Shown here: piece after piece, positions 1 through 64,000 of the stretch | How the letters are laid out: each line of letters starts with the position of its first letter | Position numbering within the stretch: the first letter of the stretch is position 1 | DNA from: a virus | Strand: one strand, 5' to 3' | Length of the DNA stretch: 64,000 nucleotides | IMG/VR virus record: IMGVR_UViG_3300010885_031189 | Location: 34,320-98,319 of that record | Made by a program: the position numbers and the translations under genes | Notes under the pieces: model-generated | Told to the model about the DNA's origin: nothing | The model's database searches: none | Seen by the model: the letters and a program-made list of their open reading frames with translations, nothing else

Positions 1-1586
1 AACACTGATTGTCTCATTCGTTGTGGAACTGTTGCCCCGGTGTTATTTACCGCAAGTATAGCTGATGAACTGGCATGCCACGTTTGTGCGGCTGTAATAG
101 TATTACTACCAGTATACTCTAAATTATTTAATTCTGATGTATTATAGTCTATACTATCCGATCCAATCAACAGACTAATCATACCGCTAGGCAAATCATA
201 TTGGAAATATGTATTATCAGGTCCAGTATTTCCAACAGGAGTGTATGGTCCTTGATATATAGACCAACCACCAGGTATTAATGCACTATACGCTGCGACA
301 CCATAATTATGTACCCCATCCCAATTGTTCCAGTGGAAGTCAGTATATACATTGCTTGGTGCATTAGCGCAGTCTCCGGTAACCTGAGATATTGATAACG
401 CATGAGCTAGTGGTATATTTGTTAGTACATATGGAGAAGCATCAGCGTCTGGTGTCGTTACAGGAATCGGAGTAGCTGCATTCCAGTATACATTACGACC
501 AGACACCCATGTTAATGTTGTCCATTTTGCAACAGTAATAGAGCATGATGCTGCGTCGGAGAAGTGATAATTTACTTTAGTATTCTGCTGTGAATAGTTG
601 TTTTCATGGTAGCCTGTAGTAGATGCATCTCCCGGGTAAATAGTTGCTTGAAAAGGTACGCCTCCCGATTGGGACCCAGTTCCATCATGCGAAAGAAAAC
701 TTCTAAACAAGTTAGTTCGGTTGTTCCAGAAATAGTTTGCTAGTTCAAGTTGAGTTGATCCAGGAGCTAAATTAATACCTACACTAATCGCATTAGTTGG
801 AACAATACCATTTAATGTCAAGGTGAATGTTTTTCCACTGCTGGTTGTAGTGAATGTGAATATAATTTCGCTAGCTCCACCTGCAGTAAAGTGTAGCCCT
901 GTTAATGGTGCTGAATTAATATCAGCAGAAGTAACACCTGTTATAGTGAAAGGTATTGCTGTTCCATTTACAACATTAGTTGTTGCTAAGTGTATGGTAA
1001 CTGTTCCACCTACATCAACCGTTGCAGCACTTCTAGATAAAGTATATGTAGGATCAGATGAAGTAATAGAAGTATCATTAATGATAAGATTACTTGTTGC
1101 TACTATTGGACCTGAACCTGAACCAGTATGTAAATTGAATGTTGCTATTTCTAGACCTTCGGTTAAATTATCAGCATTAATTGTTCTAGAAAAAGAAGCA
1201 GTATTACTGACTATGGAAGCAGTCCCGGTTAACACACCGTCAGTAAAGTCTGCAGTAGTAATTCCGGTACCACTTGTTGTCCAGTATACTGTACTGTTTG
1301 GAACTCCTACTGAAGTAATCGTAAATATTACAGTATCACCTTCATTTTTAGTAATAATTGTTGGAGTCATTATATAGGATGATGCAGAGGCCCCGTGAAA
1401 ATTACCAATTGATATAGTTCCTGCTGCAGGAATTGCTGTTTGAACATTGTTTGGGTATCCAACTGCACCACTGGCAGTATATGATCCGCCTGCATAATAT
1501 TCACTTATAGCTACAGGGTTAGTTCCACCAAATTCTATTTGTATATTCCCTAATGATAGTGGATTTGCGTAAACTGGTAAGGTCAC
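1..1586 (-). CDS. Tail fibre adhesin / receptor-binding protein with Calx-beta/Ig-like domain (runs off the window; not in ORF track)
   Basis: GTG at 1586 gives MTLPVYANPLSLGNIQIEFGGTNPVAISEYYAGG, an N-terminus typical of adhesins encoded after S74 fibres. Later ...KNEGDTVIFTITS...ADFTDG...ADNLTEGLE...INDTS is Calx-beta-like. The same frame reads open at the window start. Confidence 0.75.
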   Translation of the reverse strand, partial: MTLPVYANPLSLGNIQIEFGGTNPVAISEYYAGGSYTASGAVGYPNNVQTAIPAAGTISIGNFHGASASSYIMTPTIITKNEGDTVIFTITSVGVPNSTVYWTTSGTGITTADFTDGVLTGTASIVSNTASFSRTINADNLTEGLEIATFNLHTGSGSGPIVATSNLIINDTSITSSDPTYTLSRSAATVDVGGTVTIHLATTNVVNGTAIPFTITGVTSADINSAPLTGLHFTAGGASEIIFTFTTTSSGKTFTLTLNGIVPTNAISVGINLAPGSTQLELANYFWNNRTNLFRSFLSHDGTGSQSGGVPFQATIYPGDASTTGYHENNYSQQNTKVNYHFSDAASCSITVAKWTTLTWVSGRNVYWNAATPIPVTTPDADASPYVLTNIPLAHALSISQVTGDCANAPSNVYTDFHWNNWDGVHNYGVAAYSALIPGGWSIYQGPYTPVGNTGPDNTYFQYDLPSGMISLLIGSDSIDYNTSELNNLEYTGSNTITAAQTWHASSSAILAVNNTGATVPQRMRQSV

Positions 1587-1592
1587 AGTAAG

Positions 1593-2399
1593 TTACCCCT
1601 TCTTTAGGATAGCGACTTCATTCTTTAATTCCTTAATTGCTTCTATTAGTAATGGAATTAATCTTTCATATTGAACTGTTAAATATTTCTCATCAATTGG
1701 TGCTGGAACAACTATTTCTGGTAAAACTTCCATAACTTCTTGCGCACTAACTCCTACTTCAGGTTTAGCGACATATCCCAAACTTTGTGCCAATTCATTT
1801 GCAGAGTAATGAAATCCATTTAGTTGACATACTTTATCTAATGCGTTTTCTATGTTACCAATACGATTTTTCAATCTGTCATCCGAATAGTATGCCACTA
1901 TATCATTTGTTGCTCTAATTTGTCCAGCTACACCGCTAGCTGCAGTACCGACACCTAAAGAAACAACTTGTGGATTGGAAGTGTATACTGGAATACCAGC
2001 ACCACCACTAGTTAATAATTGTCCTACTGTTCCTGGACCAAAAAATCCAGTAGTATTCACTGATGTTTGATATGGAACCTGACCAGTTGTGCCATTGGCT
2101 AAATTAGTTGATATTACAGGTACACTTAATGTAGACGATATTGTCACCCATGTAGTTGCATTACGATATTTTAAAGTATTGGTAGAAGAGTCATACCACA
2201 GTTGACCTTTTAAGGGTGTAGTAGGTGCATTAGTATCTGCAAAATTTTCCAATAAGTGGACAAAATTTTCGTTTAACACTTCGCCATATCCAGCGAAGTT
2301 TTTACCAATCAATGTTAGACTAGTGAAGTTATTATCGGATGTACCGTCTTCTACTGCTACTAATAGATTATTATTAGTCAAATTTATGTTATATGCCAT
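1593..2399 (-). CDS. Short tail fibre protein with C-terminal intramolecular chaperone (peptidase S74)
   Basis: C-terminal SDDRLKNRIGNIENALDKVCQLNG...GVSAQEV...YERLIPLLIEAIKEL. N-terminal LIGKNFAGYGEVLNENFVHLLENFA...GQLWYD fibre-attachment motif. Confidence 0.85.
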   Translation of the reverse strand: MAYNINLTNNNLLVAVEDGTSDNNFTSLTLIGKNFAGYGEVLNENFVHLLENFADTNAPTTPLKGQLWYDSSTNTLKYRNATTWVTISSTLSVPVISTNLANGTTGQVPYQTSVNTTGFFGPGTVGQLLTSGGAGIPVYTSNPQVVSLGVGTAASGVAGQIRATNDIVAYYSDDRLKNRIGNIENALDKVCQLNGFHYSANELAQSLGYVAKPEVGVSAQEVMEVLPEIVVPAPIDEKYLTVQYERLIPLLIEAIKELKNEVAILKKG

Positions 2400-2440
2400 G
2401 AGATTTAAATTCCTATAATATATTTATCGTAGACTATATG

Positions 2441-3070
2441 TCAAACTTGATTGGTTAGATTGGTTAGTGTTTGTATTCTAACTGTATAATCAATTTGAAT
2501 CAATCGGTTAAGACTTTTTTGTATTGGATGGAAAACCACATGTGTTAATAGTTTGCCGGTTCCTGGTCCGGCAGCACTCCAACCCCTGAGTCCTAATTCA
2601 TCAAATACAAAAGTACCATTAGTATTTGACCCATTATCAAACGCAAATTGACCAGTAGGCTCACCATAATTCAGCAAACAACTAACTAATATATCAGTAT
2701 ATACTGTGCCGGGTACATGCCTTATAGACATATTATTTCTGATGGGATCAGGATTAAGATCACTTGTATCATCTATAATTTTATAGTATGTTGGATTATA
2801 CAAATTTGAATTTTGCGTATTTACATTTGCAGGTAAATAATTTATAATACCAGTGGGATCAATTGCAGTTCCACCGTTACCGAAATGCATTTCATATAAG
2901 TAATTAGTTTTTTTATTTGCCAAATTATAAGCCAATGCTTGACTCATATTTTCAAAGTGAATAGCATTCTTTTTGTCAACTAATACTGAAGGATTTTCAC
3001 TATCAGTCACATCTGTGATTTTAATAAAGCCTTGAATGATTGACTGTAATGATTCGTTGGACATTCCCAT
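2441..3070 (-). CDS. Virion/baseplate structural protein
   Basis: 209-aa ORF in the baseplate operon. The FDELGL...LLTHVVFHPIQKSLNRLIQIDYTVRI C-terminus resembles tail-collar/baseplate proteins. Confidence 0.6.
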   Translation of the reverse strand: MGMSNESLQSIIQGFIKITDVTDSENPSVLVDKKNAIHFENMSQALAYNLANKKTNYLYEMHFGNGGTAIDPTGIINYLPANVNTQNSNLYNPTYYKIIDDTSDLNPDPIRNNMSIRHVPGTVYTDILVSCLLNYGEPTGQFAFDNGSNTNGTFVFDELGLRGWSAAGPGTGKLLTHVVFHPIQKSLNRLIQIDYTVRIQTLTNLTNQV

Positions 3071-3090
3071 TTCTACCCTTTAAATATTAA

Positions 3091-3246
3091 TTATGCACGA
3101 CTTTGAATCAAAATTTCTCCAGATGCTGGATCAAAAATTTTAATAAAACCTTGCACTGATATCCCGCTATTTTCATCTGGCATACTTTCACTATCCTCTA
3201 GTTCGGTAACCTCGGTTGAATCAGTGCTATGTTCATTATTTATCAT
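3091..3246 (-). CDS. Small hypothetical protein, 51 aa (below the ORF-track cut-off)
   Basis: MINNEHSTDSTEVTELEDSESMPDENSGISVQGFIKIFDPASGEILIQSRA*. It fills the intergenic gap, and QGFIKI is shared with the N-terminus of the downstream gene. Confidence 0.6.
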   Translation of the reverse strand: MINNEHSTDSTEVTELEDSESMPDENSGISVQGFIKIFDPASGEILIQSRA

Positions 3247-3265
3247 ATAATATAACTCTATTTAG

Positions 3266-6200
3266 TTAGTAGATGTATGGTGCTACAATTGATGGTTCTG
3301 TAATGGCCTGTTGCACACTAATATCCTCAACTGGTGTCCCAGCATCATATAGATCACCTACTGAGGTACCACCACATCCTCTTGTTAATTGACCTAATAC
3401 AGCACCAGACTTGGTATAATACTGTATTCTTTCACCATCAATGTATACTATACCAGGAATTAATCCTGGGGCATTCGGAGTAGGCAATGTAGTACCATCT
3501 GTGACCGTGATAATTGAATCAGTGATATGTAATGGTTCAGCTAATGTGGTTATGTTAGCATGTGTAATATTAGTGTAGAATATTTCTTCATTTATATCAA
3601 CAAACATTCTAAATCCCATAGTACCGGTCAATGATGATAGTACTGCTATTGATACTGAATCATACATAGTTCCAGGAATATGTTCGTCAGGCGAATGAGA
3701 ATATAATTGGTTAATGAATGTTCCACCAGAAACAATAATATTAGCAGTAGAAATTCCATTTATACTACTGAATAATCCACCAAATATAGTACTATCGTCT
3801 GGAACTTGATCATCACTATCTGCTGATGAATCTACTTCAATTCCTGGAACTAATGATGTTAATACTCTAGGTGGCATACTACTCGTAGGTTGATAACATG
3901 CCATAATTCTATCATTTGCATTATCAAAAGAACCAGAATCAACTAACTTGAATATGCCAAAGTCAAATCGGCCCGATCCAGGAGCGTCTATTGAATTAAT
4001 ATATCCCTGTCCCTTATATTGAACAAGTGTATTTGGAGGGTATGATTGTTCAAAAATGTCACTGTCATATAGAGAAGAATCAAATCCACCCTTTACCCAA
4101 TCAACAACGCGGCTGGTGTATGAAATACGATCAAATTTTATTGTTGATTTTACTTTACGAGTTTTTATATTTGTTAATATTGGTACTGCTTGTGCCCAAC
4201 GAGAGACAGGAATGTCCATCAATCCCATATAATCTCTATCAGTAATATCTCTACTTGCTTCATCATATGAATCGTATTCTTCAGGTAGAATGTCATACCC
4301 TAAGTTAACAATTGATTGTTCTGGTACAATTCTAGTTACTATTAATTGCCCTCTATACATGTAAAAATCAAACTCGCATACTGCGATTGTACTAAGATCA
4401 TCTGCTCCATTGTATATCTCAAGCCCTTTTCCTTCACCTGAAGTTGGTCTTCCTACTAAAATATATGATGATCTACGTTTAAATAGTAATTGAGCACCAA
4501 ATCTTTCAGAACTAGCTCCACATCTATACATTGCTTCTTGAAGTGCAGTATCAAATATATTTAATTGAGGTTCATCATCCGTTTGTACAATAACAATGTA
4601 ATCTTTGCTAGTATTATTGAGATCCGCGGTTAACTCAGCAACTTTGCTTACATCACCATATATATCATATGTTTTACTGAATGCTAAATCTAATACACCA
4701 TTATATATTCTAATACGATGTAATGTATAACTACGGGTAGCTGAATATATCAAACTTCCAGTTTCACCATCATATAATCCAGAAGCAAGAGTTCCAGTAA
4801 TATCATTATAACCTCTTGATATGACTTTATATTTTATTGGTACAGTGACTGGAGTTACTCCTGTCCCAGATATTTTCACCAATGGTGTACTAGTATACCC
4901 ACTGCCTTGATTTGTGATGTAAATTTTTTGTATGCTACCATTTGATGAATTTATAGTAGCATATGCTTTAGCTCCTGAACCATTACCATCAGTACTAATT
5001 ATAGAAATGTCAGGCGATGTTATATAACCATATCCAGGAGATACTAATTCTATACTGCCTACTCCGTAAGTATGATGATTTTTCCAATCAACATATTTTG
5101 GTTTATTAAATAAGATAGCATCTTTGTTTACATATTCACCATTTGGGCTCCTGTATACATTCAAATCTGAATCGTAATATGCAGGTAAATCAAAGTCCGA
5201 TATTGCAATAGGAGCATTTTCTAGTCCATAATGACTGATTATGTATTCACGGATCTTAGTTCTGTATGGCTTGATTTCATTGATATAATCAAGATAGTTA
5301 TCCCATTTATCTTTGCTGTAGCTAGATGGTTGTAGTAATCCATCAATTTCTTGTTTTAATGAAATAAAGCTAGTTTTAAATGCCCAGTCTATTGTCTGTT
5401 GCTCCGCTATAATACAATAAATCAACACAAATATCAATTTGTTGTATTCCTCCAATAATTCATCAACAAACAGGTCTTCTGCCAATCCTGATAATATATA
5501 TCTAAACTCAATAAAAGAATTTCTATCAAAATAATCTACGTCAATAGTGTCAGAGTCAAATCCACTTGTCTTCCATAAATCTTGACTTAATTCAATCGTT
5601 CCATTTTCAAGACCTATTAAGCTGCGTGTATCAGCAGAAGAATACAAGTATATTTCAAATTTACCTTGCTCATTGGTTGTTATTTTTACTATATCCCCTG
5701 CCTTAAGAGTAAGTTTATATACATCTTTTTCTAATTTCACATTATAGTTAATTTTAGTAGTATTACTGTATCCAGTGGCATACCAATTAACAAATTTCCA
5801 ATACTTGGTCACATCAAATGCTTGAATAGTATTAAATACCCAGACCTTAACTGAATTTATTTCAGTTAATTTATATAATACCCAATATCCATCATGTGTG
5901 CTATCACTTTTAACTAATATTATATAACCAGGACTCTTTAAACTTATGCTTATTAGGTCCAAATCTTCCTTAGTATCTACTACTTCATCATATTTTGACT
6001 CTGCTGGAAAAGGAGCCATTGCATATAAATTATCTGATAAGGTCAAATAATTATTAATCAATTTATTTGTAACCGGATGCTGTATTAATATAGAATTTAT
6101 ATAATCAACTATTTTCTCAACCATAGCTAACCTGTTAATTATTAAGGTTTGTCTAGGGCGAATACTTAATCCAAGTTTGTTACCAGCAGATAATTTAAAA

Positions 6201-7072
6201 TCTGGAACTAAATTTAAAGTTGAATCTGCTCCAATTAAACTGTCTAATAGCTTTTTAATTATACGAGGCGGTACTAATCTCTTATCATTGTTTTCTTGTA
6301 CTAGTTCATATTCACTATGGATAATATTTTCATTCAATGAAGTTTGATATCCTATATACAACGCAGTATCTGACTCTGATAGATATTTCCCTATGTTATA
6401 TAACGATACACTATTGTCTTTCAATATGGCAGCGTATGGAATACCTTGAGTTTTTGGATTAGATATCATATCTTCCAATGTAACTACACTATGGGTTTTC
6501 GTTGGGTCTATCTTTGTATTCTTTGCTCGTACCCAATAATAATACTTACTGCTAATTACACCAGTAACTTCATTTACATATGCTAACTCAACATACGCAC
6601 TATCATCTTGATACTTTGGTATTCCATTTAAGTCAGCTTCAACATATTCTGAAGGCAATACCTCGGCCGATATCCACTCATATACCTCAATTGTACTACC
6701 GGGAAATAATCTACCCCAATTACTTATTCTATATGCGAGCGAGTCTTGCTCGTAATCAAAATATCTTACATTATCTAAATCCCACCAGGTCTTGCCCAAT
6801 TGCAGGTCACCCCAATGGAATTCCAGGTCAATTGGCAATGTATCAGAAGTTCCAATGTTATACTTTGCAGGATCAAAATTTGTTATGTAATCTAAATCCT
6901 GTTGCGCTGTGCCTAGTATCTTTCCTTTATTTGGATCAATATAATCTAGCTTAGTAAGTAATGAATTGCTTTTTACATCATACAAGTATAATCCAGTGAC
7001 ACTGTTTAAATCAACAATGGTATCTTGATTTTTAACAGTTTTCCATCCAGAAGGAAGAGGTGTAGTTGTCAT
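3266..7072 (-). CDS. Large baseplate wedge/structural protein with an inserted ILEI/PANDER-like domain
   Basis: 1268 aa in the baseplate operon. YINEIKPYRTKIREY and PGYGYITSP...GSGAKA...GSGYTSTP motifs; ILEI-like segment at about 4400-4800. Confidence 0.65.
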   Translation of the reverse strand: MTTTPLPSGWKTVKNQDTIVDLNSVTGLYLYDVKSNSLLTKLDYIDPNKGKILGTAQQDLDYITNFDPAKYNIGTSDTLPIDLEFHWGDLQLGKTWWDLDNVRYFDYEQDSLAYRISNWGRLFPGSTIEVYEWISAEVLPSEYVEADLNGIPKYQDDSAYVELAYVNEVTGVISSKYYYWVRAKNTKIDPTKTHSVVTLEDMISNPKTQGIPYAAILKDNSVSLYNIGKYLSESDTALYIGYQTSLNENIIHSEYELVQENNDKRLVPPRIIKKLLDSLIGADSTLNLVPDFKLSAGNKLGLSIRPRQTLIINRLAMVEKIVDYINSILIQHPVTNKLINNYLTLSDNLYAMAPFPAESKYDEVVDTKEDLDLISISLKSPGYIILVKSDSTHDGYWVLYKLTEINSVKVWVFNTIQAFDVTKYWKFVNWYATGYSNTTKINYNVKLEKDVYKLTLKAGDIVKITTNEQGKFEIYLYSSADTRSLIGLENGTIELSQDLWKTSGFDSDTIDVDYFDRNSFIEFRYILSGLAEDLFVDELLEEYNKLIFVLIYCIIAEQQTIDWAFKTSFISLKQEIDGLLQPSSYSKDKWDNYLDYINEIKPYRTKIREYIISHYGLENAPIAISDFDLPAYYDSDLNVYRSPNGEYVNKDAILFNKPKYVDWKNHHTYGVGSIELVSPGYGYITSPDISIISTDGNGSGAKAYATINSSNGSIQKIYITNQGSGYTSTPLVKISGTGVTPVTVPIKYKVISRGYNDITGTLASGLYDGETGSLIYSATRSYTLHRIRIYNGVLDLAFSKTYDIYGDVSKVAELTADLNNTSKDYIVIVQTDDEPQLNIFDTALQEAMYRCGASSERFGAQLLFKRRSSYILVGRPTSGEGKGLEIYNGADDLSTIAVCEFDFYMYRGQLIVTRIVPEQSIVNLGYDILPEEYDSYDEASRDITDRDYMGLMDIPVSRWAQAVPILTNIKTRKVKSTIKFDRISYTSRVVDWVKGGFDSSLYDSDIFEQSYPPNTLVQYKGQGYINSIDAPGSGRFDFGIFKLVDSGSFDNANDRIMACYQPTSSMPPRVLTSLVPGIEVDSSADSDDQVPDDSTIFGGLFSSINGISTANIIVSGGTFINQLYSHSPDEHIPGTMYDSVSIAVLSSLTGTMGFRMFVDINEEIFYTNITHANITTLAEPLHITDSIITVTDGTTLPTPNAPGLIPGIVYIDGERIQYYTKSGAVLGQLTRGCGGTSVGDLYDAGTPVEDISVQQAITEPSIVAPYIY

Positions 7073-7092
7073 AATATGTATTTATCCTTGTA

Positions 7093-10000
7093 TTAGATAG
7101 AATTATTACTAGTAGCACGCTTAGGAAGCGTAATATTATTTGGATTATATACTATAGCTTCCCACTGTCCATCTTGATTTTTATCTACCCATGCCATATC
7201 TCCAACTCTCCAACCATTTTTTGGTGGTGAACTAGTTACTTGACTGATAGTTGAGTACCTCATTCTGGTAAGATCAAATAAATCTCCACTGCCCTCTATT
7301 GGATTTGTTCTTATTAAATTTACTAGAATTGAGTCAATTGCTACAATAACGGAAGTAGTACTTTCAACTACAAGAACTTGATAAAAATTATCAAAATTGG
7401 CATCTAAACCGCTAAAAGCAAAAACATCACGCACTGCTAATCCATGTGCCGCACTCATAGTAACTGTAATCTTATTATCCAACGCATAATCAAGTTTAGT
7501 TACAGTGTGTGGTACTTCTGTAACACGATAAACTTGCCAATCGTCATTGAAATCTTTTGCCACCCAAATTCTATAACCAGTTACAATATTAGGTAATATT
7601 GCTGATAGGGCAGCATAATTGGTCATATCAAATAACAAAGAATCAACATCATTTATATTAACATATCCTGCAGATTTTATATCATCTTCATAATATCGGG
7701 TTGGTTCCCTGTTTAAAAATACAGATGGCTCATATTTCAACGGACTATTCAATAAATTCAACGGACGCACTATATTAACCAAATCAACACTCGTATCATT
7801 TTTGCCCAATAGTGATAATGATGATGGATTTGCTTTATATTGTGTTTCATCTAATCGTACACTGATGCTTTGGTTAGCATCTATTGCACCATATTCTCCG
7901 ACACGCATTGCCCATTCTTCAAATGTAATTAAATTAGTTTGTTGCTTATTGAATTGGCTCTTTGCTAATGCAGATATTGCATTCTGTGTTCCCTTTTCTC
8001 TAATATATCCTTGGTAGAATTTACTTTGAGTGGTTTGATTCATACCAATGTCTTCAAGATATGACCTACTTCTATACCCTATTAATCCTTTACTAAAGGT
8101 ATCAAAATTTTCATCCAATTGCTGATTATCAATATTATATATGTCAGCAAGTTTAAGTGCATTATTAGAAAAGTTTGGTAGTAATCCAGATGTTAATGCT
8201 CTATCCAATTGACTCCAATAATTAAAGTCAAATGAGTCAGCAGCAACCATATCTTGTAATGCAGTATATGATATCTTTTTATAGGAAACAATATCTCCTT
8301 TTTTATAATCAGTGGTAGGTGACCAATTAGTAGTTACTGAATTATTATAAATAAATCCTGCTGGCGAAAGTTCACCATTCCAATTGGAAGTTTTACTTCC
8401 GGTAATCCGTAATCTATGTTGTCTGTTTCCTAATTCTGGCTTGTAAATTACATCATTGAATACTGTAACATTATCAAATATTAATGTATGGTCATATTGA
8501 ACTAATGTAATTTCGGCAAATGCTATGGTTTGTCCATATATAGCATTAATAGTTGTTACTACTGAATCTCTCACTATATCTAATGCAGTATTTTTTATAA
8601 CTTCAAAATTTGGATTCAAAATTCTTGATTCATTTGGACGATTGCCAATCATATCAACCACTGAATCTGTACTAGTAAATTTCAACTCGCTACCCACTGG
8701 GCTTAATACTAAAATATTACCAGATTTCCATCCCTGTAATGTCCAGGTTAGAAATTCTTCAGCAGCAAGTACCCAATCTTGTGTCTTTCCTAAATCTGAA
8801 TTGTAATTCTCAAACACAAATCCCTGTGCTATTAATATTCTCTGATAACTTACCAAAAAGTCTACAATCTGTTGTTTGTTCTTAAACTCGTATCCATACG
8901 GTACTGTAATTTTTTTATTCTGATAATCGTTATATATAACACCTCGGGTGTTTAATACTTGAATTGCATATGAACTTCCAGTAGATTGACTTGGTATTAT
9001 AGTAAAATATGGTGTTTTTAAATTATAACCACTTACTGTATACCCTGAATCTGTTTTTTCTACTATTACCGCACTATAATTAATTCTTCTAATGGGAACA
9101 CTCTTATTGAGATGAACCATATAATTTTCATCTGGAATAATAGTTGATTCATTTGTACTATTAGGACTATACTGATCTGCTAATACAGTGATATATTTCT
9201 TATCAGTGAATCCTGCCATTTTATGACTTAATTTTACATCTAATGCACTAAGGTAAGTTCTTACTTTTGTTGGACCGATCATTCCAAAACTAGTAATGTA
9301 ATCGGATACCCAATTTATATAACCACTTGCCCTGGTTATATTACCGTTTACTGATTCACCATTAATAACTATACTGGTAGGTGTAACTTTTTTGTTGGTT
9401 GAGTTAACTGTAAATTGTCCTATATTCACTCTTGGTGTATATCTAGATGTATCTACTAATGTACCAAAATAGACAGCCGGTTTAAGTAGTGCAATAGTTC
9501 GTTGCATTGCATATGCAAATTCACTAGTTCTTCTCCATGCTGATTCAACTGGACCTTGATCACCTATTGAGAAAGTATAATTTAATGTGGCACTATCAAA
9601 TTTACTTAATAATTGGGTAGGGTCAATTAAATTACCAGACGCATCTACTGGTAAAAAAGTGGATAAATTTGGACGAGCATATAGCGGATTGTAACTATCT
9701 GTTACATAATTGTATCCATCTTCCAAGTCAAGCCATAGATTCAACAATCCTGAGGTGTATGGTGCTGCACCATATCTTGCTTCCCATCCTGAAGGTTTTT
9801 CTGAGAATCCAATCATTTCCCACGGATGAGTGTGAGGGCGATCAGTATCGTAAAAATACTTATATATACCTCTCCAATAACCAATCATTGGTTGTCCATC
9901 AATATCTAAACATCTATTATAATTCCAACTAAATTCATTATTTGATTGGAAATAAGGATTACCACTATAATCTATCTTGTTACCACCAATCCATTTCAAA

Positions 10001-13000
10001 AATTCAGAATTTAATACTGAATTGAATTCTGTTAATGAATATTCAGTAGTACGGAACTTGCCCGGAGTATAAGAAGCAATATCAATTAGCTCAGTTTTAT
10101 ACTCTGCTTTTATATTATTGTAAATTCTACGCTCTAACTCAAGCAAATATACATCTCTCAAATCACCAAATGCTGGGGTTAAGCTACCATCATGACCTTG
10201 AATTACTGCAATCTCAGTTTGATATGTGTTGTCCATGTATATCTCTGGCATATATTTTGGATACAACCCTAACTTAGTTGGAGTTTCTGGAACACAATTG
10301 CCGTCAGTGCGATACTCTCTTATTTCTAATATTCCATCAACTGCCAATTCTACTGCATCAGTGATTTTTAATGAAGCTACCACAATATTAAATATATAGT
10401 CTCGGTTAACCATCAGTTGCTGTCCATTGTAATATACAATAATTGCACGATTGCTTAATTCGGTGATACTATATAATGAATGTAAAGCATACCCGGTTGA
10501 ATATAAATTATCTGTTACATTTGTATTTTCAATACGATGACTTAATGTTGTATAATTATCACCTGAGGGTAACATATCACTATAGTACCAGGAAAAACTA
10601 CCATTCTTAACAGCATTTATTATTGACACAACTGCGTCTACACCTGCTACTGGATTAGCTGGATTTAGATCAGGTAGTGTGACACATAATTCTAAAAATT
10701 TATTCTTAAATTTAGTGTATTCTCTGCGAGCCAAATCTATTGCATTAATGAAATTAAGATTTGAATCAATCAGGAATAAAGATGAATACATTACTGGAGC
10801 AGAATTTTGAAGTATACTACCATTTCTATTTCTGTAATAATAATTTTTTAAAGTCTGTCCTTCAGATAACAGAGTATTTTGACTAATATGTAATAGATGA
10901 TTTCTCATCTGGCCTAATGTGACTGCTGACAATGATATATTTTTGCTATTAGCGTCTAGGTTAGTTGGAATTTGATAATAGCCTAATTTACTTACTGGTT
11001 CTCCATAAATTAATATATCAATTGTATCACCAATAGTTAGATACCCAGTATTAAACTTTACGGTATTTTTTACACCGACCGGTAACTTAGAAAAATTGGT
11101 AGTAATAAGTTTATTATTAACAAATACCTTAAAGTTAGATACATAGGCTGATGATACTTCAAGCACATCATATTCAAAATAATTAGTTGCACCTGTATAT
11201 GTGTGAGTGATCAGTTGGTACTGTTTACTTTTCTCTAATACTGTTGTCCATACTATTTTGTCACTATACTGAGTAAAGTTAAAGGCATTAAATTTAACTA
11301 AATCTGTGAATAAATTTTGACGTAAAAATCCGTTAGATATTGGAAAGGTTAGATTGCTTTTATTAACAGTGTACGTAAAATCCTCATTGTCAAAATTATT
11401 TTTGAAGTTAATATCGCCGATAGAATTACCAACACTGGTATAACTTAATGGTAAGTTTAGTATTGGATCAACTGTTCCTGTTCCTTCAAGGAAAGAGAAT
11501 ATTCTAGTACCACTAAAAGTACTGTTGACATAAGTATTTTTATCAGCCAAACTAATATCATTTGCATCAATCACATCAAATAATGGCGGCTGATTTATTG
11601 TTGTTTTAATCTGTGACTTCTGCCAAAATCCAACGGTTGGATCATTGGTTAAACTTAAACTGTTATACCAATGAGTAATCTTGGCATTAGTACCACTCAA
11701 TGCCAATACTGTACTGTACTTATATGCGATTGGTAAATCAGTTGCAGCTAGTATAACTCTTGCATGATTAAATGCAAAAGTAATGGTATCTTCAGATGCT
11801 GGTGCAACCTGTTCAATATGTAATATTGTATTTGAATATATACGTTTAACTTTGCCAATATAATCAACCCGAGGAGTGTCAAAAGAATCAGTATCATTAG
11901 AAGTTTGGTCATACCCAGTGTTGGTGTATAAATGTGCTCCCTTTTTAAATTCAGTTAGAAAATTAGTACCTATACCAGTGACAATAAAAGAACCTGCGGT
12001 TGTTGTTATTTCCCCAGTAACTCCCTCATCAGTACTATCAAAAAATGTTGCACCACTTTGATCAGTGTATTGAATTTCGTATATTTGTCTTCTAACGGAT
12101 GAACTTATGTCATTTGAAAAAATAATAGTTTGAAATTCTTCTACTACTAGTCCTAATCCTGCCAAAACATTAATTGAAACATTATTAACTTGTGTTGATG
12201 CATTTGTTATGACTTCATCAAATAGGTCAACATTTGGTAGTGGTACTCTACCATTGTTAAACAACTGTAGATCCTGGTCAAATTCAATAATAGGTCTGTT
12301 TGCCCGTTGGTATTGGTCAAACATTGGTATTTTGCCTAAGTAATCAGCAGTCGCAGTAATTACATCAATGTGGAACCATCTATTTGCACGACTCCAGGCA
12401 TTCAGATCAGTACATGCACGATTTATTACTATATAATCTGGTATCAATGAAGACTGAATTGGTTCATCATAATTACCTATATCATAATTCATGATATCAA
12501 ATGGAACATTACTATCGTCCGGTAATATTTCAACTGCCAATAAGGTATCTACATTCACTAATGAAATGCCAGTACCGACCCCTTCTACTATATAAGTTTT
12601 TGGCACGACAGGTAGTGTCGTAGGATCATCTGACCAATATGATTGTGGAATCACTGTATTGTCAAATGATATTCTTAGTCCATTTGTAAATACGACACCA
12701 TTGGGACTGGTATATGCGAGTTCACCAATAATACCAGTATTAATATTAATAGGTCCGTATGAATTTACTACTTGCGCAGCGTCTATAATATTAATGGTTT
12801 TAATTTGAGCACTGTTATTGGCATTTTGTAAATACAAAGCAGACAATGGAGCAGTAATATCTGGAGACAATGTTATTGTCCCACTTGAATTTTTAAAAAA
12901 CTCATAGCCACCTTGAGTTTCACCATCATTAATACGCACCCGATTTCCAATTGGAAAATCTCTTACTTTTGTTAGAGTTACTATTTCAGTATCATCAATG

Positions 13001-13920
13001 TTTATTTGCCAAATATCATACCGATCATCTACCGGAACAATTGTGGAAGTTGATGTAGTCCAATCTGCACCTGATGTACTACTATTTAAAAATATGATAT
13101 ATTTTCCTATAGGAAAATCAGTATCTGAATCAAATTGAATTATGTCACTTAATAAGTTACCATCTATACTAGTAAAAGTAGCTGATATGGCATAATCTAT
13201 ATAATTTATCAATGGTAGATTATAATAATAATCTTGCACATCGCTGGCTGGAACTGTAAATGTTATGGTGGCGGTACCATTGTTTGTTACACCATGTATA
13301 CGACGGCTTGAAACTTCCGGTAAATATTGTTTAGTACCAGTTATACCTGGTTCAGTTTGAATCCAAATATTTCCAGAACCAACATTTAACTGATAGGTAT
13401 ATCCTCTAGTTAAGTTAATGCTTCCAGCCGTTGTTATATCAATAGTGCGTACCAGAGGAGTTGAATTAGGTATCTCAGCAATAGAAGTTAAAGGAACACT
13501 GTCAGGAAAAGTTGATAACCAATAGTATTGACTAAAATTTATTAACTTGTCCAAATCTATTTTAGGATCATAATTGTAATATTCTGAGGCAAATAATCTA
13601 GAATGATTGTCTGTTAGTCCACCATAATATCCAATTTTTGATACTAGATCAGAATAATCACTATAGAAATCTATCTCATTACTACTATTTTTAATAGTTA
13701 CGCTAGGCTCAAGTTGATAATTAGCTCTGGCAGTAGTAGGCTCTACAATATAATTGTCACCTGTTTTAAAAGTAGGAGAAAACTTTCTTCCAATATATCC
13801 ATCTAATCTCTTATAACTTGGCTCACTAACCAGTTGGTCAAGAGTTGCGTGTAAGAACTTTTTATTTGTATTACTTTGAAATACTGCAGGAAGAAAATCT
13901 AAGGTCTTTCTGGTAGCCAT
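7093..13920 (-). CDS. Giant baseplate wedge/structural protein (gp7-like position)
   Basis: 2275-aa ORF directly downstream of gp6. It includes a W..TTDYKKGDIVSYKKISY carbohydrate-binding-like motif and YQGYIREKGT. Confidence 0.65.
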   Translation of the reverse strand: MATRKTLDFLPAVFQSNTNKKFLHATLDQLVSEPSYKRLDGYIGRKFSPTFKTGDNYIVEPTTARANYQLEPSVTIKNSSNEIDFYSDYSDLVSKIGYYGGLTDNHSRLFASEYYNYDPKIDLDKLINFSQYYWLSTFPDSVPLTSIAEIPNSTPLVRTIDITTAGSINLTRGYTYQLNVGSGNIWIQTEPGITGTKQYLPEVSSRRIHGVTNNGTATITFTVPASDVQDYYYNLPLINYIDYAISATFTSIDGNLLSDIIQFDSDTDFPIGKYIIFLNSSTSGADWTTSTSTIVPVDDRYDIWQINIDDTEIVTLTKVRDFPIGNRVRINDGETQGGYEFFKNSSGTITLSPDITAPLSALYLQNANNSAQIKTINIIDAAQVVNSYGPININTGIIGELAYTSPNGVVFTNGLRISFDNTVIPQSYWSDDPTTLPVVPKTYIVEGVGTGISLVNVDTLLAVEILPDDSNVPFDIMNYDIGNYDEPIQSSLIPDYIVINRACTDLNAWSRANRWFHIDVITATADYLGKIPMFDQYQRANRPIIEFDQDLQLFNNGRVPLPNVDLFDEVITNASTQVNNVSINVLAGLGLVVEEFQTIIFSNDISSSVRRQIYEIQYTDQSGATFFDSTDEGVTGEITTTAGSFIVTGIGTNFLTEFKKGAHLYTNTGYDQTSNDTDSFDTPRVDYIGKVKRIYSNTILHIEQVAPASEDTITFAFNHARVILAATDLPIAYKYSTVLALSGTNAKITHWYNSLSLTNDPTVGFWQKSQIKTTINQPPLFDVIDANDISLADKNTYVNSTFSGTRIFSFLEGTGTVDPILNLPLSYTSVGNSIGDINFKNNFDNEDFTYTVNKSNLTFPISNGFLRQNLFTDLVKFNAFNFTQYSDKIVWTTVLEKSKQYQLITHTYTGATNYFEYDVLEVSSAYVSNFKVFVNNKLITTNFSKLPVGVKNTVKFNTGYLTIGDTIDILIYGEPVSKLGYYQIPTNLDANSKNISLSAVTLGQMRNHLLHISQNTLLSEGQTLKNYYYRNRNGSILQNSAPVMYSSLFLIDSNLNFINAIDLARREYTKFKNKFLELCVTLPDLNPANPVAGVDAVVSIINAVKNGSFSWYYSDMLPSGDNYTTLSHRIENTNVTDNLYSTGYALHSLYSITELSNRAIIVYYNGQQLMVNRDYIFNIVVASLKITDAVELAVDGILEIREYRTDGNCVPETPTKLGLYPKYMPEIYMDNTYQTEIAVIQGHDGSLTPAFGDLRDVYLLELERRIYNNIKAEYKTELIDIASYTPGKFRTTEYSLTEFNSVLNSEFLKWIGGNKIDYSGNPYFQSNNEFSWNYNRCLDIDGQPMIGYWRGIYKYFYDTDRPHTHPWEMIGFSEKPSGWEARYGAAPYTSGLLNLWLDLEDGYNYVTDSYNPLYARPNLSTFLPVDASGNLIDPTQLLSKFDSATLNYTFSIGDQGPVESAWRRTSEFAYAMQRTIALLKPAVYFGTLVDTSRYTPRVNIGQFTVNSTNKKVTPTSIVINGESVNGNITRASGYINWVSDYITSFGMIGPTKVRTYLSALDVKLSHKMAGFTDKKYITVLADQYSPNSTNESTIIPDENYMVHLNKSVPIRRINYSAVIVEKTDSGYTVSGYNLKTPYFTIIPSQSTGSSYAIQVLNTRGVIYNDYQNKKITVPYGYEFKNKQQIVDFLVSYQRILIAQGFVFENYNSDLGKTQDWVLAAEEFLTWTLQGWKSGNILVLSPVGSELKFTSTDSVVDMIGNRPNESRILNPNFEVIKNTALDIVRDSVVTTINAIYGQTIAFAEITLVQYDHTLIFDNVTVFNDVIYKPELGNRQHRLRITGSKTSNWNGELSPAGFIYNNSVTTNWSPTTDYKKGDIVSYKKISYTALQDMVAADSFDFNYWSQLDRALTSGLLPNFSNNALKLADIYNIDNQQLDENFDTFSKGLIGYRSRSYLEDIGMNQTTQSKFYQGYIREKGTQNAISALAKSQFNKQQTNLITFEEWAMRVGEYGAIDANQSISVRLDETQYKANPSSLSLLGKNDTSVDLVNIVRPLNLLNSPLKYEPSVFLNREPTRYYEDDIKSAGYVNINDVDSLLFDMTNYAALSAILPNIVTGYRIWVAKDFNDDWQVYRVTEVPHTVTKLDYALDNKITVTMSAAHGLAVRDVFAFSGLDANFDNFYQVLVVESTTSVIVAIDSILVNLIRTNPIEGSGDLFDLTRMRYSTISQVTSSPPKNGWRVGDMAWVDKNQDGQWEAIVYNPNNITLPKRATSNNSI

Positions 13921-13933
13921 TCTTATTTACCTA

Positions 13934-16900
13934 TCAAAATGTGATACTACGATTTGATGCTGCTAAACTTTGATTTAATTGTCCAGATGTTAAGGATGTG
14001 ATAATCTCTACATTATCTACTGTAGCTGAACTAATTATAATTTCATTTGCTTCTGCATTAATTTGATATAAATTACCAAAACTCACCGTGTCATCATCAG
14101 GCACTATAATAATACTAGCAATATTTGGACTTAATACTCTATGTAAATATGCTGATAACTCACTAAAGTAAAATGTATCACCAAAATCCCAGTTTGTTAT
14201 ATCAAAATAAACATTTATTGCATTTATCACTGATGTTTTAATATCAGCATCACTTATATTTAATCCAGGATTTTTCACAACCTTAAAGGTCGCTTGTAAA
14301 TTAAGTGAAGATTTATTACCAAACACCGGCTTAAACTTTGCACTTTGAAAAACAATAGTGTCACTTATTGATTTTATATTGTTTAATGTCGCATAATCAG
14401 TTTCTAATGCTATATTTGTTGGTGCAACTGGTTCTGCTACTGTGTTTGAATTATCTACAATCCAATTGCGATAATCAGTATTATATGTAGTGGTTAACAC
14501 ATATAAATCAATGATATTACTGGTACTAGGATCAACCCTGCTATTACTTGGAGTTGTATGTCTATACTGATAATACAAATCTTGTCGCCCATAATATGCG
14601 ATGTAATCTGATAACGGATTTCCTAATGCCAATGTACTAGACAATTGATAGAATAAATTTTCAGTTGTTGCATAAAATAGTTGTCCGGCAAAAAAATTAC
14701 CTTTATTAGTTATTATCTGAGAAGTAGTAGCATAGATACTAACAATAGTTTTATTATCTACTAATTCAATATACATGAATCGATCATTTTCATATCCAAC
14801 AACTGTCTTGAAAAATACATATTTACTATTATTACTGGGTAAAGGATTTACTATAAATTCAAATAATTGTGGATTATCTGGAACACCATCATTATTTGTA
14901 TCAGCAAAAGTAACATAAATGCTGTTAGTACTTGCATATCCGTCAGGATCTACAATAGAATTATGTACATACCATGAAGAATCTTGCCCCAATGGTAATA
15001 CTGTATTAGGTCCAGGATTAGTCTTTAATATTTTTATATTATCTCTTATTACTTTTCCAGCTTTGCTATCAAATACATTCAAGTCTCTATCAAAAAAGAA
15101 ATTTGTTTCCGCTGGACTGTGAAAAATATATTCTAATCCACGATAATAAGTAGTATATTGTTCAGATGCAGCATTATAGGTAAATCTTAATAACCAGCTA
15201 TTATTTAACTGAGTTCCACTTTGGCTACCTATATTTAATAATGAAAATGTATTTTGAATAGTACTTGAAGTGGAATCTATTTTTAAATTTTCTTCGTAGA
15301 TTATTCTCCATGATCCGCGTACTGCATCATATTCTAATCCAAAATTTTTATATGTGTTTATTAAGTCAACAAGTGCCGTAGTAAAAGCAGTGCTTATGTA
15401 ATTTTTAAATACAGGAAATATACTAAAAACTATAGCATTAGTGGGTACTTTTACATTTAAAGTTACTGGTCCTACCCCAGTAGAAAGATTACCCACTCCG
15501 CGATTTGCACCATCACCAATTACATTAGTAACAGATGCATAAAAGAAGGTTTTATCATCCAGTCTTATTGCTTGTCCTGGAACAAGATTGTTATTAATAT
15601 CAAAATGGAAGTTTACTGGTGAAGTAAACTTTATAATTGCGCCTACTTTTAAAAATGTTGCACCTGAATTAGATGCTGCTGCGCCACCAATTAATGATGG
15701 AACATTTAATTTTTTGAAATATCCAGTTGAACTGGTTGTTCCGGACGTAGTTGAATTCCATGTCAATCCGCCCGACTGATATGCAGGAAAATTAGCATAA
15801 TAGAATTGTAATAATTCTTGAGACTTTATCACATTAGCAATAGAAGTTGTTAAAATTCTGCGTATTTCTATTGGTGATAAGAAATTAAATTTTAAATTTC
15901 TAAGGTAACTATTACGATACAATACACCATCTTCGCCGAACATATTGGTACTGCTATAATTGGCAGTGGGATCTAGTGTGTCTAAATATTTACTTAACCC
16001 AATACTAGTTCTGTTTAATGCTTTTACTTTAGATACAGAACTAAAAGTAGTATAAGGTAAAATATTATAATCTTCACCGGTAATCATGCGATTCTGAGTA
16101 TAATATTGTTGAGGAGCTTTTTGCTTTATATCATCAATACTTTCTCTAGAAGATGCATTGGCAATAGTATACCCTAAACTGGCTCTGAATGTAATAGTTT
16201 CTATACGGTTAATACGACTAACATAATTAAATGATATCGTAATTGACTGCATTGAATCAGGTGTAATCTTATACCCTAGCCCATTGGCTGTTCTGTAAAA
16301 ATATCTGAATTTGCCTTGTGGTATATTAGAAAATGCTCCATCACCAAAAATTAAATCAACTTGATCTCCGGCTTTGCTGTTAACTTGATATAGATTTCTA
16401 GCAGATGCACTATTATAGATAACATTTATTCCAGCAACTGCTGGGACGGCCTTCCATAAAGTTTGTAGGTTGCCATTTGAATCCAAACTGTATAACCATC
16501 CATCCCCATTATTAATGCCATTTATATCTACATTAACTATTTTATTAGGAACAACATCAGTTATTGAGAAATCAAAACTAGCAAGATTTCCTTGCTTAAA
16601 GTAAAAGAAGAATCCTGTGTTATTACTAGAATTTCCCAAATTATCATTTTTATATAATACATTAAACACTCCACCTAATTTAGGTGAGGTCTCATAGATA
16701 TATGGTTCATTGGTCGATGAAGAACTAACTGCTTCAAATGCAGTTTTTGATCCTTCAATTGAAGCGTCAAATCTATAAATTGGCAACACTGATGGAATTA
16801 AATTAATGCTATACTCATCATTGGTAATACCATTTAATAATTGTGAATTACCAGGCTTCCCTACTATTTGACTGTTAACTAAACATGCATTAAATATTAC

Positions 16901-17371
16901 AGTAAATTGTTCTAGCCAATTCTCATTGGATGGGTCATTCCATGATATAGGTGTACCACTAAGATTTATACTATTACTATCATACACATTTTCACTCGTA
17001 GATATACTATCTACTTTTAGAAATCCAGATGCAGATATTGCTCTTTTCGGATTATAACTTATTAATCTGGCTAGTTTTAATACACTATCTCTTCGTTCAG
17101 CCGTATCTAAAAAGTTTTCTCTAGCATTAAGGTCTGTCCTAAATGCCAAACTTTGTCCCATGAAGGCAATAAGGTCTATCAGTGCAATAAATTCGCTACT
17201 TTCAGTAAAATCGTTGAAATCTTCTGGGTAATATAACTTGAGATAATCAATCATACTCTTACGCAGAGTCTCAAAGTCATAGGTAGAGAAGTCAGCTTCT
17301 CGGAAGGTCTGATATAGTTTTTTCCAATTTTCTGCTGCTAGCAGGCTGGTTTGACGAGAAATTATAGCCAT
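13934..17371 (-). CDS. gp6: Baseplate wedge subunit, T4 gp6-like
   Basis: DFETLRKSMIDYL...DFTESSEFIALIDLIA...ENFLDTAERRDSVLKLARLISYNPKR; FGDG; ESIDDIKQKAPQQYYTQNRMITGEDY. Follows gp25. Confidence 0.85.
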   Translation of the reverse strand: MAIISRQTSLLAAENWKKLYQTFREADFSTYDFETLRKSMIDYLKLYYPEDFNDFTESSEFIALIDLIAFMGQSLAFRTDLNARENFLDTAERRDSVLKLARLISYNPKRAISASGFLKVDSISTSENVYDSNSINLSGTPISWNDPSNENWLEQFTVIFNACLVNSQIVGKPGNSQLLNGITNDEYSINLIPSVLPIYRFDASIEGSKTAFEAVSSSSTNEPYIYETSPKLGGVFNVLYKNDNLGNSSNNTGFFFYFKQGNLASFDFSITDVVPNKIVNVDINGINNGDGWLYSLDSNGNLQTLWKAVPAVAGINVIYNSASARNLYQVNSKAGDQVDLIFGDGAFSNIPQGKFRYFYRTANGLGYKITPDSMQSITISFNYVSRINRIETITFRASLGYTIANASSRESIDDIKQKAPQQYYTQNRMITGEDYNILPYTTFSSVSKVKALNRTSIGLSKYLDTLDPTANYSSTNMFGEDGVLYRNSYLRNLKFNFLSPIEIRRILTTSIANVIKSQELLQFYYANFPAYQSGGLTWNSTTSGTTSSTGYFKKLNVPSLIGGAAASNSGATFLKVGAIIKFTSPVNFHFDINNNLVPGQAIRLDDKTFFYASVTNVIGDGANRGVGNLSTGVGPVTLNVKVPTNAIVFSIFPVFKNYISTAFTTALVDLINTYKNFGLEYDAVRGSWRIIYEENLKIDSTSSTIQNTFSLLNIGSQSGTQLNNSWLLRFTYNAASEQYTTYYRGLEYIFHSPAETNFFFDRDLNVFDSKAGKVIRDNIKILKTNPGPNTVLPLGQDSSWYVHNSIVDPDGYASTNSIYVTFADTNNDGVPDNPQLFEFIVNPLPSNNSKYVFFKTVVGYENDRFMYIELVDNKTIVSIYATTSQIITNKGNFFAGQLFYATTENLFYQLSSTLALGNPLSDYIAYYGRQDLYYQYRHTTPSNSRVDPSTSNIIDLYVLTTTYNTDYRNWIVDNSNTVAEPVAPTNIALETDYATLNNIKSISDTIVFQSAKFKPVFGNKSSLNLQATFKVVKNPGLNISDADIKTSVINAINVYFDITNWDFGDTFYFSELSAYLHRVLSPNIASIIIVPDDDTVSFGNLYQINAEANEIIISSATVDNVEIITSLTSGQLNQSLAASNRSITF

Positions 17372-17420
17372 TGTGTTGTATAACTCAGTTTATGTATTTA
17401 TTTTAGTATAAAGTAGACAC

Positions 17421-17798
17421 TTAATTGATAACAGATAACTGTTTAGAGTCTCGGTCAAAATTCAAGGTCATAACAGCAAGTTGATTAGTTATAACATACC
17501 TAAGGTTCAATATGATTTGAATACCATACTGATATTCAGTAACTGATAATTCATCAACTGATAACCGTGGGTCATAATTAACGATAGTTTTAATATCATT
17601 AATTATTGTATCTTTGACCGATGATGTAAATGGATCAAACAATAGATTCCATATAATGCAACCAAAGTTTGGATTCATTAATTTTTCACCCTTTCGGATA
17701 TAAAAATGGTTAATGAGGTCTTGCTTAATCAAAGCAAAATCAGTTACTTTAAATTTACGAGTCCTATTAAAAGTACTAAATCCAGAATAAGTAGTCAT
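17421..17798 (-). CDS. gp25: Baseplate wedge subunit, gp25/GpW-like
   Basis: LIKQDLINHFYIRKGEKLMNPNFGCIIWNLLFDP...YDPRL, the gp25 signature. Confidence 0.9.
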   Translation of the reverse strand: MTTYSGFSTFNRTRKFKVTDFALIKQDLINHFYIRKGEKLMNPNFGCIIWNLLFDPFTSSVKDTIINDIKTIVNYDPRLSVDELSVTEYQYGIQIILNLRYVITNQLAVMTLNFDRDSKQLSVIN

Positions 17799-17806
17799 AT
17801 ATATAT

Positions 17807-19903
17807 TTATGCTAGTTTTGCTAGTACATCAACTGCGTATCTTCCTCTATTGAAATAAGTTGTACCAGATGTATTGTTAGCATCTTGTCCAGTACCGGTC
17901 TTTCTCCAAGTATTAGCTCCACCCGAACCTAATAAATGGCTAGCACTTAACATTCCAGCAACAGTACATTGATCATCTCCATTTTTTATTCCCTGTTTTT
18001 TAACCAAGGTAGAATAATTTGAATTTAATAAGGTAAGCATTGCAGTTTCTTGCACGCCTGAATTGGATAAAAAATCTTCTTTTGAATTGATACCATCTTT
18101 GCCGCGCCAACTTGAAGGATAATTTACTGCATTATTGCCATATAACGCAAGTGCATCTTTCTTAATGTATCCCTGATCTGATAACACTGCTGCACTGAAC
18201 TGGTACTTTCCAATATAATTAAATTGATTAGTAGCTTTATAATTTCCACTGCTTTCGCTATATCCTATTTGTGTCATCAATGCTTTAGTTTGTTCTATGG
18301 TCAATGGTCCTACTGCACTTACTGGTGTAGGATTGCTAGTGTTATTCATATAACTTTTAGGAGCGCCCTTACTAACAGATGCATTAGCTGCAGCCGTGGG
18401 TCCAGCGTCAGATGATCCACCACCAATGCATTCAATTGGGTTAATATCTTCAGTAGGAGGATCTCCTTTAGTTACATCTGCGTTTTCACTGCCTGCTGGA
18501 GTAGGTTGAACTAATGGTCCGGTTAGTGCAGCATTTGGTGTCCCTGTTTTTCTAGACCAGGGTTCATGTGTTGGAGCTATTTTAACAATACTGTTTAATG
18601 CACCAGGAGTGCTTATCCATTTGCCATCTTTAAGTCCAGTTTCACTTAATTTGTTTACTGTGATAGGCGCAGGTTGAGTAATTTTGGGGCCTTGTCCAGA
18701 ATTCAAGTTTATAGTTGATCCAGTAAATTTCAAATCGGCAGCTGAACTGAAACTTCCGCCTTCTGACGCATTTAGGTCTAATCTTCCAGCACTAGCCAGT
18801 CCTATACTGCCAGCATACAATACTGTCTGGTTAATGCTTGTTAAGTTTATCTCTTTACTTTGTAAATTTATAGCTTTAGTAGCAGATAAGTTAAAGGTTC
18901 CACCTGCATTTAAATTAATGTCTTTATCAGCATGTAAATTTAAGTCCGCTTTTGTTCGTATATTGACACTACTAGCACTGAATACATTTAAATGTCCGCT
19001 ACCTGTCATTTCTAACCAGACACTGCCATTACTATTTCCAATGTATAGAATTTTTTCCGAGTCATTCATTAACAGTTGATGCCCACCCGCTGTTCGTAAG
19101 CGTATCAATCTGTCTTTGTCATTGGTGTCACCATCATCCATTACAAATTGATGACCACCTTTTCGTGTCATTACAGTATCAGTTGCATTTTCATTGAATG
19201 GTCGGCCTGGAGTGCTTATACCAAATACTGTACTAGGTGTTTCTCGTTGACTACTACTACTAATTGTACCTCGTACGGTATCTTCATCCAATCCTTGAGT
19301 GAATAGAATCTTAGCTTGTTCTTCATGTAGAGGCTTCTTGAGAGCTACATATTGTGTCCAATCTACATCTACATTTTCATTGAACTCAACAACTGGCATT
19401 ATTTTTTTAGCGTATAACTTTTGGACAGTTGGGTCTTTAATTTTGGTATCATCTATGTTCTTGGCCCCTGCTAAACCAGGAACCATGTGATGCCCTAATT
19501 GATTCGGCACACATGCGAACCAATATCCTCTCATAGGATCGCCAGCTACAAAAGTACAAAGTACCAAATTTCCTATATCTGGAACAGTAAACCACATACC
19601 ATAGGTATGTCTAACTGTAGTAAATGAATTTTCGGTCGGAGCTGTTTTACCTGGAATAGAATTCTGTTGAGTAGTACTACCAAAGAATGGACTAGCATAG
19701 CTTACTGTTCGCCAGTTACTGGGATTAGTTTCGTCACCTGCACCTAAGTCAGGAATCCAAATTTGAAGTCTACCCGACATGGTATAGTCAATGTTATTAA
19801 CAATTTTACCGATGTATGGCCCTGAATCAAGTCGTAGACCGGGACTATCCTCTCGTCTTACATATTCCGGAACTTTTTTACCAGAGCGTTTGTCACTAGC
19901 CAT
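17807..19903 (-). CDS. gp5: Baseplate hub/spike gp5-like protein (OB-fold, beta-helix) with C-terminal lysozyme-like domain
   Basis: GRLQIWIP...W...PDIGNLVLCTF OB-fold; RTAGGHQLLMNDS; beta-helix repeats; C-terminal YSESSGNY...GKYQF...SHLLG muramidase-like motif. Confidence 0.8.
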   Translation of the reverse strand: MASDKRSGKKVPEYVRREDSPGLRLDSGPYIGKIVNNIDYTMSGRLQIWIPDLGAGDETNPSNWRTVSYASPFFGSTTQQNSIPGKTAPTENSFTTVRHTYGMWFTVPDIGNLVLCTFVAGDPMRGYWFACVPNQLGHHMVPGLAGAKNIDDTKIKDPTVQKLYAKKIMPVVEFNENVDVDWTQYVALKKPLHEEQAKILFTQGLDEDTVRGTISSSSQRETPSTVFGISTPGRPFNENATDTVMTRKGGHQFVMDDGDTNDKDRLIRLRTAGGHQLLMNDSEKILYIGNSNGSVWLEMTGSGHLNVFSASSVNIRTKADLNLHADKDINLNAGGTFNLSATKAINLQSKEINLTSINQTVLYAGSIGLASAGRLDLNASEGGSFSSAADLKFTGSTINLNSGQGPKITQPAPITVNKLSETGLKDGKWISTPGALNSIVKIAPTHEPWSRKTGTPNAALTGPLVQPTPAGSENADVTKGDPPTEDINPIECIGGGSSDAGPTAAANASVSKGAPKSYMNNTSNPTPVSAVGPLTIEQTKALMTQIGYSESSGNYKATNQFNYIGKYQFSAAVLSDQGYIKKDALALYGNNAVNYPSSWRGKDGINSKEDFLSNSGVQETAMLTLLNSNYSTLVKKQGIKNGDDQCTVAGMLSASHLLGSGGANTWRKTGTGQDANNTSGTTYFNRGRYAVDVLAKLA

Positions 19904-19906
19904 TTG

Positions 19907-22558
19907 TTATCCTAATCCCATATCAACTACATTTCCATCGCCTGCTGTACTAGTAATAGATGTAGTTGGTGCTGTTTCATCAATTTTCTGCAATGCTTGT
20001 CTGTTAAGGTCTGGGGCAACATCAATAACATTTGCTTTCTTATTCTCAGCCGCTTCTACTTTACCCACTTCTTTATTGGTGGTAGGTATAGTGGTAGTGG
20101 TGGCAGTTGTAGCATCAGTTGCATTCTGCATTTGTTGAGCTTCTCCTAACTTAACTGTCGCTGCGGCAGCATCAGCAGTTGTTTTCGGATCTGCTACTCG
20201 TTGTGTAGATTCAGTTGGTGGTGTATTTGAATCATATTTTGGTTGATCTAATAATCTAACTAAGTCAAGAGACTGAGTAAATTGTCCTTTATCAAACGAA
20301 TTTTCAATAGTTATGATACGATAAATTCCACTGAATACGCTAGTACTATATGTATCACCTTCTTTCAATCCATCCATCAATCCAGTGTCTTGATTTAGAT
20401 CAGACGGTGTTCTGAACTCCAATAATGCAAATATTTCTTGAGTGTCCATTGTTAAACTTGAATGCTTATCTATGGCAAGGTCTTGTCCCTGAGCTACCAT
20501 ATTACTTGGATTAAAAAATAAGTCATCTTGTTTTATAAATTCAGGATCCCCAGAAATTTTAAGTTTAACATTTATCATGTCTCCTCTACTACTTGACATC
20601 ATTGATTTGTGTAAATCATTTGCGTCAATAGTTTTCTTATCTTGGGTAGCATTAGTAGTATTGGCTGAATCTGCCTGCGCTGAAACATTTTTGTACTTAT
20701 TTACTGCGATTGATCCCTTCTTATCGGTATCAGTTGAAGTTGTATCTGCATTATTTTCAACTGTTGCTGCTGCTTGTACTTTTATAGATTCACCTTTGGC
20801 AGCATCTGCTGTCATTATAGTAAAAAACATACTATCAAAATCAATAGAAAAATCAAGTATTGATTGATTTAACCCAGTATACATGTAATAATATTCTTTT
20901 ACACATGTAGTAGGAAGAGATTTAGTAGCGTTTGGATATTTTTGATTAAAATGAGGAATTTTTGTAATATAATATGTTATTGATTTTTGATAAACTCTGC
21001 GTTTCTCATCAAACTTACCTAATTCTAGCCGTGGTACGATTTTAAAAGAAAATATAGGGTCATTTTCGGTTACTTCAGTGGGTGGAGGATCTTTAATTTG
21101 CTTTTTGAAAAAATCACTATTTTTTATTACTTGATTAATTACTTCAACAATAGATGTTCCTGCATTTATGCTGAAGGTCGATGAGTCGGGTTCTACTATT
21201 CCGGTAGGCACAACATTGAATTTTGACCTAATAGCATCAGCACCAGTTCTGTTTTTCATATTGGTACTACTTGCTGGATTTCTTTTTGGATCAACTATTA
21301 ATGAATTTGCTATATCATCATCAATTACAAAATTAAATTCATCTGCAAATTGTTGGTGATTATTTTTTACCAATTGTTTTTCATAACTATTAATTGCGGC
21401 AGTATAGCTATAAGTTTTAAACGCTGTATTGTTATTTGATTGTACGGCATCTGTTGCTCCTTTAAGGGTATCCGCAGTTCTCTTTCCAGCCTCTGCCGTA
21501 TTACTACCTAATTCACCCATTGAATTAACTATGTTATTATTTGTGTTTGCTTCTTTAACCGCAGCATTAGCAGCATTTCTACTATCTACAATTATAGCAG
21601 CCTGGCCTGCATCGCGAGTAGAACTAAAAAATTCTTGAATATTTTTAGCTTGCACTTCAAAGAATGCAGGAGTAGTACAATTACTTTCTGAATAGGCAGT
21701 ATGTGAGTATGGTACAGCATCAAATTGATATTCTGATCCTTTGAGGCTAGCTTTTATTTTACAATTTATTAATTTTATTGGTATAAATTTAGTCTGTTCA
21801 GTGATAGGGCCCAATGGTTGACCTTTATCACTATTCCCATAAAAATCTACCTGCAACATAAACGGAAGTTGATCCCAATTTTTTGCCTTTAATGTATCAG
21901 CTACTGCAAGTAATCGGTTCATTAATGTAATACCATATGGTTCAATTATGGTAAAGTGAACCTCTATTACATTTGTGCCTCGTGTTCTGGCATTAAATCC
22001 AATAAGTGTCATAAATTTTAAATTGTCAAAATAGAAATCTTCTATAAAATTTGCATCTCGTTTAAAATTTTCACCTTTTCTACCAGCACTAGCTATTAAT
22101 ACAGTTCCCTGTCCACCATCAGTTACTGGTATATATTGATAACCAGGTACAGTAACTAACTTGTTGTATATACTAGGTGGTAGAATGTGTAAGCTTACTC
22201 CATATGTGTAATTTGCATAACCATCTAATGGATTTTCTCTACCACCATATCCTGCTATTACCTTACGAGTAACGGCTTCTTGTTTACCACCCACGTCACT
22301 CTGTGCAGATTCAGATGCAGGTTTTTTTAATAAATCAGTGTTTATTCCTAATAATCCAAGATCAGCCGTACCAGTTTTAAACGCGGAATCTAATTTTGTT
22401 TTTTCCTGAAAAGTTATTTTTTCACCTGCAGTAGAAGCTAATTGTTCCGCAGCTACATTATTGGCAGCAGTGACTTTATCTGCTGCAGTAGTCAACGGAT
22501 TAGCTGCTTGCTTACGAGCGGCAGTATCTGATGCAAAAGTTGCTGGGGTAGTTGCCAT
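19907..22558 (-). CDS. Baseplate hub protein (gp27/late-control-D-like)
   Basis: 883 aa between gp53 and gp5. IIEPYGITL, VKLKISGDPEFI and SGIYRIITIENSFDKGQFTQSLDLVR hub motifs. Confidence 0.6.
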   Translation of the reverse strand: MATTPATFASDTAARKQAANPLTTAADKVTAANNVAAEQLASTAGEKITFQEKTKLDSAFKTGTADLGLLGINTDLLKKPASESAQSDVGGKQEAVTRKVIAGYGGRENPLDGYANYTYGVSLHILPPSIYNKLVTVPGYQYIPVTDGGQGTVLIASAGRKGENFKRDANFIEDFYFDNLKFMTLIGFNARTRGTNVIEVHFTIIEPYGITLMNRLLAVADTLKAKNWDQLPFMLQVDFYGNSDKGQPLGPITEQTKFIPIKLINCKIKASLKGSEYQFDAVPYSHTAYSESNCTTPAFFEVQAKNIQEFFSSTRDAGQAAIIVDSRNAANAAVKEANTNNNIVNSMGELGSNTAEAGKRTADTLKGATDAVQSNNNTAFKTYSYTAAINSYEKQLVKNNHQQFADEFNFVIDDDIANSLIVDPKRNPASSTNMKNRTGADAIRSKFNVVPTGIVEPDSSTFSINAGTSIVEVINQVIKNSDFFKKQIKDPPPTEVTENDPIFSFKIVPRLELGKFDEKRRVYQKSITYYITKIPHFNQKYPNATKSLPTTCVKEYYYMYTGLNQSILDFSIDFDSMFFTIMTADAAKGESIKVQAAATVENNADTTSTDTDKKGSIAVNKYKNVSAQADSANTTNATQDKKTIDANDLHKSMMSSSRGDMINVKLKISGDPEFIKQDDLFFNPSNMVAQGQDLAIDKHSSLTMDTQEIFALLEFRTPSDLNQDTGLMDGLKEGDTYSTSVFSGIYRIITIENSFDKGQFTQSLDLVRLLDQPKYDSNTPPTESTQRVADPKTTADAAAATVKLGEAQQMQNATDATTATTTTIPTTNKEVGKVEAAENKKANVIDVAPDLNRQALQKIDETAPTTSITSTAGDGNVVDMGLG

Positions 22559-22861
22559 TTATAATCCCAAATAAGTGGTCAATGTGTTTTTGTTAGGAAT
22601 GTATATAGTCTGTCCAGGAAAGAAATCAAATATCGGATCTTTTATTACATTTGGATTTCTAACAGCAAATACCCACCACAATGATGAACTTCCATATAAG
22701 TCATTGGCTAACATATCAGGTCTATACTTGTATACAATACCTATTGTATACTCAACATCAGATGCTAATTTAGGTATCGCTCTATATGATAGTATATCAA
22801 GAAATGGGCCAAAAGTTGGTGTTTTATAATAAGGACTAGTTTTTGAATAGGCTGCTGACAT
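22559..22861 (-). CDS. gp53: Baseplate wedge protein, gp53-like (LysM-like)
   Basis: YRPDMLANDLYGSSSLWWVFAVRN...DPIFDFFPGQTIYIP. Confidence 0.8.
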   Translation of the reverse strand: MSAAYSKTSPYYKTPTFGPFLDILSYRAIPKLASDVEYTIGIVYKYRPDMLANDLYGSSSLWWVFAVRNPNVIKDPIFDFFPGQTIYIPNKNTLTTYLGL

Positions 22862-23736
22862 TATATAAATCCTCCTTGCTTGACCAGTCTACCAGCAGCA
22901 AAATCTTCTAAATTAAACTTAGATATAACCTTTTTGCTATATACTGGTTGTAATGTTATTGATAGACTACTAGTGACAGGTAATCTGGTAAAATCAGAAT
23001 CAACTGGGATAGCAATATAATCAACATCAGGAGATAATGTATGTTGAAATTGGGTAATAACACACGGTACATGTGGGAAATAATGACTACCGTATCCATC
23101 TAAAAATACCATAGGTGGTGGATTTCCTCTATGATCACCACTACCAAAAAACATTTTAGTAGCTGCTCTAAAAAAGTATATACATGCTAGTAAATATGCC
23201 CCTTCTGTTTCATTTTGAACAGTAAAATCTCCTGCTATGTTTATAGCTTGTACTTCACTATTTTCATACGCTTGTGCAGAATAATTACTATGTGTAAATT
23301 TCTGTACACCATATGAAGCAGTATGTACTACTGTTATATTAGGGGTATATGGAAAAATTACCCCACTCGTCGATTGTAATGGAGCCATCACTCCACTTGA
23401 TGCACTATTATACAATAACCCTGATGCTACACTTATTTTAACACGCCAATCATTGGCATTATTTGATGATGTAATTTTAAGTGGGGGTGGTGAGCGAGTG
23501 CCACCACCACGAACTAACCCATTGCTAGATAATCTTTCTGCTACTAGATCGGCCTGATCTGGTATGCCGCGAGAACGCAAGGTTACAGGAGCGAACGGGT
23601 CTCCGCTGCCGTCAAGACTGGAATAATCGAGGCCCCCTCCACTTGCAAAATCTGTTGCAGATGTCCCTGCTGATTCGTCACTATCCCATGATCCATTTCC
23701 ACTTCCTACTACAGTACCATCATACGTTATTGGCAT
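22861..23736 (-). CDS. Baseplate-tail tube initiator/cap (gp48/gp54-like)
   Basis: FPYTPNI...INIAGDF...GNPPPMVFL...VPCVITQF pattern of tube-fold baseplate proteins; first gene of the operon, upstream of gp53. Confidence 0.55.
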   Translation of the reverse strand: MPITYDGTVVGSGNGSWDSDESAGTSATDFASGGGLDYSSLDGSGDPFAPVTLRSRGIPDQADLVAERLSSNGLVRGGGTRSPPPLKITSSNNANDWRVKISVASGLLYNSASSGVMAPLQSTSGVIFPYTPNITVVHTASYGVQKFTHSNYSAQAYENSEVQAINIAGDFTVQNETEGAYLLACIYFFRAATKMFFGSGDHRGNPPPMVFLDGYGSHYFPHVPCVITQFQHTLSPDVDYIAIPVDSDFTRLPVTSSLSITLQPVYSKKVISKFNLEDFAAGRLVKQGGFI

Positions 23737-23811
23737 ATTTATATTCCTAGAAACATAGTTTCCTATATTATATTTATGAAGAACGAAATATGCTTAGTTT
23801 ATAGCAAAAGG

Positions 23812-23839
23812 TTGACATTTGGTATCATTTTATGATACT
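23812..23839 (+). promoter_or_regulatory. Putative sigma70 promoter of the late-sigma gene
   Basis: TTGACA at 23812-23817, then a TATGATACT -10-like region with imperfect spacing. Confidence 0.45.
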
Positions 23840-23868
23840 ATTGTAAATACTTCATCTAGGGAGATACA

Positions 23869-24762
23869 GTGAAATCAAATTATCTAAATAATAAAGACAT
23901 ACTAAAAGAAATTCATAGAAGCAAATCTACTTACTGCTCCTTTATATCAAAAGACTTAGCCGACTATGATATTATTATCCATTCAATTAATAACATCACT
24001 CAAGAAACAGTTGATCAGGCTAGAATTAATAGGGCAGATCGGTTATCTAGGCTAGCACTTGATGCCGCAAATGCATTAGGTGAAAAAAGAAAATTAGAGG
24101 AATTTGCAATCGATCCAGATACTGTTCTATCCACTGATGTAGTAATACGATTGATGACTTGGGATCATGTCCCAATTGATGATATCAAAACTAAAAAAGC
24201 TGAGGCTGCTCAGGCTGAACTTGAAGAAAATGAACCAGTTCATACTGAATATGATGATGATGATGAAGTAGAAACAAAACTGTCTCCCTCAACTACTAGG
24301 TATGTAAAATGTAACTTCCCACCATTTCAACATTTTAAAGTTGATACCACTAATACTCCAATTTGTGTAGGCAAAAGCCATTGGACAGGTGATCTAGTCA
24401 CCGGTAGTTGGAGTCGTGATCACGGTGCTATGACAAAAACATTAGCCATAATGTTCATGAAACTATGTGAACGATATGCCACTCGTAGTAATTGGCGCGG
24501 GTATACTTATAATGATGAAATGCGTAGTCAGGCCCTATTACAATTAAGCCAAATCGGATTGCAATTTGATGAGAGTAAATCAGCGAATCCTTTTGCATAC
24601 TACACTGCTGCAGTGACCAATTCTTTCACTAGAGTGCTAAATATAGAGAAGCGTAATCAAAATTTGCGTGATGATATATTAGAAATGAACAACGTGAACC
24701 CATCTTATACGAGACAGGGTATGAGTTCAGGAATGCACTATGGTGACGGAGATCATGATTGA
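23869..24762 (+). CDS. gp55: Late-transcription sigma factor, T4 gp55-like
   Basis: NYLNNKDIL N-terminus; CERYATRSNWRGYTYNDEMRSQAL...FDESKSANPFAYYT. Upstream of gp47/46 as in T4-like phages. Confidence 0.85.
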   Translation: MKSNYLNNKDILKEIHRSKSTYCSFISKDLADYDIIIHSINNITQETVDQARINRADRLSRLALDAANALGEKRKLEEFAIDPDTVLSTDVVIRLMTWDHVPIDDIKTKKAEAAQAELEENEPVHTEYDDDDEVETKLSPSTTRYVKCNFPPFQHFKVDTTNTPICVGKSHWTGDLVTGSWSRDHGAMTKTLAIMFMKLCERYATRSNWRGYTYNDEMRSQALLQLSQIGLQFDESKSANPFAYYTAAVTNSFTRVLNIEKRNQNLRDDILEMNNVNPSYTRQGMSSGMHYGDGDHD

Positions 24763-26473
24763 CGAAATAGCTAGACTACAAAAACTAAAGCGTCTAACAA
24801 TGGACTTGTTATTCAAGTCTGTTGTTTGGAATAAGCTTTCATTATACAAAAGTGAATACATAACTGATCCTCGTCAGATATTGTATCATGCTTCTATTGA
24901 TTCATTGATTGTCCCTACTTGTTTTTGTGGGGGCTCATTAAAATGGCACCCTGACAAAAGAATGTATAGATCATTTTGTTCAACGAAATGCACTGCCATT
25001 GGAACTATAGAAAAATCTAGAGTTACTAATTTAGAAAAATATGGCAGTCACTATACACAAACCTCTGAATACAAAGATAAAGTAAAACAAACCTCTTTGA
25101 ATAAATTTGGCGTTGACCATTATAGTAAAAGTAGTGAGTTTTCTCAACGAATAAAAGAAACCAATTTAGCTACTTATGGGGTTGAACATCCATCCCAAAA
25201 TATAGAAATACAGAAAAAGATAGTAAAAAAGTTTATTGAAAACTACGGTGAAACTAATCCAATGTTAGTTCAATCTGTAAAAGATAAAATTGAAAAAACA
25301 AATATAGATCGGTATGGTTTCAAAAATGCTGCTCAAAATACACAGGTTCAACTAAAGACAGCAGATACTAATCGTAAGAAATATGGTGTAGGTAATGCCA
25401 TGCAAAATAATACAATTTCTAATAAAGCCATCTTAACTAGAAAACAGAATTACTATAGTGAAGATGTATTAGCTAAATTATCCAATCCTACTTGGCTTTC
25501 TGAACAAAATGAAACAATGAGCATTGCAACTCTAGCTACTAAGTTAGAAGTAAGTTCAAGTAATCTATGTAAATATTTTCACAAGTATGGTATTGAAATT
25601 AAACAACATAGTACTACTGAACTAGAACAAAAAATGGTAGATTATTTTGTGGGCAAAGGTATAAAGGTTGAATTGAAAAATAGAACTCTTATATCCCCTA
25701 AAGAAATTGATCTGTACTTTCCAGATTTAAAACTAGGGATAGAAATAAATGGATTTTATTGGCATTCCGAAGAATTTCAAAAAAATAAGTTCTACCATTT
25801 GAATAAGTCCATTGCTGCAGAACAAGCAAATATAGAACTATGGCATTTCTGGGATTGGGAACTTATTGATCATTGGGATATAATTATTAGTAAAATTGAA
25901 CATAAAGCCAATCTTAGTAAAAGACTATATGCTAGAAAATTAAACATTAAACTAGTTGATGCCAAAGAAAAATTATCGTTCCTACAAAGAAATCATATTC
26001 AACAGGATTGTGCCAGTTCAGTGAATATAGGACTATATGATAATGATCAATTAGTAATGATCGCTACTTTCGGAAAAAGTAGATTCGCTAAAAAAATGGA
26101 TTGGGAATTACTGCGTCTCGCAGCAGAACAAAAAACTTCAATCGTAGGTGGTGCTTCTAAATTGTTATCCGAATTCGTTAATAATCATATGCAATCAGGA
26201 GAAAAGTTAGTAAGTTATTGTCACCGGAGATTTAGTACCGGAAATGTATATAAGAAATTACAATTTGAACTGTCACATACTACCAGCCCTGGATATTGCT
26301 ACAGTAGGCGTGGGTTACCAGCCGGATCCAGGAATAAATGGCAAAAACATAAATTAGAAAAGTTGTTACCGGTGTTTGATACCACATTATCTGAATCTCA
26401 AAATATGCAAGCGAATGGTTATTGGAAAGTTTGGGATTGCGGACAATATGTTTTCACTTATACTAAGCCGTAG
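24740..26473 (+). CDS. Hef-like free-standing endonuclease (Zn-ribbon, TNxxKYG repeats, HTH, PD-(D/E)xK/Vsr-like nuclease, GNAT-like C-terminus); likely start 24755
   Basis: CFCG...FCSTKC; about six TN/S-L-x-KYG repeats; EIDLYFPDLKLGIEINGFYWHS; C-terminal VGGASKLL...SYCHRRFSTG...VWDCGQ. GGAG precedes ATG 24755. Confidence 0.75.
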   Translation: MVTEIMIDEIARLQKLKRLTMDLLFKSVVWNKLSLYKSEYITDPRQILYHASIDSLIVPTCFCGGSLKWHPDKRMYRSFCSTKCTAIGTIEKSRVTNLEKYGSHYTQTSEYKDKVKQTSLNKFGVDHYSKSSEFSQRIKETNLATYGVEHPSQNIEIQKKIVKKFIENYGETNPMLVQSVKDKIEKTNIDRYGFKNAAQNTQVQLKTADTNRKKYGVGNAMQNNTISNKAILTRKQNYYSEDVLAKLSNPTWLSEQNETMSIATLATKLEVSSSNLCKYFHKYGIEIKQHSTTELEQKMVDYFVGKGIKVELKNRTLISPKEIDLYFPDLKLGIEINGFYWHSEEFQKNKFYHLNKSIAAEQANIELWHFWDWELIDHWDIIISKIEHKANLSKRLYARKLNIKLVDAKEKLSFLQRNHIQQDCASSVNIGLYDNDQLVMIATFGKSRFAKKMDWELLRLAAEQKTSIVGGASKLLSEFVNNHMQSGEKLVSYCHRRFSTGNVYKKLQFELSHTTSPGYCYSRRGLPAGSRNKWQKHKLEKLLPVFDTTLSESQNMQANGYWKVWDCGQYVFTYTKP

Positions 26474-26477
26474 TAGT

Positions 26478-26506
26478 TTGCAATTCATATTACAATCTGA
26501 TATAAT
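26478..26506 (+). promoter_or_regulatory. Sigma70 promoter for gp47-gp46
   Basis: TTGCAA-17 nt-TATAAT with TGn extended -10. Confidence 0.7.
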
Positions 26507-26512
26507 AGCTAG

Positions 26513-27529
26513 ATGAGTAATTTATTCAAAAAATCACTAGTTATCACGGATATACATTTCGGCCTAAAGTCAAACAGTATCTTACATAATGAAGACTGTT
26601 TGGCTTTTATCCGATGGGCTACTAAATTAGCAAAAGAACAAGGATGCGAATCCTGTATCTTCATGGGGGATTACCATAATAATCGGGCTACTGTAAATGT
26701 ACAGACTCTTAGCTATTGTATGCAAGGACTTGAACATCTAAGTGAAAACTTTGACCAAGTATTCTTCATCCCTGGTAATCACGATCTGTTCTTTAGAGAT
26801 AAACGAGATATTCATAGTTCGGCTTGGGCTAAACATCTTTCAAATGTAATTATCTGTAATGATTGGTTCAAATCAGGAGATGTTACCATTGTGCCGTGGT
26901 TAGTTGGTGATGACTTCAAACAAATACCAAAAGTGGATACTAAATACACATTCGGACACTTTGAACTACCACATTTTTATATGAATGCTATGGTTCGTAT
27001 GCCTGAACATGCTGGTATTCAACGAGAAGACTTTGTTAATACGCAACATGTGTTTAGTGGGCACTTTCATAAACGCCAATCTCACCAAAATATCACTTAT
27101 ATTGGAAACTGCTTTCCACATAACTATGCGGATGCAGGAGATGATGATAGAGGATGCATGATTTTAGAATGGGGTCAACCACCAGAATTCCATGCTTGGC
27201 CTGATCAACCAGTATATCGCGTATATAACCTAAGTGATGTACTTGAGAACACAGATAAGCTATTATTAGCTGGAATGCACGCCCGTGTAAACTTGGATAT
27301 TGATATTTCATATGAAGAAGCATCTTTCATTAAGGATACCTTCATGGAAACATACAAATTGAGAGAAATTAAACTGATAGCTCACCAAAACAATTCACTA
27401 GATGGTAATATGTCACTAGGAAATATCACTTTCCAAAGTGTAGACCAGATTGTATCTGAAAACTTGACTTCAATTGCTAGTGAACATTATGACCCTAAGG
27501 TATTACTGGACATTTACCGAAATCTCTGA
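26513..27529 (+). CDS. gp47: Recombination nuclease gp47 (Mre11/SbcD family)
   Basis: Metallophosphoesterase motifs DIHFG, GDYH, GNHD, GHF, SGHFH. Confidence 0.92.
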   Translation: MSNLFKKSLVITDIHFGLKSNSILHNEDCLAFIRWATKLAKEQGCESCIFMGDYHNNRATVNVQTLSYCMQGLEHLSENFDQVFFIPGNHDLFFRDKRDIHSSAWAKHLSNVIICNDWFKSGDVTIVPWLVGDDFKQIPKVDTKYTFGHFELPHFYMNAMVRMPEHAGIQREDFVNTQHVFSGHFHKRQSHQNITYIGNCFPHNYADAGDDDRGCMILEWGQPPEFHAWPDQPVYRVYNLSDVLENTDKLLLAGMHARVNLDIDISYEEASFIKDTFMETYKLREIKLIAHQNNSLDGNMSLGNITFQSVDQIVSENLTSIASEHYDPKVLLDIYRNL

Positions 27530-29295
27530 TGCTAAAAATCAAATCAATAACTGCTAAAAATTTCCTGTCAATTGGTAATGTTACACAAAGCGTAAATTTA
27601 GATCGTACTGACTTAACCCTAATCCTCGGTGAAAACTTGGACTTGGGTGGAGATGACTCTGGTTCTAGAAACGGAGTAGGAAAAACAGCTATATTACATG
27701 CAGTAAGCTATGCTCTGTATGGCGCTGCTCTAACTAGTATCAAAAAAGACAATCTTATCAATCGTACTAACGGGAAGAATATGCTTGTTACGGTTGAATT
27801 TGAAAAAGACGGAATAGAATATCGCATTGAACGAGGACGTAAACCAAATGTCATGCGATTCTATGTGGGCAGTGTAGAACAACAAGTTACAGATGAAAGT
27901 CAAGGAGACAGTAGAGAAACGCAAACTGTAATTGAGCGTTTACTTTGTATGAGTCATACAATGTTCAAACATATTGTTGCTCTTAACACTTATACTGAAC
28001 CTTTTCTAAGTCTAAAGGCCAATGAACAACGGGAAATCATTGAACAACTACTTGGTATCACATTATTGAGTGAAAAGGCCGATCTTTTAAAAGAACGAGT
28101 TCGTAATAGCAAAGATTCTATCACTCAAGAAGAGTTCAGGATAAAAGCAACCAATGATGCGAACAAACGAATTGAGGAACAGATTACTGCACTCAAGCGC
28201 AGACAAACAATGTGGTTAACCAAGCATACTTCTGATTGTTCAGACTTAGTGGCCGCGTATGATCAATTGAATCAAATTGACATTGATGTAGAAATTGCTT
28301 CCCACAAGTCACTAGCTCTGTATAATCAAAAGAAAACAACAATCGATACCATTGTTGCTTCTTCCAAAAGGACAACAACTGATTTGGCTAAGGAAGAAAA
28401 GACCTCGGCTAAGTTGGCATTGGAAATTACTTCGTTGCAAGATCATAAGTGTTATGCTTGTGGTCAGGATATGCATGATCAAACACATGAAAGTGTGTTA
28501 GCTGCAAAAATCAAGCTACTAGATGAATCAAATTCTCAAATTGCAACCTACAAAGAACAAATTAGTGCATATGCTAGTGAAATTTTAAAATTAGGTGATA
28601 TTGGTATTGCACCGACTGTATTCTATGATTCGGAGTCTGATGCAGTTGAACATAGATCAAGCTTAGCAAGTTTACAAACTCAATTGAATACAAAAAATGC
28701 AGAGATTGATCCGTATGCTGATCAAATTTCAGAAATGATTAGAACTGCCCTTGAAGTTGTTAGTTATGATACAATTAATTCATTGACTAGTATGAAGGAT
28801 CATGAAGAGTTTTTATTGAAATTATTAACTAACAAAGATAGTTTTATTCGTAAGAAGATTATTGATCAAAACTTGTCATATTTGAATCTACGACTAGGAT
28901 ATTATCTAGAAAAGATTGGATTGCCGCATCAAGTTGAATTCCAGAATGACCTAACTGTTAATATTACTGAACTTGGACGAGACCTTGATTTTGATAATTT
29001 GTCCAGGGGAGAACGTAACCGTTTGATATTGAGTTTAAGTTGGGCATTCCGAGATGTATGGGAAAGTTTGTATCAAAGTATTAATTTGTTATTTGTTGAT
29101 GAGTTAGTAGATTCAGGGTTAGATTCAAGTGGAATGGAAAGTGCATTAGCAATTCTAAAGAAGATTAGCCGAGATAGCAAGAAAAGTGTGTGGCTAGTAA
29201 GTCACCGAGATGAATTAGTGGCCCGAGTAGAGAACATCCTTAGAGTAACCAAGTCTAATGGATTCACTACATATGGGTCAGATGTAGAGATTTAA
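27529..29295 (+). CDS. gp46: Recombination ATPase gp46 (Rad50/SbcC family)
   Basis: KNFLSIGN, Walker A RNGVGKT, coiled coil with CYAC zinc hook, signature LSRGE, Walker B LFVDE, VSH switch. Confidence 0.93.
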   Translation: MLKIKSITAKNFLSIGNVTQSVNLDRTDLTLILGENLDLGGDDSGSRNGVGKTAILHAVSYALYGAALTSIKKDNLINRTNGKNMLVTVEFEKDGIEYRIERGRKPNVMRFYVGSVEQQVTDESQGDSRETQTVIERLLCMSHTMFKHIVALNTYTEPFLSLKANEQREIIEQLLGITLLSEKADLLKERVRNSKDSITQEEFRIKATNDANKRIEEQITALKRRQTMWLTKHTSDCSDLVAAYDQLNQIDIDVEIASHKSLALYNQKKTTIDTIVASSKRTTTDLAKEEKTSAKLALEITSLQDHKCYACGQDMHDQTHESVLAAKIKLLDESNSQIATYKEQISAYASEILKLGDIGIAPTVFYDSESDAVEHRSSLASLQTQLNTKNAEIDPYADQISEMIRTALEVVSYDTINSLTSMKDHEEFLLKLLTNKDSFIRKKIIDQNLSYLNLRLGYYLEKIGLPHQVEFQNDLTVNITELGRDLDFDNLSRGERNRLILSLSWAFRDVWESLYQSINLLFVDELVDSGLDSSGMESALAILKKISRDSKKSVWLVSHRDELVARVENILRVTKSNGFTTYGSDVEI

Positions 29296-29432
29296 CTGTT
29301 TATGCGGATGAACAATAAACCTAAAATAGTAAATGAAACCGATTGATTTAGCACCAATCACCCCGCATAAGCAGTTACTTTTTTTTAGCAGTGATGTAGG
29401 AACGATAAGTACTTCACGATGAGAATTTATAA

Positions 29433-29945
29433 ATGAGTGGATCAAAGAGTAAGAACAAAGGCAATTCGTGGGAACGCACTGTTGCCAAATTTCTATCTGA
29501 TTTGTATTCCGCTCCGTTTATTAGAACTCCCCATAGTGGAGCATTCATTGGAGGCATGAACTCAATAAGAAAGCAATCATTGAGTGAAAGCCAAATCAAG
29601 AATTTCAAGGGAGACATTATACCCCCTGAAACTTGGAAAAAGTTTAACTGTGAAGCAAAGTCGTATGCTGACTTTCCGTTTCATCAGTTATATCAAACAA
29701 ATGTACCTATCCTAGAAAAATGGATTGAGCAAGTACTTGAAGTTGCTGATGAAGGCGATTTCAATGTAATTATCATGAAGTTCAACCGAAAAGGTAGTTA
29801 TGTTGCAACACAATTGACACCAAGTCTAATCACAAACTCAAACTTCTTCACATATAAATCATTAAATCATGGAGTCTGGCTCATACAAGATTTTGAATCT
29901 TTTTGGACCGCCAACTCTGCCAATATAAAAACCCTTTGCGAATAA
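29433..29945 (+). CDS. Holliday junction resolvase (Hjc-like PD-(D/E)xK)
   Basis: SKNKGNSWER...RTPHSGA...GDII...EAK. Confidence 0.75.
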   Translation: MSGSKSKNKGNSWERTVAKFLSDLYSAPFIRTPHSGAFIGGMNSIRKQSLSESQIKNFKGDIIPPETWKKFNCEAKSYADFPFHQLYQTNVPILEKWIEQVLEVADEGDFNVIIMKFNRKGSYVATQLTPSLITNSNFFTYKSLNHGVWLIQDFESFWTANSANIKTLCE

Positions 29946-29974
29946 AATAGCCACCAAGGCACGATAACATAGCA

Positions 29975-30330
29975 GTTCTGTTTGATCGGAGTACTTCGAT
30001 CCCCATTGAGGATATGTGAGATACCATATTCAGACTTGGGTACTGCACGATAGGTACCAACGTAAGGTACTAAATGATATAGGCTCTGTTAAAAACCACA
30101 TCCTATGCACATGGCAAGTTAGCTGACTATAGCTTGTTAGATGTCCCGTCATAAACGAATCTAGAGTAGGGAGTACAGGATGACCGCTTCCGCATGCTTT
30201 TGTAACAAGGCACAATCTCTTTTAGTCAGTGTGTAGAAAACACTCAGATGAAAACTGTTTTCCCTCAATTTGGCCTGCCCGGGCCGAATTGTGCTCTACA
30301 TCTAGATGAAGGGGTACTTAAAGAGCAGTC
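29975..30330 (+). ncRNA. Candidate large structured non-coding RNA (family unassigned)
   Basis: No credible ORF; at least seven stems with G-U pairs that read on the + strand; 8-nt pseudoknot pairing 30122-30129 with 30223-30230. Confidence 0.55.
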
Positions 30331-30396
30331 CTTAATAGACAGTAATTAAAATGAATATTCTTTTTACTGTCCTAGAGATTAGGGTTTTAAAGAAAA

Positions 30397-30458
30397 TTGA
30401 TGAGTGAGAGAAGAGCGAAGCGAAGCGAAACGAATCAATAGACTAACGCAGTTAGTCT
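30397..30458 (+). other. ssDNA-type hairpin cluster (tandem G.A stem with GCGAAGC, plus GCA-triloop hairpin); candidate origin or priming signal
   Basis: TTGAT-GA-GT...GCGAAGCGAAGC...AC-GA-ATCAA and AGACTAAC-GCA-GTTAGTCT. Confidence 0.45.
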
Positions 30459-30519
30459 TTATGAATAAACTCACTGTTCTCCAATGAGTTATCCGGTGAT
30501 ACAAATGACATACTACGGC

Positions 30520-30741
30520 TTAGAAAAATGGGAGTCCCGAATTTTTTGTTGTTTCAAGATTTTCTTTAATGATATTACCGATCATTTCTCTTTCTTGGTT
30601 ACTCATCATCATAGCTTCGTTATAAGTGATACCGCCCCTCATATACCAGCATAATCGGAGTGCTTCTTCCTTTAAGGCTTTTGCTTGACTGTCATAACTT
30701 TTTAAGAAAGCCACAACTGATTCCTCATCGTGTAAAGTCAA
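30520..30741 (-). CDS. Tail/baseplate assembly chaperone C-terminal extension (probably made by -1 frameshift)
   Basis: LCWYMRGGITYNEAMMMSNQEREM resembles chaperone GT tails; TTG start without a well-spaced SD; -1 frame to the upstream gene. Confidence 0.6.
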   Translation of the reverse strand: MTLHDEESVVAFLKSYDSQAKALKEEALRLCWYMRGGITYNEAMMMSNQEREMIGNIIKENLETTKNSGLPFF

Positions 30742-31586
30742 AAGCCTTTGCCGAAAAAACTTGCGTAGTCAAAAGTAAGTTCCATGCTGTAAGTCTTTTT
30801 GCATTCAATACAACCAAGATTCAACGGCTTTAATTTAGTTTGTAAGTTTAGTTCTGTTAATTTATCCTGTACTTGTTTTACAACTTTAGATTCAGCTTCT
30901 TTGTAAAATTCTTTAATGTGATCAACATTAGTTACTCTGTCACCATTTTCAAATTCAATATATGCAGTACTATTAGCACATACGCCAGCAGCAAGATCAA
31001 CTAACTTTGTCATTCCTTCTGTCAGCCTAGATGCTCTGTCACCTGGTTCCATCTCAGTCTGACTGATAACATATCGTAGTTTTTCTTCTTCAAATGATAT
31101 TAAATTAGTCTGATTAACAGAAAAATAATGTTGTGGTTTTGTTTTTATTTTTAAGTTTTTATATGAGATAAGATCGTCATAAGACGGACACTTTATTTCT
31201 CCTAATGGAGCACTTAAATCAATTTCATGCGTATTTGTCTCATTGCAATATCCGCATTTACTATCAAAGCTCATGCTATTTCCATAAGTAGCGATTCGTA
31301 TTGCTATTAATATAGCATCAACATCAACACTTGGCATTTCCCATGCATTTTTGATACTAGGGCAACAGCTTTGTATTACATCAACTACACCTTGTCCATT
31401 TAGTAATCCATCCGGAGTCCTAAGCACTATCTCGTCCCTGGTAGTCATCGGGAAAATTGGAATTTCACCAGTTGCAGGTAACTCTAATGCATTTTCTCCC
31501 CACCAATTGCCTTTACTTGGCAAACTTAGATAAATTGCAGGTTGTCTAAAATAACCGAACAATGGGTTTTTTTGATTGTTTTCCAT
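30738..31586 (-). CDS. Baseplate hub/tail assembly chaperone, gp26-like
   Basis: LPSKG...PMTTRDEI...DVDAILIAIRIATYG...CGYC and CIEC zinc pairs. Confidence 0.75.
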   Translation of the reverse strand: MENNQKNPLFGYFRQPAIYLSLPSKGNWWGENALELPATGEIPIFPMTTRDEIVLRTPDGLLNGQGVVDVIQSCCPSIKNAWEMPSVDVDAILIAIRIATYGNSMSFDSKCGYCNETNTHEIDLSAPLGEIKCPSYDDLISYKNLKIKTKPQHYFSVNQTNLISFEEEKLRYVISQTEMEPGDRASRLTEGMTKLVDLAAGVCANSTAYIEFENGDRVTNVDHIKEFYKEAESKVVKQVQDKLTELNLQTKLKPLNLGCIECKKTYSMELTFDYASFFGKGF

Positions 31587-31596
31587 ATGTCAAAAT

Positions 31597-31622
31597 CCTA
31601 TAAATATATGTATATTTATAGG
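31597..31622. promoter_or_regulatory. Palindromic bidirectional late promoter
   Basis: CCTATAAATATA-TG-TATATTTATAGG perfect 12-bp inverted repeat with TATAAATA on both strands, between divergent genes. Confidence 0.7.
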
Positions 31623-31630
31623 GTAATATT

Positions 31631-33820
31631 ATGGCCGATACATTTGATTATGACAAACTAGCTGAAGCTATGGACAGACGCAGCCGTAGTCCTTCTGAAG
31701 GACCAAACCCTAAGGCAGCAATAGATCAGTTAATTGCAGACTATAAAAAATTCAATACAACTCTAAAAGATACTAACACAAAAACTCAAAATTTTACAAA
31801 ATTTTGGCAAGAGGGTACAAAAACTTTCAAAGATGTTACTCAAAATCTTAAAGATTTAGATGAAAGAATTGAAAGTATGGCAGAGGGTGATTCAAAAAGA
31901 AATCTGATAGCGACAAGAAATGATGTCGCTGCAGCTGCCGCAAGCCAAAAAAGTTCTGCTGAAATGTTTAATTTTGCAGTATCAGTTAAATCTGGGGTGA
32001 CAGGGTTAGCTACTTTTGCTGCTGGATTAATAAAATCGCATGATACCATAGCGAGTGATCCGATAGGAGCGGGTGCAAGTTTAATAAACTCTGGTATAGA
32101 CTTGGCAAATAAAGGTACCAAGATTCTAACGAAGGGTGTTGCCGCTGCCGCTGCAACTGTACCAGTATTCGGTGCTGCAGTTGCTGGTGCTGCTGCTGCT
32201 GCAGATGCAGCAGCAGATGTTATTGCAGCCACCGCTAAAATGCTTAATGATCTACTTTCAGCAGAACTTAAAAAAACAGCTAGTGTAATGAAAGATTTAA
32301 GCTCACAGGGTGCAAGTTTTGCGGGTGGAATGACAGAGTTAAGAACAATATCCAATGAGTCTGGACTTAACATGGCTGCATTCAGTGGCATAGTAAAAAA
32401 CTCAAAAGAATCTATACAAACAATGGGGCTATCCACCTCTGAGGCAACCAAGGTGTTGAGTCGTGGGCTAATAGAACTTAAAAATCAGACAGGATCAACC
32501 GGAAGAGCACTCCGAGATGAAATGCTAGCAATGGGAATAGCATATGAAGAGCAAGGTCCTATTATGGCTCAATATATGGCAGGACTTAAAATTGCGGGAA
32601 AGTTAGAGACTACTAGCAAGGAAGAAATAGCTGCTGGTACTAGAGCCTATGCAAAAGATTTAAAAGTATTGGCTGATATTACTGGAAAAGATGCTAAAAA
32701 AGCTATGGAAGAAGCCCAAAAGAAGTCAATGGAAGCTGACATAATTAGCCAATTGGGGAGTCGAGAAGCAATAGAAAAATTTCAGGCCCAATATGCTTCT
32801 ATGCCAGATGCATTAAAAAAGGGATTTCTGGAATTTGTATCTGCTAACGGAGCAGTTGGAGATAGAGCAACAAACATTGCAATGAGTGCAAATTCAAAAA
32901 TAGGAGAACTATATGCAAATGCAAATGCTAACTTGCGAGATAATTCAAAGACTACATCACAGGCTCAGCAGGAAGTACTGACAGGGGCTATAGAAGCGGG
33001 TAAAGCGCAAAGACAAGTAAGTGGTGATTTAGCTCGGGCGTCTAGATTTACAGGAAATTATGCAGATACTGTTGCAATTCAAAATGATCTCATTATGAGA
33101 GGAATGCCTGATCCCGAGCTAGTACGCAAAAGTGCTGAGGGTCAGGAACTGATGGCTAAATCTACTGATCCAGTAACATCGGGATTTATTGCAGCATCTT
33201 CTGCTGCTATGAATTTTAGTGTACAGGTTGAAAAGCTGGCAACTGATGCTTTACCAAGATATGCTGCAGTGTTAGATAGCTTGTTCAAAACAATCTCTAA
33301 CACAATAGATGCTGCAGGAGGATCTGCAAAAAAAGAAACAGGAAACTCATGGGGACGATCTGCGTTAGGATTTGCTGGTACTGCTATTGGAGCAACGGTA
33401 GGTGGATTGGGTGGTTTAGGGGTAGCAACAGTTCCAGGTGCGATTGCAGGTGGAATGGGAGGCAATTATATTGGAAACATGATTGCAGATGCATTAGGAT
33501 TATCCCCTAATGCTCCAGGAAAAGCGAATGGTGGCATAGCATCAGGATCAATGTCAGGATACTTGGAAAAATTACACGGCACTGAAGCAGTTGTTCCATT
33601 ACCTGACGGTAAAAATATTCCAGTAGCTATAACATCAACTTCAGAGTCAACTTCAAGTACTATGTCTTCTGCATCGGATACTTCATCCAATATGATAAAA
33701 GAGTTATTATCTAGACAACTTGAAATGATGCAGAAATCATTTGACCAAACTACTGATATGCTTAGCTCATTTAATGACAGTAAACAGTTGCAGCAACAAC
33801 TAGTACATAATAGCTATTAA
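31631..33820 (+). CDS. Tape-measure-like protein
   Basis: 729 aa, Ala-rich helical, two hydrophobic Gly/Ala segments, C-terminal GGIASG...LHGTEAVVPL motif; adjacent to the chaperone genes. Confidence 0.7.
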   Translation: MADTFDYDKLAEAMDRRSRSPSEGPNPKAAIDQLIADYKKFNTTLKDTNTKTQNFTKFWQEGTKTFKDVTQNLKDLDERIESMAEGDSKRNLIATRNDVAAAAASQKSSAEMFNFAVSVKSGVTGLATFAAGLIKSHDTIASDPIGAGASLINSGIDLANKGTKILTKGVAAAAATVPVFGAAVAGAAAAADAAADVIAATAKMLNDLLSAELKKTASVMKDLSSQGASFAGGMTELRTISNESGLNMAAFSGIVKNSKESIQTMGLSTSEATKVLSRGLIELKNQTGSTGRALRDEMLAMGIAYEEQGPIMAQYMAGLKIAGKLETTSKEEIAAGTRAYAKDLKVLADITGKDAKKAMEEAQKKSMEADIISQLGSREAIEKFQAQYASMPDALKKGFLEFVSANGAVGDRATNIAMSANSKIGELYANANANLRDNSKTTSQAQQEVLTGAIEAGKAQRQVSGDLARASRFTGNYADTVAIQNDLIMRGMPDPELVRKSAEGQELMAKSTDPVTSGFIAASSAAMNFSVQVEKLATDALPRYAAVLDSLFKTISNTIDAAGGSAKKETGNSWGRSALGFAGTAIGATVGGLGGLGVATVPGAIAGGMGGNYIGNMIADALGLSPNAPGKANGGIASGSMSGYLEKLHGTEAVVPLPDGKNIPVAITSTSESTSSTMSSASDTSSNMIKELLSRQLEMMQKSFDQTTDMLSSFNDSKQLQQQLVHNSY

Positions 33821-33840
33821 AAATCAAATATAGTGCAGTA

Positions 33841-34233
33841 ATGACATTTGGTCTGGCAAGATATAATAGAAAATATCAATATGAAATATTAAGATTTTGT
33901 ACCAGTAAGCATGTAGTAGGCGCCGCTAGTAAATTATTTAAACATTTTGTAAAGCAATTTAACCCGACTTCTGTTGTTAGTTACAGTGATAATAGATGGG
34001 GATCAGGATCAGTATATACTAAAATGGGATTCATGTATGATTCTTGTACTATTGGTTATTATTATACCGATCACAAACATAGATATGACAGATCACAATT
34101 TCAAAAACATAAATTGGTATTAGAAGGTGCGGATTCAACAATGAGTGAATGGCAAATAATGCAAAGTCGTGGGTATGATCGTGTTTGGGATTGCGGTCAA
34201 ACTCTTTGGGTGTATCTACCAGATAACATATAA
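33841..34233 (+). pseudogene. N-terminally truncated Hef-like copy (GNAT-like C-terminal domain only)
   Basis: MTFG...YEILRFC...VGAASKLF...SYSDNRWGSG...VWDCGQ matches the C-termini of 24740 and 40232. In-frame TAG at 33811-33813; no nuclease domain. Confidence 0.6.
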
Positions 34234-34236
34234 ATA
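34229..34236 (+). promoter_or_regulatory. T4-type late promoter for portal
   Basis: TATAAATA 22 nt upstream of the portal ATG. Confidence 0.7.
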
Positions 34237-34258
34237 TAGTTAATCAGAAAGATAAATT

Positions 34259-35995
34259 ATGGCTAGTTGGAAAAAATATTTTAAAACCGCAAATGTAGCT
34301 GGACAGGCAAGTCCAATTGGTAGCGGAAATGCTAGTGCTTCTCCTGCATATAGAAATTATCAAAGTAATCTTCCTGAGGTGTATGTCGGTCACCCAAATA
34401 GAATTGAACGATATAATCAATATGAGCAAATGGATATGGACAGTGAGATTAATGCTGCACTGGATATATTGGCAGAATTCAGCACCCAGCCTGATGAAAC
34501 GACAGGGCTACCATTTAGAGCACATTTCAGAGATAAACCAACTGATAATGAAGTTGACATTATCAAAGAACAATTACAACAATGGGTAACATTAAATGAG
34601 TTGAACAAAAGAGCATTCAAGATTATGAGGAATACTATTAAGTATGGTGACCAAGTATTCATTCGTGACCCAGAAACATTTAAACTTATATGGGTTGAAA
34701 TGAGTAAAGTTGTAAAAGTTATTGTCAATGAAGCTGAAGGCAAAGCGCCTGAACAATATATTGTAAAAGATTTGCAGCCTAATTTACAGAATCTTACAAT
34801 GACAGCAGTAACAACAAGTGATACATATGCCAATAATCCACAAGTTGGTGGTCCTTCAGGATCATATGTACAATCAAACGCACCATATACGGGTGGATCA
34901 AGATTTAGTCATGCGCAAAATGAAGCTGCAATTGGAGCAGAACATGTAGTGCATCTTAGTTTAACTGAGGGGCTAGATGTAATGTGGCCGTTTGGTAACT
35001 CAGTACTTGAAAACATATTCAAGGTATTCAAGCAAAAAGAATTAATTGAAGATGCAATCATTATATATCGCGTACAAAGAGCGCCTGAACGCAGAGTATT
35101 TTATATTGATGTGGGAAATATGCCAAGTCATATGGCAATGGCATTTGTTGAACGAGTAAAGAATGAAATAAGTCAGCGTAGAATACCAACTCAATCGGGT
35201 GGTGGGTCAAATATGATGGATGCTACATACAATCCACTTTCTACTAATGAAGATTTCTTCTTTCCACAGACAGCAGAAGGACGTGGAAGTAAAGTTGAAT
35301 CATTACCTGGAGCTAGTAATCTTGGTGAGATAACTGATTTGAGATTTTTCACTAATAAATTGTTTAGGGGATTACGAATTCCAAGTAGTTATTTACCTAC
35401 TGGTTCAGATGATGGAACACAGTCGATTAGTGATGGCAGAGTTGGAACAGCATTGATTCAAGAGTGGAGATTCAACAAGTATTGCATTCGTTTACAAAAC
35501 ATGCTTTGCGATGCGTTAGATAGTGAATTCAAGCTATTCATGCGTTGGAGAGGTATTAACATTGATAGTCAACTGTTCAGATTGCAGTTTAATGAGCCAC
35601 AGAATTTTGCTGCATATCGTCAAGTTGAACTTGATACTGCCAGAATTGGTGCATTCACCCAGCTTGAAGGCTTTGCATATTTCTCCAAGAGATATTTAAT
35701 GAAACGGTATCTTGGTATGGAAGAACAAGATATGGTTGAAAATGAACAAATGTGGACTGAAGAGCAGGGTGAGACAAAGGGTGAAGAAGGTGCAGAAACC
35801 AATGTTGGATTACGCAGTGTTGGTATAACGCCTGGTGGTATTGGTGGAGACCTAGACGCTGCTGCTGCGATGGAAACCCCACCAGAAGAGGGTGGAGCCC
35901 CAGGTGGCGCGCCTGGTGGAGTTGGATCGCCTCAAGTTGGAGGTAATCCAGCAGCACCTACAGGTGGCGTTCCAGCCGGGCCAACAGGAATTTAA
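34259..35995 (+). CDS. gp20: Portal protein, T4 gp20-like
   Basis: EDAIIIYRVQRAPERRVFYIDVGNMP; EDFFFP; LFRGLRIPSSYL. Confidence 0.95.
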   Translation: MASWKKYFKTANVAGQASPIGSGNASASPAYRNYQSNLPEVYVGHPNRIERYNQYEQMDMDSEINAALDILAEFSTQPDETTGLPFRAHFRDKPTDNEVDIIKEQLQQWVTLNELNKRAFKIMRNTIKYGDQVFIRDPETFKLIWVEMSKVVKVIVNEAEGKAPEQYIVKDLQPNLQNLTMTAVTTSDTYANNPQVGGPSGSYVQSNAPYTGGSRFSHAQNEAAIGAEHVVHLSLTEGLDVMWPFGNSVLENIFKVFKQKELIEDAIIIYRVQRAPERRVFYIDVGNMPSHMAMAFVERVKNEISQRRIPTQSGGGSNMMDATYNPLSTNEDFFFPQTAEGRGSKVESLPGASNLGEITDLRFFTNKLFRGLRIPSSYLPTGSDDGTQSISDGRVGTALIQEWRFNKYCIRLQNMLCDALDSEFKLFMRWRGINIDSQLFRLQFNEPQNFAAYRQVELDTARIGAFTQLEGFAYFSKRYLMKRYLGMEEQDMVENEQMWTEEQGETKGEEGAETNVGLRSVGITPGGIGGDLDAAAAMETPPEEGGAPGGAPGGVGSPQVGGNPAAPTGGVPAGPTGI

Positions 35996-36016
35996 TATCA
36001 TTAGATAAATAACTAT

Positions 36017-36241
36017 ATGTTTATTACTGAACTTTTTAGTCCTACGCCAGATGGTTATCGTTCCGAAGAGGATGATAACTCTGTTATAAAAATGACAGAT
36101 CAGCGCAAAAGTAGGTTAACTCTATCTCAAATTGGCAGATTACGTCAGATGAATGATCTTAGAAAATTTGAGCATCAAAAGAAGATTGGTACATTATCCA
36201 CCCAATACAAGCCGGTTGCACAAGCAGCACCGGGTATGTAG
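36017..36241 (+). CDS. Small head-module protein
   Basis: 74 aa between the portal and core genes, with its own GATAAATA at 36004-36011. Confidence 0.6.
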   Translation: MFITELFSPTPDGYRSEEDDNSVIKMTDQRKSRLTLSQIGRLRQMNDLRKFEHQKKIGTLSTQYKPVAQAAPGM

Positions 36242-36328
36242 GCTAAAATAGCCTCAAAATCGCCTGTATGAGGCGATATATTCACATATAATGTAAATAC
36301 TTTTAACTTACTACTTTAAGGAGCTACT

Positions 36329-37153
36329 ATGAACAAATACGAACAGCTTATTGAATTTATCATCAATGAGCAAGAAGACAAGGCACGTGAACTTTTCCAT
36401 CAAATTGTTGTTGCCAAGAGCCGCGACATCTACGAAAACCTAATGGACGAGTCAGATTTTGACGAAGCTGTTCATGGTGAGGAAAATGAAGTTGATTCAT
36501 TATCAGACGAAATTTCTGCTGATGAACATGGAATGGGCGACGATGATCAAGAAGACGGCATGGATGACATGGACGGTGAAGAAGACGGCATGGATGACAT
36601 GGACGGTGAGATGGATGACATGGAAGGCGGAGAAGAAGAGGGTGACATGGAAGAGCGTGTCATGGACCTAGAAACCGCATTAGATGACCTAAAAGCTGAG
36701 TTTGAAAAGCTTATGTCTGGTGAAGAAGAAGAGCCAGAGCATGAAGAAATGTTTGGTGATGACGAAGAAGGTGGAGAAATGGAAGTTGGTGAATTTGGTT
36801 CTGAAGAGCCAGAGACTGAATCATTCATGCGTGAGTATGTTGAAAAAGTTGCCAAGCCTTCAAACACTGAAGGTGCTGACAATAAGCAAAGTATTGTAGC
36901 TAAGCCAAATAGAATGGGTGGAACTTCTGCTAACATCGCTAAGGGCGGTTCTGAAGCAAATCCAACTGGTGCATCACAGCCTACCAATGCATATGCTAAG
37001 GGTAAGACACAAGTACCAGGTGCTGGTTCTTTTGAGAATGTTCCTGGAGCAAAGACTAAGGGTTATACAAACAAAGCAGGCGCTAAAAAAGCTGAAGGTT
37101 CTACCACTGATGGTAGCGTCCCAGTTAGCAAACGCAGTGTTGAAGGTAGCTAA
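36329..37153 (+). CDS. Acidic prohead core/scaffold-like protein
   Basis: Highly D/E-rich N-half; AAGGAG SD; sits before the protease like T4 core genes. Confidence 0.65.
   Translation: MNKYEQLIEFIINEQEDKARELFHQIVVAKSRDIYENLMDESDFDEAVHGEENEVDSLSDEISADEHGMGDDDQEDGMDDMDGEEDGMDDMDGEMDDMEGGEEEGDMEERVMDLETALDDLKAEFEKLMSGEEEEPEHEEMFGDDEEGGEMEVGEFGSEEPETESFMREYVEKVAKPSNTEGADNKQSIVAKPNRMGGTSANIAKGGSEANPTGASQPTNAYAKGKTQVPGAGSFENVPGAKTKGYTNKAGAKKAEGSTTDGSVPVSKRSVEGS
36551..36625 (+). repeat. 30-bp tandem duplication encoding EDGMDDMDGE
   Basis: gaagacggcatggatgacatggacggtga(a/g) twice, plus a partial copy. Confidence 0.8.
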
Positions 37154-37168
37154 TCCTTAGGGACTTAT

Positions 37169-37807
37169 ATGGCTTTTTATCTTAAAGAAAATCTTACTTT
37201 TGACCATGCCAAGATGGAAGTCCTCTTTGAGGACAACCGTGAAGGCACGGGTAAGAATCTTTTCATGAAGGGTATATTCATTGAAGGTGGAGTAAAAAAC
37301 CAAAATCAACGAGTTTACCCAGTCAACGAAATCTCAAAAGCTGTTACAACTATCAATGAACAAATCAAAGGTGGCTACAGTGTTCTTGGTGAAGTAGATC
37401 ACCCTGATGATCTTAAAATTAATTTGGACAGAGTTAGCCACATGATTGAACAAATGTGGATGGACGGTCCAGCAGGACACGGAAAATTAAAAATTCTACC
37501 CACTCCAATGGGCCAACTTGTTAAAACAATGTTGGAAAGTGGTGTTAAATTGGGTGTTTCAAGTCGCGGTAGCGGCAACGTAAACGAATCCACTGGGCAT
37601 GTCAGTGAATTTGAAATCGTTACAGTTGATATTGTAGCACAACCATCAGCCCCACATGCTTACCCTCATGCAATATATGAGGGATTGATAAACATGAAAA
37701 ATGGGCACAAAGTGCTAGATATCGCCCGTGACGCAAAAGACGACAAAAAAGTGCAGAAGTATCTGAAAGAAGCTGTGACAAGCTTAATCAGAGACTTAAA
37801 ATTATAG
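37169..37807 (+). CDS. gp21: Prohead protease, T4 gp21-like
   Basis: KGIF...NQNQRVYP...LGEVDHP...GVSSRGSG...DIVAQPSAP. Confidence 0.93.
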   Translation: MAFYLKENLTFDHAKMEVLFEDNREGTGKNLFMKGIFIEGGVKNQNQRVYPVNEISKAVTTINEQIKGGYSVLGEVDHPDDLKINLDRVSHMIEQMWMDGPAGHGKLKILPTPMGQLVKTMLESGVKLGVSSRGSGNVNESTGHVSEFEIVTVDIVAQPSAPHAYPHAIYEGLINMKNGHKVLDIARDAKDDKKVQKYLKEAVTSLIRDLKL

Positions 37808-37819
37808 GAGAACATAGCT

Positions 37820-38911
37820 ATGTTTGATAGTATCAAACCATTGATAGACAGTGGCATTATTAACGAGGAAACTCGTACTGCAATCAGCGAAGCTTGGGAA
37901 GCCAAGTTAGTTGAGGCACGTGCCGAAATTAAGAGTCAGCTTCGTGAAGAAATGGCTGGTCGGTATGAACATGACAAAAAAGTAATGATAGAAGCATTAG
38001 ACAAGATGGTAACTGAAAGTCTAGCTGCTGAAATCCAAGAATTTGCTGGTGAAAAGCAAGCCGTGTATGAAGATCGTGTAAAATTTAAGAATCACATGGT
38101 TGAAAGTGCAGGAAAGTTTAATAATTTCATGGTAGGTAAACTATCAGAAGAAATTCGTGAACTACGCAGCGACCGTAAAATTCAAAAAGAAAATTATCAG
38201 CGTCTTGAAACATTTATTGTTAGAGCACTAGCTGGTGAAATTAAAGAGTTTGCTCAAGATAAACAAGCAGTTGTTGAAACTAAGGTTCGTTTAGTTGCTG
38301 AAGCTAAACAAAAACTTGGCGATCTACAAAAGCAGTTTATTGCAAATAGCGCAAAGTTAGTTAAAGAAGCCGTAACTACTAAGTTAGGAACTGAATTAAC
38401 TCAATTAAAAGAAGACATCCAACTTGCTCGCGAGAACTTGTTTGGCCGCCGCATATTTGAAGCGTTTGCTGGTGAATTTTCAGTGACTCACCTCAATGAA
38501 AATCGTGAACTACAATCACTCAAGAAAACAATCAATCAACAAACTAAGCAAATTGAAGAATCTGTAAAGATTAATAAACAAGCTCAGCGTATCGTTGAAT
38601 CAAAGAATCGCGAAATTCGCGTGATCAAAGAGAGTGTTGGTCGTAATGAAAAACTTACTAGCCTATTAGGCACTCTAAATCGGGAAAAGCAAGCTGTAAT
38701 GAGCGAGCTACTTGAAAATGTGCAGACTGATAAATTAAAGTCTGCTTTTGACAAGTATCTACCTGCTGTACTTACAAATGGTGCTGTTAAATCAAAATCA
38801 ACAACCTTAACAGAATCACATGTAGCTATGTCTGGTGACAAAACTGCTAAGTCTACGCAAGAGAGAGATACTAATGTTATCGATCTAAAGCGTTTGGCAG
38901 GGTTAAAATAA
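37820..38911 (+). CDS. gp22: Scaffolding protein, T4 gp22-like
   Basis: Coiled coil, GRRIFEAF, C-terminal LKRLAGL; lies between protease and capsid. Confidence 0.8.
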   Translation: MFDSIKPLIDSGIINEETRTAISEAWEAKLVEARAEIKSQLREEMAGRYEHDKKVMIEALDKMVTESLAAEIQEFAGEKQAVYEDRVKFKNHMVESAGKFNNFMVGKLSEEIRELRSDRKIQKENYQRLETFIVRALAGEIKEFAQDKQAVVETKVRLVAEAKQKLGDLQKQFIANSAKLVKEAVTTKLGTELTQLKEDIQLARENLFGRRIFEAFAGEFSVTHLNENRELQSLKKTINQQTKQIEESVKINKQAQRIVESKNREIRVIKESVGRNEKLTSLLGTLNREKQAVMSELLENVQTDKLKSAFDKYLPAVLTNGAVKSKSTTLTESHVAMSGDKTAKSTQERDTNVIDLKRLAGLK

Positions 38912-38937
38912 AATAGTTAAACCTTAAAGGAAATAAA

Positions 38938-40113
38938 ATGACTAATGTATTACTAGAAAGCCGTTGGGGCGAAACTAAAGAAGCCCTGTTAGAAGGACTG
39001 CAAGGTTCACGCCGCAATTCAATGTCCATAATTTTAGAAAACACTCGTAAGCATCTAGCTGAAACTACTCTTGGCGCAACCCAAGCTAGTAACATTGCTA
39101 CGCTAAATCGTGTTATTCTTCCAGTTATCCGTCGTGTTATGCCTACAGTTATCGCCAATGAAATCGTCGGCGTTCAGCCAATGACTGGCCCAGTAGCTCA
39201 AATTCATACACTACGTGTTCGTTATGCAGATGCAATGACTGACAGTAGCGGATTCGCAACTAGCACCGCTGCTGGTGACGAAGCTCTAAGCCCATTCAAG
39301 ATCGCTGTTGCTTATTCAGGTGACTCAGCTACTGGTCGTGCTTCAAGCACTGCTAGCCTTGAAGGTCGTCCAGGTAACAAGATCAATGTTCAGATTCTAA
39401 AGCAAGTTGTTGAAGCCAAGACCCGCAAGCTGTCAGCTCGTTGGACTTTTGAATCAGCACAAGACGCTCAAGCCATGCATGGTCTTGACGTTGAAGCTGA
39501 AATCATGGCCGCTCTAGCTCAAGAAATCACTGTTGAAATCGACCAAGAAGTTCTAGGTTCATTACGCGGTCTTGCTGCTCAAGAGTTGGTTTATAATCAA
39601 GCTGCTGTTAGCGGAACTGCTACTTTCGTTGGTGATGAACACGCTGCTCTAGCTGTTCTTATCAATCGTAGTGCCAACCTAATCGCTCAGCGTACCCGTC
39701 GTGGTGCTGGTAACTGGGCTGTTGTTAGTCCTGCTGCACTAACCGTGCTTCAGTCAGCTACCACTAGCGCATTTGCTCGTACTACTGAAGGTACATTTGA
39801 AGCTCCTACCAACACTAAGTTTGTCGGAACTCTAAATGGCGCAATGAAGATTTATGTAGACTCATATGCTGCTGAATCTCAAGCAGTTCTAGTTGGATAT
39901 AAGGGTTCTTCAGAGTCAGATGCTGCTGCGTTCTACTGTCCATATATTCCACTAATGAGTTCTGGTGTTGTTCTAGACCCAGCTACTTTTGAACCAGTTG
40001 TTGGTTTCTTAACTCGTTACGGCTACGTTGAGTTGACAAACACAGCATCATCACTTGGCAATGCTGGTGATTATGTTTCAGAAATCGGTGTTCAAAATCT
40101 ATCATTCTTCTAA
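38938..40113 (+). CDS. gp23: Major capsid protein, T4 gp23-like
   Basis: GVQPMTGP, AKTRKLSARWT, EITVEIDQE, FYCPYIPL, TRYG. Confidence 0.97.
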   Translation: MTNVLLESRWGETKEALLEGLQGSRRNSMSIILENTRKHLAETTLGATQASNIATLNRVILPVIRRVMPTVIANEIVGVQPMTGPVAQIHTLRVRYADAMTDSSGFATSTAAGDEALSPFKIAVAYSGDSATGRASSTASLEGRPGNKINVQILKQVVEAKTRKLSARWTFESAQDAQAMHGLDVEAEIMAALAQEITVEIDQEVLGSLRGLAAQELVYNQAAVSGTATFVGDEHAALAVLINRSANLIAQRTRRGAGNWAVVSPAALTVLQSATTSAFARTTEGTFEAPTNTKFVGTLNGAMKIYVDSYAAESQAVLVGYKGSSESDAAAFYCPYIPLMSSGVVLDPATFEPVVGFLTRYGYVELTNTASSLGNAGDYVSEIGVQNLSFF

Positions 40114-40138
40114 TCCATAAAGATTAGTAGTTTAATAC

Positions 40139-40163
40139 AAAACCCACTCTGGTGGGTTTTTTT
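40139..40163 (+). terminator. Rho-independent terminator after the capsid gene
   Basis: AAAACCCAC-TCTG-GTGGGTTTTTTT. Confidence 0.85.
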
Positions 40164-40182
40164 ACGGCTAAAATTGTATAGG

Positions 40183-40211
40183 TTGACTTATATTTGATTT
40201 TCATGTATATT
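40183..40211 (+). promoter_or_regulatory. Sigma70-like promoter for the second Hef-like gene
   Basis: TTGACT-17 nt-TATATT. Confidence 0.5.
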
Positions 40212-40231
40212 TGTTAAATAGACTATAGAAG

Positions 40232-41677
40232 GTGGATGCATCAATGAAAAATATAATATTAGATTTAGTAAAAACCAAGCCTAAACATTATGCAGTTTTA
40301 ATAAAACGGGATACAATGTTATCAAATTGGGTGATAGAGAATTCATTAATTCAAAGTGAATCCTGGACTAGTATGATATATAGTGCAATTAATAATATTT
40401 CCAATATATGTGAATTTGGTAATATTAAAAAATTTGATAGATGGTCTACCGGATTTATCGGCTGTGGCCCAGCAAGTAGTTGTCAATGCACAAAAGAAGC
40501 TATAGCTAAACAAGTAACTATAGCAAAATCAAACTACACGACTGAGAAGAATTCTAATATAAATGCCAAAAGAAATAAATCAATGCATGAAAAGTATGGT
40601 GTTGAATATAATTCACAACGGATTGATATAAAAAGTATATGGACAAAACCAAAAATTTCTGAAAATGTTCACTCTAAACTAACGGATTATAATTGGATGC
40701 ATAATGAATATGTAGTAAAACAGAGGTCCTCGGTTGACATTGCTAGAGAATTAAATATATATTATTCAACTGTTGCTAGCTATTGTGTTGGTCATGGTTT
40801 TCCAATCCGCCGCCGAAGTAATTATTCATTGATAGAAATTGAAATTAAAGAATATGTTGAAAGTTTGGGATTATTGTGTGAATCAAGTAATTGGACTATA
40901 TTAAAAAGCAAAGAAATAGATTTATATATACCTTTCAAAAAAATAGCAATTGAAATTAATGGCTTATATTGGCATTCATTTAATCCGGCAAATTTCTCAC
41001 ATGAAGATGATGCTAGGCATTTAAACAAAACTAAAGAAGCTGCTAGTAAAGGTATATCATTGATACACATAACCGATTGGGAATGGAAAAATAAAAATGA
41101 TATTGTCAAATCTATATTAAAATCAAAACTAGGAGTATGTGATAAAGTTTATGCTAGACAAACAAAAGTAAAATCACTTACTACTGCTATAGCTAGACAA
41201 TTTTTTGATGATAATCACCTGCAAGGCTATATGCCATCTACCTATTATTTGGGATTATACAAAGATGAAAGATTAGTTATGGCAATTTCTGCTGGAAGAA
41301 ACCGCTTTGCTAAAGATAATAGTGTTGAACTTCACCGCATGGCTAGTGCAAAACATCTAACTGTAGTTGGTGGTGGTAGTAAATTAATAAAGGCATTAAA
41401 AATACTAATTAACAATAATACATTAATATCATATTGTGACCGAAGTAAATCAAATGGCAGTGGATACTTGGCGATGGGGTTCACTTTGCTAAGAACAACT
41501 AATCCAGGATATTTTTGGACGGACGGCAATGAAATATTATCTAGATATAAATGTACGAAACAAAAATTAAGTAAGTGGCTAAAAACATATGATTCATCCT
41601 TATCCGAATCAGAAAACATGTTCAATGCAAAATATCGCAGGTATTGGGATTGCGGGAATTATCTTTTTATTTTATGA
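40232..41677 (+). CDS. Hef-like free-standing endonuclease, second copy
   Basis: EIDLYIPFKKIAIEINGLYWHS; VGGGSKLI...SYCDRSKSNG...YWDCGN. Confidence 0.75.
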   Translation: MDASMKNIILDLVKTKPKHYAVLIKRDTMLSNWVIENSLIQSESWTSMIYSAINNISNICEFGNIKKFDRWSTGFIGCGPASSCQCTKEAIAKQVTIAKSNYTTEKNSNINAKRNKSMHEKYGVEYNSQRIDIKSIWTKPKISENVHSKLTDYNWMHNEYVVKQRSSVDIARELNIYYSTVASYCVGHGFPIRRRSNYSLIEIEIKEYVESLGLLCESSNWTILKSKEIDLYIPFKKIAIEINGLYWHSFNPANFSHEDDARHLNKTKEAASKGISLIHITDWEWKNKNDIVKSILKSKLGVCDKVYARQTKVKSLTTAIARQFFDDNHLQGYMPSTYYLGLYKDERLVMAISAGRNRFAKDNSVELHRMASAKHLTVVGGGSKLIKALKILINNNTLISYCDRSKSNGSGYLAMGFTLLRTTNPGYFWTDGNEILSRYKCTKQKLSKWLKTYDSSLSESENMFNAKYRRYWDCGNYLFIL

Positions 41678-41687
41678 AGTAATACTA

Positions 41688-41716
41688 TTGACATATCCTT
41701 GTCAGGCGAGTATACT
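41688..41716 (+). promoter_or_regulatory. Sigma70 promoter of nrdJ
   Basis: TTGACA-17 nt-TATACT. A late-type CATAAATA also lies at 41768-41775. Confidence 0.8.
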
Positions 41717-41814
41717 TATGCTCAGACTATTATACAAATAACTTGTGTTAATGGGAATTTATTACCGCATAAATATTTCTCCCAGATAACAAATTAAAAA
41801 TTAAGGAACAATCA

Positions 41815-43671
41815 ATGGACACCTCCCAGAAAATATTAAGCGACATTACAATTTTCAACAAATATGCGAAATTTATACCCGAATTAGGACGACGAGAAAA
41901 TTGGGACGACTTATGTGAACGCAATCAAGAAATGCATTTATCAAAATTCCCAAATCTAGCTACTGAAATCAAAGAAGTTTATACAAATTATGTAAAAACA
42001 AAAATGGTACTACCGTCCATGCGATCAATGCAATTTGCGGGTCGTCCAATTGAATTGGCTAATAATCGTATGTTTAATTGCGCTTTCGTTGCATTAGATA
42101 ACTTAGCTGGATTTTGGGAAACAATGTTCCTATTATTAGGTGGTTCTGGTGTTGGATATAGTGTTCAACAACATCATATCAGTGAATTACCAATAATTAC
42201 TGGGCCTACAAATAAACCACGTAGGTTTTTAGTTGGTGATTCAATTGAAGGTTGGGCAGATGCTGTTAAAGTATTGATGCGAGCCTACACTGAAAACAAA
42301 TCTGATCCTATGTTTGATTTCCGTGATATTAGGCAAAAGGGTGCAAGACTAGTTACTTCTGGTGGTAAAGCTCCAGGTCCTGATCCACTCCGCCTATGTT
42401 TGGATCATATTCGTGCAATTCTAAATAATGCAGTTGGTCGTCAAATGACTTCATTAGAAGCACATGATATTCAATGCCGAATCGCTGATGCAGTACTTGC
42501 TGGTGGTATTCGTCGGGCAGCAATGATTGCATTGTTTAGTGAAGATGATCTTGATATGATGTCCTGCAAATCTGGTATGTGGTGGGAATTAAATTCTCAG
42601 CGTGGGCGTGCCAATAATTCAGTCGTGCTTAAACGTGGGACTATTGATGAAGATACCTTTTTGAATCTGTGGGAAATGGTTAAAGATTCCAATTCAGGTG
42701 AGCCTGGAATCTTCTGGACTAATGACTATGATATTGGTACTAATCCTTGCGCAGAAATTTCACTGAAATCAATGCAATTCTGTAATGTAACTGAAGTGAA
42801 TGTTGATGATGTTACCAGTCAGGAAGATTTAAACAATCGTGTAAAGGCCGGTGCTTTTCTAGGCACCTTACAAGCTGCTTACACCGACTTCCACTATCTG
42901 CGTTCAAAATGGAAGGATAATACGGATGAAGATGCCCTAATAGGCGTAGGAATGACCGGAATAGGCTCAAATAGGGTGATTAAATTTGACCTTGAAGGAG
43001 CTGCTGCTGTTGTTAATAAAGAGAATGAAAGAGTTGCTGCGTTAATTGGTGTTAATAAAGCTGCTAGAACTACTACAATCAAGCCAGCAGGAACTACTTC
43101 ATTAGTAGTCGGTGCTGCATCGGGAATCCATGCATGGCATAATGATTATTATGTTAGACGAATGAGAGTAGGGAAGAATGAAGCATTGTATCGTTACATG
43201 AATGAATTCTTTCCCAACTTAGTTGAAGATTGTAGATTCAAACCACATATTGAAGCTGTAATGAGTTTCCCACAAAAAGCACCCGAGGGATCAGTATTAC
43301 GGACTGAACCAGCACTTCAATTACTTGAGCGTGTGAAGCGTTTCAATAAAGAATGGATTACTAAAGGATATCGTAATGGTGAAAATCATCATAATGTATC
43401 TTGTACTATTTCTGTTCGTCCAGAAGAATGGGTAGAAGTAGGTAATTGGATGTGGCAAAATAAAGATTATTATACTGGTATATCAGTTCTTCCATATGAT
43501 AATGGTTCTTATGTTCAGGCTCCGTTTACTGATTGCACTAAAGAAGAGTATGAAGAATTGCTACCATTTTTGCAGGATATCAATCTTGATAATGTAAATG
43601 AACAAGAAGATAATACATCACTGACCGATCAAGCAGCATGTGGTGGTGGTGGGTGTGAAATTACTATGTAA
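41815..43671 (+). CDS. nrdJ: Class II (adenosylcobalamin-dependent) ribonucleotide reductase
   Basis: FNCAF, GSGVG, GGIRRAAMI, TNPCAEI, CNVTEVN, TTIKPAGT, C-terminal CGGGGC. Confidence 0.92.
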   Translation: MDTSQKILSDITIFNKYAKFIPELGRRENWDDLCERNQEMHLSKFPNLATEIKEVYTNYVKTKMVLPSMRSMQFAGRPIELANNRMFNCAFVALDNLAGFWETMFLLLGGSGVGYSVQQHHISELPIITGPTNKPRRFLVGDSIEGWADAVKVLMRAYTENKSDPMFDFRDIRQKGARLVTSGGKAPGPDPLRLCLDHIRAILNNAVGRQMTSLEAHDIQCRIADAVLAGGIRRAAMIALFSEDDLDMMSCKSGMWWELNSQRGRANNSVVLKRGTIDEDTFLNLWEMVKDSNSGEPGIFWTNDYDIGTNPCAEISLKSMQFCNVTEVNVDDVTSQEDLNNRVKAGAFLGTLQAAYTDFHYLRSKWKDNTDEDALIGVGMTGIGSNRVIKFDLEGAAAVVNKENERVAALIGVNKAARTTTIKPAGTTSLVVGAASGIHAWHNDYYVRRMRVGKNEALYRYMNEFFPNLVEDCRFKPHIEAVMSFPQKAPEGSVLRTEPALQLLERVKRFNKEWITKGYRNGENHHNVSCTISVRPEEWVEVGNWMWQNKDYYTGISVLPYDNGSYVQAPFTDCTKEEYEELLPFLQDINLDNVNEQEDNTSLTDQAACGGGGCEITM

Positions 43672-43732
43672 TTGACTAAAAAGTACGATCCTGTATAAAT
43701 ATTATTATCTCAACGGGATGGGAAGTTACACT

Positions 43733-43755
43733 AAAGACTCTTCGGAGTCTTTTTT
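43733..43755 (+). terminator. Terminator with cUUCGg loop
   Basis: AAAGACTC-TTCG-GAGTCTTTTTT. Confidence 0.85.
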
Positions 43756-43781
43756 GTCGGCTATAATTTAATAAATATATT

Positions 43782-45038
43782 ATGTTAATAATTGAACTGT
43801 TTGAAGCTCGCCGCAATCCAGAACTTAATCCAAAACAGGAAGGCCATGCTGCCGCTGTAGCTTTCTTATCCAAAATACCAAACGATGAATTAATTCATTA
43901 TGGTGTCTCTATGACAGAGTTGCCAAAATTAGGTATAAATCCTTCCAGCAAATATAATACACCAATTGGAGTATATTTTTATCCGGCATCATATTATCTA
44001 ACCATCAAAAAGAATAATACTACATTAGACTTTCAAGATAAAGCTGCCTATATACAAATATTAAAATTAAACGGTAATATATTACAACTTGGTACTGGTG
44101 GTAATGGTGGTAATGGTGATGCTGATTTTTATAAAAATACATTAGATAAATTACGAGATATGATTCCAGAACTTGCCAAGCAGTTTGGGTCTAATACAGA
44201 ATTTATAAAAGACTACCTCAAATTTCTTATTTCAGACGCTAGTACCGAGGCGAAGGTAAGTAATTATGATGGATTTATTTGGTATATACTATGGAAGTTA
44301 TCTAGTGAGCTAGGAGGTGGGGTTCGTGGATCGCAACAACGCTATGGACAAGCTAAACGAAATCCTGTAATATGGAATAAACTTATTAGGATGTTAGGAT
44401 ATTCTGCTGTCATTGACTTAGGCTCTGGTATAATTCACCAAAATGAAATGTTTCAGGGTGTCGCACTAGATCCTGCAAACATACAATTGGTAAAAACTTT
44501 TTCTAATAAAGAATCAAATCCAACGAATGAAATACCAATATGGAATCAATTATTAGTCTGGCCGTCAAAAACACCAAAGCAATATGTACAATCCGTAAGT
44601 GAATACATAAGATTTAATCATATAACAACTTCTGTTAATAGAAAAATAGCTGGTAAGGTATTACATAAAGTGGTAAACTTCTTAAAAGCAGATCCTACCA
44701 TTTTTCTAAAGTTAGACAGTGCAGATATTAATACATATGTATTGATGGCAAATTCACTAGATGATAACAATATGGCACAGTGGATACGAATGCATTATGA
44801 ATTAGCTCTTTGGGATGCAGCAGACAAAAAAGAATTTCAGATGTTACGGAATCTTGTAACTTCTGTGAAGAAAAATAGTCCAGAATTGCTACCACAAACT
44901 ATTGAATCAGTTAATCATTACATGCCAAAATATCAAAAATTGCGGGCTAAATTATTAAGAATTCCGCAGACTACAGAGACTACTCAAATAATATCAGCAA
45001 TTGATGAATTATTTTATTTGATAGGATACGATAAATAA
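43782..45038 (+). CDS. Hypothetical protein, probable internal head protein (possible ADP-ribosyltransferase-like fold)
   Basis: N-terminus MLIIELFE; GVYFYP and GYSAVID...IHQNEMFQ motifs; late promoter at 43770-43777. Confidence 0.5.
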   Translation: MLIIELFEARRNPELNPKQEGHAAAVAFLSKIPNDELIHYGVSMTELPKLGINPSSKYNTPIGVYFYPASYYLTIKKNNTTLDFQDKAAYIQILKLNGNILQLGTGGNGGNGDADFYKNTLDKLRDMIPELAKQFGSNTEFIKDYLKFLISDASTEAKVSNYDGFIWYILWKLSSELGGGVRGSQQRYGQAKRNPVIWNKLIRMLGYSAVIDLGSGIIHQNEMFQGVALDPANIQLVKTFSNKESNPTNEIPIWNQLLVWPSKTPKQYVQSVSEYIRFNHITTSVNRKIAGKVLHKVVNFLKADPTIFLKLDSADINTYVLMANSLDDNNMAQWIRMHYELALWDAADKKEFQMLRNLVTSVKKNSPELLPQTIESVNHYMPKYQKLRAKLLRIPQTTETTQIISAIDELFYLIGYDK

Positions 45039-45040
45039 GT

Positions 45041-45099
45041 ATGTTCGCTCTATTAAAGAGTTTATGCAGAACCCTAAACTGCGTAGTGATATAGAACAT
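45041..45099 (+). promoter_or_regulatory. Structured 5' leader (three-way junction)
   Basis: ATGTTC/GAACAT closes hairpins GCTCT/AGAGT and TTATGCAG/CTGCGTAG, between late promoter 45030-45037 and the SD. Confidence 0.55.
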
Positions 45100-45117
45100 C
45101 TACACAAGGAGAAAAAA

Positions 45118-46083
45118 ATGGGACGTCCTTTAAATAAGAAATATTTTGGTAATCGCAACGCTGGCACTGCCGTAACAGGTGATGATGGTCTAGGTGGAAA
45201 TCAAGTTGCAAGTGTAAATGTTACTACTGCAGGTACATATACAACAAAACCAGTAATCACCTTTTCAGCACCTGACAAATCAGCTATCGGTGGTGTAACT
45301 GCATTAACTACAGCAGCTAATACATTTATGAAGGCTGTTAGCGCAACGGTCGGTGCCCCAGGCGGCGCAGGCAACGCTTATGTAGTAGGTGATATTTTAA
45401 CAGTAACACTAAGTACAGGTGTGTCAACTTTTACAGTTGCTACAATTGATGGTGGCGGTGGTATTGCTACAGTAACAGTATTAGACGGTGGAACACACAC
45501 TGGTGTATTATTGACAGGACTTAAACCAACAACAGTAATACATGGTGACGGAACAGCAAGTGCAGCAGTTGCTGGTACACTATCATTAGTATACGGTCTT
45601 AAGGCAGTAACACTAACTAATAATGGTTCTGGCTATACAGACCCAGCTGATGCTGGTGTAATCGTAACTGGTGCAAATACTGGTGTTGCAGCAGTTGCTG
45701 CCAGTGTAATGGGAACATCTACTATAGTTGGTAACAATGAAAATGCTATCAACATTTCTGCTTGGATTCCAACTGCAAACGGTGGATCAAGCTCAGTGGC
45801 TGGTGACATTGTAAAACAGGTAAGTGGTAGTCGCTACAAAGTTGAAACAGCGCAAGGAACTGGTATTGTCAAACTAGTTGCTGCAGCTCCTGCAGCAGGA
45901 CAAGCTACCATTGTTGCAACAGATTTTGCAAGTGCAACATATTATGTTACTAAGTTGACTGGACATAAAGCAACATTGACTAGATTTGGTGGAGGTGCAT
46001 ACGAATTTGCAGATGGTGCAGCAGTTGCTTGGACATTTGCAGCAGCAACTACTCTAAAAAATGTTACCATTTCTAATACTTAA
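45118..46083 (+). CDS. Abundant virion structural protein (start moved from 45064 to MGRPLNKKYFG)
   Basis: AAGGAG SD at 45106-45111; Gly/Thr/Ala-rich beta protein with GSGYT motif. Confidence 0.7.
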   Translation: MGRPLNKKYFGNRNAGTAVTGDDGLGGNQVASVNVTTAGTYTTKPVITFSAPDKSAIGGVTALTTAANTFMKAVSATVGAPGGAGNAYVVGDILTVTLSTGVSTFTVATIDGGGGIATVTVLDGGTHTGVLLTGLKPTTVIHGDGTASAAVAGTLSLVYGLKAVTLTNNGSGYTDPADAGVIVTGANTGVAAVAASVMGTSTIVGNNENAINISAWIPTANGGSSSVAGDIVKQVSGSRYKVETAQGTGIVKLVAAAPAAGQATIVATDFASATYYVTKLTGHKATLTRFGGGAYEFADGAAVAWTFAAATTLKNVTISNT

Positions 46084-46100
46084 TTGGTAATTAGCTAAGG

Positions 46101-46128
46101 TAGGAAGAGGGCGTATGCCCTCTTCCTA
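46101..46128 (+). terminator. 12-bp hairpin, likely terminator or 3' stabiliser
   Basis: TAGGAAGAGGGC-GTAT-GCCCTCTTCCTA; AT-rich tail but no clear U-tract. Confidence 0.65.
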
Positions 46129-46180
46129 TATCTATATATTAATATTAGATAAATATCTAAAAGCGTAGGAATTAGCCATA

Positions 46181-46813
46181 ATGTCATCTACCGATAGAAT
46201 CTCGGGCAATTATAATTTAATAGCCGTCAATGGAAACATTGATATAACTGCTAACGGTGGTATAGGTACTACAACCATTTATGGAAATTTAGTTGTTATT
46301 GGTACACAGACTAGCTTACAGTCAATTGATACATTAGTTAGTGATAATATCATTACACTTAATGCCAGTGTTATAAATGGTGTACCTATATTAAATGCAG
46401 GCATTGAAGTTCATCGTGGAGATGAACCAACAGTTGCATTAAGATGGTCAGAAGCAGTAAAAAGATGGCAAGTTACTTCAGATGGATCATTCTATGCAAA
46501 CTTAATGGTAAGAGTAGAAGATGATACTGATCCACATTTAGGTGGTAATTTATATGTAAATGGATTTGAAATTCGTTCATATCCTAATCAGAATATTATT
46601 CTACATCCAGGATTTAATGGGACAGCATCAGGACAAGGTGGTGTTCAACTTATTTCTGGTAATATAAATGCAAATGTGGTAATAGGGTCTACTGTTGTAT
46701 ATGCTAAAGCACCAGGACCAGGTGAAACTGGTATATATATAACAAGTGAAGTAGCATATGCACAAGAATTAATCACCAAGCGCCGAGCGTTAGTATACGC
46801 TTTGGTATTATAG
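46181..46813 (+). CDS. Virion structural/fibre-associated protein
   Basis: GNLVVIGT...DNIITLN...AGIEVHRG...LRWSE fibre module; DPHLGGNL; late promoter at 46148-46155. Confidence 0.65.
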   Translation: MSSTDRISGNYNLIAVNGNIDITANGGIGTTTIYGNLVVIGTQTSLQSIDTLVSDNIITLNASVINGVPILNAGIEVHRGDEPTVALRWSEAVKRWQVTSDGSFYANLMVRVEDDTDPHLGGNLYVNGFEIRSYPNQNIILHPGFNGTASGQGGVQLISGNINANVVIGSTVVYAKAPGPGETGIYITSEVAYAQELITKRRALVYALVL

Positions 46814-46821
46814 GAATAGAC

Positions 46822-47154
46822 ATGGCATTATTAAGTACCGTATTAACAGCAAATATCTCCAGCATTTATACTAGTAATGGTAATAGTGTAGTAACTACTA
46901 TGTATTTTTGTAATACTAGTAATGTAACTGCTGAATTCAGCTTATATGCTGTACCCAATGGCGCAACAGCAGGTATAACTAATGCGATTTATTATCTGGT
47001 TCCTTTAACTTCACATGACACTTATGTTATTGATACTGAAAGATTAATGTTAGAAAACGGTGATGGTATATTTGCCAACTTGACTATGGATGCAAATGCG
47101 GATGCAAATTCAAGTCCTACTATAGTAGCAACAATAACAAGTATTGGTATATAA
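46822..47154 (+). CDS. Small virion structural protein (paralog of 59881)
   Basis: MYFCN...LMLENGD beta-sandwich pattern. Confidence 0.6.
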   Translation: MALLSTVLTANISSIYTSNGNSVVTTMYFCNTSNVTAEFSLYAVPNGATAGITNAIYYLVPLTSHDTYVIDTERLMLENGDGIFANLTMDANADANSSPTIVATITSIGI

Positions 47155-47573
47155 TGGGTCGTTTCTTAAAAAATCGTGAATTAAGATCAGGCAGTTACAG
47201 TATTAGATTACCTATGGGATCTAGTGCAGTGGGACCTAATTCTCCTGTTAGTGGATTGATGCGATATAATACCACATTTAATAGATTTGAATTTTATGCC
47301 ATTGATAGATGGAAGCAAGTCTCATCTGGTGACCCATTGGGTGCTATAAAAGATACGTTTTACGGTGACGGTGTATTAAGAACATTCGGTCCAATGATTG
47401 AATCATATGTTGCTGGCAGTGAAGTTAGATTATTAGTTTTTGTGGGTGGAGTATTTCAAAATCCAGGTGATGCATTTACGGTAGATGCTGATATGATTAC
47501 TTTTACTAGTACTCCACCTGATCAACACCCAATTATTATATTGCATGGTTATGCTAATTTAAAAGAACAATAA
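47154..47573 (+). CDS. Virion structural protein
   Basis: GLMRYNTTFNRFEFY and LLVFVGGVFQNPGDAFTV modules common in myovirus fibre/baseplate proteins. Confidence 0.65.
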   Translation: MGRFLKNRELRSGSYSIRLPMGSSAVGPNSPVSGLMRYNTTFNRFEFYAIDRWKQVSSGDPLGAIKDTFYGDGVLRTFGPMIESYVAGSEVRLLVFVGGVFQNPGDAFTVDADMITFTSTPPDQHPIIILHGYANLKEQ

Positions 47574-47603
47574 AATGAGTATAATTAACCACAGGGCATT
47601 ACA

Positions 47604-48416
47604 ATGGCAATAGGTCGTATATCCGGCTCAATGTTGTTCAGTAATCTTGAGCGACAAGGCCAAGATTTAGCAATTGAAGGTAATTTAATATATTTTGATG
47701 TTACTCAACGCAGAGTAGGTATCAATACATTTACACCTAATGTAGCATTAGATGTAGTTGGTTCAGCGAATATAACTAGTAATTTATTTGTTGGTGGAAC
47801 TGTCATTGTTGGTAATTCTTATATGTTACCACCACTAAATGGTGGTCCTGGACAAGTACTAGGTACTGATGGAAATTTTGTAACATATTGGATACCAGCA
47901 CCACCTGAAAGTAGTATTAGAAGACATAAATATGAAAAAACTATAGATACCCTATTAGGATTTGGAAATGTTGAATTTCAGATGGAGTTGGGTGTAAGTT
48001 CAATTGTATATAATTTAACAGTATCAAGACCAGTTAAAGTAGAAGTATATTCTACTCCAGATAGAAATGAAAATAACCCATATACTTTTATCGCTACACC
48101 AGAACATTTGACTGATGATGGCACAGTTGTTTTAAATGATGGAAGTAGTTTCCAAAGTAGACAATATAGTATTTTTGCTAATTTAGAAGACCCACCAACT
48201 ACTAATGTATTTGTTACAATTAGTAGTATTGATGAATATTTAGCGGCTACCCCTGTTTATTTCAGTGTGATTTATTTCCCAGCAGTTACTGATAGTAGAC
48301 CAACTGTAGATGTGGTTGATACTTTACCAGTAGGTGGATATGTTGGTAAAATGGTATATCTGAGACCGTTGAGTCAATCTTATCTATGGGTCGATGATAT
48401 GTGGAAACCATTATAA
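47604..48416 (+). CDS. Tail-fibre-like protein
   Basis: RRVGINTFTPNVALDVVG and GQVLGTDG fibre motifs. Confidence 0.6.
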   Translation: MAIGRISGSMLFSNLERQGQDLAIEGNLIYFDVTQRRVGINTFTPNVALDVVGSANITSNLFVGGTVIVGNSYMLPPLNGGPGQVLGTDGNFVTYWIPAPPESSIRRHKYEKTIDTLLGFGNVEFQMELGVSSIVYNLTVSRPVKVEVYSTPDRNENNPYTFIATPEHLTDDGTVVLNDGSSFQSRQYSIFANLEDPPTTNVFVTISSIDEYLAATPVYFSVIYFPAVTDSRPTVDVVDTLPVGGYVGKMVYLRPLSQSYLWVDDMWKPL

Positions 48417-48508
48417 GTAATGTCTTCACATACCGTTTATGAAATGTTTGATAAATAAGTTTATATGTTGAATACTTTAGTATTCATCGCGCAAGGAGCA
48501 AAAGAATA

Positions 48509-50839
48509 ATGGCTATTCGTACAATTTATGAGAATGTTAAATCTGATTTTTATGCAGTAGAACGCAGTGGATACACAACTGTATCTGGGGCAGTATATGC
48601 TACAGTGACTGACCTACTTAATCATGGTTTCACTCTTTCTTCTGTGGTATATACTGATAGTAATGGTTTAATCACTACTGGTACATGGCCTATTAGCGAA
48701 ACTTTATATTCACTAGTTTCTCCAGGTGTCGGATACAAGGTAACTGATGTTTTAGAAATGGAAGGTGGCACATATCAAACTACACCATTAAGTCTCGTTG
48801 TTGATAGTGTTACTGCCACTGGTGGAATTGTTACATATCATATAACATCAACTGGTGATTATGATGCTCCTCCAGCTTCTCCAGTTTCAATGATATACCC
48901 AGCAGCGTCTACAACTTTTGTCGGCACTATTACTGCTGGCGCCGCTGTAGTTGCTGGTGGCAATAATGTATCTATCTTATCATCTATCACCCCTGCTGAT
49001 CCGATTCCTAGTGCCCCAGGCTCAACTGGACCTGCTGATAAACACCCCTACATAGGGACCAGCGAGATGGGTGACTGGCCCACTGCTACTTACCTAGCCA
49101 CTCGTCAACTTAATGTATTATGGGCTACTACCAGTTCAATAGATACATCTTTAGTTAAAGTAGGACAGGAAATATATGGGGACGGAATTCCAACAGGTAC
49201 CGTAATAACAGCTATACGGACTTTTAGTCGCATTACTGGTGTCAATGGGCCGCGTGAACCTCACATCGTATTGGACGGCCTGTCCTGGTATATTTGGAAA
49301 GATACTTCTGTGGTGGTAACTGCAATAATAGTAAGTAATCCTATAACAGTAGAGGCTGCTGCAGTACTTCATACACGCGGTACAGGTGCCACTTTTAACA
49401 ATACAGAAACAACTACTCCATCCAAATGGACTGCTATTGTTGAGGCAGGTGCAACGGTTGATCCAATGAATGATGATGTTGGTGTATATGCTAATGTAGC
49501 AACAACTACAATAGATTCCATATATGTTGAAGTTGAGGATTTAGTTGGTATTAAAATATATCCTGGACACCTAGTAGTTAGTACTTTGGAAATAGGTAGT
49601 ATTACCGGCATAACTACAGTAGTAGCAGTAACGGCTAATTCAATTACCAATATTTCAAATGTTACACTAAGTCTGTCACAGACATTAGGTATAGCAGGAG
49701 AACAGCTACATTTTATATTCCCAGAATTGCAACCTTGGAGATTAGCACTTGATGTGTATAGTGACCAACAAGTTGCAGTATACGCAGCAACACCATTGCA
49801 ATTAACCGATACTGGAAATATTGCTAGAGTTACAAATGAAAATGGAGAAATAGTAGATACTGCTGGTGCAATGGGATCACAACCCACAGGTAGCTTGTCT
49901 CCACCAATTCCTGCATCTGGTGTTATATCTGGAAAAGTTTATTCTATATCACGAATTAAAGACCCAGCTAGTGCAACTTCGCTAGCAACTTCATTTTCTT
50001 CGTTAGTAGAAACACTAGATGGTGCAATTAGTAGTGTGTCTGGAGATAAACCAGGACAGTTTTTTACTTGTATTACTCCTAAGCCAACTAGCATCACAGG
50101 GACCGGAGAAGTTTTAAAAATGGACGGTTCACCTTGGTCTGGTGATTCATCACAAGGCTTTGTAAATCGTACAATTAGAGTTGGTGCTTATCCACAAGCA
50201 TATCCATTGAATTACGCAGTTACTATAACAGATCATGGTTTATTCTTTGGCATGTGGGAAGGAACATGGTCTACATTACAACGAACTTTGAATGCCAAAA
50301 AAGACAATTACTTTAATTGGTTGGTGATACAACGCCCAGTAGATAGATTTACTGGTGAAACTCTAACTACTGGTAGAGCACCCGTATTCTGTATCAACAG
50401 CGTTGGATATAAATATTGGAAATTCATTGTCAGAGAAGCTGATATATTGCACCCAAGTCAGGGTGATCCTATGGTAAAAAGTAGTATTTATGATGCTGTA
50501 ACCAAAGCACCACTACTACAAACTACTTACTATAGAGTTCCAGCAGATCAGCATTCTGAAGATAGTTTTGCAGTACTCAACACATCTAATCAAATAGCAT
50601 TAACGGAAGATAGTAAATACTTAGTTGGATTTTTACATAATTTAACCACACCTAGATTCAGATATTCAGAAGAGATAGATATGATTGGACAAACCTCTGC
50701 TGATGTATGTATGTCTAGTAATGATATTTCATTAACAACATATAATGAATCTGGTCCTAGACTATATCGTGCTATGCCATCTAACAATAAGTATAACTCG
50801 GGTCTTAGAATTTGTATTCTTAAAGATACCGCAAATTAA
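48509..50839 (+). CDS. Virion structural protein, paralog A
   Basis: AAGGAG SD; late promoter at 48450-48457; C-terminal YPLNY...WLVIQRPVDR...KFIVRE...SGLRI shared with the next gene. Confidence 0.65.
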   Translation: MAIRTIYENVKSDFYAVERSGYTTVSGAVYATVTDLLNHGFTLSSVVYTDSNGLITTGTWPISETLYSLVSPGVGYKVTDVLEMEGGTYQTTPLSLVVDSVTATGGIVTYHITSTGDYDAPPASPVSMIYPAASTTFVGTITAGAAVVAGGNNVSILSSITPADPIPSAPGSTGPADKHPYIGTSEMGDWPTATYLATRQLNVLWATTSSIDTSLVKVGQEIYGDGIPTGTVITAIRTFSRITGVNGPREPHIVLDGLSWYIWKDTSVVVTAIIVSNPITVEAAAVLHTRGTGATFNNTETTTPSKWTAIVEAGATVDPMNDDVGVYANVATTTIDSIYVEVEDLVGIKIYPGHLVVSTLEIGSITGITTVVAVTANSITNISNVTLSLSQTLGIAGEQLHFIFPELQPWRLALDVYSDQQVAVYAATPLQLTDTGNIARVTNENGEIVDTAGAMGSQPTGSLSPPIPASGVISGKVYSISRIKDPASATSLATSFSSLVETLDGAISSVSGDKPGQFFTCITPKPTSITGTGEVLKMDGSPWSGDSSQGFVNRTIRVGAYPQAYPLNYAVTITDHGLFFGMWEGTWSTLQRTLNAKKDNYFNWLVIQRPVDRFTGETLTTGRAPVFCINSVGYKYWKFIVREADILHPSQGDPMVKSSIYDAVTKAPLLQTTYYRVPADQHSEDSFAVLNTSNQIALTEDSKYLVGFLHNLTTPRFRYSEEIDMIGQTSADVCMSSNDISLTTYNESGPRLYRAMPSNNKYNSGLRICILKDTAN

Positions 50840-50856
50840 TCAGGAGTTTTAATATA

Positions 50857-52149
50857 ATGGCTTGCTATTCAGTTCAAAAATATGGATTTACTACCATCTC
50901 AGAAATGATGATTGATATCGTTTCTGAGATGACAACAACATTAGGTTCTTTGGTATCTGCTACACACTTTGTTGAGGGTGTTACTTACACTATTGTTGAG
51001 GTGGGATCTGATCCTACAGATTTCACAAATGGTGCTGATCCTTTATATGCAGCAGATAATGTTACAGGTACTGTTTTTACTATGGGAGCAACCCCACTTA
51101 CTGGTAACGGAACAGCAACTATTCTTAAAGATGCACCATATTTTGCAGTTAAATTTGGTACACCTGGAATTACTGGAGTAGTTATTTTAGAAACAACTGA
51201 AGCAGTTGACCCAATGGCAAATGTAACTACCACCACAGGCGGTGCAAATTCTACTATAACTGGAGCATGGCGGTTGTGTTTCAACCAAATAAGTGAGGTT
51301 CAGTTAGCAGTTCACGCTGGTACAGCATTGCAGTTAGAGGATGATGGTACAGTAGCTTATTTAAATAATAGAGCCCTAACTTCACCAGCATTTAAAGAAC
51401 CTGCAGGAAATATTGGTGCTGATTGGACTGGCGCGGCAGGAATTCCATTAGCAACTGATGCAAATCAAATTTGGCTAAATCGCACACCTGACATTGGTTC
51501 AGAAAATGCATATCCGATGAGTTATGCTTTGACAATTACCAATCGTGGTGTATTCTTGGGTGTATGGCAAGATAGTCAGGAAGAAATTCCACAATCTACT
51601 CCTGGAATTCCTGAAGTAGTAACCGGCGCATATGGTCGTAGTCCATTTAGATGGTTCTTAATACAGCGTCCAGTTGATCGTATAACTGGTAATGTTCGTG
51701 GTGGAGTTTCAACTGCAGAAACAAGCAGATGCCCTGTGTATTGTGTATCAGGTACTGGTGTACCAACTGATTACAGAAAATTCGTTGTTAGAGAAGTGGA
51801 TGTAGTAAGTCCTAGTCAGAAAAAATATGCAGCAGTTCCATCAGAAGATACTACGGCATTACTAAATCCATTCCCACAACAGTCATTGACTGAGGGTGGA
51901 GAGTTCGTTGTTACATTCATCAATAATCTTACTACTTCTAGATACAAATATGCAGACGAGCTTGATATGCTAGGCACAGTTAGTGCTGAAGTAATCGGAG
52001 CTGGTACTAGCATTGATGTTACTGTATACGCTGAAGCAGAGACTCGTACTTATACAGCCATATATGCAAATCAGCAATTTGGTACTGGCATGAGACTAAT
52101 GTTATTGACTGCATGTTCAAAGGTAATTGAAGATAGTCATCTTGCATAA
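50857..52149 (+). CDS. Virion structural protein, paralog B
   Basis: YPMSY...WFLIQRPVDR...KFVVRE...TGMRL. Confidence 0.65.
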   Translation: MACYSVQKYGFTTISEMMIDIVSEMTTTLGSLVSATHFVEGVTYTIVEVGSDPTDFTNGADPLYAADNVTGTVFTMGATPLTGNGTATILKDAPYFAVKFGTPGITGVVILETTEAVDPMANVTTTTGGANSTITGAWRLCFNQISEVQLAVHAGTALQLEDDGTVAYLNNRALTSPAFKEPAGNIGADWTGAAGIPLATDANQIWLNRTPDIGSENAYPMSYALTITNRGVFLGVWQDSQEEIPQSTPGIPEVVTGAYGRSPFRWFLIQRPVDRITGNVRGGVSTAETSRCPVYCVSGTGVPTDYRKFVVREVDVVSPSQKKYAAVPSEDTTALLNPFPQQSLTEGGEFVVTFINNLTTSRYKYADELDMLGTVSAEVIGAGTSIDVTVYAEAETRTYTAIYANQQFGTGMRLMLLTACSKVIEDSHLA

Positions 52150-52158
52150 GACGGTGAA

Positions 52159-55100
52159 ATGTTCAGTAGCGTCTCGGCTTGTACTCCCAATAGTCAGGTC
52201 TATGTAACTTTCCTGTCATCAACGAATCAAATTCTTGACATTACATCTGCCGTTGATATTACTGTCAACGGCAGTTTAATTGAGACTAGACCAATAAGTC
52301 TACTCACTGGCGATTCGGTAATAGGGACAATAACTACGCCCGCAGGTTACTTAGCTCACGACCTTTATCCATATACACTCGATGATAAGCAAAATTGCTT
52401 TGCAATAGTAAATAAAAATAATTATAATCCTACTGTAACAGTAGATGCATCACGCAAAAAATGGTATAACTATATCCCTGCAAATTTCTTGATAAGCTTT
52501 TATCATTCTGGTATTATACAACAAGTATATCCAGGATTCGGGCAAGGTACAATTGATGTTAGTAAATTACATATAATATTGAGTCCAATAGATAACGCAG
52601 TATTCTTTTACTCATCTCAAAATGTATTAGTATGTAAAGCGATATTACCTGCAGGACCAATAGAATATCAAAAACTAATAACTACCTATCCCAATTCATC
52701 AATAATAGTTTATCATGCTATAATTTTATGCAACAATAAAAAATTATATAGAATTAGAATTGACAGTAATTTTCAGGATAGTCAAGAATTTACCCCTACT
52801 GTAATACCAATAAGTTCATTAGCTCCTCTTTATTTTGAACAGGACTTGCCTAACGGTACAACATTTATTAATGCTTCCAGAAGAAGATTCAATTCTAGCA
52901 TTTTTCCAGTAGTAACTACACTAGCAGTACATGGTACTAATATTTGGTTAGCTGGCGAAGGAACTTTGTTCTTATTAACCAAAGATTTTATATTAATTAA
53001 TAAATTTATAGTAGTAAATGAACAAATACTTGGTATGGCAAGTATCGGCAATGATGTTGTTATAACAACAAAAAATAATAATGCTTATTATGTTAGTAGT
53101 ACTGGTGTAGTTACTTTAATATACCAAGCAGCCGCTCTTGGTACTCCTGCTAGTTGTAACGGCATTGTTTATTTACCTGATTCAAATAACCAACAAATCT
53201 TAATGTTTACGGATGCTTCTGGAAATTACCAAACAATAGCTACTCCGGATTTTGTACCATCTTATGCTAGAGAATTTGAAGGTAAAATATGGGTTACTGG
53301 TCATGACTCAATTAAGGTATTGAGCATTGAAGGTAATCAAATAATTAATACAATATCATTTACTGATAAAGTTACATTAGTCTCAGTACTGCAAAATTCC
53401 ATAATTGCAACTCATTTCTTGAAGGATGTAGTTACACTAGATTTAACTGGTATTAAAAAAATTATACCATTTACATTAGATACATTAAGAGGACCAATTA
53501 GTCATATTGGAACTTCACCTAATGTAATAAAAATGTTAGGACAATCATCATTTATTCCAATATGCGGCCCCAATCTTACATATTGGGTTAATGGGGTAGC
53601 AGGTACTGCAGCTAATAACGGAGATTTCTTTGGTGTTAGTTATAAAGCAACTGCTAATGGAACATTCAGAACGGTATTCATATTAGGAGATATTGCATTT
53701 GATGTTGATGTAGTAGCTTCATCATCCTCATCTATATATGATTTTTTTGAAGCTACGGTAAGTGGAACTAATGCATTATCAGGCTCATTTACTCCAATAT
53801 ATACACCTAATATCGGAACAATTGATAATGGAATTACCTCTAATATTGGTATCGGGTTTAATTTGAATGTATATGGTAATACTTATTCTTCAGTCAGCAT
53901 AAGCACTGAAGGCTTTTGGGTTATGGGTAATACCGTATCATTGGAAATTCCAGGAATTACCACGGATGCTTTCTATATTGAATCCGATAATCTTTATCAA
54001 GGATTGCCCATCAATAATGTTGATCCATTGAATATTGGATTAGGAACTTTGAGTAATGGAGAAACTCCTGGTATATATTATAGCACTGGTACAGTCGATG
54101 ATTTTAATTATTTCCGTGCTCGATGGGTAGGAACATCCAGTAACTCCTACCCATTGGGCACTACAATAATTACAACAACTGATATCATAACTTCAAATAT
54201 TATTCCATTAATGTCTATTACTGGAATATCATCCGGAGACTATATTAGCGGTAATGGTATTGTCTTATCTTCACAAGTACAAAGTGTAGTTGTTAAGAAT
54301 GAAACCAGTATTGCATATTTCGGTAATACATCTGCTAATTATATATCAATTCAGAACCAGAGTTCTAATATTGTACAATATTCAACTGCAGTTTCTAGTG
54401 TTACTGGACAGGTCGCTTACGTTACTAGTACTGAATGGATAACTACTATCGGTAATATAATACTTGCTTCTAATAATGATACAATAACAGTTGATGGTAT
54501 TTCATCAATCCAAATGGACTCCGGATATAAATTGAGTGCAACATATTATGCTCCATATGATCCATTCCAACATATAACTGATATTTTAAGTATTGACTAC
54601 CATAGTATAACATTAACCGCGATAACTCATACCTCCCTAAGTGCTAATATTTATGTATCTGAATCTGATTTTAATTCAGTATATATATATCAATCTATAT
54701 TTGGTATTGATATATCCGGACCACACATCATTACTAATAAAATAACTTCAATATTACCAGACTTATCGGTAGAATATATTTTGCAATTGGATGCACCGCA
54801 TACATTGCATGACGGTGATGAGTTTTCAGTTGCAAGTACTATTTTTGGAATTGAACCAGGCAAAGGAGGAAATACTGGGTTACCAATCCTTTATATGAAT
54901 AATAAAGTAAACTTAACAAATCCTATTACCATATCTTCACCAACTGATACTATACATTTTTATGGTAATTTTGCAATAGTTGACAATATACAAACTATTT
55001 CATCAAATACGGATATATTATTCAAAGCTAATGTACCTGCACCAGCATATACATATGAAGTTGGTATATATGTAGGTGCAAAATATCAATATGTTGAATT

Positions 55101-55569
55101 TTATTATGATTCTGATACCCATTCAATAACTACTCCAGTTAAAATAATAGATAGCTCCACTAATTATGCAGTTGCAAATGCAGCACCCAATAGTAGTATT
55201 GTGTTTGGTAGTCTTACAACTGATGGTATATGGCAATATTTAGGAGTGGGAAGTTTTATTTCAGCATACCAAGGGTATATACCTAGAAATGTGCGGGCAT
55301 CTAGAATTCCAGCATATTTTGACACAGAAGCTAGATTTGAGTTAGTATTCGGACAATATATTCGTTCATTAAGTCCAGTATTAATTGCACTGAGCTATGG
55401 TTATTTGGAAGTCAATAATGGTAAATACAATGGCACATATACCCCCTCTGAGGATGATATTATTAATATAACAGTACCATTTAATAATTCATCTCGCCCA
55501 ATAGCTACTATACTAAGTATCGGCGATTTTCAAATTGCTATACCTGCAATACCAGAAAGGTTATTATAA
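52159..55569 (+). CDS. Large beta-rich virion appendage protein (possible beta-propeller N-half)
   Basis: 1136 aa, Ile/Ser/Thr-rich; repeated IWLAG/IVYLPD/IWVTG blade-like motifs. Confidence 0.5.
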   Translation: MFSSVSACTPNSQVYVTFLSSTNQILDITSAVDITVNGSLIETRPISLLTGDSVIGTITTPAGYLAHDLYPYTLDDKQNCFAIVNKNNYNPTVTVDASRKKWYNYIPANFLISFYHSGIIQQVYPGFGQGTIDVSKLHIILSPIDNAVFFYSSQNVLVCKAILPAGPIEYQKLITTYPNSSIIVYHAIILCNNKKLYRIRIDSNFQDSQEFTPTVIPISSLAPLYFEQDLPNGTTFINASRRRFNSSIFPVVTTLAVHGTNIWLAGEGTLFLLTKDFILINKFIVVNEQILGMASIGNDVVITTKNNNAYYVSSTGVVTLIYQAAALGTPASCNGIVYLPDSNNQQILMFTDASGNYQTIATPDFVPSYAREFEGKIWVTGHDSIKVLSIEGNQIINTISFTDKVTLVSVLQNSIIATHFLKDVVTLDLTGIKKIIPFTLDTLRGPISHIGTSPNVIKMLGQSSFIPICGPNLTYWVNGVAGTAANNGDFFGVSYKATANGTFRTVFILGDIAFDVDVVASSSSSIYDFFEATVSGTNALSGSFTPIYTPNIGTIDNGITSNIGIGFNLNVYGNTYSSVSISTEGFWVMGNTVSLEIPGITTDAFYIESDNLYQGLPINNVDPLNIGLGTLSNGETPGIYYSTGTVDDFNYFRARWVGTSSNSYPLGTTIITTTDIITSNIIPLMSITGISSGDYISGNGIVLSSQVQSVVVKNETSIAYFGNTSANYISIQNQSSNIVQYSTAVSSVTGQVAYVTSTEWITTIGNIILASNNDTITVDGISSIQMDSGYKLSATYYAPYDPFQHITDILSIDYHSITLTAITHTSLSANIYVSESDFNSVYIYQSIFGIDISGPHIITNKITSILPDLSVEYILQLDAPHTLHDGDEFSVASTIFGIEPGKGGNTGLPILYMNNKVNLTNPITISSPTDTIHFYGNFAIVDNIQTISSNTDILFKANVPAPAYTYEVGIYVGAKYQYVEFYYDSDTHSITTPVKIIDSSTNYAVANAAPNSSIVFGSLTTDGIWQYLGVGSFISAYQGYIPRNVRASRIPAYFDTEARFELVFGQYIRSLSPVLIALSYGYLEVNNGKYNGTYTPSEDDIINITVPFNNSSRPIATILSIGDFQIAIPAIPERLL

Positions 55570-58349
55570 TGGCTTTTTCTGACGAAATAGTAATTCTTAT
55601 TGAGGATGCACCATTAAATCAGTTAGTAAATGCTGCAGTGACGATTTCAGTACCGGGTGAGTATATTATACCTGACTATTATAAAATATCAACTGAAGGA
55701 ACTGGTATCGATATTACATTCACTAGGACTAGATCATCAGTCACTACGAATTTATCACCTGGATCATATTATAATTTTCTTGTTGGTGATATTATTACTA
55801 TATTAAATCAACGCACTAGTGCCCGTATATATGACACTAGAGAAGTTTTATTGGTAGGTCCAAAAGTTATTAGAATAATTGTAAGAACTGTATATAATCC
55901 AGTGTTTGATACTGTTAATTTTGGTAACTTGATACAACCCTGGACCAGGTATGAAAACTATGTAACATCAGCTAATATTTCTGGTGGTGTAGATGTTATT
56001 GAAGAACCTTCAGCTATAAGTTCAAATGTAACATTAAGTTCTCCAACTCTTATAATCGCAGATATCTATACAAATGTTATAGGAGTTAATATAAAAGTTA
56101 ATGGCATTTTAGGTAATAATTTGGTAACCAATGTACAATCAGGTGATATAGTAATATTAGAATGGGATGTGCAATCATATTTTGAAGATTCAGTTACTCT
56201 TTATCAAATTCAAGTAGATTCTATTTATTCTAGTAAGGTGTATATACCTATAGGTACTTGGGGCATTGAAAATAAAACTATTGAGCAGCCTAACATTAGT
56301 GTAAGTTCAAGTGTTTTGTATTCGTTGTCTGCATCTATGAATAGTTCAACTAATGATGAAATAAAGATACTGTTACAAGAACAATATTCTCCAAATGATA
56401 TTCAACTTACGAATAAAACAGTTGACCCATTATATGATATTAATCGTAATTCTGAAATACATTTGCCGCTACTCTCGTATTATGAACCAAATACTGAATC
56501 CATATCAAATACTTCATTAAATTCAGAATATATACCCAATGATTCAGCGAACTTAACACATTCTATAGATTCGGAATATATTCCAAATGATTCACCATAC
56601 TTGACAAATTCTATGGACTATGAATATATTCCAAATGATTCACCATACTTGACAAATTCTATGGACTATGAATATATTCCAAATGATTCTCCGTATTTGT
56701 CAAATTCTATGGAATATGAATACATTCCAAATGATTCTCCTTATTTGAAATCTATTATTGAGTATGAATATGCACCAAATGATTCTCCTTATTTGAAAAA
56801 TATTATTGAGTATGAATATACACCTAATGATTCATCATATATGAAATCTATTATTGATTACGAACATGCACCGGAGGATTCTTCTTATCTGAAAAATATT
56901 ATTGATTACGAATATACGGCAAATGATTCATCGTATATGAAATCTATTATTGATTACGAACATGCATCAAGCGACTATTCATATGTAAAATCCATCATTG
57001 ATTACGAACATGCATCAAGCGACTATTCATATGTAACCGATTCTTTTGTATCAGAAAAACCAACGGATACTTCATATGTAACCGATTCTTTTGTATCAGA
57101 AAAACCAACGGATACTTCATATGTAACCGATTCTTTTGTATCAGAAAAACCAACGGATACTTCATATGTAACCGATTCTTTTGTACCAGAAACACCATCG
57201 GATACTACATATGTTACCGATTCTTTTGTACCAGAAACACCATCGGATACTACATATGTTACCGATTCTTTTGTATCAGAAAAACCAACGGATACTTCAT
57301 ATGTAACCGATGGCATGTCTTCGCAATTGGATTCAAATACTTCATATGTAACCGATGGCATGTCTTCGCAATTGGATTCAAATACTTCATATGTAACCGA
57401 TGGCATGTCTTCACAATTGGATTCAAATACTTCATATGTAACCGATGGCATGTCTTCACAATTGGATTCAAATACTTCATATGTAACCGATGGTATGTCT
57501 TCACAATTGGATTCAAATACTATATTAGTAACAAGCAGTATGGATTCACAATTGGATTCAAATATCACATTAGCAACAATCGGTATGGATTCACAATTGG
57601 ATTCAAATACTACATTAGTGGAATATCAATTTACTCCGGGTACTGACATTGAGCCACTGTCACTAGCTGATTTATTACCTGAGTTAGATAAAGAGCCACT
57701 GTCACTAGCTGATTTATTACCTGAGTTAGATAAAGAGCTACTGTCACTAGCTGATTTATTACCTGAGTTAGATAAAGAACCACTGTCACTAGCTGATTTA
57801 TTACCTGAGTTAGATAAAGAACCACTGTCACTAGCTGATTTGTTACCTGAGTTAGATAAAGAACCACTGTCACTAGCTGATTTGTTACCTGAGTTAGATA
57901 AAGAACCACTGACATTGGTTGATTTGTTACCAATACCAGACATTGAACCAATGATATTAGTTGATTTATTGCCTGAGTTAGATAAAGAGCCAATGATATT
58001 AGTTGATTTATTGTATGAGTTAGATAAAGAACCAATATGGAGAACAGATTTATTAACAGAACGAGGAACATTCAACACCTATTTCAAAATATATGCGAAT
58101 AATGATCCAGATGGCAATACAGGATTACAACCATATGTTATATATGAAAAACAGTATACATATGCACCAGGAAGTTACAAAACATCGATGGAAGCTGAAG
58201 CGATGGCAGTTAAATATGTATCTGCAGCCGCAGCACAGATAGTAGGTACTGATTATTGGAATTACAGAATATTCTTTAATACCCGCATCTATGCTGTGCC
58301 GAGAAAAGGCCGAGTATTCCCAGTAACTTGGTATATTAGAGGAGGATAA
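55569..58349 (+). CDS. Acidic tandem-repeat protein
   Basis: 926 aa with about 500 aa of 16-, 15-, 15- and 14-aa repeats. Confidence 0.7.
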   Translation: MAFSDEIVILIEDAPLNQLVNAAVTISVPGEYIIPDYYKISTEGTGIDITFTRTRSSVTTNLSPGSYYNFLVGDIITILNQRTSARIYDTREVLLVGPKVIRIIVRTVYNPVFDTVNFGNLIQPWTRYENYVTSANISGGVDVIEEPSAISSNVTLSSPTLIIADIYTNVIGVNIKVNGILGNNLVTNVQSGDIVILEWDVQSYFEDSVTLYQIQVDSIYSSKVYIPIGTWGIENKTIEQPNISVSSSVLYSLSASMNSSTNDEIKILLQEQYSPNDIQLTNKTVDPLYDINRNSEIHLPLLSYYEPNTESISNTSLNSEYIPNDSANLTHSIDSEYIPNDSPYLTNSMDYEYIPNDSPYLTNSMDYEYIPNDSPYLSNSMEYEYIPNDSPYLKSIIEYEYAPNDSPYLKNIIEYEYTPNDSSYMKSIIDYEHAPEDSSYLKNIIDYEYTANDSSYMKSIIDYEHASSDYSYVKSIIDYEHASSDYSYVTDSFVSEKPTDTSYVTDSFVSEKPTDTSYVTDSFVSEKPTDTSYVTDSFVPETPSDTTYVTDSFVPETPSDTTYVTDSFVSEKPTDTSYVTDGMSSQLDSNTSYVTDGMSSQLDSNTSYVTDGMSSQLDSNTSYVTDGMSSQLDSNTSYVTDGMSSQLDSNTILVTSSMDSQLDSNITLATIGMDSQLDSNTTLVEYQFTPGTDIEPLSLADLLPELDKEPLSLADLLPELDKELLSLADLLPELDKEPLSLADLLPELDKEPLSLADLLPELDKEPLSLADLLPELDKEPLTLVDLLPIPDIEPMILVDLLPELDKEPMILVDLLYELDKEPIWRTDLLTERGTFNTYFKIYANNDPDGNTGLQPYVIYEKQYTYAPGSYKTSMEAEAMAVKYVSAAAAQIVGTDYWNYRIFFNTRIYAVPRKGRVFPVTWYIRGG
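56520..58040 (+). repeat. Four consecutive coding tandem arrays (48, 45, 45 and 42 bp units)
   Basis: DYEYIPNDSPYLTNSM-type about 11 copies; VSEKPTDTSYVTDSF 6 copies; MSSQLDSNTSYVTDG about 7; EPLSLADLLPELDK about 9. Confidence 0.9.
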
Positions 58350-58351
58350 TT

Positions 58352-59785
58352 TTGTTATTAGTGCCTAATCATCATGTAATTGTACCAAAACCAATAGACC
58401 TGTATCTTAAAGTAGATTCTATTTTAGCTACCACTACGATTGATACTAGTCGTGGATCAACTGAACTTGAAATAGTAATGAATGGTGATACGGTATTATT
58501 ACTACCATCCAAACCTATATCGCAATATTTTGTTGAATTATATTTAGATGGGGTTCGTATACTAAATCCCAAGTATCCTACTGAAAAAACAATGGGTATT
58601 CCATTTGAAGAATATAATGTTATTGGAGAGAAGATATTCTTTACAAGTCCTGTAACAGGTAACGTAAAAGTTATAATGGATAGTACTTCAGTTATTCCAC
58701 CTGGTGCGGCCACTATAAAAGTAGAAAATACACAAAGCATGGAAGTGTATAAGTATAGGTTTCATCCAGCAAGATGGGCCCCTGGACAATTGGATTTAGT
58801 TGGTGCGACAGGGGCCAATGGACCTAGAGGGCAAGGAATGAGATGGGATGCTGGCACTAATCAATGGGTACCGGCGAATGTACTAATAAGTGAACCTGTA
58901 GCTCCAGATGTACCCGAAGTTCCAGATACAAGTGGTCCTCGGGTCGCAGTAGGGGCATCTTATGTTAATGCATTGCACTATGTTAACACTGAATTGAGAG
59001 TCAGAGTAGGAGATGCATTATACTGTGAGCCAGTAGTACTTTCGCAACCTGAACATGGTTATGCTAAGTTGAGCATGGATAGAAAAAGCATGGTATATGT
59101 TCCGAACCCCGCTTATTTGGGGTACGACAGTTTTACATATACATTGATGTCCCAACATGGACAAATAGGTATACCAAAATGTGTATTCATTGAAGTGGTT
59201 GTACCAGTTACTGATGATAGTGACCCCATAACGCCTCCACCGCCACCGCCACCTCCTCCTCCGCCACCTCCACCGCCACCACCACCGGTGGACCCTATAG
59301 TATATTTGCCAGGATTACATGTATCAACCTATCTGAATCATTATTATGATGGAGATACAAATTGGTTTACTAATTCTTATTATACACCTACCAGTAGTAT
59401 CATACCTAGTTTGAATCAAACATGGTGGGGATCCACTACAGTTAGTAATGAGTACACTGGATATTTTTATGCTCCGACTGCAGGAATATACACTTTCACT
59501 TTTATTACATCCAATGATAGTTATCTATGGATAGGACCAACTGCACTGAGTGGATATACTGGTACAAATGCATTGATTAATACAAGTGGAAATAATTTTT
59601 TAGTTTCTATCTCACGGACAATTGCATTAGATACGGACACTCATTACCCAATTAGAGTACAATGGGGTGCAAATGGAATTTCTGGAAATTTCATTTCCAA
59701 TTTTCATTCTCCAGCTATTTTATCCGATTCTGTTCAAAATTTGGATAGTTATCTTTCTCATGTTAGTCCAACTTTAGGATTTTGA
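58352..59785 (+). CDS. Virion protein: Ig/cadherin-like domain, poly-Pro linker, PA14/GLEYA-like lectin domain
   Basis: GGAGGA SD with TTG start; QPEHG...YVPNPAYLGYDSFTYT; about 18 consecutive Pro; EYTGYFYAPTAGIYTF...SNDSYLWIG...YPIRVQWG. Confidence 0.7.
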   Translation: MLLVPNHHVIVPKPIDLYLKVDSILATTTIDTSRGSTELEIVMNGDTVLLLPSKPISQYFVELYLDGVRILNPKYPTEKTMGIPFEEYNVIGEKIFFTSPVTGNVKVIMDSTSVIPPGAATIKVENTQSMEVYKYRFHPARWAPGQLDLVGATGANGPRGQGMRWDAGTNQWVPANVLISEPVAPDVPEVPDTSGPRVAVGASYVNALHYVNTELRVRVGDALYCEPVVLSQPEHGYAKLSMDRKSMVYVPNPAYLGYDSFTYTLMSQHGQIGIPKCVFIEVVVPVTDDSDPITPPPPPPPPPPPPPPPPPPVDPIVYLPGLHVSTYLNHYYDGDTNWFTNSYYTPTSSIIPSLNQTWWGSTTVSNEYTGYFYAPTAGIYTFTFITSNDSYLWIGPTALSGYTGTNALINTSGNNFLVSISRTIALDTDTHYPIRVQWGANGISGNFISNFHSPAILSDSVQNLDSYLSHVSPTLGF

Positions 59786-59880
59786 TTATAGACACACAGA
59801 AATCTAATAGTTTTGTTACGACATAAATACATATAATGAATGAGATGTAACAAAGTCTTGTCTTAACCATTGGATCAAAG

Positions 59881-60240
59881 ATGGCCGCACCGAACTTAAT
59901 TAATGTAACAACTATAACAGGTAAGACTAAAGCTGAATGGGTACCTGACACACTGACTGATATTTTGGTTAATGCAGTAGCTAGCTTACAAGCCCATCGG
60001 ATAAATGTTCTGTATGTTACTAATTTATCTGGCACAGACAGTACAACAGTTACAGTAGACCTGTATCGTTCTACCACTAGCTATAAAATAGCAAGTGGTA
60101 TTCCAGTACCAATGGGAAATTCATTGATAGTTATCGCAAAGGATACAAGCATCTACCTAGAAGAAGGAGACACATTGCGAATTTCTTCTAACCAAAACAA
60201 TGTATTACAGTATGTATTATCATATGAGATAATGAGCTAA
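59881..60240 (+). CDS. Small virion structural protein (paralog of 46822)
   Basis: [16 protein letters not shown]...LYVTN...IYLEEGD; late promoter at 59822-59829. Confidence 0.65.
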
Positions 60241-60245
60241 CATAT

Positions 60246-63200
60246 ATGATTAGGTATCTACGACAGCCTGCAGGCTTAATTAATGTTTCTACTGCAAGCA
60301 ACATAACCTCAACAGTACTTGGTACTACATTAACGGTAACTAATCAAACTCCTAGTATATCTACTACAACTGGTGCATTGTTAGTAGTCGGTGGACTAGG
60401 AGTAGCCGGTAACATATATGCCACTAATATAAATGGTACAATAACAAAATCTAATCAGCCAAACATAACTCAGCTTGGTGTCTTAACTGCAGTAAGTGCT
60501 GTAAATTTAACAGTAACTGGCAATTTTGTTATGTCTGGTACTGCTACATATGCTAGTAGCCAAAATTTGGTTGTCAATGATACTATTATATCTTTACACA
60601 CTGGACCTGGATTTGCACCATTAACGGTTGATGACGGTAACGATATTGGTATAGTTATTCATCATTATAAATCAGCCGAGGGGAATAAACAATCCTTTTT
60701 AGGATGGGATAATCTAACTGGTCATTTAAAATATTTGACTCAAACCACTAGTACAAATGGAGTACTAACTGGAACTCCTGGTACAATTGAAGCTGGATCA
60801 TTAATAGTATCAGGAGAGGTAGCTACCGGGTCTGTATACAGTAATAGTTATTTTTATGCCAATGGAACACCTTATTATAACACAGGACCAATCGGTCCTC
60901 AAGGTGATACCGGTGCTACTGGCCCTGATGGTCAATACGGACCAATGGGGGAGATGGGGTTCACAGGATCCACTGGAGCATTAGGATCTACTGGTGCTAC
61001 TGGTATAGGAACTAGAGGATCTACTGGTGCTACTGGTATAGGAACTAGAGGCGGAGATGGGGCAAGTGGTGCTACAGGTGCCACAGGACTGACTGGTACT
61101 AGGGGACAAGATGGAACAGATGGTTCCACTGGTTTAACTGGCCCCAGGGGCATCAATGGAATTGATGGAGCTACTGGATTAGCTGGTACTGCAGGTACAG
61201 ATGGCGCAAGTGGTGCTACAGGTGCCACAGGACTGACTGGTCTTAGTGGACAGGATGGAACAGATGGTTCCACTGGTTTAACTGGCCCCAGGGGCATCAA
61301 TGGAATTGATGGAGCTACTGGATTAGCTGGTACTGCAGGTACAGATGGTGCAAGTGGTGCTACTGGCGCTACAGGACTGACTGGTACTAGGGGACAAGAT
61401 GGAACAGATGGTTCTACTGGTTTAACTGGACCCAGGGGCATCAATGGAATTGATGGAGCTACTGGATTAGCTGGTACTGCAGGTACAGATGGTGCAAGTG
61501 GTGCTACTGGCGCTACAGGATTGACTGGTCCGGTGGGTCCTATTGGAGAAAGTGGAGCTACTGGTTTAACTGGAACTGCAGGTAGAAATGGTGCTAGTGG
61601 TGCTACCGGAACTACTGGTTTAACTGGACCGACCGGACCTGTAGGTGATATTGGAGCTACTGGTTTAACTGGAACTGCAGGCAGAAATGGTGCTAGTGGT
61701 GCTACTGGCGCTACTGGTTTAACTGGACCGGTAGGTCCAACTGGTGACAATGGAGCTACCGGACTTACAGGTAATGCTGGTAATAATGGAGCAAGTGGAG
61801 CTACTGGCGCTACTGGTTTAATTGGCCCATCTGGACCTATAGGACCTATTGGTTCTACTGGATCACTTGGTGCTACCGGTATTCCTGGAACTCCAGGTGG
61901 TGCTACTGGTTTACCAGGGGCTACCGGTCTCATTGGATCAACAGGAGCTATTGGATCAACAGGGTCTACTGGAGTAAGAGGTGCAACCGGCTCAACTGGT
62001 GTAACTGGTGTAACTGGAAATATTGGAGCTACTGGATCAATTGGAGTAACAGGTTCAACTGGTATTCAAGGTAATATCGGTTCTACTGGTTTACAAGGCA
62101 ATATTGGTGCTACAGGAAGTGGTGCTACTGGTGCTACTGGAATATTCTCGGGTACAATTACTCAGCAACTCATAACATCAAATACAATATCATCATCAAA
62201 TACTACATCAGGTGCATTGATTGTAGCGGGCGGTGCTGGAGTAGCTGGAAATGTATATGTAGGTGGTTCAATTGTAGGCGATACATTTGGAACTCATACC
62301 GGAACAGTAGTTGGTAATGTATTTGGTAGACTCATTGGAAATGTCACTGCAATAAATATTACTGGTAGATTACTTGGTAATGTTGTTGGAGATGTTGTTG
62401 GTAGTGTTGTTGGTAATACTACTGGAACTCATACTGGGCCAGTAGTAGCATCTACCTTAATTGCATCACAAGCAACAATCGGTTTATTAAATACAACAGG
62501 ACCAACAAATATAGGTGGTTCATTAAGTATAGTTGGTGATCTACTAGTTACCGGTAACATTGCATATGTAAATGTTATTGATCTTGTAGTCAAAGATCCT
62601 TTAATATACTTAGGGAACTCTAATCCAACAGATATTATTGATTCAGGCATAGTATCCTCATTTACTGAAATAATACCTTCAACTGACCAATTTTCTGCAT
62701 GGCATTTCAATGGTACTAATAATGCTTTGACTATACCAGACAGTACTTTAACTGATTTAGGTAGTGGTAATTTTACAATAGAAGCATGGATTAATCTTGA
62801 TACTACAACAGGATATAGAAGAGTATTTTCAAAACAAAATACTGCAGGTGCTGGTGCTAGAGGAAATTATGTAGTTAGAATATCCCCTACCACAAATTTT
62901 GTATATTTTGAAATTAATGTTGTTAAAATAATAGAAAGTACAACATCATTAAGTATAAACACTTGGTATCATTTTGCAATTGTTAGATCAGCATCTACTG
63001 TTAAATTATATATAAATGGTATTTTAGATGCAACTGCTAGTTATGTTGGAATTCCCACTGGGATCAATGCACTTGCTTGTATTGGTGCTTATACTAGTCC
63101 ATTTAGTGAATGGTTTGCTGGATATATTTCAAATCTAAGATTTACTAAGGGAACTGCAGTATATACTGGGAACTTTACTCCATCTACTACCAGATTAAGT

Positions 63201-64000
63201 CCTACACAACCAATTGGTACTAATATTGCCGAGATAAGTGGTACAAACACAGTATTACTTACTTTACAAAATGCTACTATTATAGATAATTCTAGTAATG
63301 GATTGTCCTTATCGGGTGCTAATCCACCAGTATTACAAACAGTTTCTGATGTTGGCATAGGTCCAGGATTTAATCCTACAGTAAGTTTTCTTTATCAGCA
63401 TACTGGATTAGTAAGAGATGCTAGCGATGGTGTTTGGAAATTATTTGCAAATGTCATACCAGAACCTACTACTACTATAGATTTTACTAATGCTACATAC
63501 AGTCCAATTAAAGTTGGAAATATTACAGCAAACTCAGGGGTGTTTACTGGAAATATTACTGCCGATAATATCACAGTAAATTCATTAACAGCAACGACCT
63601 TTACAGGACAATTAACTGGAACTGCAGCTAATGCTACTTATGTAACTAATCCATCGCAAACATCAATCACAACATTAGGAACATTGACTGGGTTAACAAG
63701 TAATGGTGTAGTAACTATTTCAAATGCTACCGTATCATCAAGTACTACTACTGGTGCATTAACTGTAGGTGGTGGTGTAGGAATTGCAGGAAATATATAT
63801 GTAGGTGGATCTGTATATACAGATAATTATTTCTATGCAAATGGTACACCGTATTATAATACTGGTCCTGTCGGTGCTAGCGGAGCAAATGGATCAAATG
63901 GTGCTACTGGTCCTGTAGGTGCAACTGGTGTATTTTCTGGCACAACAACTCAGCAAATAGTAACATCAAATAGCACACCTTCAACTGATACTACTACTGG
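60246..64000 (+). CDS. Collagen-like long fibre with LamG (concanavalin-A-like) domain; runs off the window, not in ORF track
   Basis: ATG 60246 ([10 protein letters not shown]...); G-X-Y repeats in the same frame at 60885-62140 and again from about 63864; STTTGALxVxGGxG repeats; LamG motifs FTIEAWI...WYHFAIVR...LYING...[11 protein letters not shown]. Confidence 0.85.
61056..61530 (+). repeat. 144-bp tandem repeat (about 3.3 copies) in the collagen region
   Basis: gatgg(g/c/t)gcaagtggtgctac recurs at 61056, 61200, 61344 and 61488 with near-identical sequence between. Confidence 0.85.

Follow-up and report, generated by a model that had tools for sequence, protein, structure and literature searches.

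A Putative Pseudoknotted RNA with a Lineage-Specific Repeated Word Beside Nuclease and Recombination Genes of T4-like Jumbo Phages

Whether the 574-nt stretch behind a small nuclease gene of a T4-like phage, in which not one open reading frame (ORF) of at least 40 aa is found on the + strand, holds a large structured RNA, and what such an RNA might do, is the question raised by this locus. The window (i.e., the whole stretch of 64,000 nt that was analyzed) belongs to a 98-kb IMG/VR record of a T4-like phage with a CheckV completeness estimate of 28%, and the cultured phages nearest by Rad50 are the jumbo phages PA5oct (51% identity) and Atu_ph07 (46%); the genome that carries the RNA is that of a T4-like jumbo phage.

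The locus and its relatives

The original prediction placed the RNA in the only long gene-free gap of this DNA, between a resolvase gene and a chaperone gene, and parts of this setting have to be corrected. The upstream neighbor is only resolvase-like, because its product is a PDDEXK protein here (Pfam PF24608 at 2.2e-24; phrog_244), and in most relatives the slot is taken by a SegE-type GIY-YIG protein of 142–158 aa that has a 123-residue catalytic domain and no other domain. The supposed chaperone gene is, by Pfam (PF12322 at 3.9e-12) and PHROG (phrog_150), a baseplate-hub gene instead. Three further gaps of 378–691 nt each at 60.2–63.1 kb (60241–60931, 61934–62428, and 62711–63088) contain no ORF of at least 70 aa, so that the RNA gap is not the sole long one in the window; neither a tRNA nor an Rfam family was found in these three.

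By using the flanking nuclease protein as the query, 42 related loci were obtained, in 12 of which the ~360 nt after the stop codon are 71–79% identical to the window, with clear compensatory changes. The flanking protein of those relatives is 68–72% identical, i.e., the RNA region is conserved about as well as the adjoining protein gene, and the original prediction, which would have fallen without conservation in relatives, stands on this point. A 21-nt degenerate core pattern from the most conserved hairpin matches at least 120 contigs in IMG/VR, and nearly all of those listed are full-length homologues according to nhmmer; nhmmer matches were obtained at at least 135 loci, mostly over the full length, and begin at model position 124 in some members with a diverged 5′ domain. 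Judged by these sequence matches, the RNA is common to more than 100 giant T4-like phages, all uncultivated. G001, a complete phage genome of 347 kb and the only one scanned in full, has a single copy at 195.3 kb and encodes 27 tRNAs. Beside this 27-tRNA cluster, ARAGORN calls a permuted tmRNA candidate (G001:C1:110821-111310) that remains unverified. In a 302-kb record, a second, strongly diverged copy of the RNA was observed (L311:1242-1850, or G002:C1 at ~165.7–166.3 kb) that follows a 176-aa ORF without a Pfam family and lacks the P9 hairpin.

A blastn comparison of the window copy and of a consensus-like copy with 50,697 phage genomes gave no match, nhmmer found no RNA homologue in the syntenic regions of PA5oct and Atu_ph07, and a covariance model run over both whole genomes returned only chance-level scores of 17–22 bits. 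The four published ncRNAs of PA5oct sit elsewhere in its genome (PMC7318152). Between its RusA-like resolvase gene and its baseplate-hub gene, PA5oct has ~2 kb (L165:8055-9983; 75.7–77.6 kb) with tiny annotated ORFs only and no detectable homologue of the RNA, a stretch that may hold an unrelated or very diverged element. When 185,579 bacterial genomes were searched with the pattern, 119 of the 120 matches listed were due to chance, mostly in high-GC DNA, and a single one was real, namely in a 148-kb phage-like contig (L273/L307, G005:C3) binned with a Haliscomenobacter MAG; another contig of this MAG (183 kb; L310, G005:C1) carries the RNA in its usual phage context. These two contigs provide either a hint of the host or a case of mis-binning, and hence a weak lead.

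Among 114 loci, the same-strand ORF directly upstream encodes a GIY-YIG protein in 60 cases, a PDDEXK protein in 23, and some other protein in 19, about a dozen of which have the nuclease gene one gene further upstream; no such ORF is seen in the remaining 12, where the contig end cuts the upstream side. The RNA begins 0–60 nt past the nuclease stop codon on the same strand at most loci. At one locus (L038), the RNA and the nuclease gene are separated by an extra gene, and at another (L042), as well as in the complete genome G003, the RNA is divergent from the nuclease gene; moreover, L042 has a consensus sigma-70-type promoter (TTGACA-17-TATTAT) ~240 nt upstream of the RNA. The divergent layout and this promoter imply that the RNA can be its own transcription unit. 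Downstream, the convergent arrangement is seen again in relatives, with either a convergent 72-aa ORF and the baseplate hub or DUF6614 proteins, so the constant neighbor is the convergent baseplate module, with the RNA at the convergent border before the hub genes. Against PADLOC, the neighboring proteins match homing-endonuclease models only, with no toxin or defence family. The link between nuclease and RNA may be plain synteny, given that two unrelated nuclease families occupy the slot and the same word (described below) occurs with both.

Table 1. Features of the RNA locus and adjoining genes (positions within the window).
Feature	Position	Strand	Remarks
Mre11-like phosphoesterase	26513-27529		gene order upstream of RNA
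Rad50-like ATPase	27529-29295		gene order upstream of RNA
Small nuclease gene, 170 aa	29433-29945	+	PDDEXK_15 / RusA-like PHROG; context, outside RNA
Conserved core of the structured RNA, ~365 nt	29948-30312	+	blastn and nhmmer conservation; alignments; covariation
P0, 5′ hairpin (GCC/GGC)	29950-29960	+	carries AGGCA word; weak in wide family, 56% of cells paired
5′ domain	29972-30046	+	most variable; compensatory changes in each helix
P1	29972-76/30042-46	+	encloses P2, P3, P3a
P2	29984-30001	+	5′ domain
P3 (CCCA/TGGG)	30002-05/30037-40	+	covariation
P3a	30010-31	+	5′ domain
Central domain	30047-30149	+	P4 encloses P5, joiner, P6, P7
P4	30047-49/30147-49	+	closes central domain
P5 (GGTACC/GGTACT hairpin)	30053-71	+	covariation
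Joiner CUAAAUGAU	between P5 and P6	+	conserved
P6	30080-30105	+	almost perfectly conserved; 99% paired, 3-4 pair types per position
P7	30107-44	+	both-side changes in 8/8 pairs
Pseudoknot, 5′ strand (P7 loop)	30122-30129	+	covaries with 30223-30230
3′ domain junction	30163-30220	+	P8 encloses P9, P10
P8	30163-66/30217-20	+	new helix, found by mutual information
P9 hairpin	30169-91	+	near-invariant; 100% paired, two covarying pairs
P10 hairpin	30194-30213	+	variable; up to 5 pair types
Pseudoknot, 3′ strand	30223-30230	+	own-partner specificity
X1 (CUC + 7-nt AGAUGAA at 30246-52)	30243-30252	+	direct repeat
P11 hairpin	30266-30291	+	between X1 and X2; one pair G-C 24, C-G 14, U-A 8
X2 (UCU + AGAUGAA at 30304-10)	30301-30310	+	3′ edge of conserved core
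A/T-rich variable spacer ending in A-run	30313-30395	+	in all family members, 25-65 nt
Tandem G.A hairpin around 2-bp mini-hairpin	30396-30439	+	module in all members
Perfect 8-bp hairpin, 3-nt loop, then UUUAU	30440-30458	+	position and form conserved (7-8 bp in members)
73-aa ORF	30520-30741	-	convergent neighbor, context only
Baseplate-hub gene, T4 gp26-like	30738-31586	-	context only

Fold, strand, and known RNA classes

On the alignment of the 12 relatives with 71–79% identity, RNAalifold yields 84 pairs, 31 of them with double changes. In a test alignment of 51 members, made with MAFFT, not fitted to the structure, and containing no two sequences of 85% identity or more, 76.8% of the cells are paired (63.6% in shuffles), double compensatory changes occur in 66 of the 84 pairs, and the covariation score reaches 0.343, as compared with 0.143 after shuffling (0 of 500 shuffles attain the observed value); sliding the 3′ partners by 1–3 columns lowers the score to 0.07–0.11. 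The folding energy, by which the prediction could also have been refuted, gives a mixed answer: the window copy alone folds no better than its shuffles (+ strand, z = −1.08; − strand, z = +0.53; neither significant), whereas all of 12 family members have negative z values (mean −2.0), and 10 of them fold more stably as the + strand than as its complement. The comparison of relatives counts for more than the fold of one sequence, and the RNA is therefore judged to be real.

Several G-U or U-G pairs on the + strand are invariant in 51 of 51 sequences, which bears out the earlier remark on G-U pairs; each would be a C-A mismatch on the other strand, and the RNA is hence read from the + strand. 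The region is not coding, as it has no + strand ORF of at least 40 aa and only short stop-free stretches on that strand (median 41 aa).

From the alignments, about 12 helices are predicted to form three multi-helix domains, the central and 3′ domains being joined by the pseudoknot (Table 1). Covariation in relatives, whose absence would likewise have told against the prediction, is strong, and it extends to most of the stems originally drawn: GATCGGA/TTCGATC (29984–30001), which is present as proposed, TAGG/CCTA (30080–30105), GGCAAGTTA/TAGCTTGTT (30113–30138), TGCTTT/AAGGCA (30194–30213), and the hairpin CAATTTGGCC/GGCCGAATTG (30266–30291; 10 bp) all covary, as does GATATG/CATATT (30010–30031), where relatives have GUGUGUG/CACCCGC. 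Two of the drawn stems had to be given up: in place of TTGGGTAC/GTACCAA, covariation favors CCCA/TGGG together with the GGTACC/GGTACT hairpin, and TGTAGA/TCTACA has no family-wide specificity. The closing pair of the newly found P8 is A-U in 57 sequences, U-A in 31, and G-C in 4. The proposed long-range pseudoknot between GCTGACTA (30122–30129) and TAGTCAGT (30223–30230) is confirmed by covariation: the mean complementary run is 7.5 to the own partner and 4.8 to the partners of other sequences, and the variants are many (e.g., GCUAACUA/UAGUUAGU and AUUUAU/AUAAAU).

The 5′ leader contains the word (U/A)AGGCA(C/U)A, which occurs once in the window (29957–29962), up to 7–8 times in L042 (at 2740–2905 on the − strand), and also in the leaders of L134, L068, and L051; such words could be protein binding sites.

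Beyond the core, the stems of the tandem-G.A hairpin are perfectly Watson-Crick, and its mini-stem covaries (GC/GC, AC/GU, and AU/AU); in the window copy, the hairpin is expanded to overlapping GCGAA repeats. The covariation of the inner 2-bp stem argues for a function beyond simple termination; the hairpin probably forms the 3′ tail of the transcript and, jointly with the A-run, terminates the convergent genes. The perfect hairpin that follows is a likely + strand terminator, which a simple terminator scan did not score. The 3′ hairpins are seen mainly as back-to-back terminators of the convergent units, although conservation of the G.A motif on the + strand points to their being part of the RNA's 3′ tail as well. 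The RNA thus measures about 365 nt in its core and about 510 nt with this tail; in the absence of transcript data, its ends, processing, and expression are unproven.

The search for known classes was negative. A cmscan run against Rfam 15 (4227 models, including GOLLD, ROOL, HEARO, OLE, raiA, RNase P, tmRNA, 6S, group I/II introns, and small ribozymes) gave no match in the whole window at gathering scores, only three chance-level matches (E 0.5–8) within 29800–30800 up to E 10, and none in seven diverse members at E up to 1; ARAGORN found no tRNA or tmRNA in the window. Being conserved, covarying, and without an Rfam match, the RNA fits the original suggestion of a large phage ncRNA, possibly of a new class, and it is judged here to be a new class. 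No description of it was found in Rfam or in the searched literature, where 2026 preprints about non-coding elements deal with other systems. A 2023 catalogue drawn from IMG/VR (PMC10690425) comprises more than 10,000 candidate structured RNAs without names; its text does not describe this RNA, which may nevertheless be among the unnamed entries.

Several classes were considered and rejected individually. For a group I intron, the upstream ORFs keep their own stop codon and align over the full length in relatives, no P4-P6 domain lies between the two pseudoknot strands, the 5′ one of which is the P7 (30107–44) loop, and a group I P7-like pairing, AUCUAGA/UCUAGAU, is incompatible with the covarying P8 and, in much of the family, would contain a U.U mismatch. 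For tmRNA, the candidate called in the complete genome lies at 110.8 kb, far from the RNA. No RNase P model matched up to E 10, and the consensus lacks the CR-I and CR-V motifs that form P4 in RNase P RNA. A retron, DRT, or other reverse transcriptase template RNA was rejected since PF00078 is absent from five RNA-carrying records, two of which are complete genomes (347 and 328 kb), with the positive controls being detected. Finally, a type III antitoxin RNA would have tandem whole units, whereas only 7–10 nt are repeated here.

The twin word and what may read it

Toward the 3′ end of the core, a purine-rich word of 7–9 nt stands twice, at X1 and X2; in the window, its 7 nt follow ACUC at X1 and AUCU at X2. 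The two copies are identical within each genome, and the word itself changes between lineages, with more than 25 variants across the family (among them AGAUGAU, AGAUAAU, GGAUAAUG, AGAUAAAG, AGAUCAAG, GGAUGAG, and ACGAAAU). The copies are still identical in the most divergent members, whose words are AACAAAA, GAAUGAU, GUAUGAUGC, GUCGGAA, AUAGCAG, and AUGAAGAG. Across 48 aligned sequences, X1 and X2 agree at the three variable positions of the word in 98–100% of cases (A-A 31 and G-G 17; G-G 23 and A-A 23; U-U 35 and A-A 11). Of 94 covariance-model matches, 92 have a direct repeat of 7 nt or more at the X1/X2 spacing, and the other two have one of 6 nt. What covaries between X1 and X2 is, hence, identity and not complementarity. 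The copies lie ~58 nt apart (50–64 nt), with P11 between them, and the sequence ahead of the word is also repeated (AUGAC, then 5–10 nt, then CUC or UCU). At one locus (L089), the base before the word is altered in both copies as well, so that the repeat is better written as CU(C) plus word. In G002, the diverged second copy of the RNA has retained the X1-hairpin-X2 module, and its word is a separate one, GCAUGAA.

A partner for the word was not found. No complement of it, with G-U allowed, occurs within 600 nt; just past X2, scattered T-rich matches (31 versus 11 in the control) have no fixed place and include no complement. Neither the window nor the complete genome G001 is enriched in a k-mer or motif that could be a partner, and a comparison of two related contigs, G000 (98 kb) and G004 (199 kb), for sites that covary with the word returned only X1 and X2 themselves. 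The stretches on either side of X1 and just ahead of X2 pair no more specifically with their own partners than with those of other sequences, and the predicted accessibility of X1 (0.46) and X2 (0.45) is not raised over the average (0.40).

That an RNA gene with the described fold exists is regarded as very probable even without transcript data, and a stable structured ncRNA gene combined with a twin-word model is, as a whole, considered the best explanation, with somewhat more belief than doubt. In this model, the conserved fold would be a scaffold whose working parts include the two copies of the lineage-specific word; because the copies remain identical as the word changes between lineages, both would be read by the same partner. 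Both words may base-pair with a single complementary nucleic acid, present in two copies or visiting twice, or else the same sequence-specific enzyme may recognize both of them; the RNA would thereby act in trans and present a bivalent pairing or recognition word, possibly serving the adjoining recombination and nuclease module. This mechanism can only be offered tentatively and is itself doubtful. A more specific version, a bivalent guide whose two words bring two copies of one DNA or RNA together for the adjoining small structure-specific nuclease (GIY-YIG or PDDEXK) and Mre11/Rad50, is unlikely on present evidence; if true, jumbo phages would possess a device without any known counterpart, in which an RNA directs recombination, processing, or the firing of origins. 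With modest confidence, a bivalent guide or sponge is ranked above the cleavage and pre-primer versions that follow.

X1 and X2 might instead be equivalent cleavage sites, cut either autocatalytically or by a single endoribonuclease with sequence specificity, to release the ~58-nt P11 unit as the active product, e.g., as a decoy or pseudo-antitoxin like the ToxI units of type III toxin-antitoxin systems. Such twin processing would account for identical words on both sides of one hairpin unit, at a spacing that stays within 50–64 nt, for the repetition of the pre-word sequence, and for the retention of just the X1-hairpin-X2 module in the second G002 copy; furthermore, known ToxN-type cleavage motifs are purine- and A-rich, as the words are. 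However, no self-cleaving ribozyme family matches up to E 10, recognition by a protein explains poorly why identity extends to all 7–9 positions, the 300-nt conserved scaffold upstream would be superfluous, and the neighboring proteins include no toxin or defence family, and this reading is rated as rather unlikely.

Another possibility is a pre-primer in the manner of ColE1 RNA II. As the word in the RNA equals the coding strand, it is complementary to the template, and X1 could pair with the template DNA at X2 to set up a persistent R-loop in the A/T-rich spacer, with the hairpins past the spacer acting on the displaced strand. Identity, instead of complementarity, would thereby be explained without a third sequence, and in every member X2 is indeed followed by an A/T-rich spacer and then by perfect hairpins with GCGAA-type mini-hairpins; the locus is in a recombination/replication block beside baseplate genes, a placement similar to that of T4 ori(uvsY), and the RNA is single-copy in the genome that was checked. 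Nevertheless, the cumulative GC skew of the complete 347-kb genome has no turn at the locus, terminators of convergent operons, standing back to back, are the simpler reading of the A-run and hairpins, the known R-loop origins of T4 need no structured RNA, and the spacer is short (25–65 nt). The pre-primer is an unlikely reading.

Still less support remains for a cis-acting 3′ UTR element of the nuclease/recombination operon, without a trans role, that would shield the 3′ end of the mRNA or limit how far transcription runs on into the antisense of late baseplate genes. The usual layout, with the RNA starting close behind the nuclease stop on the same strand and ending at convergent terminators, is what such an element would have; the two loci that are divergent from the nuclease gene (one with its own promoter) and the locus with an intervening gene do not conform to it, and a stabilizer would need far less than 365 nt folded into a structure with invariant loops and a pseudoknot, which makes a mere 3′ UTR very unlikely. 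It is scarcely credible, and largely refuted, that the RNA belongs to a known class from which it has diverged very far, be it RNase P RNA, tmRNA, or a group I intron whose homing endonuclease would be the upstream nuclease. In favor of this are the GIY-YIG gene directly upstream, the long-range pseudoknot, and hairpins reminiscent of P7.1/P7.2 of group IA introns. Against it stand the absence of any RF00028, RNase P, tmRNA, or other Rfam match up to E 10, the lack of a downstream exon before a convergent gene 60–200 nt away, a pseudoknot 5′ strand that lies in a hairpin loop and not upstream of a P4-P6 domain, and the failure of ARAGORN to find a tmRNA here when an RNA-carrying genome has a separate candidate elsewhere.

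Significance and place among known systems

Large, intricate RNAs of unknown function are rare, and those that have been solved (e.g., RNase P, group I/II introns, tmRNA, the HEARO/omega RNAs, and the ROOL and GOLLD cages) have opened new biochemistry. Environmental jumbo phages carry the present family in abundance, always at a set place beside recombination genes, and its twin word, kept identical while changing, provides an experimental handle and predicts a specific, searchable partner. Moreover, it indicates that the intergenic DNA of giant phages still hides RNA classes that are missing from Rfam and from the cultured phage genomes searched.

The group I introns of T4-like phages share with this locus a GIY-YIG gene adjoining a pseudoknotted RNA of a few hundred nucleotides; here, however, there are no exons and no Rfam match, the helix order is different, and the nuclease has a catalytic domain only. 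ToxI, CptI, and the pseudo-ToxI of phages likewise have directly repeated, A-rich recognition words at the borders of a small structured unit, and mimics of this kind are known from phages. Those RNAs consist of whole 36–45-nt tandem repeats beside a toxin gene, whereas a single unit with a 7–10-nt repeat is found here, without a toxin gene nearby and preceded by a conserved 300-nt scaffold.

ColE1 RNA II is a structured pre-primer in which an upstream segment equals a downstream segment of the coding strand and can pair with the template DNA, after which hairpin signals follow. By analogy, the likeness may be said to lie in a length of several hundred nucleotides, a repeated segment, and hairpins thereafter; the present locus differs in having no evidence of an origin, no antisense RNA like RNA I, and an unrelated sequence and fold.

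GOLLD and ROOL, large ornate ncRNAs often carried by phages or prophages, resemble this RNA in being large, multi-domain, pseudoknotted, phage-borne, without a known biochemical function, and found by the comparison of metagenomes. Neither model matches it (RF01998 and RF03087), and a twin identical word has, to our knowledge, not been described for either of them. In contrast to GOLLD and ROOL, this RNA is smaller (~365 nt) and resides in lytic-type T4-like jumbo phages, not near tRNA clusters but at a fixed syntenic site.

What the first reader, a model, noticed from the sequence alone, without database searches (positions are those of the whole stretch)
30338..30460. DNA-type hairpins (GCGAAGC, tandem sheared G.A, GCA triloop) just downstream of the RNA: possible RNA-primed origin
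Seen: TTGAT-GA-GT...AC-GA-ATCAA (30397-30438) pairs only if tandem G.A mismatches are allowed, and it encloses overlapping GCGAAGC copies (30415-30426). It is followed by AGACTAAC-GCA-GTTAGTCT (30440-30458) and preceded by an AT-rich stretch with a GACAGTAA/TTACTGTC inverted repeat. Known: d(GCGAAGC), GNA triloops and tandem G.A pairs are unusually stable in single-stranded DNA and occur in phage origins and ssDNA promoters; T4 origins and ColE1 are primed by R-loop RNAs. Inference: the structured RNA and these hairpins, at a convergent-transcription boundary beside recombination genes, form one replication-initiation module in which the RNA forms an R-loop and the displaced + strand folds into a protein-loading signal.
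Basis: partly seen in the sequence, partly recalled or inferred. Interest (0 to 1): 0.7.

Follow-up and report, generated by a model that had tools for sequence, protein, structure and literature searches.

The report
Conserved double hairpin ending a phage RNA
Two abutting hairpins just after a large structured RNA are real and are conserved with compensatory changes in about 60 related uncultured jumbo phages; they most likely cap the RNA's 3' end, but their strictly Watson-Crick, DNA-mini-hairpin-like signature keeps a replication-signal reading alive.

Summary
Hairpin A (30396-30439) has a 6-bp stem, a tandem G.A, a 2-bp inner stem and a loop. Hairpin B (30440-30458) follows with no linker. 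Alone they are not significant (z -1.1 to -2.1). A covariance model finds the same module once per locus in 59 distinct IMG/VR sequences: 99.3% of stem cells paired, 15 of 16 pairs with compensatory changes, GA...GA invariant. The module always lies 12-110 nt 3' of the ~360-nt structured RNA, on the same strand, and stays with the RNA when the downstream gene differs.

The GCGAAGC copies, the GACAGTAA repeat and the 60-nt tail are specific to the window's lineage.

The stems almost never use G.U (1 of 905 cells, against 9-22% in the RNA core). The loops follow C(GNNA)G and C(GNA)G, the DNA mini-hairpin consensus. A T-run follows the module on the minus strand only, but that hairpin is weak.

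Best reading (0.45): the RNA's 3'-terminal cap and a transcription-boundary element. No GC-skew signal was found. No RNA data were available.

The parts
29946..30310 (+). Conserved ~360-nt structured RNA core ('the RNA' of the finding). It begins at the stop codon of the PDDEXK_15/RusA-like nuclease gene (29433-29945).
   Evidence: blastn and nhmmer conservation in relatives. Covarying stems hold 9-22% G.U pairs, which places it on the + strand as RNA. No Rfam match. No conserved promoter upstream.
30311..30395 (+). Variable A-rich linker, 12-110 nt in relatives. It ends in an A-tract next to hairpin A. In this lineage it holds the inverted repeat 30338-30345/30364-30371.
   Evidence: Alignments. 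Mean 5.8 A in the 9 nt before stem A. On the minus strand 49 of 58 have at least 5 T in 8. The inverted repeat is present only in the window, L064 and L073.
30396..30439 (+). Hairpin A: 6-bp outer stem 30396-30401/30434-30439; tandem G.A 30402-30403 with 30432-30433; inner 2-bp stem GT/AC 30404-30405/30430-30431; 24-nt loop holding the (GCGAA)n expansion with GCGAAGC x2 at 30415-30426.
   Evidence: Folds. All 8 pairs covary in 59 sequences and GA..GA is invariant. The loop is C(GNNA)G in 49 of 59 relatives. The loop expansion is lineage-specific.
30440..30458 (+). Hairpin B: 8-bp stem AGACTAAC/GTTAGTCT with a GCA triloop closed by C-G. It abuts hairpin A with no linker.
   Evidence: 7 of 8 pairs show changes on both sides and there are no G.U pairs. 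AGA/TCT at the base is nearly invariant. The loop is C(GNA)G in 29 of 59.
30459..30519 (.). 60-nt spacer between hairpin B and the stop of the convergent gene. It is absent in most relatives, where the stop codon overlaps the last base of hairpin B.
30520..31586 (-). Convergent late operon: baseplate-hub gp26-like gene (30738-31586) and a 73-aa gene (30520-30741). It is driven by TATAAATA at 31613-31620 (-) and runs toward the module.
   Evidence: Pfam PF12322 and phrog_150. Late-promoter match. The small gene is conserved in relatives.

Best explanation
The two hairpins are the 3'-terminal domain of a 400-520-nt structured RNA. This RNA forms the long 3' untranslated end of the gp46/gp47/nuclease operon of an uncultured jumbo myovirus. 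Shown: the module is a single-copy, covarying double hairpin. It has an outer stem, a tandem sheared-type G.A, a GC/GC inner stem, a GNNA loop, and then directly an 8-bp hairpin. It is always 3' of the RNA core on the same strand and sits at the boundary with the next transcription unit. Inferred: the two helices stack on each other and form a compact, nuclease-resistant cap. This cap would define and protect the RNA's 3' end, because read-through transcripts would be trimmed back to it. It may also bind a protein. Its complement followed by a U-run would act as a weak stop for the convergent late baseplate operon, so that late transcription does not run antisense into the RNA. A need to fold on both strands would explain why G.U pairs are excluded from the stems. 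The G.A pairs and the G...A loops serve the + strand.
For: The module lies 12-110 nt 3' of the RNA core on the same strand in every locus where the core is detectable. The distance from RNA start to module end is a steady 404-470 nt, or 521 in this lineage. Variant modules follow the core in L037-L041 and L043. The module stays with the RNA when the downstream gene is replaced by unrelated convergent genes or by a co-directional gene. It is single-copy in the 98-kb and 199-kb contigs, so it is not a generic repeated terminator. Covariation is very strong. The + strand fold is more stable than the - strand fold in 63 of 63 sequences, mean -16.2 against -12.4 kcal/mol. GA..GA is invariant. No conserved promoter lies upstream, and the core starts at the upstream stop codon, so it is co-transcribed with the operon. 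A T-run follows the complement of hairpin A in 49 of 58 sequences, against 2 of 58 after hairpin B on the + strand. The late promoter TATAAATA at 31613-31620 (-) points at the module.
Against: No U-run follows hairpin B, so it is not a canonical + strand terminator. The - strand version of hairpin A is weak, mean -3.7 kcal/mol with range -0.6 to -7.4. It keeps U.C mismatches, which a terminator under selection would lose. Hairpin B is not needed for - strand termination, yet it also has no G.U pairs. The A-tract and the Watson-Crick-only stems persist in the 4 loci whose downstream gene is co-directional. The commonest loop of hairpin A is GAUA, not GNRA, and C(GNA)G triloops are not notably stable in RNA (PMC13037366). 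No transcript data were available.
Confidence: 0.45

Rival explanations
1. This is the first reader's idea, made more specific: single-stranded DNA hairpins of a ColE1-like initiation module. The structured + strand RNA would prime DNA synthesis or form an R-loop at the A-rich tract. The displaced + strand would fold into mini-hairpin-type structures that resist SSB and load a primase or helicase, as at G4-type origins, RSF1010 ssiA/ssiB and the ColE1 primosome assembly site. The hairpins might instead be extruded like the hairpin promoters of phage N4.
For: The stems are strictly Watson-Crick: 1 G.U in 905 cells, against 9-22% G.U in the adjoining RNA core. Many compensatory swaps are transversion-type, as expected if G.T intermediates are not tolerated. 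Hairpin A's apex is GCGNNAGC with no purine preference at loop position 3 (Y 26, R 21). Hairpin B's loop is C(GNA)G in 29 of 59. This is exactly the mini-hairpin DNA consensus. That motif is reported at G4, St-1 and alpha3 origins (GCGAAAGC, GCGTTAGC), at RSF1010 ssiA and at N4 promoters, and r(GCGAAAGC) melts at only 39 C (PMC13037366). About a third of the sequences carry, in the linker, an inverted unit that reads GA-GC-GAA-GC-GA or C(GAA)G on the minus strand. This recalls paired ssi sites on opposite strands around an A/T-rich tract. The module is single-copy per genome. It lies on the same strand as the RNA and downstream of it, as the ColE1 primosome site lies relative to RNA II (established knowledge). 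Recombination genes gp46/gp47 and a resolvase-like nuclease are adjacent.
Against: There is no positive evidence of replication initiation. GC and AT skew only track the coding strand, and the local cumulative minimum is about 6 kb upstream in G000 and 3-7 kb upstream in G001. No conserved promoter lies directly upstream of the RNA. The RNA core is a heavily folded, G.U-containing RNA, which argues for function as folded RNA rather than as a hybrid. RNA and DNA energy models give the same fold with similar z-scores, so they do not discriminate. The loop counts are not phylogenetically independent. The module was not found in the cultured jumbo relatives Atu_ph07, Phosso and PA5oct at E<=0.1.
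Confidence: 0.25
2. The module is a protein-binding platform within the RNA. The invariant U-GA-GC...GC-GA(A) core and the invariant AGA/UCU base of hairpin B would be read by a phage or host protein, for example the adjacent nuclease, a processing enzyme or a chaperone. Protein-recognised hairpins are often strictly Watson-Crick.
For: The conserved sequence goes beyond what pairing needs: GA..GA, the inner GC/GC pair in 56-58 of 59, AGA/TCT in 54-57 of 59, and Y/R at the junction. The zero-nucleotide junction is conserved. It is single-copy.
Against: No candidate protein was identified. The motif fails the K-turn definition. The reading does not explain the A-tract or the minus-strand mini-hairpin units in the linker.
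Confidence: 0.15
3. The module is only the intrinsic terminator of the convergent minus-strand gene, and its + strand features are incidental.
For: On the minus strand the order is stop codon, B', A', then a T-run with at least 5 T in 8 in 49 of 58 sequences. In most relatives the stop codon of the convergent gene overlaps the end of hairpin B. A late promoter drives transcription toward it.
Against: The hairpin next to the T-run averages only -3.7 kcal/mol. It retains invariant U.C/C.U mismatches in all 59 sequences. The module follows the RNA, not the convergent gene, and persists where the next gene is co-directional. The + strand fold is more stable in 63 of 63.
Confidence: 0.1

Closest known systems
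Mini-hairpin DNA, d(GCGNNAGC)/d(GCGNAGC) (Hirao; review PMC13037366), as found at G4, St-1 and alpha3 complementary-strand origins, RSF1010 ssiA and N4 virion-RNAP hairpin promoters
   Same: The apex of hairpin A is GCGNNAGC in most relatives, including GCGAAAGC and GCGTTAGC. The apex of hairpin B is C(GNA)G, often GCGNAGC. The closing pair is C-G, a G...A sheared pair closes the loop, and the middle loop bases are free. The window itself carries GCGAAGC twice.
   Different: Here the mini-hairpin sits inside a longer helix with a tandem G.A, in a double-stranded jumbo phage, next to a structured RNA. Nothing shows that it folds as DNA or recruits a primase or polymerase.
ColE1-type origin: structured primer RNA II, RNase H processing at an A-run, and a primosome assembly site on the displaced strand (from established knowledge)
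   Same: The order of parts on one strand is the same: a long folded RNA, an A-rich tract, then hairpins of the same polarity downstream.
   Different: There is no RNA I-like antisense regulator, no dedicated promoter, no sequence similarity and no evidence of replication. T4 oriF and oriG have a middle promoter plus an unwinding element and no conserved hairpins.
Bidirectional intrinsic terminators and 3'-end stabiliser hairpins between convergent bacterial or phage operons
   Same: It sits at a convergent boundary, with an A-tract on one side that is a U-tract on the other strand. Stems that are Watson-Crick on both strands are expected for such elements. Position at the end of an operon is also expected.
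   Different: There are two abutting hairpins rather than one. There is no U-tract in the + direction. The minus-strand hairpin next to the U-tract is weak and mismatched. The sequence core is conserved and single-copy, unlike generic terminators.
Tandem sheared G.A motifs in RNA (hammerhead domain 2, K-turns, loop E)
   Same: A 5'-U-GA-G/5'-C-GA-A context closed by a short stem and a G...A loop resembles stem II of the hammerhead with G8 A9/G12 A13 A14.
   Different: There is no CUGA uridine turn, no three-way junction and no 3-nt bulge 5' of the GA. Rfam gives no hammerhead or K-turn-containing family, even at E<=10.

Membership tests
Intrinsic (Rho-independent) terminator, + strand | Stable hairpin immediately followed by a U-rich tract | tested here: not met
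   Only 2 of 58 sequences have at least 5 T in 8 nt after hairpin B. The consensus scan reports no terminator there.
Intrinsic terminator, - strand | Stable, G+C-rich hairpin immediately followed by a U-rich tract | tested here: inconclusive
   The T-run is present in 49 of 58. The adjacent hairpin A' averages -3.7 kcal/mol and carries U.C mismatches.
Mini-hairpin DNA (GCGNNAGC / GCGNAGC) | Sequence consensus: C-G closing pair, G first and A last in a 3-4-nt loop | tested here: met
   Hairpin A has C(GNNA)G in 49 of 59. Hairpin B has C(GNA)G in 29 of 59 plus 9 GNNA. The window has GCGAAGC x2 and C(GCA)G. The consensus is as given in PMC13037366.
Mini-hairpin DNA (GCGNNAGC / GCGNAGC) | Folds and acts as single-stranded DNA in vivo | not testable with these tools
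   RNA and DNA parameters predict the same fold with similar z-scores.
R-loop/RNA-primed origin (ColE1, T4 oriF/oriG) | Dedicated promoter directly upstream of the primer RNA | tested here: inconclusive
   No conserved late or sigma70 motif in 33 diverse relatives, and the RNA core starts at or overlaps the upstream stop codon. The window has a one-mismatch TATAAAAA at about 29925-29932.
R-loop/RNA-primed origin (ColE1, T4 oriF/oriG) | Replication starts there (skew turning point, coverage peak, persistent hybrid) | tested here: inconclusive
   The skew follows the coding strand. The local minimum is about 6 kb upstream in G000 and 3-7 kb upstream in G001. Coverage and R-loop data were unavailable.
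GNRA tetraloop hairpin (RNA) | Purine at loop position 3 | tested here: not met
   Position 3 is a pyrimidine in 26 GNNA loops and a purine in 21. GAUA is the commonest, at 19.
Kink-turn | 3-nt bulge 5' of tandem G.A/A.G between the C and NC helices | tested here: not met
   There are 0 nt on the 5' side and 0-1 nt (A or T) on the 3' side in all 59.
Hammerhead ribozyme | CUGANGA...GAAA core in a three-way junction | tested here: not met
   Relatives read UUGCUGAGCG, and the UGAUGA of the window is a by-product of stem covariation. There is no Rfam hit at E<=10.
Repeated regulatory stem-loop cassettes of T4-type phages (PeSL-like) or generic terminator repeats | Many copies per genome | tested here: not met
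   One copy in the 98-kb G000 and one in the 199-kb G001. One copy per locus.

The most novel reading that the evidence does not exclude
The RNA, the A-tract and the double hairpin form a ColE1-like replication-initiation module of an uncultured jumbo-phage clade. A structured primer RNA is followed by mini-hairpin-DNA loading signals on the displaced strand, with inverted mini-hairpin units on the other strand in some lineages. This would be the first origin architecture defined for these phages and a natural role for GCGNNAGC mini-hairpins in a double-stranded DNA virus.
Probability: 0.25. Interest if true: 0.85.

Novelty: new variant of a known kind. Interest (0 to 1): 0.6.

Why it matters
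The module is a clean, testable case in which comparative data separate two constraints inside one non-coding region. The RNA core tolerates G.U pairs. The terminal double hairpin tolerates none and follows the rules of extraordinarily stable DNA mini-hairpins. If it acts as RNA, it defines the 3' end of an undescribed 400-500-nt phage RNA family and a compact exonuclease-proof cap. If it acts as DNA, it gives the first candidate origin or priming signal for a large clade of freshwater jumbo phages. It would also give a biological role for a motif known mainly from small ssDNA phages and plasmids.

Tried and rejected
- Rfam: nothing in the window at gathering thresholds. At E<=10 over 29800-30700 there were only chance-level hits.
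- tRNA and tmRNA: none.
- Coding reading of the module: rejected. Changes are compensatory across the stems, and no ORF is conserved over it.
- dsDNA operator palindrome: considered for hairpin B and rejected as the main reading. All inner positions keep complementarity (99.4%), and hairpin A is asymmetric.
- K-turn, hammerhead and strict GNRA: defining features not met.
- Repeated terminator or PeSL-like cassette: rejected, because the module is single-copy.
- blastn of 29400-31000 against 50,697 phage records: no match.
- Cultured relatives found through the baseplate hub (Atu_ph07, Phosso, PA5oct, about 30% identity): no module at E<=0.1 and no RNA core by nhmmer. PA5oct has only a weak look-alike, which is not among its four published ncRNAs (PMC7318152).
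- GC/AT skew on G000 and G001: follows the coding strand only.
- RNA against DNA energy z-scores: do not discriminate.
- MAFFT plus RNAalifold on the full 626-column alignment: recovered only hairpin B and one core stem.
- Literature searches found no description of this RNA or module.

Full report
**Context.** The window is part of a 98-kb IMG/VR virus record, with a CheckV completeness estimate of 28%. The genes around the finding are as follows:
- gp47/gp46-like SbcCD nuclease subunits (26513-29295, +);
- a PDDEXK_15/RusA-like nuclease (29433-29945, +);
- a 575-nt gene-free gap;
- a 73-aa gene (30520-30741, -) and a gp26-like baseplate hub (30738-31586, -);
- a large structural gene and a T4-type portal.

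The closest cultured relatives by the hub protein are jumbo myoviruses (Atu_ph07, Phosso, PA5oct, Rak2-like) at about 30% identity. T4-type late promoters (TATAAATA) stand back to back at 31599-31606 (+) and 31613-31620 (-). The second drives the hub operon toward the finding.

**Observation.**
- Hairpin A is 30396-30439. It has a 6-bp outer stem, G.A/A.G, a GT/AC inner stem, and a 24-nt loop made of GCGAA repeats.
- Hairpin B is 30440-30458, an 8-bp stem with a GCA loop. It follows hairpin A with no linker.
- Single-sequence energies are unremarkable: z -1.1 as DNA and -2.1 as RNA.

**Relatives.**
- Protein-anchored searches fetched 104 loci.
- The first 365 nt of the gap (the RNA) are about 75% identical in 11 relatives whose flanking proteins are about 70% identical.
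- An alignment of the rest showed both hairpins with compensatory changes.
- A 52-position covariance model built from 11 relatives found one full-length hit per locus in 51 loci.
- It also found the module in 35 of 80 further loci drawn from IMG/VR with a degenerate pattern.
- On 59 distinct sequences, 99.3% of 905 stem cells are standard pairs and 15 of 16 pairs change on both sides. There are 221 compensatory cells, 0 of 500 shuffles match, and slid controls reach only 31-44% pairing.
- GA...GA is present in all. The inner pair covaries: GC/GC, GT/AC in the window and L098, AC/GT in L101 and L037.
- The junction with hairpin B has no linker, and AGA/TCT at the base of B is nearly invariant.
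- Only the window, L064 and L073 have the expanded loop with GCGAAGC, the GACAGTAA inverted repeat and the 60-nt tail.

**Linkage to the RNA.**
- nhmmer with the RNA alignment finds the core directly upstream of the module, on the same strand, in every locus where it is detectable. The gap is 12-110 nt.
- RNA start to module end is 404-470 nt, or 521 in this lineage.
- Loci that at first seemed to have the RNA without the module carry variant modules.
- The core has covarying stems with conserved and variable G.U pairs, so it is a + strand RNA.
- It starts at or overlaps the stop codon of the upstream gene and has no conserved promoter, so it is probably the operon's 3' untranslated end.
- When other genes lie downstream, the module stays with the RNA. 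These are unrelated convergent genes of 113-354 aa, or in four lineages a co-directional gene 14-33 nt away. In most loci the stop codon of the convergent gene overlaps the last base of hairpin B.
- The module is single-copy in 98-kb and 199-kb contigs.

**An unusual signature.**
- Only one of 905 stem cells is a one-sided (G.U) change. Counted another way, there are 2 G.U and 3 A.C in 959 cells.
- Five hairpins of the adjoining core, folded sequence by sequence, have 9-22% G.U, and hairpin B has 0%.
- Many swaps are transversion-type, such as UA to GC and UA to AU.
- Hairpin A's loop is C(GNNA)G in 49 of 59, with a pyrimidine at position 3 in 26 and a purine in 21; GATA is the commonest.
- Hairpin B's loop is C(GNA)G in 29 of 59.
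- This is the consensus of mini-hairpin DNA, GCGNNAGC/GCGNAGC. It is reported at G4, St-1 and alpha3 origins, RSF1010 ssiA and N4 hairpin promoters, and its RNA counterpart is much less stable (PMC13037366).
- Ten sequences carry, in the linker, an inverted copy of the hairpin A core (TCGCTTCGCTC). Nine others carry a 5-7-bp hairpin whose loop is always CTTCG, which reads C(GAA)G on the minus strand.

**Strand asymmetries.**
- The + strand fold is more stable in 63 of 63 sequences.
- An A-tract precedes hairpin A. On the minus strand, a T-run of at least 5 in 8 therefore follows its complement in 49 of 58. After hairpin B on the + strand this holds in only 2 of 58.
- That minus-strand hairpin is weak, at a mean of -3.7 kcal/mol.

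**Interpretation.**
- I favour (0.45) a 3'-terminal double hairpin of the RNA that caps its 3' end and marks the boundary with the convergent late operon. A requirement to fold on both strands would contribute to the Watson-Crick-only stems.
It has no direct support: skew follows the coding strand, with its local minimum about 6 kb upstream in two genomes, and no transcript, R-loop or coverage data could be obtained. I give it about 0.25.
- A protein-binding RNA platform (0.15) and a pure minus-strand terminator (0.1) remain possible.
- Template-switch correction of quasi-palindromes during replication could also keep the arms perfectly complementary. This is an inference, and it would itself imply that the hairpins form in DNA.

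**Novelty.** Neither the RNA nor the module matches Rfam, and neither was found in the literature searched.

Noticed in passing
window 29946-30310 and 40+ loci (e.g. L066:543-899, L139:778-1115, L022:5146-5472): The ~360-nt RNA core is a widespread, covarying RNA family with conserved blocks (GAGUAGGGGGUACCGG..ACCGCCUCCG, ACUCAGAUGA, AUCUAGAUGA). It has no Rfam match. It starts at the stop codon of a PDDEXK_15 nuclease gene and has no conserved promoter.
   Followed up: partly
immediately 3' of hairpin B in relatives (L131, L182, L146, L171, L115, L139, L050, L010, L045, L098): Gene content right after the module is highly variable. Unrelated genes of 113-435 aa are inserted between the module and the small73/hub operon, as if this were an insertion hotspot.
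   Followed up: partly
linker of L016, L012, L139, L145, L184, L146, L003, L115, L140; and of L056, L050, L119, L152, L133, L045, L098, L061: Some linkers hold inverted copies of the hairpin A core (TCGCTTCGCTC). Others hold 5-7-bp hairpins with an invariant CTTCG apex, which reads C(GAA)G on the minus strand. L070, L071, L072 and L075 instead carry a direct copy of the 3' half (GCGAAGCAAT).
   Followed up: partly
L230:5379-5437 (+) = Pseudomonas phage PA5oct NC_071039 about 76768-76826 (-): A look-alike double hairpin (TTATGAC-AT-GA-GT-GTAA-AC-GA-AA-GTCATAA, then ATCTACCCC-TTTTC-GGGGTAGAT) sits in a 660-nt unannotated gap near the hub and RusA-like genes. The model scores it at only E 0.8. 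It has no RNA core upstream and is not among the four published ncRNAs.
   Followed up: partly
window 31599-31620: Two TATAAATA late-promoter matches stand back to back on opposite strands, between the hub operon and the 729-aa structural gene.
   Followed up: no
window about 24000 (G000 about 58 kb); G001 about 72-75 kb: A local minimum of cumulative GC skew sits at the divergent switch from a ~30-kb minus-strand gene block to the plus-strand block. It lies about 6 kb upstream of the module in the window's genome (G000) and 3-7 kb upstream in G001.
   Followed up: partly
window 30406-30429: The hairpin A loop in this lineage is a (GCGAA)n-type expansion of about 20 nt. L064 and L073 differ from the window at two bases inside it, which suggests recent slippage.
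   Followed up: no
L229 (Sinorhizobium phage Phosso) 5724-6737: A ~1-kb unannotated gap lies between an RNase HI gene and a Holliday-junction resolvase gene, in the region syntenic with the window's RNA locus. Neither the module nor the core was detected there.
   Followed up: partly
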